A stretch of 63,080 nt of DNA, filler included, from Reclinomonas americana ATCC 50394 (GCA_048213135.1; 24 parts of 24 records of this genome joined end to end with filler, not necessarily neighbours in it); one strand, 5' to 3'. Positions 1 through 63,080 are shown, numbered from the whole stretch's first letter. Numbers and translations: made by a program. Notes: generated from the sequence alone by a model not told the origin.

Positions 1-2684
1 GGCAGCTTGGTGCCATTGTATGTGAAGAACACCTCCTGCCGTCGTCGATCAAATGCACAGCCGACAGTGTCGCCTGCGGTGAAGCGGGGTCCGTATGCAG
101 TACCGAATCCAGCTGCGACACTAGAGTGAGGAAGAGGAGAAAGAGAAGCCAGAGAGAGAGAGAGAGAGTGAGGGAGAGAGAGAACCATTGTTGTACATAT
201 GTCCGTCGTCTCCATGATAGCCGATGCTGCTGTTGGCCCATCCAGGCCTACCGAGATGCACACACAGTCAGAAGCGGGAGACTGCCGCTGTTTGCATCAC
301 AGGAAATACGCACATGATCCTGGCCAGCGGTCGCGACACGGGATACAGTCCAATGCCGACAGCCGGATAGTCGCCCTCCACAATGGTGGCCTGTGTGGAG
401 AGACGATGGATGAGTGATCAACAGTGCCACCGACGGATACGCGGCCCATGTGCACCTCAAAGTAGTACGTGTCGAGCGCATCGGGAATGGCAAAGTCAGC
501 TCGCGCTATCTCGGGCTGACCCACGACACCGCGGAAAGTGAAAGTGCGCGAGTCGCTTCCAACAAACGCAAGGTCCGTGAACGTGCTGTCCAGCTGTGAC
601 GGCAAGTCGAAGACGTCGAGGCTCACGTACGGCGAGTGTGGTAGCGCACGCTGCAGAGGGTTGGAACCGTCCTCGTCTGACGACGACACGGAGAGCAAAT
701 CGAGTCGCCTATCAGCGTGGTTGTGAGCATGAGACGAAACTGTGTTGGCACTGGCACCGACAACCGCCAAAAACATGGATACTTACCGAGCCATGCCGTG
801 CCATCCGGAGGCTTGCAGACGCTGCAGAGTGTGCTCACCGGATTCGGTGACCTGCTGCAGTCCTTTGACCAGCTGCAGGAGCGACTCGGCGAGGCCCGAC
901 TGCAAACACGCCAACACCATGTCCGAGTCTTGCAACAGCTTGCACAGCGCAGTGATGGAAAGTGTGCGGAGCGTGGTCAAGTGGAACGACTGGCCACTCG
1001 GCGAGCTCTCGTCCACAGCAGCCACCATCTGACTGCTGTTAATCAGCAGCATGAGCGTCTGTGGTAATAATCACCAACGTCAGTCACTCAACGTGTCAGA
1101 ACGGTGGCTGTCAGTGCACACGCACCTGAATTAGCTCGCGACCAAGAGCCAGATGAGAGATTGGGCACTCGATCAGGTCAACTGCAGTGAGACGCTCCAG
1201 CGACAACTTGTGCGGCTCCACGTTGCGTGCAGAGTCCAGCAGCACGTACGCAAATGGTGCAAACTCGTTGAAGCGGGTGACCACGCCAAAGCCACGGTCG
1301 GCTCCATCTTCAGTGGCACGCACTCGCGCTCCCACACGCACCGTCTCCGTGTATCCACCAGTGATGCTCAGTGCACCATAGAGGGCCCTGTAGAATTGTC
1401 ACGAACGCTGCATGTTTCTTCAAAGACACACAGTGGAGCGCGCACCAGAACGAATGCAAGAGCGCGTCGTCGGACACATCGACCGTCAGCGAGCCGAACT
1501 GCCGGAGACCAGCCACAATGGCCGGAGCAGCTGCAAGCTGCGAGTGCAAGTACTCCCGGATCAACTGCGCCCACGAGTCCGTAGCGTGAACCGACGAGGC
1601 GAGTGCGCGGATCAGCATGACGAATTCTCCACTGAGAGTCATGGAACCGCGGCCGCCCAGTGTCTCCAGCTCGTCAGCCGGCACCGGTCCCACTGCACGA
1701 ACGGCGTCGGCAATCTGGGGTGTACAGGCAACGAAAACACAACAGGACGCACCTGAATGTTTGCCAATCCAGCAGCAGCCGGCATGGACGAGCCATGCAC
1801 TGTGTCCAGCGGTAAACATGCTATCGAATTCGCTCACCGACATGTGCGGCAGCGTCCACGCAAGGATGCGCAGTGCGAGGCGTCGGTTGCGCACGGAACC
1901 GTCCATTCCAATGCCCATAATGTCCCGCAACAGAGGGCGCGACAGGACGCACTGGCGGCCAGTCTCGGTGAACGCAAACATTTGCAAAAGAAGCAGCAGA
2001 TTGTGCTGCAGGCCTTCCAACTCATCAATGCATTCTGCGTACTCGACAGCCTGCACGGACTGGCGCATGAGTGTCTGTGCCGCTGCCACGAGAGCGAGTA
2101 CTTCTCCGCTTACCTCCAACAGCTTCGTGTTGGGCATCACAATATTTGCCGACGCACGAGCTTGCAACGCGCTGGCGGCACTTGCCGTCGAGCACACTTG
2201 CAAGCGACGAGTGACACGTGACAGCAGCTCGGCCACGTCAGGAACAGTGAGCTCCACCAAATGCGCACGCCAGCTGGTGACCGTCGTCGACTCGGTGGCA
2301 CCGGATCCGAACGGCGACGAAGGCGGACTGCCATGACCAGTACTGTGAGGCGACGGAGATGGCGAGGGCGACTGTGGGAGACTTGGAGTGCTGGGAACCG
2401 ACGGACCAAAGCCAGCAGTCGCTTTGCTTACAACCTCGCTGGCATCACGACCGCAAAACTACACACACGAGTACACGCGTGATGCTCAGGATACAGGCGC
2501 GTGAGTGCGAAGAGCCACTCAGCATGCGTACCGTAGTCATCAGGAAACGCAGCAGTGTGGCCGCGTACGATCGCAGACTCTCTGTTGCCGTCACCGACTT
2601 TTGCTCGTCCGCCAACAACGGAGTCATGGCAGGCGGTGCCGTTAGGTCATCGTCCTCACTCACACCCAACCCGTGACTGCACAG
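1..2684 (-). CDS. Eukaryotic multi-exon fragment of a large protein with a SPRY domain (possibly a giant HECT/HERC-like E3), partial
   Basis: Spliced reading gives ARADFAIP..TYYFEVHM, SIGYHGDDG and YGPRFTAGDTVGCAFD..VFFTYNG, typical of SPRY. Helical exons upstream are broken by short GT-AG introns. The E3 assignment is inference only. Confidence 0.6.
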
Positions 2685-2784
2685 NNNNNNNNNNNNNNNN
2701 NNNNNNNNNNNNNNNNNNNNNNNNNNNNTTAATTAATTAANNNNNNNNNNNNNNNNNNNNNNNNNNNNNNNNNNNNNNNNNNNN
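2685..2784. other. Artificial contig linker (44 N + TTAATTAATTAA + 44 N); first of 23 identical linkers in the window
   Basis: The same 100-nt spacer, with stops in all six frames, recurs at every gap (e.g. 3957, 5370, 6651, 10216, 15968, 26049, 30150, 56498, 61575). Confidence 0.98.
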
Positions 2785-3956
2785 CACTGCTCGTGATCGA
2801 CTTCCACTGCTGGATCCAGCACCACGCGAGACACAGCGGTCGCTGTGGTATTGGTGGCCACACACCACTCGCCGAATCGCTGGCGACACATGTAGCGCAC
2901 AAACTGGTGCCAATCGATGCGATTTCGATTCTCCAGATCCATGTCCGCAAACGCTTGCGCGGCCTCCGCGGCATCAGTGTCGATACGTCCCGTAAACTCT
3001 TCGCGTGAGATATACCCGTCGCCATCGGTGTCAGCCTCGTCAAACATGCGACGGAGAGTCTCTCGGTCCGAGAATGACACCTGCGGCGTGCACCACAGGT
3101 GAGCACGTGTGTGCTCCAGCACAGCATCAAGTCCTATCTCACGCAACTCCGGCGCGATCCAGAATGCGTCGAGCAAGCCTCTCGGGTGTGGCCGACTCTC
3201 GCACTCGCAAACTGATGTCGTGCTTCTCGCCGCTGTCTCCAGGCACCACAGCAAAAGAGAGATTTTCGCTCTTGAGCACTCGCAGCATCGTCTCTATAAA
3301 CGCCAGTGCGTTGGTTGGCTCGTTGAACACCAGCGCAGCAAGGCGCGCCACGTCAGAGCGTGCGTCGCCGCTGCCCTCCACGCCGGCAGAAAATCGTGCC
3401 GACAGAGAGCCGGCTTCATCGCCATCAGCGGCCTCCGCAGAAGCCTGTTGGCTGCCAAGGACTTGCAACCAGGTGAACAGCGCGCTGATCTTCCGACCGC
3501 GAGAGGGCAGCAGTAGGTCAATGTTGGCCGTCATGATATCCGTGCAGGCGACACGAATCGTCTCGCCAAGCGACCAGATATCTTCGTTGCCAAACTCCTC
3601 TTCGGCAAGCACCGACCCACGATCTGCACAGCGCAACAAGAGCTGCAGGAGCGTGTCTGCGCGAGGGAGAGAAAGGGCGACTTTGAGATTGAGAGACTCG
3701 TAAAGATAAAGTGGCACACCACGCAACTGCCAGAGGCTGGCGATGGAATGGCTATTTCGGTTGCGTGGCACTTGGCCATGTTGTTGCGCAGAAGACGTAG
3801 CGCCAGCAGCAGCATGTAGTTGGCGTCGCGCTGATGCACGTCAGTGTCGAGCAACGACTCCACCGTGCTGTACAAATACTCAAAGAGCGACGAGTCGGAC
3901 ACATCGACAGTGAGCGGCTGCTGTCTGCCACCAATCTGGGGAGAGCCGGGAGAGTG
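2785..3956 (-). CDS. Eukaryotic multi-exon fragment with an EF-hand pair, partial; may be the same gene as contig 1
   Basis: EF-hand loops DTDGDGYISREE and DLENRNRIDWHQF. Same strand and adjacent to contig 1. Confidence 0.6.
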
Positions 3957-4056
3957 NNNNNNNNNNNNNNNNNNNNNNNNNNNNNNNNNNNNNNNNNNNN
4001 TTAATTAATTAANNNNNNNNNNNNNNNNNNNNNNNNNNNNNNNNNNNNNNNNNNNN

Positions 4057-5369
4057 CGCTACTCCGACTGCGATGGCGGCACTCTGGTGGTGTGCCCGCG
4101 CTCGATCTTCACCAGTTGGCGCGCCGATGTCCAGCGACGATTTGTCGAAGACACTCACCAAGTGTGCATCTGGCACGGCAAGCGTGCGTCTTCCCATCCT
4201 TCTATCCGCCCTCTCTCCCTCTCGTGCTTCTCTGGTCGCTGATAATGGGGCTGCAGCCGCCAAGCAACTGGATGCAGAAGCGCTGCAGCAATATTCCTTG
4301 GTCATCACCAACTACCACCACATGAAGAACGACGTGCGAAGTGCCAACAGCGTGTTGCGTCGCGTGCGATGGTCGCGCATTGTTCTCGACGAGGCTCAAG
4401 AGATCAAGAACTGTGAAACAATTGTGTCGGAAGGTCAGATCTGGTGCCGACCTTGGCCTTGGGGAGATCTGCTGACCGGTGTTGTTGCGTGCAGCTGTGT
4501 GCGAGCTGGAGGGACGAGCGCGTTGGTGCATGAGCGGCACTCCAATCGAGAACAAGCCGGGCGACTACTTCTCGCTCATGCGCTTTCTCCGGGCGGATCC
4601 CTTTGGAGACGAGTTCCGTTCATACATCCCTTTCCACAGCGTCGGCTTTCGTTTCACCTCCTCACTCACCCACGCGGTTGTGCAGGGAGTGGTTCAAGCG
4701 GTACTGGCGGTTCGACGTCATGGAGGCGTTCAACGAACGCCGATCGCAAAGTCGATCACTGGTCGTGCCGGAGCGCGTGGTGCGTGAGACCTTTGATGCC
4801 ACGCTGCTGCGTCGCACCAAGGCTGCCGTCGCCGAGGCCATGTTCAGTTGCGTATCGCCTGGCTGCCACCCGCGGGAGTTCAGCAGAGACAGTTGGCTGA
4901 CTGTTCTGTCGGCGCCGCAGAGCGTGACCAGAGCCGACGAATGCTGCCGATCAAGTTTGAGTCGTGCTTGACATTAATTCTCAGTCCAGAAGAGAAGCGC
5001 TTCTTCCGCCTGTTGTGTGCCGGCGAAGTGACGAACGTGCAGAGGCCGCACATCTTGCCATACTTTTTGCGCTCGCTCCAGGTGAGGAGTGCATCCAGAG
5101 CCTTGAGCACCCTCTTGATGACGGCTAATGGTGTGCTTGCATAAAGACTGGCAACGACCGACGCTCGATCAGCTCGCCCGACACACACGGCGCAGCTCCA
5201 AGCACCAAGACGGTGAACCTGATGAAGATTATCAAGCGTGCTCTCAAGGGCACGCTGACACTGCCGTTTGTTGAGCAACAACCGAACGGCAGCAAGGTGA
5301 TGGTACGTCGTCGGCACGCTTTCCCCGATCGTGCCAGATCGCCTCCCTTACGAATGCCTTCTGCAGCAC
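4057..5369 (+). CDS. SNF2-family (Rad5/Rad16-like) helicase ATPase, intron-containing, partial
   Basis: Motifs [45 protein letters not shown] and LLRRTK lie across successive exons. Confidence 0.85.
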
Positions 5370-5591
5370 NNNNNNNNNNNNNNNNNNNNNNNNNNNNNNN
5401 NNNNNNNNNNNNNTTAATTAATTAANNNNNNNNNNNNNNNNNNNNNNNNNNNNNNNNNNNNNNNNNNNNGTGTGGGAGGACAGTCGCTGCTCGCTGCGAT
5501 CTGTCCGTCACACACGTGTTTTCTCGTTGCAGACAGACGCACGCAGTGAACTGAGAGGGTGTGTGTGGGAGAGAGAAGAAACGCTTCTCAG

Positions 5592-8500
5592 ATGGTGTTT
5601 GAGAGCTATGTTCACAAGTTGCGTGCGTGATTCTCTCTCTTTCACCTTTTTTCTTATTGATGCCAACTGCGATTGTCTTGCGTTCTTCTGCAGACTTGTG
5701 ATGCGTCTTGCATCCAAGTTCATCAAGAACCTGGGAGCCTCTGACTTGTCACTGTCGTTTGGCGGTGGCGACATTGCACTGGGTGATTTGGAGTTCAATG
5801 AGGCGGTGGTGTCTGAGGCGCTGCAGGGCGCCTACCCGTTCCGTTGCATCAGCGGGCGCATCAAGCGTGCGTGTGCCAAGGTCTCTTGGCGCGCCATCCT
5901 GTCGACTCCCATTGAGGTGTCGGTCGAGTCAGTGGAGTTGGTGCTGGGACCCGTCACTGAGCCGCCTGAATATGCGTCGCCGCCGCCCACGCCTGACTCG
6001 GCACGCAAGGATCCCGGCAAAGAAGACAAGGGTGCGTCCTCTCATCCTCCACTCCCCGCTCTTTGGTTTTTTTTATCTTAATCGTCGCTGGTGCTGCAGG
6101 CGATCCTGGTATGCTGTTGAAGATTGCCACAAACGTGCAGCTCAAGATCAACAATGTGGTGATCAAGTACGTGGACGGGCCGCGAAGTCTCCTCATCGGA
6201 CTCGGTTCTGTGAGCTCGTGGGCTGCCAATCCCGACTTTGAGCCGGCCTACATTGTTTCGTGCGATGCGTCACAGGTCGTGCGTGTGTGTGTGTGTGTCG
6301 GGCGCCTCTCACACATGCACAGATGCCGTCCGGGCCGAATCACCAAATCAACCGCGTGATCAACATCGACAGCCTGTCGGTGTCCATTCGCGACGAAACT
6401 CATCCCGTCGACGGAGCTCAAGGTGAGTGCGAGTGTGTCTTTCCCTGTTGAATTCACTTTCAGCACCTCACTCTCCCCTACCCCTGTGCACAGAGACGGT
6501 GCTGCGGAGAACATCGCTGCAGGTGCGCATGGAAATCTACTTGCGCAACTCAGTAAATCGACCGCGCAACAAGATCTGGGTCGAGGGCGACCAAGTGCGA
6601 GCCAACTTTGACCAGTACCAATGGAAGGTACGTTCTCATTCTTCTTCTTTNNNNNNNNNNNNNNNNNNNNNNNNNNNNNNNNNNNNNNNNNNNNTTAATT
6701 AATTAANNNNNNNNNNNNNNNNNNNNNNNNNNNNNNNNNNNNNNNNNNNNCCGTCCTCGTCACCCTCGTCGTTACGTCGAAAAACTCATTGTCTCTCGTG
6801 CAGGGCTATCGCCAGCAACGTCACACGCGCCCGAATCAGCACTCGCTCCTCGCTTCCGCTGTCTGGTGGTGGAGTTGGATCACTTGTTCGTGCTGAGAAG
6901 ACCACGGAGTGCAAGTGTCACCACACCATCCACCGTCTCTGCGACGGCTGCGGCTGGCGATGCCGACTCGGGGAGCCTGCACTCGGCGCACTCGAGCGAT
7001 CGTGGTTCCATTGCCGGAGCGATGGATCACAGTGCGCAAATCGGATTCTCGTTGCGCGTGACGTTTGCAGCGGATGCTCGCGAGGAGACACCGGTGCGTC
7101 GTCGCAGTGGCGTGTCGACACCATCCAAGCTGGGCTTCTCGCAAATATCGAGTCGCTCGCACTCGCCAACGTCGGTACGTGCAAGCAGCACGAACAACTC
7201 TGTTTTTGTTGTTGATTTCTTACCCCGCGGTGATTAGAGCGTGCATGCGGCGTTGGCGGAGGTTGTCGGCCGGATGCCACACATGTCACCAATGGGTGGC
7301 AGTCCGCGACGCTCGCCACGCCTAATGTCCTCCGCGAGTGCTGGATCTGAACCGACCGCTCTGTCATTAGGTTGGTATCTGTGACATTGTTGTGTTGTCT
7401 CTGTGAAGTGTCAGAGTCGTGCGCGTCTGACAGTAGCCGCCACAGATGGTGCAGAGGTGGTACCGCCAACGGTGGAGGTGGTGCAGGAGACATTGTGGGA
7501 GGCGTCGCTGGAGCAGCTGGATCGCTTGCGTGACTTGCTGCTGACGGATCGTACAAATGTCGAGAAACTCCGCGTGTACCGCATCGATCGCGACAGAATG
7601 GAGGCCGAGTTGCGGCGGCGACAGCAAAGCCGACGCAAGAAGAGGCGCAGGAGAAAGATTGCCGACCGCGTGGCGAAGCGCGTCAAGAAACCGAAGATCG
7701 AGTGCTTTGTGGCTCGCCTGCTGCAGCTGTCGGGTTGCACGGTATCCGTGCTGGTGGACTTGGTGTGTGCGACTCGAGTCGTCTGTCTTGTCAAGGATAT
7801 TTCACGTCGCGTGTCTTACACACACACATGCATGTTCGTATACAGGAGTCTCCGGCGCTACATTTGCGTGCCATGGTGGAGAGTGTTCGAGTGCGACTGT
7901 ACGACCATGCGCACGCCATCGCTGTCGCCCGCACTGTCCTGCGTGTACACGACACGATTCATGGAATGGTGCCGATTCTCGTGGGCGACATTATGCACTT
8001 TGTTCCCTTGTGTGTGCCACCACGATTCATGCCGCCACCACCTGCGGCACCGCTTGCGCCGCTGGCTCTGATGCATCGGCGAGTGCGCAGTCCCCTGCAC
8101 GATCCCACGGACTCGGATGAGGACGATGAGTTTGAGGACGCAGAAGAGGATGACGACCAGTCGTCGATGCGACCGCTGCCGACGCCCGCCGCGCACCTGC
8201 CAGACGAACGGCTTGCCTCTGCTTCTGCCTCCGGCACCGGCTCCGCCGCAGGAGAGGGACCCTCGTTGCTGAAGAAATTGGTGTGTTGAGAACGCCTGTC
8301 CACCCGCGCCCTCGTGATCGCATCTACTGAAGCATTTCTGTGGTTGCAGGTTTTCGAGGCCACACTGAACGTGCAAGAGGTCGACCTTCAAGTGACAAAT
8401 GGCGACCGCTCACCGGGTGTTGGTGTGGCTTTGACGGGCCTCCGTGCCGTCCTGTTTTCGCCCAGTGGCGTCACGTGTGCGGGTTTGCCGCCGGCAATCA

Positions 8501-11500
8501 TTGCATCGCTGGAGGCCAGTGGGCAAGAGGAGCACCAGGCTGGAGTGGAGCTCTGCGTGGCGGCTGGACTCATTCGCGTGGTGGAGAGTTGCGTGCACTC
8601 ACCTCACCCTTCTTGTAAAATCCTCTCTCACCGCTGTGCGTTCGTTGGCGTGCAGGCGGTGCGGTCATGGGTCCGGCCGACGACGTGGCGATGGGCGGCA
8701 GTGTATCATCACCGTCTTCATCGTCGGCTGCGTCAGCACTCTCGAGCGGCATCCCACTTACTCCGCTGCTGGAGTGGTCGGCACCTGGCGTGTCGGTGTG
8801 CCTCACCAACTCGGCTCCGCAGTGGACCGCACTGTTGCAGCGCGTTTTCGGCTGTCTCCGTGTGCCAGCCGACGTTGATGTGGCGTCGCCGGCGTGGGAA
8901 CGCCCTGGCACTGTGTCGGCACAATCACCACCGGTCATCATGGTGCAGGGACTGGGCGACGTCGAGCTCCGCGTGAACGAGCGGCACATTCGCGCCATTT
9001 TCCAGCTCATTTACTACGTGCCGCCATTCATCAGCACGGTGGTGTCAGAGGTGTGGCGAGTGTGGGATGCTTTCTCATTCTTGATTGACGCGGGAACTGA
9101 TTGCACCTTGTACTCAGTTCGTCGGCGACCGTGTGGCCGACGATGATGACGAAACCGACCTGCAAAGTGACGATGCGAGGAGTTCGGCCAGTGCGCGGAA
9201 GGAGCCGGACATGACAGCGTTGTCGGTGTCGATGCATCGCATCAGTGTGGCGGTCGACTTGCCCGCATGCTCGCCTGAGGACTTTCAGTTGGACGAGCGC
9301 GAAGGTAGACTGCGTGCGACATGCGATGTGTGTGCATTCTTGGGTCGTTTTCCGTCTATTCACGTATCTTTGCACGCAGAATGCGACCGTGCTGTGTTGC
9401 GCTTCGAGTGTGGTGTGCATCTGACGACAATGGCGATGGTGACGAGTGTGGGAGACGTGGAAGGCCTGATTCAGAATGTGCTCTCGGTTGAGCTGTCGAG
9501 GTTTTTGGTCACATCTTTCCTTGGTGGTCCCTTCTGTGTCGTTGCTGATGTTCCTTTGCTCGCAGATGTGCTATTGCCACTCAAACTGTGACCGCCGCCG
9601 GTGGTCCCGAGCGCTCACTCTCCGCTCTGTTCCCGTGGGCACCGGTTCCGTTCGACGTTGATGTGGCTCTCCGCATGCGACCGCCGCAGCTGCCGGTGCA
9701 GTCGCAGCAGATTACCGACGTTGTGGTGACTGGCGCGCACGCGTTTACGCTGGTGGTGGGTCTCGAGACCGCGGAACATGCCAGTCTCTTGTATCGCGCC
9801 GGCAGTGCCGTGTGGTGCGTAGTTTTTCGACCTATCTGTTTGCTTGTCTGTCGTCGTTGGTGGCTCCGTGCACTGATGATTCCGTATTCATACGTGTATC
9901 AGCTCGCTCTTTGAGCCGTTTACCGAGGACGAGGAACCAGCGTCACCCTGTCCAGTGGTGGCGTCGCAGCTCACGAGTTGCGTGGTGTCTTCTCTCGAAC
10001 AATTCTCGCGAGACCTGGCTACTGACACCGCGTGCGCAGATGTGGTGGTCAACATGGCGTCGCTGCGACTGGTTGTCCTGCTGTCGACGCCGGCCACGGA
10101 TTCGTATGATGTGGAGCTGACGACCACGGACTTGCGGCTCGACTTGGTGCTGCAAGATTCGCAGGCTCCGTTGGCGCTGTTGCCTGTGTCGGGTGACGGC
10201 AGTGGCCTGTCGCAGNNNNNNNNNNNNNNNNNNNNNNNNNNNNNNNNNNNNNNNNNNNNTTAATTAATTAANNNNNNNNNNNNNNNNNNNNNNNNNNNNN
10301 NNNNNNNNNNNNNNNGTGTCTCTCTCTCTCTCTTCTTTAGCCTTCCCGACTTGCATGCCCACTGATCTTGTTGTGTCTCGTAGTGTCATGGCCACCGTTG
10401 GCGACGTTGGCGTGCGAATCAGTGATCGCATTGTCGACTGTGCCGAAGCCATTGTCACTCTGCTGCACACACATCCGCCCGACAAGTGGCCGCAGCGTAT
10501 GGGATTCGGCGAGGCGCCACAGCAGGGCCAGTCGGCGGAGATGCAGGCCTTGCTGATCCGCGACGCTCGACCAGAGCGCTTCCAGAGCATCACGCTCAAT
10601 CTTGAGCGCTACGTGGTCGTCAACGAGACCGACCAGGACCTGTGGCTTGCGCAGGATGGATCGAGCGATGCTGTTGCTCTGCCGTCCGGCCACCGCATCT
10701 TCCATGCATGGAAGTACGTGCAGGAGCACGCCCACCGTCACGTGCGTGGTGGATCAGACATGCGTGTTGTGTGTGTGCGTTTATCATTCTCACTCCATCT
10801 TCCTGACATTGCACAGTTGCTCCGTGTTCGCATGGCCGACTGCGCCTGGTCGTGTGCGTTTGACATTCGCAAGACGGGTGTGGTTGTGCTGGCCTTTGAA
10901 AAGGCGTCACAGACCACCGACGTGCATGTGACCATCGAGGTGAGAGTGTGGATGGTAGTGGTCTCCCGAGATGATCATGCGGTGCGCTGACAGTGTGCCG
11001 CAGGATGTGCCAATGTATACGGTTATCCGGCTGGTGCCAAACTGCATGTTTGCCAACTACACGCATCTGCCTGTGCGATTCCGAGTGTGGGAGCAGGGTG
11101 TCGGTTTCCGCAGCGTCGTTCTGTGTCCACAGAGGGTCAAGAAAGGTATTTGAGGGAAGAGAGAGACGGATTGATGCAGATCCGAGCTGACATTGCGTTC
11201 GATACACAGATCCAAACGACGAAATTCCGGGCGCGACCGGCAACGTGCGTGGCCTGTGCATATGGCGTGACGGTCGTCGCCCACCACAGAATCACCTATT
11301 GGACCTGCGAACGGCCCGTCGTGTCGGTGATATGGGCAACTACGTGTGGGGCTCGACGTTGCACGACGCTGCTTCTGCCGCCGCCGCCGCCGCCGTCGTG
11401 TCTTCATCAGCCGCCGCTGGCGGCAGTGGTGGTGTCGCGAGTGATGAAGACGAAGATGGCGACGACAGTCACTGGAGCTCTCCAGTGCAGCTCTCGCTGG

Positions 11501-14500
11501 CGCCTCAGGCGGAGAGCAGCACTGTGTGCTGTCGCCTGCCTGGCATCAATCTGGAGGCCACCACAGCCGGGCGACAGGCGGCACTGATTGAGTTGGAGCA
11601 GTGGTGAGTGTTGAGGTGGAGCAAACGCTCGCGTATGACGCGATAGCTGAGCATTCATCATTGGTGCGCACAGGGACGAGGAAGGAGCGAATATTGGGCC
11701 TGGATACGTCTGGCTCCACAAGAGCAGTTCGCGCAGCAGCTCGCTGAGCTCCGGTGTGGTCACCGTGTCGGTGTGGCCCACGTACATTCTGCGCAATCGA
11801 ACACCACACAACCTCGTGGTCAACGCCTGCCAGCATCCCGTCAAGCAGCCGGTTCGTGCACCTCGCACGCAATTCTCCTCCTCCTCCTTCTCCTCCTTGT
11901 CTCTCACGTTCCTGATGCAGCAAATTCCGAGCGATGCCGCCTCATTCGCACAGACGCGGACACTTGTCGAGTGCGCCGACTTCAACCCAAACTCAGTTTC
12001 GACGGTTGAGTTGTACCGGCAGCAAAGCCGACCGCCGTCGACCGGCCAAATGTCGTCGATCCATCAGGAGGAGGACGAGACGCCGGCTGCGGACATTGAT
12101 GACCCGTGGGTCGCGCACTGCTACGCTGATCCATTCAAGGTGATCAAGCTCTCTGTGTGGGCGCAGCAGCCGCAGGATGATGAAGTCAGGTGCGCCACTC
12201 GAGCGCGCATGCACGCGCTTGTCTTTCACCGACACTGACTTGCGCACGCGTTCCGTAGCGAACGCGACATGTATGACTCGGACGACGACTCGCCCGTGTC
12301 ACCGCTCTCCGATCCGCCCAATCCGACTCCGTTCCAGCCGCCCGAGAGTTGCGTGCGCACGATCAAGATTTTGTTCAGAGACAGCGGTTCACCGCGCAAG
12401 TGCAGTGCATGGAGTGCGTGTTCCGCGGCAAGTGGAGCGCGACTCGGATGTTCCACACTTTGGCCTCAGCCTCTCCAAGGACATGCTGTCGCGACTGCGC
12501 ACACAGTTTGTGCTCGATGCTGAGCAGGCCGAGATTTTGCCCTTCCGCAACATCCAAACCAACACGTTTTTCGAGGTGCCGAGCCTCATGCTGGGTGTGA
12601 GGTGTGTGTCGCGCGCGCATGCCAGTTCTGTGCCGTGATTTGCCGCTGCCTCTAACATTGTCTCGCCCTCTCGAAGCTCGTGGGTCGACTGCGCGCCGAC
12701 TGTGGTCCTCGACATGCACTACTCGGTGGTGTTTGACAACTTTTCGGGCATTGAACTGTGGGTGAAGGCGCCGGACAATCGCACAAAGCCGGCAGTCGTG
12801 GTTTGTCGCCCCCTCACTGCTCCTTTTCGCTCAGTGTTTGTGTACTCACTCGGTCTCTGCAGACGGTGCCGGCGAGTTCTCAGGCCTGCTTCTCCATCAC
12901 CGGTCGTGCACCGCTGCATACGCTCATGTTTGGTGTCGAGCGGCAGAGTCTGAAGGACATGGTGTGTGTGTTTGTGTATCGTGAGCATTGGAAACTCTTT
13001 ATTAGTTGGCACGGTTCTTACTCTGCCGACATGCAGGACTGCTCTCACTCGATCGAGTCGCCGTATCTGTATGATTTGCGACAGTACCACGAGCGACGCA
13101 GTCTGCAGGNNNNNNNNNNNNNNNNNNNNNNNNNNNNNNNNNNNNNNNNNNNNTTAATTAATTAANNNNNNNNNNNNNNNNNNNNNNNNNNNNNNNNNNN
13201 NNNNNNNNNACCCGAACACCACCGGCGTCGCCACCGTGGCCATCGATCGCATGCGTACCGTCCGCCTGGCCCAGTGTCGCCAATTGTCACCAGCTCCAGT
13301 GACGCGGCCGGCAGTGAGGAGGCTGAGTTGAATCCGCACGAGATTCCTGGCGCGTTCTTGTTGCGTGGTGCCTCGTACACCCCGGGTGCGCACGGCATGG
13401 GACCGAGACCACTCCTGGCGCCGGCTGGTGCTTCTGGTCGAGCGCCAGGCACCACCAGCAATTTGTCGCGGTACCTGCAGTGCGCCGCCGGTGCGGACGC
13501 AGATTCGGGCAGTGTGTCGTCGCAGACTTCGGGATCGCCGCGCTCCTTGTCGCCCAGGGTGCGTGGCTGCTGGAATTTTGCGTGTGATGGTGCTGTGCCC
13601 ATCACTGACTGTGTGTTTGCACACAGACAATGCGACATGGCTCTGCGTATGCGCCAGGCTCCGACGCGGGCGACGATGGTGTGTACTCACTACGCGCGCG
13701 GCGTCTTTGGCGTGACGTGCTCTCTGCTCACTTGCACTGTCGCAGCACCGCGCGAGTCGAGCGAGTACGTCACGCTCTTTGTGTCGTCGGCGCAGCTGCC
13801 GTTGGAGGCGTCCAAGAGCACGCTGGTGGCATCGATTACCGCGCACCAGTCGTCCATGCTGCAGTTTGCCAGCCACTCGTCGCCAGTGCGCACCACAGGT
13901 CCGACGGGCAATCCCTCACCGCACGGCACTGCCGTTCCGGCCATGTCGGCCGCCAGTGGCCCGCTGTTGCTTCCCTCGAACGCATCGCTCACCTCCGAGT
14001 CTGAGGCCGCGTCCTTCTACTCTGTCGACTACGGTTCGTGAGTGTGCGTGTGAAGAGTTCTCAGCGAAGAGATCGACTGAAAGCGTGCTGCCACAGACAT
14101 GTCGGTCGGTGGCGAACCGCGTGAGCGTCAGTCCAGCCTGTTGATATCGCCCTCGTACGACGCGATTACTTTCCAGACTGCCGCGTGTGATTTGGCCCAT
14201 GTCAACGTGTGGCTGTTGGTGGACGAGGACGCATTTGGTCCCACTGGCACCGATGTGTACATTACCACGCCCGAGTCCGAAGGTACGGCACGTCGACCGT
14301 GTGTGTGTGTGTGTGCCGTGCGTGGTGTACCTGACTGCTGCTTGGTGTCGTAGCTGTTCCGTCGCGACTGTTCAGCCGCGGCAACGCCGACGAAATCTCC
14401 CGCTCAGTCGGCAAGCGAGTATTCTTGTGCTTGAGCCTGAAGGGCCTCGGCGTGTGCATTCAGGTTTGTATTGTGCATGCTGTGTTGCTGCTGGAGGAGA

Positions 14501-15967
14501 GACAGTGAGTCACCCTGTCTCCTCTCGATCGTAGGCCACTCGTCTCACGAGCGACCTGACGTGCCGCATTCGTGGACTGGTGCTGGAGAACTTGTTGCCG
14601 ACGGCCGATCGTGCCGTTGTGCTGTGCTCGGACTCGCTGACTGTCGATGACCCAGAGCACGAAGGTGTGTGTTGTTGTGTGTTTGTGCATCATGCATGGT
14701 TCACTCAATCGCACCCCGCCACCACACAGCTCCACCGTGGGAGGCCATGGACACGTGGTGGGACATGTCGCATCAGCGCCTGCTTCCGGTCCACGGTGGC
14801 GACTTTTTGCGTCTGCGTGTGCTCTTGGCAGCAGCGGCTGGCTGGGTCAACATCATTTCACTCAACACCGGCTGCGAGCGACTGCATGTGCAAGTCGACG
14901 ACGTGTTCGTGCAGCAAGTGTGGAGCTCCGTTGTGCACGTCTTCTTGCCAACCATCCTTGGAGGAGCGTCCGGGATTGTGCCGCCCTCGCCCGTTTCGTC
15001 ACTCTCCTTCTCCCGCACGGCCAAATGAGTTGTCGCTTACCGTGGCGAATTTTGGTGCAGGGCGTGCCCGCTGATCTGCACGCCGACGACATTCGATCGA
15101 TGTATGCTCGCGTCGTCCTGGTGCCTCGCATGGTGTGCCGTGCCGCCAGTCACCAGGGACAATCAGCTGGCGCGCGTTGGTCTCGGTCAAAGCACCGTAC
15201 GTCGGCAGGTTGGTCGGGCGCGAAACAAAGAAAGAGATTTGCATTATCGTGTTCAGCTTAACGTGTTCTTGTATGCCATAGCGTCCATCCTTCGAGGCTC
15301 TACTTCGTCGGGCTCTCGGCCGCGCACCGTGGTGCCACACACGCCTCCACGCTTCACCGTCGCTTCTCGTGCGTCCCTCCCCGCGCCAAGTTTCGCTTGA
15401 TGATTTTACGTATTGACTCGCTGCGTGCAGACGATGGCGGTGGCAGGGGTGATGGCGACGGTGGAGATGACCTCAATTCCTCCAACCAGGGACCTTCGTC
15501 GGTGCCGTACCATCGTTGTTTCAACGAATATATGTTCCGTGTCGACGACACTCACCAGTCTGTTTGCCGATGCACAGCGCGACATTTCAGGAGCGTCAAT
15601 CTACTCGTTTGGTGCCGCCTCGAGGGCTTCCTCCATGTTCAGCAGTGGTTCGTGTGCTGCCGTTGTTGATGAGCAGAGTTGACATTGGAAAACCCTTCGC
15701 TCACTGCGCCTTGCGGTGCAGGCACTGGTCTCAAGCCGATTCACGTGTCGGAGCTCGGTCCGCGGCCGCCCACTCTTTCGCCCGTCATCTACATTGACTC
15801 GTTGAGCGTGGCGCGCATCTGCCTCATGCTCACCGCACACCTCACCAAGCCGGTCGACATCAGTTTGGAGGACACGCCGATTCACTTTTCCGACTTCCGC
15901 ATCGTCTGTGTGCGCACCACTGTTGCGTTGTGGCCCTTCGCTCCATCTACCTTCCTTCCTGTGCGAT
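5592..15967 (+). CDS. VPS13-family bridge-like lipid transfer protein, VPS13B-like; multi-exon, spread over four contigs, 3' partial
   Basis: Splicing exon 5592-5617 to 5694 gives the chorein-N start MVFESYVHKLVMRLASKFIKNLGASDLSLSFGGGDIAL. Also present: NVQLKINNVVIKYVD, VAB-like YVVVNETDQDLWLAQ and VWPTYILRNRTPHNL, and C-terminal IYIDSLSV..ISLEDTPIHFSDF. Continuity across the gaps is inferred. Confidence 0.8.
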
Positions 15968-16067
15968 NNNNNNNNNNNNNNNNNNNNNNNNNNNNNNNNN
16001 NNNNNNNNNNNTTAATTAATTAANNNNNNNNNNNNNNNNNNNNNNNNNNNNNNNNNNNNNNNNNNNN

Positions 16068-16699
16068 GCGAAGCGGTTGGCGTCGTCGAGCTGCAAGGCC
16101 GCGCGCTCGACCAGGATCGCCGGCGAGGTCTGTTCGCGCAGGAAGGCCATCAGGCTGAGACCCTGCTCCAGGCCGAGGACAGTCGGGCGGCCATCACGGG
16201 TATCGTCCAGAGCGGGCACCGTCGCTGCATGGAATACCGTCTCGACCGCGGCGGGTTCGCCGATCTCGCCATAGACGAAGGCCTTACGAGCGATCTCCGC
16301 GAAGCCGGTATCGCCACCGACCGCCGCGATGACATCGCCGAGGACGCGTTGACGCGCGGCGAAGTCGACCGGCAGGCGCGGTGGTCTGAGCGCGACTGTG
16401 ATCGTCGCGGCGGCTTTCAGGAACGACAGCCCGATGAGCATGTCGAGGAAGTAGGCGACTTGCGCCCATTCCGAGCTTCCACTGAGCGCGAGGAAGCGGG
16501 TGATCTCGACGCCATGGCCGATGGCGCGCTCGGCGATCTCGCCCACTGGATGAGTCTCGGCGGCGAAGCTGGCGTAGCCCTTTTCCGCGCCCGCCGACAG
16601 CGACAGGCGGTCGGTGAAGGCGGCGAGGTCGTCGGTGACGCGTCGGAGCGGCAGGTCGAGCTCGATGTCGGCGAGCGAGGGAGAGGAGGTGGTCTTCAT
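16068..16699 (-). CDS. Bacterial hypothetical protein, 3' partial
   Basis: GC-rich intronless ORF; likely start MKTTSS at 16699; runs into the gap. Confidence 0.7.
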
Positions 16700-16720
16700 T
16701 TTCAGTCGTCCCAGATCATA

Positions 16721-16791
16721 GGGGTCACAGCCACACAGCTGCGCTTTCCCTCGGTCCTGAAATCGAGAAAGGCGTCCGATCCCGGACGCCT
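16721..16791 (-). promoter_or_regulatory. Conserved intergenic element copy 1 (hairpin plus conserved leader motif)
   Basis: Inverted repeat AGGCGTCCG-ATCC-CGGACGCCT (16770-16791). On the - strand it is followed by GGACCGAGGGAAAGCGCAGCTGTGTGGCTGTGACCCC; similar to 17918-17988. Confidence 0.65.
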
Positions 16792-16817
16792 CCCTCATGT
16801 TTTCCTATCCGGCCGGC

Positions 16818-17246
16818 TCAGACCAGCTCGTTCCAGTCGAACTGAAGCCGATCGCGGGCGTCGTATGGCAGGGTTTTTATCCAGGCTGATTCCGCCGTGA
16901 CGTGCCGCACCGCCGACTGCATCGCCGGAGGGTCGCCAGCTTCGCCGCGTCTGTTGATCAGCGCGACCACCTGCTTCTTGGTCGCAAGCGCGTCCCGGTT
17001 GTGGACAGGCCAGATCATGACCTGGCAGGCGGCGAGGTATCCCATCAGGCGCGCCCCCTCGGCGGCTACCATCAGCTCGGCGGCGTTGGCTGGACCGCGT
17101 CCGGCGAGCTCGAGCAGGCGGTCACAGGTCTCGAACATTTTTGCCGCGCGCTGGAGAAGCGCATCGAGGTCGGGGGCGGATCGGGCGAAGCGGGACCATT
17201 CGACCACATGCCTGTCGGCGAAGGCCGGCGGTCCGCCGCGCTTCGG
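16818..17246 (-). CDS. Bacterial hypothetical protein, 5' partial; probably the C-terminus of the gene starting at 17901
   Basis: ORF runs to the contig edge. A W-P-x..D..A..K motif echoes the one in the 17347-17901 ORF. Confidence 0.6.
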   Translation of the reverse strand, partial: PKRGGPPAFADRHVVEWSRFARSAPDLDALLQRAAKMFETCDRLLELAGRGPANAAELMVAAEGARLMGYLAACQVMIWPVHNRDALATKKQVVALINRRGEAGDPPAMQSAVRHVTAESAWIKTLPYDARDRLQFDWNELV

Positions 17247-17346
17247 NNNNNNNNNNNNNNNNNNNNNNNNNNNNNNNNNNNNNNNNNNNNTTAATTAATT
17301 AANNNNNNNNNNNNNNNNNNNNNNNNNNNNNNNNNNNNNNNNNNNN

Positions 17347-17901
17347 GTCGGAGCGCTCCAGCGGCCAGGATGCGAGTCCACGATCATCTGACTGCGGCGC
17401 AGCCGGCGCCGGTGGCAGGATCAGGGCCGGCACCGCGAAGGCGGCGCGTCGCCAGCGGATCCGGCGGGCCGTGTTCGCGTCCATGCTGCCGTCGAAGTCC
17501 TTTTCGCGGCGATGCAACTGCACGCCGGTCCTCGCGTCGAGCGCGAGTTTTGCCTCCGCCGCGTCGAGGTCATCCGCCGGCCAGAGCGCGACCAGCGCAA
17601 TAAGGCTGATGCTCATGATCTCGAGCCCACCGCAGACGGCCTCGCCGACATCATCGCCGCTGTCGCGCGCCAGCCAGACCCTGAACTCCTCGGAATGGAG
17701 GTTCTTGGCACTCCTTGCGGCATGCTTGAGATCGAGCGGCTGGCGCCTGAACGCCACCAACTCGGCAACACTAGGATCATCCCCGGCGGCGATCTCCATC
17801 GCCACCGTGATGGGATCACGCATGGTGGTCTCCGCCGGCTCGTCGATCGCCTTGCTGGCGCGCCGGGCGAGCGAGCGACCGCCCTCATTCTTCCTGGTCA
17901 T
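17347..17901 (-). CDS. Bacterial hypothetical protein, 3' partial
   Basis: Intronless ORF; start MTRKNE at 17901 (or 17916); runs into the gap. Confidence 0.65.
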
Positions 17902-17917
17902 GTCGGGTACTTTCATC

Positions 17918-17988
17918 GGGGTTACAGCCATCCCGGCTGCGCTTCCCTCTCGGTCCCAACATGGAGAAGGCGCCCGGTGGGCGCCTTC
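17918..17988 (-). promoter_or_regulatory. Conserved intergenic element copy 2 (probable terminator hairpin after sbcB plus conserved leader motif)
   Basis: Perfect 10-bp stem GAAGGCGCCC-GGT-GGGCGCCTTC (17966-17988). On the - strand it is followed by GGACCGAGAGGGAAGCGCAGCCGGGATGGCTGTAACCCC. Confidence 0.65.
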
Positions 17989-18011
17989 GTCGTCAGGGCA
18001 GATCGCTCAGG

Positions 18012-19479
18012 TCAGGCCGCCAACTGGAAGTACTGGCTGCGCTGGCGCAGCCACCGCTCAATCTCGTCGAGATGGGAATGTTTGCTGACCCCTTCCTTGG
18101 AGAGTCCAGCACGCAGCTCGCCGACCTGCCGCAAAGCCTGTTGCAGTGTCAGCCAGGGCACCTCGGCTTCGGTGGTCAGCCGCTCGCGCAACCAGGCCTG
18201 ACCCTTTTGCCAGGCGACCGGGGACATGGCCTGCGGCGACTCCAGCAGCATCAGGCGGTTCGCAAAGGCTTTCAGCCGCTCATCCGTGAACTGCGCGGCG
18301 ATAGCCGGGCGAGCCTCCCATGGCGAAGCGTGCCAGCGGCCGCTCAGGCGCGCGTCTTCGTGCGAGAGGAAGCCGCCACCGTAGAGACTGGCTTCCGGGT
18401 AGGGCGAAGGCTCGCGATCGGCGAAGCGATTTGCCATTGCGGCAGCGAGACTGGCCCGGAATCCGGAATGATCGCGGATCCGGGCGGCGCGCTCGTGGTA
18501 GAGCGCCGCGTCGCGCTGGTCCGGCGGCAGGGCGTGGCAGCCCTGCGCATAGGCCAGCAGGATCGGCTGGGCATTGGTCCGCACCAGCCTGAGCGGGCGC
18601 GGGCCTGGGCNNNNNNNNNNNNNNNNNNNNNNNNNNNNNNNNNNNNNNNNNNNNTTAATTAATTAANNNNNNNNNNNNNNNNNNNNNNNNNNNNNNNNNN
18701 NNNNNNNNNNGATAGCCTGCCGGGTCGATGGTCAGGTCGACCGTCGCCCAGGAGGTCGCGACCGTGGGGTTCGGCGTGATGCCGACGATCGGGCTCAGCT
18801 TCGAGGCGCCGCCGAGGAGAAGGACCTCGCCGCCGGCGAGCATCCGGTTCGGGTTGGCCTTGTCGGCGTTGGCGAGCATCATCGCGACCGTTGCGGGCGC
18901 GAACTGGCGCAGGTGCCGGAACAGGGCGAGCGTCGCTCGGGTATCGGCGAGCGCATCATGTGCTTCGTGCTCGGCCAGCGCGATGCCGTTCGACCGGCAG
19001 ATATCGCCGAGCTTGAAGCTCGGCTTGCCGATCGGGTTTATGGGCACGGTGATGGCCGGGGGCTCCAGCATCGCGACCGCCCTGACCATGGTCAACAGGT
19101 CGGCCCGGCGATGACCGCCAAGCTGGGTCGCGTACGGCGGCAAGAGATGCGTGAAGAACGCGTGCCGCAGCATGTCCTCGTCGAACCGGATCGTGTTGTA
19201 GCCGATCACGGTTGACGGCGCCCAGGCAGACAGCGCCTTTGCGATGGCGATGAGCATTTCCGTGCTCGACATTGGCGCCTGCTCGAGCTGAGCCGGGCCA
19301 ATGCCGGTAGTCAGCAGCGCGCCCGGCGCCGGCACGATATGGGCCGGAAGCCGGCAGCGCAGTGAGAGCTCGCTGAGCGGCTGAAGGTTGTCGTCGCAAT
19401 GGATCAGGGCCGCCTGCAGCGGCACGTTCCACTGCGGTTCCAGGCCCGAGGTTTCGAGATCGTAAACGATATAGGACAT
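18012..19479 (-). CDS. sbcB: Exodeoxyribonuclease I (DEDDh 3'-5' ssDNA exonuclease), split by an assembly gap
   Basis: N-terminal part has YDLETSG, GYNTIRFDE and AHDALADT (Exo I/II/III motifs). C-terminal part has PEASLYGGGFLS..D..FTDERL, typical of ExoI. Confidence 0.85.
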
Positions 19480-19488
19480 CGCCGCCTC

Positions 19489-19947
19489 TCAGTGCCGGCT
19501 CGTTGTGCCGGCTTCGATCGACAGCTTGGTCAGCGTGATCCCGAGCTTGCGCGCGTCGACATGCATGGCGGTCTCGACCATCACCGCCGCATGCGAGCGC
19601 TCCATCTCGTCCTCGTGGAAGATCATCGCCTCATAGGTCGTGATCTTGCGCTCAAGGTCATCCTCGCTCCGGGCGGGCGGTTCGGCGATCATGAAAGCGA
19701 AGAACCGTGCCTGCGCCCTGGCGCCTTCGGCCAGCTGCCGGCCGTTGAGGCCACCGAACTCGGCGTGAACCCGATCACCCTCCTGCTCCAGCAGCATCGC
19801 ATGCGCGGTCGAAAGCTGCCACAGCATGAAGTATCGGGCGGCGTTGTCGCCAAGCTGCTCGTAGGTGCGCCGGTAGCGTCCCAGATCCGCGGCCGTCGGG
19901 CGCGCCTCGTCATCGGCGGCAAACGCCGTTCCATTCGTCTTGCTCAT
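19489..19947 (-). CDS. Hypothetical protein (152 aa)
   Basis: Likely start MSKTNG at 19947; the stop lies about 10 nt before the sbcB start, with GAGG in between. Confidence 0.75.
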   Translation of the reverse strand: MSKTNGTAFAADDEARPTAADLGRYRRTYEQLGDNAARYFMLWQLSTAHAMLLEQEGDRVHAEFGGLNGRQLAEGARAQARFFAFMIAEPPARSEDDLERKITTYEAMIFHEDEMERSHAAVMVETAMHVDARKLGITLTKLSIEAGTTSRH

Positions 19948-20215
19948 TGGATCTATCCGGTCTGGCATGACCCGGAACGGCTCTGTCGGCTCAGGTTCGC
20001 GGGGGTTCCCAGAAGCGGGTTCCGGAATTCGCCTGTCTCTTCCTATGTGGACTGGTCTAAAGCCGTGCGTCTGGCTCAAGCGAAGGCGCTAATCTGGCCC
20101 TTACCGGACTCTGACGATGTCTGCTTGCGGGCAATTTGATCAGCCGGCGGGTCTCCTATGGCTCGTCAGAGTTCTCGCATGCATTTCTAGCAGAGATCGG
20201 AGCGCCAAATGCTCA

Positions 20216-21823
20216 TCAAGGATTTGCGGCATTAAGTACTTCACGAAGTGATTTTATAGCAATTCCATATCCGGTGTTAGATAATCGATATCTTCTTGTG
20301 CCTCGATTTGGCGTGCTTGAGATTTCATAATATGCATAGAAATCTTGATTAAAGTATCTGCTGACGTTGTCTTTGTGTTTTGGCTGTATTAATCGAAAGA
20401 CACTTGAAATAAGCGCCGCAATATCCGTGGTAGTGTAGAATTTTCTGGATTCTTTATTTTCCCATACCGTGAGAAGTGCTATAAGAATCGCTTCCTGCAG
20501 CGCAACCTCGCGCACACGATCGAGCGCCGATATTGCCTTCGGGATGTCGAGATCGAGTCCAGATCCGCCTCCAGCCAACTCGTCGACTTGCTGAAGATAA
20601 GCGTCCACGCTGCCCTCATTACGAATTGTGAGCATATCTGGCAGGTCGGAAATCATATCGAGGCCCATACGCCGCTGCTGACAGTCACGCTCCCGGAATT
20701 GATCAAGCGTAAGGTTGTCGCCAGGTCTGGCTCTCGCCTGTAATCTAGCGTATCGAACTTCTTCGTTAGCAATAACAAATCTTTCGGTGGATGTCCTGCC
20801 GTGTCTCTTCATCGCTTGCCGAAGAAGCTCGACCTCCAGAGGTGATCGGAATCCGGATATGACAATCGGATCAGAGATATGATCCTGCATATACTCGATT
20901 ACTTTCTCAGCGGCGATAGTCGGCATTTGTGTTAATGCCTGCTCAGCAAAGTCGCCGATCGAGGATACATCGCGATAGCCGTGTCGATAATAATAGCTAA
21001 GATGCATAAAATCGCTTGCTTCAACATGAAGGTAACCGAATTTTCGAGCCAGCCTTTGACTCGCCGTTGTTTTCCCCGAACATGTGTATCCAGACAGGAT
21101 AATGTTGGGGCGGTCATCGAAATTAAGCTGGAGCTGCGTCATTGGGACGTCAAAGAAGCCACGGCTTTCAAAGAAATCGAAAAGGGGGCCGAAGGATTTG
21201 CGTCGGAAATCTACTTCGTAGGCGTCGCCAATCGGCAATGCGCCGAATGGCAGCGTATGCCCATCTGGAACGAACCACTTATTGAATGATCGGTTGTCGA
21301 GCCAGGGGCAAAGTTGGTTCGCATCAAACCGATGCTCGGCTTCAACGATCGAGCCTTGCTGCTCACCAGTGAAGATCAGGAATGGTTGATCTACCCGCCA
21401 CACGCGGCGAAAGGCGCTGGGCACGTGAAGTAGAACATCGGACCGCACCACCGCCCGGCGATCATTCCCGGCGCGACGCAAGGCGGCGTCGAGACGAGCG
21501 AAGGTTTGCTCTTCCATCCAGAATTTGACGTCGACACCGGGTACTTCGACGCCATCATGGCTCAGCGCTTCAATCCGGACTGAAGTGTCTTCAAGAATGA
21601 AGGGATGGCTCGCCTCCGAGAAACCAGCTTTGGCGAGCTGAGCTTTGGCGCTTTCGTAGCTGCCGGTCAGAATTTCATCGCGAGAGGATAGCCGCGGCTC
21701 GACATATCCCGCGTGGTAGGTTCGCTGGCGGAACCCCTTGATGCGAACGCGCCGGCCTTCGGCCAGATAGCGAGCGTGCGCCAACTTGGTTTGGTTGCTT
21801 GTGAAGAAGGTAAGCTCACGCAT
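20216..21823 (-). CDS. Fusion of a HAM1/ITPase-like NTP pyrophosphatase, a P-loop nucleotide (NMP/dephospho-CoA-type) kinase and a putative C-terminal winged helix
   Basis: HAM1 motifs FFTSNQTK and FILEDTSVRIEAL..PGVDVK; Walker A IILSGYTCSGKTT and VISGFRSPLE; C-terminal FYTTTDIA..VSRYF..RRYRLSNTG. ATG at 21823 overlaps the upstream stop at 21816-21818. Confidence 0.85.
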   Translation of the reverse strand: MRELTFFTSNQTKLAHARYLAEGRRVRIKGFRQRTYHAGYVEPRLSSRDEILTGSYESAKAQLAKAGFSEASHPFILEDTSVRIEALSHDGVEVPGVDVKFWMEEQTFARLDAALRRAGNDRRAVVRSDVLLHVPSAFRRVWRVDQPFLIFTGEQQGSIVEAEHRFDANQLCPWLDNRSFNKWFVPDGHTLPFGALPIGDAYEVDFRRKSFGPLFDFFESRGFFDVPMTQLQLNFDDRPNIILSGYTCSGKTTASQRLARKFGYLHVEASDFMHLSYYYRHGYRDVSSIGDFAEQALTQMPTIAAEKVIEYMQDHISDPIVISGFRSPLEVELLRQAMKRHGRTSTERFVIANEEVRYARLQARARPGDNLTLDQFRERDCQQRRMGLDMISDLPDMLTIRNEGSVDAYLQQVDELAGGGSGLDLDIPKAISALDRVREVALQEAILIALLTVWENKESRKFYTTTDIAALISSVFRLIQPKHKDNVSRYFNQDFYAYYEISSTPNRGTRRYRLSNTGYGIAIKSLREVLNAANP

Positions 21824-22802
21824 CGTGGCAATGAATTTCGCGACCACAGTTTCTGGGTGTCGTTTGATGGGCATCGCAGCCCATCAAACGAGCGGCTTGC
21901 GCGATCGCGTTCATCTGAGCTGGAGCAGCTAAGCAAAATAGCAATGGCCCGAGGCTAGACATTCCGACGCAGTCGGCGCCTGCTCTCAATAAGGCGTCGC
22001 CTATGCCTGCCAGCGCGCAACCATATTCCGAGCGCTCGGCGCGCTTCCAGGCTGTTTGCTGCATTCGCTCGACGCCTCGGCAAAAGCCAGCGTAGTCCGA
22101 TTCCGCAGCTGATGCGTAGATATCAAAAAGCGCGACGTAGGCTGCTTCGAAGCTGGTGCTTTCGGGGAGTGGTGCTGTTCGCGAGAAAAAATCTATCTCC
22201 TCCTCCTGCGTCTTGGGCGCGATCAAACGAGGGATGCAGATGAGAACCGGCCACTCGGGCATGGCGAGTGCAGGAAGGGCCAGAGGTAGCCGGGAAGGAT
22301 CTGCGCGGGACGAAGGCAGAACAGGCTGACCTTCGTTGCGCTTCCCGACATCGCATATTAGTCCGCCATCAAAATAGGTATTGATGCCGACACCTGACGT
22401 GCCCCCTCGTCCTGACGCGCTGACGAGTTCGACCCTGCTCGCGCCACACCCGTTCAAGATTGCCAGCGCCTCGATCGCGCCAAGACGAATGGCGGTCGCC
22501 GAGCCGAGGCCGACATGGGTCAGCATGTCGCCGAAGATCCGAATGCTTGCTGCTCGCTCCATTCCGCGTGAAATCAGAAAGCCTTCTAGCGCGCCTTGCA
22601 GTTGAGACAACTCAGCGGCCTCCATCGGGCAGCTGCGCTCATCGCGCACTGTTAGGGTCCCCGCCTCGCTCGTCTCGATCTGAGCGGCCGGTCCGTTGAT
22701 CGCGAATCCAATTCCTCCGTTAAGTCGAGGCGACTCTCGGTGCATCGACAGCAACCCGAGATGAATGCGAGGATGCACAATAACATCAACTCTATTGGCC
22801 AC
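21816..22802 (-). CDS. Beta-ribofuranosylaminobenzene 5'-phosphate (beta-RFAP) synthase-like GHMP-family protein
   Basis: PRIHLGL, RLNGGIGFA, HVGLGSATAIRL, GRGGTSGVGINTYFDGGLICDVG and GMSSLGP. GTG at 22802 overlaps the upstream stop. Confidence 0.88.
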   Translation of the reverse strand: MANRVDVIVHPRIHLGLLSMHRESPRLNGGIGFAINGPAAQIETSEAGTLTVRDERSCPMEAAELSQLQGALEGFLISRGMERAASIRIFGDMLTHVGLGSATAIRLGAIEALAILNGCGASRVELVSASGRGGTSGVGINTYFDGGLICDVGKRNEGQPVLPSSRADPSRLPLALPALAMPEWPVLICIPRLIAPKTQEEEIDFFSRTAPLPESTSFEAAYVALFDIYASAAESDYAGFCRGVERMQQTAWKRAERSEYGCALAGIGDALLRAGADCVGMSSLGPLLFCLAAPAQMNAIAQAARLMGCDAHQTTPRNCGREIHCHDA

Positions 22803-23502
22803 TGCTACGCTTCCACTCCGCCTCGAAAAACGCGCTGTACTTCTGTCCAAACAAGGTGTCGGCGGCGACGTGGACGGCGGGCGCGTGCCGGCTTTGACTG
22901 TCGTTAAATATGGGACCCGCAACGACATCATTGTCGCAAATCAGGAAACTGTGCCGCGCTTCGTCATCGAACCGACGTAGCTCTACACGATCAGGGTAAA
23001 TCTTCTGAACAGCGTCGATTTGCGATATAGTGCTGGCCGTGCGGCTCTTGGATTCCTGGTCAAGATGCTCATCATCAGGAATCAGAATTCGAATCTTAAG
23101 ATTTCTGTGCTTGCTGAGCGCAGCAATTAGAACTTTATCATCACTATCTACGTCAAGAAAATCGCGCACAAAGCGATTGCACGATGCCCCCATTACATCG
23201 ACACGAAGTCTGCTTCCTCCCACGAGCTTGCTATAGTAAACCTTGTCGTGTCGATTTGCGAGGAGCGCCTTTATACCCATTCGACGAAACCCATCGAGTT
23301 GCATAATAGGAGGAAGCACGGTGAGATAAGTAAGGAGATATACAAACAGACCAGCGGCAACTCCGCCGACAAACCCGAGCAATTTTACGTCTGTGACATC
23401 GATGGTCCAGTACCAATAGCAAAACCCGGCAGTCAATATGCCGATGATGAACGACCACAGCAGCCAAAAAGGTAAGCGAAAAGTACGAAGATCAAGGCTC
23501 AT
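22792..23502 (-). CDS. Membrane protein with two N-terminal TM helices and a putative PLD-like-fold soluble domain lacking HKD
   Basis: Two hydrophobic stretches, then VDVMGAS..LKIRILIPD..VELRRF..HSFLICD..FFEAEW. ATGA overlap with the methyltransferase stop (23499-23502). The fold assignment is by pattern only. Confidence 0.7.
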   Translation of the reverse strand: MSLDLRTFRLPFWLLWSFIIGILTAGFCYWYWTIDVTDVKLLGFVGGVAAGLFVYLLTYLTVLPPIMQLDGFRRMGIKALLANRHDKVYYSKLVGGSRLRVDVMGASCNRFVRDFLDVDSDDKVLIAALSKHRNLKIRILIPDDEHLDQESKSRTASTISQIDAVQKIYPDRVELRRFDDEARHSFLICDNDVVAGPIFNDSQSRHAPAVHVAADTLFGQKYSAFFEAEWKRSSGQ

Positions 23503-24656
23503 CTTGGAATTCCGACAAAGAGTAGCTCGCGCTTCCGTGTTTTGCTGAGCGCATGGTGATGCGCCGTGGAGTGCACTGAAAATCGAGAAAATCGGCACTG
23601 AAAATGTGCCATTATGTCCGTCTCGCTGGGAACAGCGCCAGAAACATAAGACAGCACAACTATCGAATGACGGTGAGTGTCAATGAATGCGAAAAGCCGA
23701 TCTCTGAATGTTTTCTTTCGTCCCCATTCAGAAAACCAGGGCGGCGGATCGAATTGGCGGATGTCAGACCCGTGGTCGATCAGATCCGGCCATTCCTCAT
23801 AGCGGGTCATACCCTCCAAAAAGTGATAGCGGCGCCAATAATCGTCGCGATTGTAGCGATCCTCACGGCTGACATAGGGGGGGTCGATATATACCAGATC
23901 AAAGCCTGCCGGGATTTCCGTCGCATCGCCCGCGGGAAGGATGGTGGTTGGTAATCCAGAGATGAGCGATGCTTTCGCCAGTTCGTCATAGGCCTGAAGC
24001 GCGTGATGCTCGAAAGTGCGCTCCCAGGTTACCGCGTTTCCGAAGCTGCGGTTGACACCGGTCGCGGTTCGCAAGGCTAGGTTGGCGCGGTGAAATAGAT
24101 TGAATGGCCGCTTCTTTAGACAGGCCTGATAGACCAAATAGCGGAACAAGGATTTGATTTCTGGCTTTTCTGCCCATTTGTTCTCTTGGGCAGCAAAGCC
24201 ATCGAGCCAGGCATTCTCGCTATCCCGGAAGAACATTCCCGCAAAATGCTCAGAAATGGGGCCTATCCGGGGGCCTACTGCCCGCAATCCCGCCTCGACA
24301 CTTCCGCGATCCAGCGCGAGCCGTTCTGCCAATACAGTGCGTGCGACGTCTTCGTTGAAGCGGAACGCGTCGTGATAGGTGACCGTCTTGCGCATAGCCT
24401 TGAACAGCAGGGAAACCGATCCGGTGCCTCCAAAGGCATCCAACACCGTATCGAAGCGCACTGATCCTAGATGTCCGTACATCCAGGTCAGCAATCTACG
24501 CTTGCTGCCGTAATAGCGCGTCGACGGGAAGCGAGAGATTTGATCGGGGACGGGCTCGATTAATTTAAGACGCGGTGCGTCAAGTGGTTCTTCGAGCGAG
24601 CGGTTATCCGTCAGTCGGTTTACATTGCTTCCCACAGCTCGTCCCAACAGCGACAT
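23499..24656 (-). CDS. N6-adenine DNA methyltransferase (D12/alpha-class motif order)
   Basis: RYYGSK, VLDAFGGTGSVS (motif I) and DLVYIDPPY (motif IV). Start uncertain (24656 or 24674). Confidence 0.9.
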   Translation of the reverse strand: MSLLGRAVGSNVNRLTDNRSLEEPLDAPRLKLIEPVPDQISRFPSTRYYGSKRRLLTWMYGHLGSVRFDTVLDAFGGTGSVSLLFKAMRKTVTYHDAFRFNEDVARTVLAERLALDRGSVEAGLRAVGPRIGPISEHFAGMFFRDSENAWLDGFAAQENKWAEKPEIKSLFRYLVYQACLKKRPFNLFHRANLALRTATGVNRSFGNAVTWERTFEHHALQAYDELAKASLISGLPTTILPAGDATEIPAGFDLVYIDPPYVSREDRYNRDDYWRRYHFLEGMTRYEEWPDLIDHGSDIRQFDPPPWFSEWGRKKTFRDRLFAFIDTHRHSIVVLSYVSGAVPSETDIMAHFQCRFSRFSVHSTAHHHALSKTRKRELLFVGIPR

Positions 24657-25143
24657 CAAATCCAGAGATGCCAAGCCGATTCTTGTCTCAAGCGGCTGGA
24701 ATCATACACTTTCATGATGGCGGTGGCGGTGCGCAATATCTAGCGGCCTGACCCCGCAACGCTGCGTCGGGCAGGTTTATCAACTGCGAAATCGGCTTTC
24801 AGTTTGTCGTCGCCGCTGAGGCGCCCCTTAAGACGAGTTGGAACCTCCTGAGCCGGCAAATGCCCGGAAGTGGCGCAGGTAGGGCCATTGCGATGTCCGT
24901 GTTCAGCATCGCGAAGTCGCGGTTTCAAACCAGGTAGCGGATCAGCGGTTCGCCGAGGAGTAACCGCTCCTACGGCTCGCCCTCGGACATCCTCAGCACC
25001 GTTGCGACAGATCAAGACCCAACAGCCCCGTCTGCTTTCGCGGACGGGACCCCCACCTCGGGCACTCCATAGATGTTGAGGAGCGGTTGGGAGTTGCCTC
25101 CACAAGGTCGGCAGGGATTATGCGTTCTGTACGGAGAAACGCA

Positions 25144-25938
25144 ATGACCTCTTTGGCCGCTGTCCTGTCTGTCGATTCTCGTGGCCCTGCCGGGCTTTAC
25201 CTGATGACCGACAGCCGGATCACATGGAAGGGTTACGATGGCGAATGGGACGCCGGTCAGAAGACCTATTTCGCGTCGAACCAACCGCACATTTTTGGTT
25301 TTTGCGGCAATGCGGCCTTTCCGCCTTCTGTGGCCCGTCAGCTAATCGAGCAGATCGAAGCGGGTATCATCGGATCGGGCGATGACCCTGATGTCGTGCG
25401 CGCCGATATATTGGCGGGGTTAGAATGGGCCCGTTCCGCAGCAACGAACAAATTTTTCGATGAATTTTCGCTCTTTCACGGTTATCGCGAGGGATTCGGC
25501 ATGAAATGCAAGTTTCATCTCTGGCGGTATCAATATTTTATGTCAACGGATAAATTATATAACTCTCGAATAGAGCTCGATGCGACAACGTCCTGCCTCG
25601 CTCACATCGACGGAAGCGGCAAAAACACTATTCAACATTTCAGAGATACTGTCGCGCGAGGTGTAGCTGCGAGTACAAGCCGGGCAGCTGTCTGGACCTT
25701 CTACGACGCGCTCCGGTCGGGCAAAGATCGCGCAACCGGCGGAGCGCCACAGCTGGTGGGCTTGTGGCGCGTGGGGCCGGCACAGAGGTTTGGCGTGATC
25801 TGGCAAGGTGCGAGGTATGTCGCGGGGATCAAGCTCCCGAGTAGGTCTAGCTCGGGTACGATTCATTGGTTCGACGACGAGTTCGAGTCGCTCGGACGCT
25901 TGCCGCCTGGCTGGAAAGCGGGCCCTGAACCTGCTTGA
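25144..25938 (+). CDS. Putative Ntn-hydrolase / proteasome beta-subunit-like protein
   Basis: GGAG RBS, then MTSL (Thr at the N-terminus after Met removal), LMTDSRIT, GQKT, GFCGNA, IDGSG and DRATGG, in the order seen in proteasome beta subunits. Confidence 0.6.
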   Translation: MTSLAAVLSVDSRGPAGLYLMTDSRITWKGYDGEWDAGQKTYFASNQPHIFGFCGNAAFPPSVARQLIEQIEAGIIGSGDDPDVVRADILAGLEWARSAATNKFFDEFSLFHGYREGFGMKCKFHLWRYQYFMSTDKLYNSRIELDATTSCLAHIDGSGKNTIQHFRDTVARGVAASTSRAAVWTFYDALRSGKDRATGGAPQLVGLWRVGPAQRFGVIWQGARYVAGIKLPSRSSSGTIHWFDDEFESLGRLPPGWKAGPEPA

Positions 25939-26179
25939 TTTCATCATTGCGCCCACTCGGGCAAAAATCGGAGCACCAAACGTCCGCTTATCGGCAGCGT
26001 CTGCAGGTCAGCTTGTGGCGCAGCGCAGCTCAACATCATTCGTGATACNNNNNNNNNNNNNNNNNNNNNNNNNNNNNNNNNNNNNNNNNNNNTTAATTAA
26101 TTAANNNNNNNNNNNNNNNNNNNNNNNNNNNNNNNNNNNNNNNNNNNNCGAGACGCCGGGCGACCCGGTTGGACTTGGT

Positions 26180-27308
26180 TTAGGTCGGCTCCGGCTGGCT
26201 TCCGGGTTCAGCTGGCATGCGCCAGGCCTGCCATGCTCCGGCGAGCGCCGGGTAAAGCGTCCGCCCGTCTTCGGCCTTCGCAGCGGCCGGCAAACGCAGT
26301 GGGTGGCGCTCGCCGATGTCGACGGTAAAGTCGTTTTCGCCGGGGAGCGGCGGCTCTATGCTTCGAACCTCCGGCCAGGCGACGCGGCGACTGCGGCCTT
26401 CGAGATCGCCGAAGAGGTCACCTGCCGCATTCGGCAGGGCGGTAGCGGTGAAGCCGTCCGCCTCGATCGTCGCGACCGGCCAGGTGATGTGTTGGCCTCG
26501 GGCGCGCCAAGCCCCGAAAGCGGCGGCGACGATCGCAAAGGCGACGAACGCGATAATCGCGCTCCAGCCCAGAAGCGTGAGAAAGGCCTTGAGGTCGAGA
26601 TTGGCGCTCTTCGTCGCCGCGGCTGTCGCGGTCAGCAGGAGAGCGACGACGGCCGCGCCCGCGAGCAGCACGCCGCCACCGAGCACGCGCCAGATCGGCG
26701 GCGCCGCCCTGACGACCGGAACGAGGAACGTCCCCGTCGCGGCCCGGGCCGCGGATGAAAGCCCGGCCAGATAGCGCTCCCGGGCGGCGAGGAGCGTGGC
26801 GTACGGCGTCGCACCGGCCTCGCCGCGCGCCTGTTCGGGGATTTTCGTAGACGGTCTTCTGAACCCCGTCCTTCTCCGCCACCGTCACGGGAAACAGGCC
26901 CGTTTCCTTGACCGGCCCGATCGCGGCGACGTCCCGCCAGGGCACGAAGCGGCGGCGGCGCGCTCCCAGAGGTCCGGGACCGGCATAGGGATAGGGGTCG
27001 ATGAAGATCCCGCCGGCCGTGACGACGAGAGGCGTGATCCGCCTTGCGGTGGCATCCGGATCACGCCCGGCCCACCATGCGTTGAGATGCATGGCGGTAA
27101 AGCCGAGGCCGGCCGCGAGCCCGATCAGTCCTCCGACGCCGCCGAAGAGCAGCGGGACGGCGTTCGACGGCGTCAAAGGCCTGGTCACGAGTTGCAACAG
27201 GCAGAGAATGGCGCCCGCGAGAGCGCAGATGCCGAAGATGGAAAACACGCCGATCGGGCTGCGAAAGGTTTTGCCCTCGACACTGAAGGCGACGCTTGGT
27301 TCGTCCAT
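26180..27308 (-). CDS. Membrane protein with two internally repeated 2-TM + soluble units; one apparent frameshift at the A4 run 26842-26845
   Basis: Removing one A joins ORFs 26418-27308 and 26180-26686 through ..YEIPEQARGEAGATPYATLL... The two halves share RRFVPWRDV / RRVAWPEV. Confidence 0.65.
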
Positions 27309-27445
27309 GTCATCCCCCGCATTCGTCGGGCAACGGGCGAGACATCACCGCCGCGCGCCTCGGTTTCGAGATTATCTTATGGTCGGCTCCGCCGGAAAGC
27401 GGATCGGCCGATCTTCGCGGTGCGAAAGCCGCCGCCATCGCCGGA

Positions 27446-28138
27446 TCAGCCTGCTGGAATCTCTGCACAGGCCGGACGCCTCAGCTTGGCGTAGCGCCCC
27501 AGCGCACCCAGAAGCGACATCTCTTGCCCGCGGCTCGACCAGCTCCCGTTCTTGAGCTCCAGCGTCACCGTATAGATCGGTCCGGCGGGCTGCCACGGGC
27601 TCCAGGCGCCTCTGGTCCCGTCATGGCCGACCGAGATCTGGCGCAGGGCGGCGGCGCTGTAGGCCAGCGTTCCGCGCCAGGCGATCCCATTGCGGCGGTC
27701 GATATCGGTCGTGATCTCGCGCCCGTCGAGGCGGACATCGGCATAGGCGACATAGAGCGTATGGCCGGAGGAGGCTCCGGGCACAGGCGTCCCCAGGGTC
27801 GTGGTGAAGCCGCCCCTCGGCGGCGGCGAGACGTCGGCGGCGACGACATAGCCCTTGCCGCAGCGGGTCCGAAACGTCTCGAACTGCGCATTGGCCAGAC
27901 GCTGGGCTTCGAGGCGNNNNNNNNNNNNNNNNNNNNNNNNNNNNNNNNNNNNNNNNNNNNTTAATTAATTAANNNNNNNNNNNNNNNNNNNNNNNNNNNN
28001 NNNNNNNNNNNNNNNNCCAGACGCTGGGCTTCGAGGCGCGGCGCGGGCGCGGTCTGCGCCGAGACCGCGTGGGCCGCGAGCACGGCCCGCCGCGGCGATC
28101 AGCGCCGCAACGAAGGATCGAGGGAAGCGAAGCGACAT
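27446..28138 (-). CDS. Secreted hypothetical protein spanning two overlapping contigs, with one apparent frameshift
   Basis: GAGGAGG RBS and ATG at 28138; signal peptide MSLRFPRSFVAALIAAAAVLAAHAVSA appears after removing one base at 28086-28088. Contig ends share 22 nt (27895-27916 = 28017-28038). Confidence 0.6.
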
Positions 28139-28171
28139 CGAGACCTCCTCGTGCTTGCTGCATGCGGCGGC

Positions 28172-28633
28172 TCAGCCGGCGAGCCGGGTGAGATATTTGT
28201 TCCAGAAGGCGAGCAGCGGGCCGGTCAGCTTGGCGCGCTCCAGCGCAGCGCAGTCGTAGCGGCCGAGCAGGGCGGCCGTGTCGGAGGCGCCGTTGTCGAG
28301 TTCGCCCAGCACCATGGCCTGCATCGCCGCGTCGATCTCGTTGCTTGCCTTCCTCGTCCGGTACGCCCGCTCGAGCCGCTCCAGCCGCGCGCTGTCCTCG
28401 GCCGAGAGGATGGAGCAGGCCCGGTGCAGGCTGCGCGTCATGCCGATGGCGTAGGCGATGTTGCTCCGTTGGAAGATTTCGGGCTTGCCGACGATCTTGT
28501 CCTCCAACTGCCCGCTGGTGATGGCGACGATCATGTCGCGGTTCTTGACGGCGACCTTCTGCTGGCTCTGCTGGGCCTGCGCGCCGGTCGCGGCGAGCAG
28601 GACGAAGGCGGCGAGGGCGAGGTGTTTCTTCAT
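28172..28633 (-). CDS. Secreted hypothetical protein
   Basis: Signal peptide MKKHLALAAFVLLAATGAQA; GGAG upstream. Confidence 0.75.
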   Translation of the reverse strand: MKKHLALAAFVLLAATGAQAQQSQQKVAVKNRDMIVAITSGQLEDKIVGKPEIFQRSNIAYAIGMTRSLHRACSILSAEDSARLERLERAYRTRKASNEIDAAMQAMVLGELDNGASDTAALLGRYDCAALERAKLTGPLLAFWNKYLTRLAG

Positions 28634-28758
28634 GGCTCAGTCTCCGTTCCATCGGGGCGATCCCGATGGACGAAGGGATAGCCGCGACCCGGCGGCCGCG
28701 GTATTGCACCGACTTGCCCAGCCTTGCCTATGGATGCCGGCGCTCAGCGCGGCCTTCT

Positions 28759-30149
28759 TCAGCGCTTGCGGCGAACCTCGGTCACGACGGTGCTGGTCGA
28801 TGGCTCGAACCGGCCGTTGCGGGCGACATAGGCGACACCGGGCTCGATGTCGTTCCGCCCGACCACCCCGGCGATCCATCGCTGCGTCCCCGCGTCCCAG
28901 GCCACCAGCAGCGCCCTGTCTCCGCCGGTGACATGCCCCTTCTGCGCGACGACGACAGCCTTCGCGCCACCCTGGACATCGACCGGTTTCGAGCCGGTGC
29001 CGACCGCGACGCCTTCTGCCCCCACGCGTGCCAATCTTCCTCCCTTGGCCACGGCGATGCCGCTGTCGGCGGCGACCGCGGCGGCACCGTCCAATGTCGC
29101 AATGGCGATGCCACGCCAGCCGGAGACAGCCTGCCCGCCCGGTGATGTAAACCTGCCGCTCGCCTGGCGGCAGATCGCAATTCCCGATTCTCCTGCCAGC
29201 GCGCGGCCGCTCTCGCAGAGGGCAATCCCTCTCTCCCCAGCCCGCGCGACGCCCAGGCCGGTCACACAGGCCACGCCGCGCTCTCCGGCATGGGCCTCTC
29301 CCTCGCAGATCGCGAAGCCCTCGTCTCCCGCCACGGCGAGGGGGGGTGGATCGAAGGGCATCTTCCGGTCACCGCGCAAGACGTAGTAATGATTGCTGTA
29401 ATCGTAACGCTCCGTTTCGTCGGGGTCCGGCAGCGGCAGTGGCACCGGCTCTTCCCGCGAGGGGACCCGGGCCACGCCCCCATGTCCGGCTAGCGCGATA
29501 CGGCCTTCGAGCACATTGCCGGCGCCGACGGCGTAAAGCGCGGCGACCGCACCGCGCAGGGTGCCGCGGTAAAGAGCCGTGCCTTGCCGGAATCGGATCG
29601 GGTCGCCATCTCGCTGTCCGGGCTCATGCTCGCCTTCGACCCGGACAAGGCAGCACGGCGCCCCATCGGTCAGTGGAAGTTTGCCTTGACCCCATACGGC
29701 CCCGAGCCACCATTCGCCGTCCTTGCGCCCGGCCGCCAACTCGGCTGGCGGAATACTGGCGCAGAGGACGACGATCTGCCCTTCACGTATCGGCTCCGGT
29801 CGAATCTCGGCCTCCGGATCGTGGTTTCGGGCGGCCTCCCACCAAGGCACGTCGGAATGAAAAGAGGGAGCCGGGGGGTGGGGAGCGCGGTACGGGGCCT
29901 CTTCTCGACTGGCCGGCCAGGAGACATCGGGAAGCCCAAAGATATCGTCGGGTCTCTTGTGCAGTTGGTCGGCGGAAAATGAATAGACCCCAGGCTCCCG
30001 TTCTCCGCCCCGGGTCGTGAAAACATGAACAATGCCGAAACAGTCGCAGATCAGCGTCGCGTCCCGGCCCAGACGGATCATGGTGCCGCCGCTCAGCCCC
30101 GCGATGACGACAAGGGCCTCGTCCGCGACATCTACTCCTTTTGACGCGC
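28759..30149 (-). CDS. Hypothetical protein with C-terminal Gly/Ala-rich AGxxGxA repeats, 5' partial
   Basis: Repeats AGERGVA, AGERGIA, AGESGIA, AADSGIA, ending in VGRNDIEPGVAYVARNGRF. The frame is open to the contig end. Confidence 0.65.
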
Positions 30150-30249
30150 NNNNNNNNNNNNNNNNNNNNNNNNNNNNNNNNNNNNNNNNNNNNTTAATTA
30201 ATTAANNNNNNNNNNNNNNNNNNNNNNNNNNNNNNNNNNNNNNNNNNNN

Positions 30250-31053
30250 GCGGACCAGCGAGCCGCCGCTCTCGCCGACGATTACCACGACTTCCTCAAC
30301 CGCCAGTTCGTGACCGCTGTGCTCCACGGCATCGCTTGCCCCAACGAGCGGGTACGCATGAAGTACTTCCCACCTCCTTCTTCATCACCTCGCTCATCGC
30401 TGCTCCTTCTTCGCAGTGCCGCACCATGATCGAGGCCGGTGACGTGCAGCAGACCGTGGTCGACTGCGCCGCCTGCAAGACCAGGTCCGTGCATCCAGTG
30501 CATTCCGCCTTTGCGTTTTCCTCTCTCACTCACCGTCTTACGTGCAGGTTTTGCGCGCGATGCGGACGCCGCCGCCCGGCAGGCGCCAACACCTGCGATG
30601 GATGCGACACGGCAGAGAGCTCACTGAACACTGTCCTCCAGCACTGCGGACTGAAGAAGATCAGCGGTCTGCCGGGTGACGTACCGGCCGTGCGGGCGTG
30701 TCCGCGATGCCGCAACCCGATCGGTCAGTATTTCTTCTCCTCCCGCATATTCTCTTTCTTTGCGTCGCTCATTGAATGCAGAGCATGCCGAGGCGTGCAA
30801 GCACATGAAATGCCAGGCGGTGCGTTGTGCGACTGGGAGAGTGCTGCACTGTCATAACGCTCACTCGCGTCGTCTTACAGTGCCAAGCCGAATTCTGTTT
30901 CCGCTGCTTGCAGGTCAAGCCCGAGGGAGGCACATGGCCGTTGCGTGCTTTGTGACACACCTATTTTATGAACAGCGATTGAACTGTTGTCTCTCACACA
31001 GGTGCGGCTCCTTCAACCACCCTTGCGACATTGCACCACGGCAGCGCTTTTGA
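30250..31053 (+). CDS. RBR E3 ubiquitin ligase (IBR + RING2), multi-exon, 5' partial, copy A
   Basis: Spliced: IACPNE/CRTMI..DCAACKT/FCARC..RACPRCRNPI/EHAEACKHMKC/CQAEFCFRCL. Confidence 0.85.
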
Positions 31054-31233
31054 TACTTCCCGTCGTGTCATGGGAATAGATAAATTCACACCATTTTACG
31101 TAAGAGCAACTGAGCTCATCGTGGCTGGTGGACGAGCGGCAACAATTATACTCTTACGGACAGCCAAGCAGAGTCGAATGGTGGAAAAACGGACAGAAAA
31201 CAAATACGGTTTATGTGTGGGGCATGCTGGAAA

Positions 31234-33161
31234 TCAACACGGGAACACATACACCATTTCGGCAGCGGCTACCAGCTCGCTGCCGTCACTGCTAGAGGCC
31301 ACAGTCATCCACGCGCGACTGATGTCACGCGCCGTCCACGTCACGCCAGAGTCGCTCGACACGAGCACCTGGTCTCCAGCCGCCACAGCCGCCAGCTTCG
31401 TGCCGTCACTGCTCGACGTCACACCCATCCACGCACGACTGGAATCGCGAGCCGTCCACGTCACGCCCGAATCACTCGACGTGTAGATCTGGCCACCATT
31501 CACCACTGCCACCAGCTTCGTGCCGTCACTGCTCGATGCCACGCCGCTCCATGCACGGTTCGAATCGCGAGCCGTCCACGTCACGCCCGAGTCGGTCGAC
31601 GTGTAGATCTGGCCACCGTTCACCACCGCCACCAGCTTCGTGCCGTCACTGCTCGATGCCACACCACTCCATGCGCGATTCGAATTGCGAGGTGTCCACA
31701 TCGCGCCAGAATTGATCGACGTGTACAACTGGCCATTCGTCACCGCAGCCACCAACTTGGTGCCGTCGCTGCTCGACGCCACCGAAATCCAGTTGCGATT
31801 CGCATCACGAGCAGTNNNNNNNNNNNNNNNNNNNNNNNNNNNNNNNNNNNNNNNNNNNNTTAATTAATTAANNNNNNNNNNNNNNNNNNNNNNNNNNNNN
31901 NNNNNNNNNNNNNNNGCCCGAGTCCGTCGACGTGTACACCTGACCAGGACTCACAACGGCCACCAGCTTCGTGCCATCGCTGCTCGACGCCACCGACACC
32001 CACGCACGATTGGAATCACGAGGTGTCCACGTCACGCCCGAATCCGTCGATGTGTACACCTTGTCGTTGTTCGTCACGGCCACCAACTTCGTACCGTCGC
32101 TGCTGGACGCCACCGCTCGCCACATGCGATTCGAATCACGAGGTGTCCACGTTGCACCCGAGTCCGTCGACGTGTAGATCCTGTTGCCTGTCACCACAGC
32201 CACCAGCTTCGTGCCGTCACTGCTGGACGCCACCGAACGCCACATGCGATTCGAGTCTCGAGCCGTCCACGTCACACCCAAGTCGCTCGACGTGTATATC
32301 TGACCATTGTTCACCACGGCCGCCAACAATGTGCCGTCACCGTTGGACGTCACTCCAATCCAGTTGCGATTGGAATCACGAGCCGTCCACGTCACGCCAG
32401 AGTCGGTGGACACGTAGATCTGACCACCAGTCACAGCCGCCACAAGCACAGTGCCAGTGCTGCTCGATGCCACTGCACTCCAGGCCCGACTGGAATCTCG
32501 CGCCGTCCACGTCGTGCCAGAGTCCGTGGACGTGTAGATCTGACCAGGGTTCACTGTGGCCACCAGCTTCGTGCCGTCTGTGCTGGAGGCCACCGACGAC
32601 CACTGGCCGATGTATCCCAGTGTGGCCATTGTGGTGCACGTTGAACAAGAGGGGCCTGTTGTTTTTTTTTACATGACAACAACGAGTAAGCTCTCACAAA
32701 TTGACAACGAATAATGACATTACTCACCAGTCCATGGACTGGAACAGCTGCATGTTCCATCGGTGTTGCACGTTCCGTGGCCCGAACACGTGGTAGTGGG
32801 ACTGCAGTTGCAACTGGCATTGGTGTAGTCGCCAGTGCACAGACAAGTTCCGTCGCTGGTGCACGTTCCGTGACCCGAGCATGTGGCAGTGGGACTGCAG
32901 TTGCAGCTGGCATTGGTGTAGTCGCCAGTGCAGAGACAAGTTCCATCGCTGTTGCAGCTGCCATGACCCGAGCACGTCGCAATGGGACTGCAGTTGCAGC
33001 TGGCATTGGTGTAGTCGCCAGTGCAGAGACAAGTTCCATCGCTGTTGCAGCTGCCATGACCCGAGCACGTCGCAATGGGACTGCAGTTGCAGCTGGCATT
33101 GGTGTAGTCGCTAGTGCACAGACAAGTGCCGTCAGTCTTGCACGTTCCGTGACCAGAGCAT
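31234..33161 (-). CDS. Extracellular protein C-terminus: tandem EGF-like repeats followed by Asp-box beta-propeller repeats (two contigs)
   Basis: 31-aa six-Cys units CSGHGxCxxDGTCLCTxDYTNASCNCSP, an intron, then 40-aa units WxxVASSSDGTKLVA..GQIYTSTDSGVTW. Confidence 0.8.
31290..32610 (-). repeat. 120-nt coding tandem repeat (Asp-box SxDxGxTW propeller blades), about 10 visible units
   Basis: GAATCGCGA-like anchors at about 31442, 31562 and 31682; the same period continues in 31916-32610. Confidence 0.9.
32736..33161 (-). repeat. 93-nt coding tandem repeat (EGF-like), about 4.5 units
   Basis: GACCCGAGCACGTCGCAATGGGACTGCAG occurs at 32965 and 33058. Confidence 0.9.
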
Positions 33162-33261
33162 NNNNNNNNNNNNNNNNNNNNNNNNNNNNNNNNNNNNNNN
33201 NNNNNTTAATTAATTAANNNNNNNNNNNNNNNNNNNNNNNNNNNNNNNNNNNNNNNNNNNN

Positions 33262-35250
33262 ACCGCTCCTGAGAACGCAACTCAGCGTGATCGTGGGTCC
33301 CGGCTGGCCATCAGTCGACATACCGTAGCATTGAGTCGACAGCCACGCCACGGTCACCACCGGCTCCGCGCAGAACGCAAACGTGCCGTCGCTCGGCTCG
33401 TCGGCTGGGGTGGAAGGATTGCCGACACTGGCAAAGCCGAGCAACACGCGCGGACGGCGGTAGAACTCGTGCGCAAACGTGAACCGGATCGTGGTTGCCG
33501 TCACTGCCAGTGTTGACATGTTCGGCTTGGCGTCGACCTCGGTATCCAACGGAGTCGATGTGGGATTGATGCTGCTCGGACTTAGGCCGCCGTCCGTCAT
33601 GAAGCCAGAGGTGAACGACTCCTCCGACGACACATACGGTCCGTTGTTGGCCGCCACACACAACTTGTAGGCACCCACCGCCGCCACTCGACCCGTTCGG
33701 TGTGATGGTCGCGCGGTACAGGCGACAGCCAGTGCTGTACAGACACGTATCGGCGCCACCACGCACAAACACCGCGCCGACACTGCCCGTCAGCGTCGAG
33801 TAGTCCGACAGAGTGGCGCAATCGACGCCCGCCGGCACCAGCTTGAAGCTCGTGCAGTCGGTAAAGTTGTCAGCGGAGGAGCCGATCACAATCGAGTTGG
33901 CGACGCCGTAGGTGAGCACGGGTGGAGCAGCGAAGGATACCACCGGCGTCGATGAGGCGTCCGTCACGATGAGTGGGAGCTGCTGCAGGCGGTACACAGA
34001 GGTGCCGCCGGCCTGGAACCTGGCAAATGGGAAAGGAGGCGATGAGAGACGGCGGAGGGGGGAGAAGGAGGGGAAGGGAGAGGGAAGAGGGAGGGAGAGG
34101 GGAGGTGAGAGAAAGGAAAGAATCAAGGGAGACGAAGCATAGCGCGATCTCTCTCCCCTCCCCTCTCTCCACATCGAACGCAACTTGCCACACAGATAAT
34201 ACACGCCCGGCGACACCAGCGTGCACGAACCCGTCGCAGTCGCACCCAACGCGCCCTGCGTGAACGACGCGCCAGTGGCCACCGAGAAGTCAATGTGCAG
34301 GCCAGTCGGATCACTGCTCTGCAGAGTGACGCTCGAGTTTGCTGCCGGCGATCCGCTGCAATCGGCGGCCGAGTACAAGCCAAACGAGCTGCCAGAGCCC
34401 AGCTCACGATTGGCAAAGTGCTGGCCAGTCACCGTCAGCCGAAAGTCGGCGAGACCATTCACGAGTTGCAGTGACCGGTTCTGGTCGCCAAGGGTGTCTA
34501 AGGGAGGGGAAGGGTGAAGGGAACAGAGAGAGAGAGAGAGAGAGAGATAATGTGATGATGATGTTGACAATCAACATGCATGCATGCAGTAGAGAGAGCG
34601 ACGCAACAGACTAACACAGTGGCCACAAACTCGTTGCCAATGGCCGTGCCCGCTCCGTCCACATCGATGCACAGGTACCGCTCACCACCAGCGCTGTCAC
34701 CCGATGCGTTGAAGGTGAGCGAGGCAGCGGCGTTGGAGACGACGACAGTGGTGGGCGACACGCCCATGCATGAGCGGTCGAGGAAGAGAGTGGCAGTGGA
34801 GGAAGTCGACCAGGCAATCGTGGAGCCGGTGACGGTGACATCGACAATCTGGCCAGCGGTGCCGGCCTTGATGGCGATGTTGCTGGGCGAGAGTGCTGCA
34901 AAAACAAGGGAATTTCGCGCAAGAAGGAATCAGCAGATCTCTTCAAAAACGGGCTGCTTTTCGCGCGCGTGCATGAAGGAGAATAAGCGGTGGGTGTCGT
35001 GGGGGTGCGTGGTGGAGGCAGAGGGAGAGAAGGACAGGGAGGGATTCTCATACACAGCGTGTCAAACTCGAACATGAATTATCGGGCACGGCACACGCTT
35101 GGGAACAAGATGGCGTCGGTGCGGTGTTGTGCGTGCTTCTCTCTGTGTGTGTGTCGACTCACTTGCAGCAGCTGCCGTGTTGCATAGCGCCGCCAGCGAC
35201 AGCAGCGCGACGAGGCACAGCACAATACTGGAGCGGATCCGGACAAGCAT
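33262..35250 (-). CDS. Secreted/surface Ser-Thr-rich beta protein, multi-exon, 3' partial
   Basis: Signal peptide MLVRIRSSIVLCLVALLSLAALCNTAAA followed by a GTGAGT donor. Repeated units end in G.Y.LC (GERYLC, GVYYLC, GAYKLC). Confidence 0.65.
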
Positions 35251-36889
35251 GGGGAGATGTGTCTCGTGAGCCGCCCCTGTGCAGAGGCGAGATGAGTGTG
35301 TGCCACAGACTACGTGTGCTGTATGTGAATGTGCGAGTGGAACAGTGGAAAAGAGATTCGCGCAGGTGGAGCGTGAAGCAACCGGAGCAAAGACCAGCAG
35401 CACAGCATGCAAACGCGCTTGGGGGCAGGAGGCAAAATAGGAAAGCAGAGACGTCGACGGACGGTGTGGTAAGAGGAGGAAAAGAGACGGACAGCGAGAA
35501 TAGAATGTCACTCACGAAGGAGACATGTGCGTGCTCACCAGCAGGCCAACAAAAAAAATGTGCCAACGGTAGCGGTGCGCGGCGATATATCATGAAATTC
35601 GCGCAAGCGCGCCAAATCCCGCTCATGGCCGGGAGGATTCAACAATTCGCTCATATATCGAGACGCGGAGGGCGCAAAGTTGCGATGTCGGTCGATGCTC
35701 TCAACCTGATTGAAGCTGTAACACCAGCCGTAATATATCGCAAGATGGATACAATAGTTCACCCCCCTCTTCTCAAATCTTCAGCCCCGACGTGCAATCC
35801 CCGCTCGTCGCACACGCCGTCATCGTCGACGTGGCCACCACGCCACTCTTCGGCACACACTGCTTTGTCGACGTCGTGAATGTCCACGAGCCGCAGGCGG
35901 TCAACTGGGAGCACCACAGCGAGCATGCCTGTGCTCCGATGGTCGTGGTGATGGCCCACGTGAGATCGCCACCAGGCCGATCTGCATGCAAGCAACCCAA
36001 CACATCAGCCACGATTCTCTCCCGTCTCTCACCCCTGCGAGAACTCACCCGTGCTGGTCTGGAAGCCGCTGCTGTCATATGCAGCCGCACTCGTCTTGCG
36101 TCCCGACACCAGGCAGAAATGTGTGCCACACACATTGCTGGTTTCTGCATTGGCTGCCGTCGCCGGCACGGTGCTCTGCAGGCAACAAACAAAGCAGTGA
36201 GTTTGTCATCTCCTCACAAACTCCCTTCTCTGATCACCGATCACGTGCCTTCAGTGTGCACACACTCACGCCAAACGTATTCGATGCCGCAGCAGCATCC
36301 AGGTACGTCCACGATCGACACTGCGAAAATCGATCACACAGATCACAGCACCCGATCTCGCTCGGCAGAGAGGCCATCACAGCCAGGACTGTGCCACCGG
36401 GTCGATCCACGTTCTCGAACAGACACACTTCCAACGCCGCTGCTCGAAATGACGAAGAGTGAGACGGTAGACAATCCGGCACTCCGGAGGTACCATGAAA
36501 CGCAACGAGCCACAATTCCACTCTGCGTCGCTGCATATCCTGCATTCGATACTGTATGCACGAACAGCAGTCAGCGTCATATTTCGAGAGAGAGAACATG
36601 TACAGGATATCAATGCAGACGAATTCCAAAGACAGTTGTCGTAGGTGACCAACGAGGAGCCGGTGAAGACTCACTCAGTACAAATCCCTCTAAGCTGTTA
36701 CATCTTCAACATTGCACATCCACTAGCCTATGTGTCTCTCTCCCTGCGCTCTTCACTCCCTCATATCGACCCTTGGCCCTTCGGCCGTCTCCGAGTGTTG
36801 CCCGATACGCTCACACGCGAAGAGCAAATCGCCTCACAATCTCTACCCTTCTTTCTCTTCCCACTCTTTTTTCTCCATCTCCTTTCCCC

Positions 36890-38576
36890 TTCCACGCACC
36901 ATACACAATCATGAACTGCTTCGTGTACGTCAGCGCGCCGTCGCTCACTTGCACAAACACTTGTAGTCGCCGACTCAACGACGGCGCAACCGACAGCGTC
37001 AGCTGGTTGCCGCCAACCAAAGTGAACATAGCCGCGTGCATGCCGCCGACAATACTGAAAGTCGGCGTCTGCCCCGTGTTGAGATCCACCATGCTCAGTG
37101 TACCCACGGTAAATGGCACCGTCGCACTCGAGTATGTCTGAGGTCCCGACAGCAGAATGTCGCTCGGGCCAACAGTCCCTGCGCACACATTATGGTCAGC
37201 TCACACTCACATACACACTCAGACACACGCACTCACATGCATACATCATACACAGAGAGAGGAGGAGGGCGAGAAACAGAGCGAGAAGAAGTAGATTTAT
37301 GGAAAATGAAGCACAGCTCTGAATCTCCACACACAAACAAACACGCAAACAACGGCCGACTGCTCCACGCGCTCTACCTTCCCCTCATTACTCACCAATG
37401 GCGAATGCAGCCACGGCTACATATCCCTTGGCTGGTGTCCATCGCGTGCACAGCTCGTACGTGCCTGTAGTTGCACCCGCTGCTCCAATCGTCAGTGTGA
37501 TGCTGGTCGCGCTGCCGAATGTGCTGCTGACGGTGGTGCTAGTCACGGCCGTCGGCGGAGTTGTGGCACCGCATCGAGGAGTGGCCAACACATATGCCGA
37601 CGAGTCGGCCGAGTTATTGAGCAGCCCAGTGCCCGTCAATGTGATCAACTGGCCAGCCAGTGCCGAAACGAATGTGGCTGACAGTGATGTCACAGTAGGT
37701 GCTGCACGCGAGCGACAAGGCAATCAGCATCATTGTGCATCTTAACATCACACAATCAGAATAGCACGCAACCAGCAATGTTGAGCGTCTGGTCAAACGA
37801 CATGGCGGGATTGCCATTGTCGGTCGTGCGCACAATCACCACCAAGGACGCCGTCACACCAGCACTCGCAAACTGCAGCTGATTGCCAGACACAATCGTC
37901 ACCAATGCGCTGCTCGCACCACCCACCACCGAATACGTGAACGATTGCTGCGAGTTGACATCGCTGGTGCTCATCGTGCCGATCGCCAGTCCCACCGAGC
38001 TGGGCGGGGTGTACGAGCTCGCACTCAGTGTCACCGCCGTCGGTCCATTATTCACTGCGCACAAGGCAAGGTCAGCATCCACACCATACAACACTCCCAA
38101 TCGAACATTCACTCACCTGACGTCACACTGAACGACTTGTCGACAAACATGGGCGGCGTGCCATTGTCGAACGAGCGGATTGAGACGGCCAGAGGACTGC
38201 CCGACTGGCCAGCCGAGGTGATCTGCAACTGCGCACTGCTCGTTGAAAAAGTGCTCGCATTCGCACCTCCCGTGATCGCGTACGTGTACGACTGGCTCCC
38301 GTCATTATCGCTGGTACTCATCGTACACACAGGCATGTTGGCCGTCGACGGTGCAACATAAGTAATGGTAGAGCAGACAATGTCGGTCGGCGCCGAGTTG
38401 GTGGTGGTGAAGGACATGGTGGAGCCGGTGAGGGTGCTCGGCACGGTGGACGTCGACAGGGCACGGAAGTAGTACGNNNNNNNNNNNNNNNNNNNNNNNN
38501 NNNNNNNNNNNNNNNNNNNNTTAATTAATTAANNNNNNNNNNNNNNNNNNNNNNNNNNNNNNNNNNNNNNNNNNNN

Positions 38577-38621
<45 letters not shown>

Positions 38622-40493
38622 TGATTGGCTGAGTAAGTACGAAGGAGAGATACAAGCAGGGGCACGGGAGAAGAGGGAGGAGTAGACGACAACATGAAGA
38701 AGAAAGCAGGAATGCACCCTGTCACAGACAGAAAGAGTGAGAGAAGAGCGAGGACAGGAGACACAGACGTAGAGCATGGAAGACCACGCAAATCACACTG
38801 CCTCACCCGTAGTGATGGTGAACGCCTTGTCGAAGAACAGCGCCGGCGATCCATTGTCGGTCGACCGAATCGTCACCGCCAGCGAGCTGCTAGCCTGCCC
38901 TGCCGCCACAATCACCAGCGACTGCCCGCTGATCGAAAACACCGCGCTGTTGGCGCCACCGACAATCGAGTACGTGAACGACTGCCCCGCATTCGCGTCC
39001 GTCGTCTGCAGCCCGCACACGACTTGATTCGCCACCGATGGCGACACATACGTCGTCGATGAGCAGCTAATGTCGGTCGGAGCCACATTGGTGGTGGTGG
39101 TGAACGACACGGTGGAGCCATTGATGGTGCTGGGTGTGGAGGTGACACCGACGGCGCGATAGTAGAACGTCCAGTTGCTCACCAATCCACTCAACGAGGC
39201 GGTGATGGAAGTGGCCGCAGAGCCAGTGGCAGTGGCGGGTGTAGCCGACACCGATTGAGATGCCAGCGAGAGGCGACGAATGATGTGCGTGGTGTAATCG
39301 GCAACCAGCACCGATGCCGTCGATGCATCGAATGCGACGTGCACGGGCGAGTTGAAGCGTGCCACGGTCAGAGCGCTGCCGTTGGCTGATCCGCTCACGC
39401 CCGCTGCGCCGCCAATCGTCGACAAAGACGAGTCTGAAACGCGGAGTTGCCGCACAGTGTTGTTGACTGACTGCGTGGGGGAGAAGGCGTTGAGAATCGA
39501 GACAACGATATGCTCAACGAGTGTGGGGTGATACTCAACATCGGCAACGTAGATGACGTTGTTTCCTGCGTCGTATGCCAGTCCGATCGGCGTGTTGAAG
39601 CGGGCAGCCGTTCCTGGTGCGCATCGATCAGCAAGCACGAAAGGATCACACTAAGTTGCCCATGATAATCAACTCACCGGTGGCATCCGTGGATCCAGAT
39701 GTGCCGCTCGTAGACCCCGCCACCGTCGTCACCGTCATCGCCACCGTGTCGATAGCGCGGATGGAGTTGTTCACACGGTCGGCTGCAATCACGAGCAAGC
39801 AGGATGGAAGGATGAGGATGGGAGGGAAATGGCATCATCTCTCGCTCCCACACAACGCTCACCAACATACAGCGTGGTTCCGACGAGAAGCACGCCGTTG
39901 GGACCACCGAATAGCGCTGTTCCCGCACACGCACCATCGGCAGTGCCACTCACGCCCGCCGAGCCGCAAAAGGTCGTCACCACACCGGCGTAGGTCACTC
40001 GCCGCACAGTGTTGTTGAGCCAGTCGGCCACATACACCACTTGGTTCGTCGCGTCAATGGCGATGCCAGCAGGCTGATTGAAGGAGGCGGCTGCGCCAGA
40101 GCCACTGGCATTCCCCGACGCTCCGTTTCCCGCCAACGTGGTGACTGCTGCTCCAGCGGTGACAGCACGCACAGCGTGGTTCGTCAACTGTGCGAGAGAG
40201 ACAGCAATGAGTCAAAGGAATGCATCGTGATCACGAATGCGAGAACACACTCACATCGGCGACATACATCGTTCCCGTGGTTTGGTCAATGGCGAGGCCG
40301 GCAACACTGGGAGCATGTGTGTGTGAGAGAGAGAGAAGAAGAAGAAGACGAAGGAGGACGAGGAGGAAGGAGGGAGGATCGTGGTGAGGATGCTGATGAT
40401 GCTGATGCTGATGATGATGATGAGGAGGAGGAGGAGGAGGAGGAGGAGAAGAAGAAGAAGAAGAAGAAGAACATGAACAACAACAACAACAAT

Positions 40494-40536
<43 letters not shown>

Positions 40537-41270
40537 CAAGAAGAAGAAGAAGAAGAACGCACTTTTTGAACTGCGCTGCCACTCCGGTACCATCCACCAG
40601 GCCGCATGTGCTTCCCGCAAAGGTGGTCACTGTGGCTGCAGCAGTGACGCGTCGAATGCGACAGTTTCTGCCATCATCATTGCGCGCACAGAGTGAGAAG
40701 ACACAGCGACGGATCAACAATCGACAGACTTGGCAAACCCGTAGTCGCCCACATAAACGTTGCCCATGGCGTCAAAGGCCAGTCCCTGTGGAGAGAGCAC
40801 ACATACAATGTATCAGAACAGCGCACGGCAGGCAAAGCAAGAACACCTTTTTTTGCACAAACCATTGGCGTATTCAGCAATGCACTTGTGCCGACGCCAT
40901 TGGTCGTTCCCGAGGTGCCAGCCGTGCCCACAATGGTGGAGACAGTGGCAGAGGAGACACCAATGGCGGCGGCGTATGGGGACCACTGAAAGGAGTTGGT
41001 GGTGCCGCCTGCGACACTGTTGGGGTTGACCCACGCATTGAGAGTGGCGGACGAGCCGGTGACATTGGTGGCGACGGCAGTGGTCACTGTCTGGGCGTCT
41101 GCGGGAGGATAAAGAGAGTGTGTGAGAAACGGGAGAGGGGACGACATGTGCGCCCTCTCCGCAGCGTCGCTCGCTCACTCTCTCACGTGCACGCACACGC
41201 AACTCGCAATGACAACGAATGAGTGGAGGAGAAGGTGAGCGACAAGCGCGATGCTGAAGAGCATGCGCAT
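36890..41270 (-). CDS. Large surface protein with NHL repeats, FN3-like and cadherin-like domains, multi-exon over two contigs; ends approximate
   Basis: NHL units ARFNSPVHVAFD, ASFNQPAGIAID and ARFNTPIGLAYD; four cadherin-like units (APTDI..D....FTYSIVGG..IRSTDNG.P); hydrophobic N-terminus at 41270. Confidence 0.7.
40326..40557. repeat. Compound intronic microsatellite (GA, GAA, GAT, GAG, AAC tracts)
   Basis: Read directly from the sequence. Confidence 0.95.
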
Positions 41271-41997
41271 AACGCTGATGCGAGTGTGTGCGCGGGAGAA
41301 GTTCATGAATACAACAACGGTGGAAAGGCCTGGAAACGCCGAATTTGGCGCCAAATTTGAGTGGTCTGACGGGACGTTTCGCGGCTCAGGTGACTGCCGC
41401 TGCAAGAAAGAGAGCGTGGGGTACTCTCCAGCTCCCACAGCTTGGGCACTGCGGAAAACGCCTTGAGCGTCCGACGTCGATACCGATCTCGACGTCGACG
41501 ACGGCTAAAATGAAATCGCCAATGCACTGGCTGGCCGGACGGGAGCGCGACGGACCACCGCGACTGGACACAACACAGCACTTGCCTTCCTTCACGTTGC
41601 AGAGCACGCGCAAAGCAACTAACTTTGAGCCCACCACTTCGCGACAAACAATTGTCTGAAAACTTGTCTTCACTTGCTTTCTCATGGCCTCCGCGTGCGG
41701 TTGCTGCATCGACGCCTGCAGTTGTGTATGCAAGTATCTTGCCTCTCTCACTCATCACTCAATGCTGATTTTGTGTGTCTGTGAAAGTCCCTTGCATTTG
41801 CACGAGTGTGTGGTTCGTGATCTCTGACTCTCTCTCTCTCGCACTCGTCTCACTCACTGGCGGCGATGTATGCAGCTGCTTTGCACAACTCGGCATCAAT
41901 CATGTCAAGTATGGTGAGAGGGGAGGAGAGGGAAAGAGAGAGGAAGAGAGCGGAAGAGAGAAAGGCTAGTGAGTGAGTGAGTGAGAGAGAGTGCGAG

Positions 41998-42033
<36 letters not shown>

Positions 42034-42596
42034 AGTGAGAGTGAGTGAGTGTGTGTGTGTGGGTGTGAGTGAGAGAGAGTGATCGTNNNNNNNNNNNNNN
42101 NNNNNNNNNNNNNNNNNNNNNNNNNNNNNNTTAATTAATTAANNNNNNNNNNNNNNNNNNNNNNNNNNNNNNNNNNNNNNNNNNNNTCCTCCTCCTCCTG
42201 CTCCCCCTCCTCCTCCTCCTCTTCCTGCTGCTGCTGCTTCTTACTGCTCATTCTCCTTCTGGTGTCCTCCGTGCTCTCCTTTGCTTTCTTCTTCTTCTTC
42301 TTCTTCTTCTTCTTCTTCTTCTTCTTCTTCTTCTTCTTGTTCTCTCCTCTTCTTCTTCTTCTTGTTCTTCTTCTTCTTCCTGTTCTTGTTCACCTTCTCC
42401 TTCTTGTTCTTCCTCTTCCTGCTTCACTCGCTGACCATCCCTCCACCTCCCCACCCACAGGCACTCTTCTGTTCTGCTGTGTTGCGTCTCACCCAGCTGC
42501 ACCACACGCCCACCTTCGCGTGCGCTCATTGCACCCTCCTTCCCCCTTCCTCAGGTTCCCGTCCTCATGATCTCGCAAATCCCTCCGCTTCGCGCC

Positions 42597-44637
42597 ATGG
42601 AGGACACTGTCGCCGGAACCTCCTACCGCGACTGCTGCAGCGTCACCGACAATTGCTACATTCCTGGCAGTGCGTCCACCGCGTCTCACCTTTCCTCCTT
42701 CTTTTTCCTCATCATCATCATCATGCGCAGGTTGCTGTTGCACGCCATGCTGCCTCTGCTACATGGGCTACCGCGCCAACCGCATTCAGCGCGCCTACGC
42801 CAACGGTGTCGCTCGCTCGCCGTGGCTGGCGCCGGAACCGCCGCCACCGCCACCCATGTTTGCCAACGCATACAACTCGGCACCATCGCCCCCTCCGCCA
42901 CTCCTTTTCAACTCGGCACCGCAGCCTGCACCGCAGCCTCCGCGTCCGGCGTATGTACCGCCGCCAGCGCCCCTGGCCCCGGTCTCTATTCGGCGCGTGC
43001 TCGACGGGAGCCTGCGCTGCGAGTCGTGCCTCGGCAGTGAGCGTGGCATGGCGGTGTTTGCGCTGCAGTGCTCGCACGGATTGCATGCCGAGTGCTTGGT
43101 GGCCGCGCTGCGCCACGACATGCAGGCCAATCGCCGATTGCAGTGTGCGAGCACCGGGTGTCGCAGGGGTGAGTCTGAGGAAGGGAGGCAGAGGAGAAGA
43201 GGGAAACGAGTGCTGTTGTAATCCTCTCTCTCTCTCTCTTTTTACATCCTTCTCATCTGATTCAGTCTGCTTGCAACCACACATCTGGTGGTGGAAGGAG
43301 GCGGCTGACACAGGAAAGAGGGAGCATTTCTTCCTCTTCCTGTCTCTCCCTCCGTGGGGGGAAGGAGAAGGGGGGAGGAAACAGGGAAATAGAGAGGGTG
43401 GGAAGAGAAGGGAACAGGGTGGAGAAGGAGGGGAGGGACAATGGGAAGGAGAAGGGGGAACAGGGGGAAGGAAAAGCAGGGGAAAGTTGAGGGGGAATGG
43501 AACAGTCTCCTTCCCCCTTCTCCTNNNNNNNNNNNNNNNNNNNNNNNNNNNNNNNNNNNNNNNNNNNNTTAATTAATTAANNNNNNNNNNNNNNNNNNNN
43601 NNNNNNNNNNNNNNNNNNNNNNNNCTCCCCCCTCCTCCTTCCCCCTCGTTCCTTCCCCCTCGTTTCCCGTTCTTCCCTTCCTGTTTCCTTCTCACTTTCT
43701 CCCTTCTCTTCCCACCCTCTCTCTTTCCCTTTTACCTTCCCCCTTTCCTTCCCCCCTTCTCCCTTCTCACCCTCTCCCTTCCCCGTTCCCCCTCCATCAG
43801 AGGTCGCCCCGGAAATCGTGAGCGCCGCCGCCGCGGACCAGCGGGCCACTGCAGTCGCCGACGACTACCACGACTTCCTCAACCGCCAGTTCGTGACCGC
43901 TGTGCTCCACGGCATCGCTTGCCCCAACGAGCAGGTACGCATGAAGTACTTCCTACCTCCTCCTTTATCTCCTCGCGCATCGCTGCTCCTTCTTCGCAGT
44001 GCCGCACCATGATCGAGGCCGGTGACGTGCAGCAGACCGTGGTCGACTGCGCCGCCTGCAAGACCAGGTCCGTGCATCCAGTGCATACCGCCTTTGCGTT
44101 TTCCTCTCTCACTCACCGTCTGATGTACAGATTCTGCGCGCGATGCGGACGCCGCCGCCCGGCAGGCGCCAACACCTGCGATGGATGCGACACGGCAGAG
44201 AGCTCACTAAACACTGTCCTCCAGCACTGCGGACTGAAGAAGATCAGCGGTCTGCCGGGTGACGTGCCGGCCGTGCGCGCGTGTCCGCGATGCCACAACC
44301 CGATTGGTCAGTATTTCTTCTCTTGCCGCATATTCTCTTTTCTTTGCGTCGCTCATTGAATGCAGAGCATGCCGAGGCGTGCAAGCACATGAAATGCCAG
44401 GCGGTGCGTTGTGCGACTGTGAGAGTGCTGCACTGTCATAACGCTCACTCGCGTCGTCTTACAGTGCCAAGCCGAATTCTGTTTCCGCTGCTTGCAGGTC
44501 AAGCCCGAGGGAGGCACATGGCCGTTGCGTGCTTTGTGACACACCTATTTTATGAACAGCGATTGAACTGTTGTCTCTCACACAGGTGCGGCGCCTTCAA
44601 TCACCCGTGCGACATTGCCCCTCGCCAGCGTTTTTGA
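42597..44637 (+). CDS. RBR E3 ubiquitin ligase copy B, with N-terminal Cys-rich and Pro-rich regions, RING1-IBR-RING2 (two contigs)
   Basis: N-terminus DCCS..CYIPG/SCCCTPCCLCYMGYR; RING1 CESC..CSHGLHAEC..CASTGC; IBR/RING2 in 43800-44637 nearly identical to copy A. Confidence 0.8.
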
Positions 44638-44816
44638 AATCGATATTGACAGTCCACACCAATGAACCGGCGTGTTATTCGCCCCTTCGCTTGTCTCGCA
44701 CCGCCGACACCACCTCGCTCTCTTGCGTGTGTGTGCCGTTGCGCGCGCACAGTAAGAGAGAGTGGGCAGGTGTCGCTGTTGGTCCTGCGTGTTTTTTTGT
44801 TGCTTTCCTGTGAGAC

Positions 44817-47094
44817 ATGTCTGTGCGGCATCCCACACACGATGCGCATGGCGACAACCGCGCGCGCGTCACTGTGCCACTAGCCGCCTCCAATAGCAGC
44901 ATCAACGTGTCGCCCGCTGCTGCATTGGGGGCAACAAGTGGGCAGCATGCGGCACATGTGCATGTGGCACATGCAGCGGCGGCGACGCCCACGCTTTTGT
45001 CGCCCGTTTCGTCGAGCATTTCGCTGGCGTCGTCGGTCGGTGCGCCGCTGTTGATGTCGTCGGTGGCTTCCAGTGACGCGTCTGCAAATTCGGCGTCCAA
45101 TTCGTCGTCGTTGCCAATGCCGGTGACGGCGTCGAAGACGACGAGGTGGGCGCGGTTGGTTGTCGCGGGCACATATGGCATGGTGTCGTTTTTTGGTGAG
45201 TGGGATGGAGGGATGAGAGGGAAGGGATTTGCTAGTTCTTTCTTTCCTCTTGACTTTGTTTCTCGGAGGTTGTCTCAGGCTCTTCTTTCTCTTGCTTTGT
45301 TTTCCTGTTTGCGTGCAGAGCGCCTGGCTGCTTCTCGCTTGTGTTCTCGATTTTCTCTTCGTTTGGAGTCCTTCTTGCACGCGTGACTTGCTTCTTCAGT
45401 TGCATTCTCTATCTTGCTTCTTGATTCCCTTCCCTTCGTGTGACTTGCACAGCTTTTCTCGCTCTTCGTTGCTGCATCTCGTCGTCCCTTCGACTTCTTC
45501 TCTTGCCCTCCCTCCCTTCTCATATCCCTTCCCCCCATTTTTGCAGCCATTCTGGCCAACAAAGCCGTGCTCTCTCGCAAGGGCGGCTACGGCTGGCACG
45601 CCTCGTCGGCCCTGCTCTTCCTGCAGTCGATTTTCACTGTCAGCCTGATGTGGCTCGCCCAGCGGTACCGCCTCATGCCGCCACTGCCGTCAATCACCAT
45701 GGAGCGCTCGCTACAAGTGGCTCCCGTGGCGCTGTTGAATTTCGTCACAGTGGCTCTGGGCTTGCCGGCGTTGTCGTACCTGACGGTGCCGACGTACACG
45801 GTGCTGAAGCGGTGTTCGATTGTGCTGCTGGTGCCCCTCGAGTATTGGGTGCTGAATAGAATGGCCTCGCCTCTTGTCAGTTGAGTCTGGTCGTCGTCGT
45901 CGTCGTGGTGGTTGTCTCCCCCTTTATATCACTCACTCACTCCTCTCCCTGTGCAGTTGTGTCGCTGGCCATGATGATGATTGGCGCGGTTGTGTCGTCG
46001 TATTTCGACTTGGCGTTTTCGTGGATTGGCTACATCTTCGGCATAGGCAGTGCGGCAGCGCAGGCCTTCAGCTTCGTGCTGGTCAAGAAGCAAGGCAAGA
46101 ACATGGACGTGGTGGAGATGGTTCTCTACAACGCGCTGTACACCATCCCGCTGTCGTTGGTGTCGGTGGTGCTGTTTGATGAGGTGAGGATTGGTGGGGA
46201 TTGGTGATCCGTGGAATTTCATCGGCATAGTATGCTCTCTCTCTTCGATTCTCTCCCTCGTCGCTGCTCTCTCACTTCCCTCTCTCCCTCCCTCTTGCTT
46301 CCAATCTTGCCTCTCGCATCTCCTCTCCTTCCCCTTCCCCCTTTCACTTCCCCCTCCCTCTTCCCTCTCTCTACCCGACGCCACCAGCTCGGTACGTTTC
46401 AATTAATATTGGTCGACGTACTGTTTAGAGGCATTGAAAGATCGGAGATCAATTGTGGGCACGAGTATACCCGATAAAAACTTCTTGATGGCGCCTGTTT
46501 CAGTTGGTGCCATCGCACTCGAAGCCACACATTCTTTTTATCTTTCGTTTTTCTGCCTATGTTTCTTTTCACTTCACCTCGGTGGATGGACATGGCTGTG
46601 TGCTGACGGAATTTGTTGATCGCGCGCAGATGTCCACCATTATGGGGTATACTCGGTACACGGAGCTCGGCTTCCAGGGCATGTTATTCGCCACATTGAG
46701 CATTGGACTCCTGCTGACTGTTGCGTGTGCTGATGAACTGAAATAGTTGTCTTCCTCTTTGCTCACTTGTCTCTATGCGCAGTACTCGCAATTCAGCAAC
46801 ATTACCGTGAACTCGCCCATTACCAACGCTGTCGTCGGTCAGTGCAAGAATGTGTTTACGACCGTCCTCGGATTCCTGCTGTTCGAGTCCATTGAGGTTT
46901 GTGTGTCTCCCACCCATCACCTCTCTTGTACTTCTACGTTCTTGCCACTCACGCGGCTCACACACACACACACACAGGTCAACTTTTACAACGTCATGGG
47001 CCTCGTGCTCTCGTTTGGTGGCGGTGTGGTCTTTTCGTACGCGAAATTGCTGGAGGATCTCGCCAAGCGGCAGCGTGGTGGCGGCAAGGACTGA
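44817..47094 (+). CDS. Nucleotide-sugar transporter (SLC35/TPT family), multi-exon
   Basis: ILANKAVL, LLFLQ, ALSYLTVPTYTVLKR, MVLYNAL, VNSPITNAVVGQCKN and GGGVVFSYAK. Confidence 0.85.
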
Positions 47095-60441: not shown

Positions 60442-60682
60442 ACGTTCCGGCCGAAAANNNNNNNNNNNNNNNNNNNNNNNNNNNNNNNNNNNNNNNNNNN
60501 NTTAATTAATTAANNNNNNNNNNNNNNNNNNNNNNNNNNNNNNNNNNNNNNNNNNNNCCGATCTGCTATCGCTCCTGCAATTTTTCCATCTGTTCAGGTA
60601 TCTATGTGGGGATTAGCCATTCCTCACGAACAAGCAGCGGCCGCCTCGGAGCACCGGGAGACGGCCCTTTCGGGAGGAACGC

Positions 60683-61261
60683 ATGGAGATCATCAAGCCC
60701 GCATTCCATCACGTCACCTTCAAGACGAGCCGGCTCGCCGAGATGGTGGCGTGGTACGGCATGGTCGTCGGCGCCCGTCCGACCTTCCAGGACGCCAACA
60801 ATGCCTGGACGACCAATGACGAGGCCAATCATCGCGTCGCCTTCCTGTCGGCGCCCGGGCTCGGCGACGATCCCGACAAGCGCAGCCATAACGGCATCCA
60901 CCACAGCGCCTTCGAGTATGAGAGCTTCGCCGACCTGATGTCGTCCTATGCCCGGCTGCGCGACGAGGGCATCCGGCCTGCCTTCAGCCTCGACCACGGC
61001 ATGACGATCTCGATCTACTACAAGGATCCCGAGGGCAATTTCGTCGAGCTGCAATGCGACACCTACGGCGACTGGCGGCAGTCGAGCGAATGGATGCGCT
61101 CCTCGCCGGATTTCGCCGAAAACCCGATCGGCACCTTCTTCGATCCGGAGCGGGTCCATCAGGACCACAAGGCCGGCAAGAGCTTCGACGCGCTCCATGT
61201 CGCGATGCGTCGGGGCGACTATCAGCCGGCCGAGACGCCCGATCTCGGGCTGCCGGTGTGA
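60683..61261 (+). CDS. VOC (glyoxalase/extradiol dioxygenase-like) family protein
   Basis: FHHVTF, HHSAFEY and DHGMTISIYYKDPEGNFVELQ; GGAGG RBS. Confidence 0.88.
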   Translation: MEIIKPAFHHVTFKTSRLAEMVAWYGMVVGARPTFQDANNAWTTNDEANHRVAFLSAPGLGDDPDKRSHNGIHHSAFEYESFADLMSSYARLRDEGIRPAFSLDHGMTISIYYKDPEGNFVELQCDTYGDWRQSSEWMRSSPDFAENPIGTFFDPERVHQDHKAGKSFDALHVAMRRGDYQPAETPDLGLPV

Positions 61262-61574
61262 GCGGCGCCGTGCTCGCTCTCCAGGACCAGCTCGCGATCG
61301 AGCAGCTGATCCAGCGTCACGCCTGGCTGATCGACCATGGCGAGGCGGACAAGGTCGGCGAGCTCTTCGCCGGGGAGGCGGCACTTTACGGAGTCGGCCC
61401 CGACAAGATCGGCCGCGCGGCCATCGCCGAATGGGGCCGCCAGCGCGCGGCGATGAGCGAGCGCCGCTCGCGCCATGTCCAGAGCAACATCCTGATCGAG
61501 CCCGTCGCTCCGGATGCAGCGCGCGGCTGGGTCGTGCTGACGCTCTACCGCCATGACGGGCCGGGCGAAGGCTC
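61258..61574 (+). CDS. SnoaL-like / NTF2-fold protein, 3' partial
   Basis: DQLAIEQLI..AWLID..LFA..GRAAI..SRHVQSN; GTGA overlap with the VOC gene. Confidence 0.8.
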
Positions 61575-61674
61575 NNNNNNNNNNNNNNNNNNNNNNNNNN
61601 NNNNNNNNNNNNNNNNNNTTAATTAATTAANNNNNNNNNNNNNNNNNNNNNNNNNNNNNNNNNNNNNNNNNNNN

Positions 61675-62210
61675 AGAGGGAGAAGGAGATGCAAAAGGGA
61701 GATGGAGAGGGAGATGAAGAAGGAAATGGAGAGGGGGATGAAGAAGGAGATGTAGAAGGAAAGGAGGGCATATTGGAGAGAAAGAGAGAGGAGGGAAGGC
61801 AGAGAGAGGACGGAAGTCGAAGAGGGCACGGGGAATGAGGGAATGAGAGACTGAGGCAATGAGGGAATGCGGGAGATAGAGAGGGAAGAAAGCGGAGAGA
61901 TGACGGAAGGTGGAAGAGGGAAATAGAAGAAGAGGGGATGAAAAGAAGACGGAGAGCGAGAAGGAGAAAGGAGAAGAGGAAATGAGGTGAAGAGGGAAGA
62001 GGGAACGAAAAGAAGGAAAGCAACAAGGAGAGAGGAGAAAGAGAGAGAGAGGAAGGAAGAGGAAGAGGGAATGAAATGAAGATGCAGAGCGAGAAGGAGA
62101 AGGGAGAAGAGGAAATGAGGAGCAGAGAGAAGAGGGAACGAAAAGAGTGAGAGCAAGAAGGAGAGAGGAGAAAGAGAGAGAGACGAGGGAAGAGGAAGAG
62201 GGAAGACGCA
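61675..62210. repeat. Purine-rich low-complexity tract (probably intronic or low-quality sequence)
   Basis: Almost exclusively A/G; similar tracts at 43300-43800. Confidence 0.85.
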
Positions 62211-62334
62211 TTAGCAGCGGGGATGACACAAGTGCATGTGTGCGTGTGTGTGAGAGCGAGAGGGCGAGTGAGAGAGGGAATGCGATATAGACAGCGAGAG
62301 GGAGCGAGGGGAGCAGCGAGAGATGTATTCTGGT

Positions 62335-62825
62335 GTACCTGTTCGAATGTCGCCGTTGGCCAGCCACTCCCACTGTCACATGGTGTGAGGGTGATTGAGA
62401 ACAGAAAGGAAGCAGGAGCAACGCACCTCCGTGCCAAGTTCACGCATGCGCTCTTCGGCGGCCTCTCGAGTCTGCACCTGGAACTGCGGAGCGGATGAGT
62501 GAAACGACGGCTATATCACAGGTGTGCCACGCACTGTCGACTTCCACGAGCGACCGATGGCCGAGGTGGGGTCGTCTTCCTCGGGCATAATGCGCACGTA
62601 GCGCACTCCCTGCAGGAGCTTGGCGAGGAAGTCGGAGTGTTTGCGTTCGATGTATTTGACGACCTGGGGATGGATGGGGTGGGTTGATGGGAGGGGTGGG
62701 GAAGGGGTGGGATGTGGGTTGTACCTCGTTGGAGTCGAGGAGGGGGGTTTCGCCGCCTTCGGTGGGGGGTTGCTCGCAGAAGAAGAGGAGGTAGGAGGGG
62801 GGTTGGGGGACTTGGGCCATCCTGG
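62335..62825 (-). CDS. TauD/TfdA (clavaminate synthase-like) dioxygenase, multi-exon fragment
   Basis: MAQVPQPPSYLLFFCEQPPTEGGETPLLDS, then GVRYVRIMPEEDDPTSAIGRSWKST in the next exon. Confidence 0.8.
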
Positions 62826-62916
62826 GATAAAGGAGAAGGGGGGAGAAGAAGAGGGAGAGAAATGTGAGTAAAGAAGGAAGGATGGCTGTGTGCCAAGAGA
62901 AGAAGGATGATTTGGT

Positions 62917-62967
<51 letters not shown>

Positions 62968-63080
62968 GAACAGTAGTATATACTAGTTGGTCGGACGTAG
63001 GAAGGAAGGAAAGGTAAAGGTAAAGGTAAGGGTAAAGGTTAGGGTTAAGGAACGGGTAGTACGAAGTGGTAGTCGGTACC

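Follow-up and report, generated by a model that had tools for sequence, protein, structure and literature searches.

A four-gene cassette that is probably an undescribed, methylation-coupled defence system built on a C-nucleotide

The window, the whole stretch of DNA that was analysed (63,080 nucleotides), consists of short, unrelated contigs chained by N44-TTAATTAATTAA-N44 linkers. The real contig context of the locus is 18711-26048 only, with true flanks at 18711-20215 and 24657-26048, and because the window is such a chain, the 'accessory region' of the original prediction cannot be read from the rest of it. ORF calling places four co-oriented minus-strand genes with overlapping stops and starts at 20216-24656. 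The genes, the predicted domains of gene 4 and two insertion sites found in sibling copies are as follows.

23499..24656, minus strand: gene 1, predicted Dam-like N6-adenine DNA methyltransferase (PF02086, PADLOC MTase_II)
22792..23502, minus strand: gene 2, predicted two-TM membrane protein with a PLD-fold domain (hydropathy, AF2, Foldseek)
21816..22802, minus strand: gene 3, predicted beta-RFAP synthase/ForT-family enzyme (TIGR00144, ForT 6yqq match)
20216..21823, minus strand: gene 4, predicted HAM1/ITPase, NMP kinase and winged-helix fusion (Pfam, AF2)
21134..21823, minus strand: HAM1 (non-canonical NTP pyrophosphatase) domain, residues 1-230 (Foldseek, invariant residues)
20564..21106, minus strand: NMP-kinase domain, residues 240-420 (PDB profile search, Foldseek)
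20219..20545, minus strand: C-terminal winged-helix-like domain, residues 427-535 (AF2 model, invariant residues)
21857..21864, no strand: insertion site 1 (blastn of the window contig against locus L022)
22601..22608, no strand: insertion site 2, inside gene 3 (contig breaks in public run X8)

The methylase stop overlaps the start of gene 2 in an ATGA at 23499-23502, the TAG stop of gene 2 and the GTG start of gene 3 share 11 nt (22792-22802), and the TGA stop of gene 3 and the ATG of gene 4 share 8 nt (21816-21823). Checked against the sequence, these overlaps agree exactly with those originally proposed for four co-oriented genes, and the domain assignments then made for all four proteins are borne out by profile searches, or by hydropathy for the two-TM protein. 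The idea that the block is AT-richer than its flanks holds clearly on one side (G+C of 0.537 for the operon against 0.648 over 1.5 kb), but the other side reaches only 0.571 over 1.4 kb.

Through the gene 4 fusion protein, 101 loci were retrieved, 71 of them with at least 2950 nt upstream. Methylase, two-TM protein, synthase and HAM1-kinase are complete and colinear in 62 of these 71, and 28 of the 30 shorter loci are consistent with that order as far as it is visible. All four genes stand in order in 15 of 20 genome loci, and one more is cut by a contig end. The hosts belong to the Alpha-, Beta- and Gammaproteobacteria, Bacteroidota and Chlorobiaceae, with a truncated copy in Helicobacteraceae; further copies lie on Rhizobium plasmids and on Cupriavidus replicons listed as plasmids. 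Synteny across distant phyla, on which the original prediction depended, is therefore present, and an order kept in 62/71 loci makes the arrangement more than chance. We read the four genes as translationally coupled and inherited as a block. The cassette is nonetheless rare: within the order of Bosea thiooxidans it occurs in one of 301 sampled genomes, that one being the seed, and within the phylum in three of 401, seed counted. It is absent from the 50,697 phage records searched, and two family-specific peptide patterns returned 168 pattern matches but 0 relatives in IMG/VR.

The methylase has 385 aa when read from the ATG at 24656, the frame staying open up to a TTG at 24674. It matches the D12 N6-adenine methyltransferase family PF02086 (37.5 bits, cut-off 22; 2.9e-9), PADLOC MTase_II (PDLC03261, 9.3e-35) and two PHROG DNA methyltransferase families (7.6e-18 and 2.5e-16), while a sequence search of the PDB returned no relative. 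All 16 homologues examined keep the SAM motif D-x-F-G-G-(T/S)-G and the D-(P/S)-P-Y motif, and conservation among them peaks in the middle, target-recognition-like region. With SAM and DPPY motifs intact, gene 1 encodes a DNA adenine methylase of the Dam-like kind (D12 class, alpha-type).

Gene 2 encodes 236 aa with two hydrophobic segments by Kyte-Doolittle hydropathy, and the window protein has no Pfam, NCBIfam, PADLOC or PHROG match. Foldseek searches of the PDB with its AF2 model (pLDDT 84.1) return TrmBL2/TrmB, vaccinia F13, FAM83 DUF1669, Nuc, Zucchini and PLD3, with E-values down to 3e-8; the nearest solved folds include the TrmB/TrmBL2 ligand-binding domain and the pseudo-PLD FAM83. 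In an alignment of 15 sequences, S185, D190, G196, P197, F199 and P208 are invariant, the motif His is kept in 12 and the Lys in none, and seven members match PLDc_2 weakly (best E 2.7e-4). As modelled, gene 2 has two TM helices at its N-terminus and, in the cytoplasm, a domain of PLD fold without the catalytic HKD lysine. The 'membrane effector' first proposed is refined accordingly by alignment and Foldseek, although the effector role itself is one that we infer. In the Atlas, structural neighbours of the PLD-like domain carry DUF5919, joined to an HTH or to a TIR domain of the CAP12/Pycsar type, a similarity that sequence did not reproduce; that the domain may be a ligand sensor is a lead only.

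Gene 3 encodes 328 aa from the GTG at 22802. Among PDB structures it best matches ForT in complex with PRPP (6yqq, E 6.9e-19). In ForT, R19, T106 and R135 are essential for PRPP binding, and E211 and K263 for catalysis (PMC8183095, PMC9832568). These five align with R12, T103, R132, E202 and K253 of gene 3, of which R12, R132, E202 and K253 are invariant in 18/18 homologues. We conclude from the alignment that gene 3 is a ForT/beta-RFAP-synthase-type enzyme of GHMP-kinase fold in which the residues for PRPP binding and for catalysing C-C bond formation are kept, and we think it quite probable that it makes a C-nucleotide from PRPP, as an aryl C-glycoside synthase. Two substrate residues of ForT, S21 and Q266, are exchanged in the gene 3 clade for a His and a Glu that are both invariant, and a conserved loop with a Pro-Ser-Ser motif is peculiar to this clade.

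Homologues carry the NCBI name 'beta-ribofuranosylaminobenzene 5'-phosphate synthase family protein' and gene 3 passes TIGR00144 (134.3 bits, cut-off 113.5), both of which would suit an ordinary MptG of a methanopterin or folate branch, set among unrelated neighbours in an order due to chance or to annotation artefact. Gene 3 fails the equivalog NF040726, however, with 152.5 bits against a cut-off of 328. No methanopterin or folate gene occurs in any flank examined, and the conserved gene order argues against chance. Five host genomes were searched: in Bosea, Dysgonomonas, Prevotella and Sphingomonas the operon copy is the sole gene of the RFAP-synthase family and Mch is absent, whereas Methylobacter has a separate, genuine RFAP synthase (176.8 bits) 1.3 kb from Mch that is 27% identical to the window synthase. 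The cassette thus stands outside methanopterin/folate clusters, as the original prediction needed it to. Equivalog failure, lack of Mch and synteny refute a methanopterin identity of gene 3 as far as sequence can go, and we give that explanation next to no weight.

Gene 4 encodes 535 aa (AF2 pLDDT 86.6, pTM 0.85) and matches Ham1p_like (40.8 bits, cut-off 22.5; 2.9e-10) and AAA_18 (44.8 bits, 2.2e-11); its alignment of 16 sequences has a mean column identity of 54%. Foldseek aligns the HAM1 domain with PH1917, human ITPA, MJ0226 and KomB of KomBC (8zsg_E), at TM-scores by target of 0.77-0.83. K13, E42 and the E78-D79-T80-S81 motif are invariant across the 16 sequences. The invariant Asp of this motif is probably the HAM1 catalytic Asp, by its likeness to the ITPA motif; the residue-level alignment covers the C-terminal motif, which aligns with TM0159. 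The domain shares its fold, and conserved Lys/Glu/Asp and C-terminal motifs, with the housekeeping ITPases RdgB, ITPA and PH1917, but here an NMP kinase and a winged helix are joined to it in one protein, its base-pocket motif is Phe-Asn-Lys-Trp-Phe where TM0159 has Phe-Gly-Tyr-Asp-Pro, and its gene is accessory and rare rather than universal. In a PDB profile search the kinase domain matches AdkA-like SSO1041 (4.1e-12) and UMP/CMP kinase (1.3e-8), and Foldseek aligns it with 3lw7 (TM by target 0.86). The kinase Walker A residues G245..G250-K251 are invariant in the 16 sequences, as are R326, R357, R360, R364 and R366. Residues 427-535 have no Pfam match; the model places a beta-hairpin after three to four helices, and K484, N486, S488, R489, Y490, F491, N492 and Q493 are invariant in the same set. 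The Atlas feature neighbours of this region are all winged-helix families, at scores of at most 0.83, so that the Atlas assignment is a lead only. Taken with the model, gene 4 is a HAM1 NTP pyrophosphatase, NMP kinase and winged-helix fusion with key residues conserved.

The resemblance to Kongming (KomABC) is of interest here, as both pair a HAM1-fold protein with nucleotide-kinase chemistry, which here too would act on a non-canonical nucleotide. The original prediction allowed the HAM1 domain to be a receptor of the Kongming type. In KomB, the catalytic Asp is replaced by a His, and the protein is reported to act as a receptor bound to a SIR2 effector (10.1101/2024.12.20.629578). The acidic motif is invariant here, so the HAM1 domain looks like an enzyme, and removal is more likely its role than sensing. 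Our operon also has no SIR2 and no adenosine deaminase, its kinase is fused to HAM1, and its nucleotide would come de novo from PRPP. The prediction that the operon makes, phosphorylates and senses or removes an unusual nucleotide therefore fares well for making, phosphorylation and removal, which fit the conserved catalytic residues, but not for sensing by HAM1.

The neighbourhoods, taken as raw counts, cover 18 genome and 42 metagenome loci. Restriction-modification (R-M), Abi or defence domains lie near the cassette in 8/18 genome loci: Shedu SduA_C, Z1 with a C5 methylase, Hachiman HamA with a helicase, Schlafen/FRG, AbiEi/Eii, HEPN_AbiV with nSTAND3, and NERD with YefM/YoeB. At one locus (L016), hsdR and hsdM of type I flank the cassette on either side, and no mobility gene is in view. 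Other genome loci show only a TA toxin (2), only mobility genes (3) or only an SNF2 helicase (1), and four show none of the marker domains. Among metagenome loci, 10 have R-M, Abi, SIR2 or Schlafen neighbours, 7 only PIN or Fic, 4 only mobility genes, and 21 none. The window's own neighbour is an SbcB-like exonuclease (best PADLOC model RT-associated SbcB, 1.7e-64). In three Bacteroidota loci a small ORF abuts the methylase start; it reads as an XRE-type HTH by inspection of its sequence.

These neighbours bear on a cassette that makes a C-nucleoside or C-nucleotide natural product, or a cofactor-like metabolite, unrelated to immunity. The synthase would build the scaffold, the kinase would activate it and HAM1 would give self-resistance, while the Dam-like enzyme would N-methylate an exocyclic aromatic amine and the membrane protein would export or anchor the product. 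ForT, the closest solved relative of gene 3, belongs to formycin biosynthesis, metabolite pathways are the only known setting of the gene 3 family (PMC8183095), and the unusual conservation of the methylase middle region is expected for a single fixed substrate. Yet DNA methylase profiles cover the methylase along its full length, two TM helices with a PLD-like domain are no transporter architecture, and tailoring, precursor-supply and transporter genes are absent. The neighbours, moreover, are R-M, Abi, TA and mobility genes rather than metabolic ones, and occurrence is very sparse. We regard a biosynthetic role as unlikely.

Mobility genes raise a further explanation. Integrases, relaxases, a type IV coupling protein or Rep directly adjoin seven copies (L006, L007, L008, L011, L050, L066 and L085), and the plasmid-borne copies fit the same picture, in which the cassette is cargo that protects a mobile element and not the host. 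Just as plausibly, the methylase is an orphan that such an element carries against host restriction, and the nucleotide-pool module would destroy or mimic host immune nucleotides (dITP-type signals, for example) or sanitise pools. A predicted-active HAM1 domain could hydrolyse signalling NTPs, and phage factors are reported to suppress Kongming (10.1101/2024.12.20.629578). Counter-defence, however, explains neither a PRPP-dependent synthase nor a membrane protein, the phage and IMG/VR searches found no relatives, and several chromosomal copies, such as that between hsdR and hsdM, have no mobility gene in view. Cargo of this kind we consider improbable.

Two sibling copies are interrupted in gene 3. 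A metagenome copy that is 100% identical (L022) carries a 2715-nt insertion of the IS256/Mutator family with an 8-bp duplication, placed within the final codons of gene 3 and still upstream of where gene 4 starts; its transposase matches PF00872 (3.6e-122) and the element ends are inverted. In X8, contigs break at 22601..22608, where the loose ends are mutual inverted repeats with 8 shared bases. As these end sequences are absent from L022, they mark a second, different insertion. Four further copies are decayed (L001, L014, L015 and L019), and together with the two independent insertions we take this as a signature of cost. Cost would also suit a selfish, toxin-antitoxin-like addiction module with phage defence at most a by-product. 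Genes 2-4 would then harm the cell through a toxic nucleotide or a membrane lesion, with either the methylase or the HAM1 domain as antidote. Tight translational coupling fits such a module, TA modules are frequent among the neighbours, and the organisation is like that of R-M systems, themselves addiction-like in behaviour. Four genes with three enzymatic activities are nonetheless elaborate for pure addiction, and this explanation largely overlaps with defence, the two being inseparable by sequence. On balance, we give addiction a small share of the probability.

Set against known systems, the cassette stands apart. No description of the four-gene combination was found in the literature searched, and PADLOC-DB v2 (2023) matches the methylase alone (MTase_II, and weakly mad2, 8.8e-4), apart from a weak dCTPase hit in the kinase region of gene 4 (0.0069), so that the cassette is unclassified there, as foreseen. 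Gene 3 shares with ForT, PyfQ and beta-RFAP (RHP) synthases the GHMP-kinase fold and loop, the PRPP-binding Arg/Thr/Arg, the Glu and the Lys, but differs in the equivalog, substrate residues and loop noted above; those enzymes serve formycin, pyrazofurin and methanopterin pathways, whereas gene 3 lies in an operon with a methylase, a membrane protein and a HAM1-kinase, in defence islands. Like R-M, BREX, DISARM and MADS, the cassette has a methylase as its obligatory, co-inherited first gene, apparently an XRE-like HTH before it in three loci, and a place in R-M-rich islands, but it has no restriction endonuclease, helicase, PglZ or ATPase component. CBASS, Pycsar and Thoeris use small-molecule-activated membrane effectors, with two or more TM helices and a ligand-sensing domain. 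Gene 2, as modelled, likewise joins a short TM hairpin to a soluble domain whose fold belongs to a ligand-binding class, but that domain is a PLD-like pseudo-enzyme and not a SAVED, cNMP-binding or beta-barrel domain, and the cassette encodes neither a cyclase nor a TIR signal generator. Prokaryotic viperins with adjacent nucleotide kinases embody a similar idea, the enzyme making a nucleotide analogue and the kinase supplying its phosphorylated form. Viperins are radical SAM enzymes, however, and not GHMP-fold C-glycoside synthases, and their loci are not known to encode a methylase, a membrane protein or a HAM1 domain.

We propose that this is a horizontally mobile, self-contained cassette for undescribed anti-phage or anti-plasmid defence, with R-M-like logic and nucleotide chemistry as its executive arm in place of a nuclease, and we put the probability of this reading at about 0.5. 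That the cassette is a defence system of some kind we hold to be likely. It contains no nuclease or other classical effector. The synthase would condense PRPP with a common aromatic carboxylate, 4-aminobenzoate being one candidate, to a C-nucleoside 5'-monophosphate. The kinase domain would lift this to the diphosphate and a cellular NDP kinase to the triphosphate, which the HAM1 domain would convert back to the monophosphate. Since one activity raises phosphorylation and the other reverses it, the fusion protein would set the level of phosphorylated C-nucleotide and exclude it from host nucleic acids. A kinase and a pyrophosphatase in one protein, working on one nucleotide, would run a futile cycle unless regulated, and regulation is what we infer.

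It is tempting to speculate on how such regulation might work, although the full chain set out here is doubtful as it stands. The methylase would mark host DNA, and the invariant winged helix would read DNA, probably in the unmethylated form of the methylase site. On entry of foreign DNA, the winged helix would tip the balance between kinase and pyrophosphatase. Accumulated C-nucleotide would then bind the PLD-like domain of gene 2 and cause membrane damage, as in abortive infection, or would poison phage polymerases. With function and mechanism read from conserved residues, models and context, the four genes probably form a defence cassette, so far undescribed, that is coupled to methylation and works through a C-nucleotide.

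The four-gene arrangement is real, far beyond chance, and its most probable role is defence, to which we give about two chances in three. A script found 24 N44-TTAATTAATTAA-N44 junctions in the 63,080-base window, which is thus a chain of about 25 short contigs and not one stretch of a genome; the contig carrying the cassette, 18711-26048 (7,338 bases), is the sole true context. AG, GT or TC low-complexity repeats form the ends of several window contigs, a sign that the assembly may be fragmented or mixed. Four ORFs run head to tail on the minus strand. As the homology of relatives starts near internal start codons, their likely product lengths are as follows.

Genes of the cassette, with likely products
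23499-24656, minus strand, gene 1, methylase, 385 aa
22792-23502, minus strand, gene 2, membrane protein, 236 aa
21816-22802, minus strand, gene 3, synthase, 328 aa
20216-21823, minus strand, gene 4, fusion protein, 535 aa

Reading the junctions bore out the three stop/start overlaps of the original prediction: an ATGA shared by genes 1 and 2 (23499-23502), 11 nt shared by genes 2 and 3 (22792-22802) and 8 nt shared by genes 3 and 4 (21816-21823). The G+C content of the operon is 0.537, against 0.648 and 0.571 in the two contig flanks. An Rfam search of the contig returned no riboswitch or other RNA at E values up to 1, and a promoter and terminator scan gave counts no higher than those of shuffled sequence. 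When 16 regions upstream of the methylase were inspected by eye, a family-wide operator motif was not seen, and shared sequence was confined to close relatives (L010, L013 and L015).

The same four genes occur together across several phyla. A scan with gene 4, taking one genome per species, gave 20 loci, which were then searched by tblastn with the four window proteins. All four genes lie in the same order at 15 of these, one further locus is cut by a contig end, and the other four (L001, L014, L015 and L019) are decayed copies. A metagenome scan with an alignment of the HAM1-kinase protein, gene 4, yielded 150 relatives, of which 80 were kept, and searching plasmids contributed Rhizobium and Cupriavidus replicons, again with all four genes. 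Among the 101 loci in all, where both members of the near-duplicate pairs L035/L036 and L073/L074 are counted, the DNA upstream of gene 4 reaches 2,950 nt or more at 71, and the complete colinear cassette is present at 62 of those 71; among the 30 loci with shorter upstream DNA, 28 are as complete as their length permits. Nine of the 71 depart from the pattern: the four decayed copies, two synthase-plus-fusion remnants (L091 and L096), the copy interrupted by an insertion sequence (L022), and L051 and L053, which have no methylase upstream. At L051 a D12-methylase homologue lies downstream of gene 4, the L053 contig ends before any downstream methylase could show, and two short loci, L054 and L094, also carry the methylase downstream of gene 4. 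Between the fusion gene and that downstream methylase, L094 has an AAA_21 ATPase with DUF4276 (L094:1536-3397), and L051 has three ORFs of 365-559 aa without clear families (L051:5760-10018).

Named hosts include Alpha-, Beta- and Gammaproteobacteria, Bacteroidota (Dysgonomonas, Prevotella and Muribaculaceae) and Chlorobiaceae, and a Helicobacteraceae genome carries the truncated copy L014. Within the order of Bosea thiooxidans, gene 4 turned up in one of 301 genomes sampled, namely the seed itself; across the phylum, a related query detected it in three of 401, again counting the seed. Searching 1.84 billion representative proteins with a profile gave 209 matches at E values up to 1e-30; among the matches listed are about 65 full-length members of the main family, and a second group has a different C-terminus. 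Gene 4 had no tblastn match in 50,697 phage records, and none of 168 peptide-pattern matches in IMG/VR is a relative, on which grounds we rejected a phage origin. DNA near-identical to 20216-24656 is present in runs of 14 studies, including lake, freshwater, seawater, biofilm and silage metagenomes. It is also found in libraries labelled as single organisms, one of them a polyA RNA-seq run (X7) whose contigs span the whole operon, although such libraries can contain DNA and the contigs do not show transcription. The host could be a water-associated bacterium of wide distribution, or else an organism that often contaminates samples.

Several copies bear signs of cost. The metagenome contig L022, 100% identical to the window, carries a 2,715-nt element of the IS256/Mutator family (L022:1275-3989) flanked by an 8-bp duplication of window 21857-21864, in the last codons of gene 3. 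The contigs of an unrelated sequencing run break at 22601-22608, within gene 3, where inverted-repeat loose ends overlap by eight bases; here gene 3 has taken a second insertion, that of a different element with inverted ends. In Bosea thiooxidans DSM 9653 (L001, 6788-9662) only the synthase and fusion genes are left, 94-95% identical, and the methylase and most of gene 2 are gone, with a 26-aa remnant of gene 2 in place. This copy has housekeeping surroundings: a P-type ATPase, an ABC transporter and a class II ribonucleotide reductase. Two independent insertions in gene 3, both in near-identical copies from other samples, together with the decayed copies are the turnover expected of a costly accessory system, in what is a small sample. 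An addiction module is a live rival to defence for a cassette with such a history.

A Pfam scan of 199 ORFs flanking the cassette at 18 genome loci identified restriction-modification, Abi or other known defence domains no more than about 8 kb away at eight of them: Shedu; Z1 with a C5 methylase; Hachiman; Schlafen/FRG; AbiE; type I restriction-modification; AbiV with nSTAND3; and NERD with YefM/YoeB. At L016 the cassette sits between hsdR and hsdM. The other genome loci have only a toxin of a toxin-antitoxin pair (two), only mobility genes (three), only an SNF2 helicase (one) or none of these (four). For the metagenomes, up to three ORFs per side of 51 complete cassettes were taken and, once ORFs below 135 aa and two near-duplicate loci had been dropped, 137 ORFs at 42 loci remained. 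Restriction-modification, Abi, SIR2 or Schlafen domains flank the cassette at 10 of these 42, PIN or Fic domains only at seven and mobility genes only at four; these figures, like those for the 18 genome loci, are counts and not an enrichment test. Mobility genes are thus the only flanking class at some loci of both sets, and counter-defence on behalf of a mobile element is a second live rival.

The immediate neighbours in the window do not belong to the system. An SbcB/exonuclease I-like gene adjoins the cassette (18711-19479, minus strand) and its best PADLOC model is the reverse transcriptase-associated SbcB of DRT systems (1.7e-64); the full-length copy of 468 aa (L022:6375-7781) has no recognisable reverse transcriptase within 4 kb. 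Two further flanking ORFs, at 25087-25938 (plus strand, 283 aa) and 19489-20079 (minus strand, 196 aa), match nothing in Pfam, NCBIfam, PADLOC or PHROGs. We rejected these two and the SbcB-like fragment as system parts, since tblastn found counterparts beside cassettes only in the identical contig L022.

Gene 3 passes the NCBIfam subfamily model TIGR00144 (134.3 bits, cut-off 113.5), a cut-off exceeded in all five host genomes searched, and fails the MptG equivalog NF040726 (152.5 bits, cut-off 328). Its closest solved relative is ForT, the C-glycoside synthase of the formycin pathway, in a crystal structure with PRPP (6yqq, E 6.9e-19). In ForT, PRPP binding requires R19, T106 and R135, and the pyrophosphate sits in the GHMP loop H99-S104 (PMC8183095); in a HMMER alignment these fall on R12, T103, R132 and H96-S101 of gene 3. 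According to a follow-up ForT study (PMC9832568), catalysis requires E211, and K263, S21 and Q266 belong to the substrate site; these four align, in that order, with E202, K253, H14 and E256. None of R12, R132, E202, K253, H14 and E256 varies among the 18 homologues. Judged by alignment, gene 3 keeps the PRPP site and the catalytic base of ForT, whereas the substrate contacts S21 and Q266 give way to other invariant residues, H14 and E256. Given a site and base that are kept and two contacts that are replaced, the predicted substrate is an aromatic carboxylate other than the pyrazole of ForT, and it is to this that gene 3 should couple PRPP.

A methanopterin or folate role was rejected, because NF040726 fails, because the methanopterin gene Mch (PF02289) occurs in only one of five host genomes and there beside another synthase copy, and because no flank scanned, at 18 genome or 42 metagenome loci, holds a methanopterin or folate gene. 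Bosea, Dysgonomonas, Prevotella and Sphingomonas lack Mch and have the operon copy as their only match to the RFAP-synthase family model. In Methylobacter there are two matches: one scores better, lies 1.3 kb from Mch and is 27% identical to window gene 3, and the other, the operon copy, lies elsewhere. Unlike the gene 3 clade, the genuine Methylobacter RFAP synthase lacks the conserved loop and the Trp-Lys...Glu motif. In the five host genomes and all flanks scanned, the operon copy therefore stands outside methanopterin and folate clusters, a setting that would have counted against the original prediction. A metabolite cluster is a further live rival to a defensive role.

The AF2 model of the fusion protein encoded by gene 4 (pLDDT 86.6, pTM 0.85) has three domains. 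Residues 1-230 match ITPases and KomB in Foldseek, with TM scores by target of 0.77-0.83 to ITPases, and the protein passes the HAM1/ITPase family PF01725 (40.8 bits, cut-off 22.5). K13, E42 and the E78-D79-T80-S81 motif are invariant, the motif in 16 of 16 sequences. The Asp of this motif is the presumed HAM1 catalytic Asp, by comparison with the ITPA motif; residue-level alignment covered the C-terminal motif. Because the acidic motif is invariant, we consider this domain more probably a working pyrophosphatase than a receptor. KomB, the dITP receptor of Kongming, has His65 in place of the catalytic Asp (10.1101/2024.12.20.629578), whereas the gene 4 HAM1 domain has an invariant Asp in its acidic motif. 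The Kongming operon also has a SIR2-like effector and an adenosine deaminase, neither of which is among the four cassette genes. A SIR2_2 gene adjoins the cassette at one locus, L075, as a neighbour only. The outline of the original interpretation stands; its likening of the HAM1 domain to a Kongming-type receptor probably does not, given the invariant acidic motif.

Residues 240-420 match NMP kinases, among them the AdkA-like SSO1041 and UMP/CMP kinase, and the Walker A motif and an arginine cluster are invariant in a 16-sequence alignment. In residues 427-535 the model has helices followed by a beta-hairpin, a winged-helix pattern, and an invariant run (K484, N486, S488-Q493) falls at the expected position of the recognition helix. 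Atlas neighbours of this C-terminal part are all winged-helix families, at low scores that make them a lead only. A sister family (P0206 and P0209-P0227, alignment A5) of about 520-555 aa has the same core of HAM1 and NMP kinase; its C-terminus differs from that of gene 4, yet is also winged-helix-like. A search of plasmids and the 401-genome Pseudomonadota sample returned members of the main family and none of the sister family.

The gene 2 protein of the window has no family match in Pfam, NCBIfam, PADLOC or PHROG, and its hydropathy profile has two hydrophobic segments. An AF2 model built with 15 homologues (pLDDT 84.1) has two long N-terminal helices and an alpha/beta domain, which Foldseek assigns to the phospholipase-D fold. 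The best matches are the ligand-binding domains of the archaeal regulators TrmBL2 and TrmB, followed by vaccinia F13, the FAM83 pseudo-PLD domain, Nuc, Zucchini and PLD3, with E values of 1e-5 to 1e-7 for Nuc, Zucchini, PLD3 and F13. Seven of the 15 family members weakly match PLDc_2 of Pfam. The HKD-like motif is degenerate: Lys is missing throughout, 12 of 15 sequences retain the His, and the residues are spaced otherwise than in H-x-K-x4-D; the surrounding Ser, Asp, Gly-Pro and Phe do not vary in the 15-sequence alignment. With such a motif, phosphohistidine catalysis of the classical PLD type is unlikely. In the ESM Atlas the model neighbours DUF5919 clusters, whose members are fused to HTH or CAP12/Pycsar-type TIR domains. 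Pfam scans of the 15 members did not reproduce this suggestion, for which reason it is a lead only, and a full-text literature search found no mention of DUF5919.

Gene 1 is a predicted DNA methylase. It passes the Pfam D12 N6-adenine methyltransferase family PF02086 (37.5 bits, cut-off 22), matches the PADLOC type II methylase model (9.3e-35) and two PHROG DNA methyltransferase families, and is the sole cassette gene with PHROG relatives; a sequence search found no close solved structure. The SAM-binding and D-(P/S)-P-Y motifs are kept in 16 of 16 homologues, as D-S-P-Y in two, and conservation across the 16 peaks in the middle region. The target-recognition domain of alpha-type methylases is the middle region, and we presume that the best-conserved block of gene 1 occupies its position. 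A type II restriction-modification system pairs a methylase with a restriction endonuclease, whereas genes 2-4 match no nuclease family in Pfam, NCBIfam, PADLOC or PHROG that could be such a partner. At three related Bacteroidota loci a 67-aa ORF abuts the methylase start (L007:5026-5229, L008:5030-5230 and L066:3027-3227); from its sequence we read it as an XRE-type HTH protein, and it resembles the controller proteins of restriction-modification systems. Elsewhere an extra ORF of 135-174 aa without a Pfam family lies between the methylase and gene 2 (L016:5778-6302, L093:2604-3119 and L048:2346-2753), those of L016 and L093 being weakly alike (25% over 84 aa, E 1e-4). At metagenome loci L064:688-2024, L065:513-1861 and L073:1850-3192, an unknown ORF of about 220 aa and a DUF3307 protein lie directly upstream of the methylase, and this pair may be a separate two-gene module or an accessory part.

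As far as could be checked, the cassette is undescribed. The models of PADLOC-DB v2.0.0 (2023) recognise the methylase alone, with genes 2 and 3 unmatched and gene 4 meeting only a weak dCTPase (E 0.0069), so that in this search by protein nothing beyond the methylase matched a system model, as the original prediction had anticipated. The literature searched held no link of the RFAP-synthase family, HAM1-kinase fusions or C-nucleotides to phage defence, although subscription journals, preprint supplements and recent catalogues could differ. A look-up of terms in preprint 10.1101/2025.09.30.679545 gave no match.

We propose, tentatively and as a model that may well prove wrong in its details, an immune pathway that makes its own C-nucleotide. 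Gene 3 would convert PRPP to a C-nucleoside 5'-phosphate, the kinase domain of gene 4 would raise this monophosphate to the diphosphate, an NDP kinase would complete the triphosphate, and the HAM1 domain would return the triphosphate to the monophosphate. Opposing activities and a DNA-binding-type domain in one polypeptide suggest that gene 4 is a switch, toggling phosphorylation between kinase and pyrophosphatase, and the obligatory methylase suggests that this switch reads DNA methylation, perhaps through its winged helix. With two transmembrane segments and a non-catalytic fold of the ligand-binding type, gene 2 would be the natural receptor and effector, the product being a messenger for this PLD-like membrane protein; alternatively, it might poison phage polymerases directly. 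We infer every step that follows the binding of PRPP by gene 3. As every domain has clear catalytic residues, each step is testable by mutation.

If the pathway is as proposed, immunity would be seen to use enzymatic C-glycoside formation for the first time, and with it a new chemical class of immune nucleotide; epigenetic self-marking would be coupled directly to small-molecule signalling. To our knowledge, the only pathways so far known to join PRPP to an aromatic acid by a C-C bond are those of methanopterin and the C-nucleoside antibiotics. A defence system of this kind would therefore represent new enzymology for bacterial immunity. It would also predict a new natural C-nucleotide; several antiviral drugs belong to the C-nucleosides as a chemical class (PMC8183095). 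In addition, it would give a function to a PLD-like pseudo-enzyme domain, and the four genes offer a compact test case for DNA methylation gating a non-nuclease effector. Even with no part in immunity, the cassette remains a nucleotide-metabolic module that is conserved, unannotated and carried on mobile elements.
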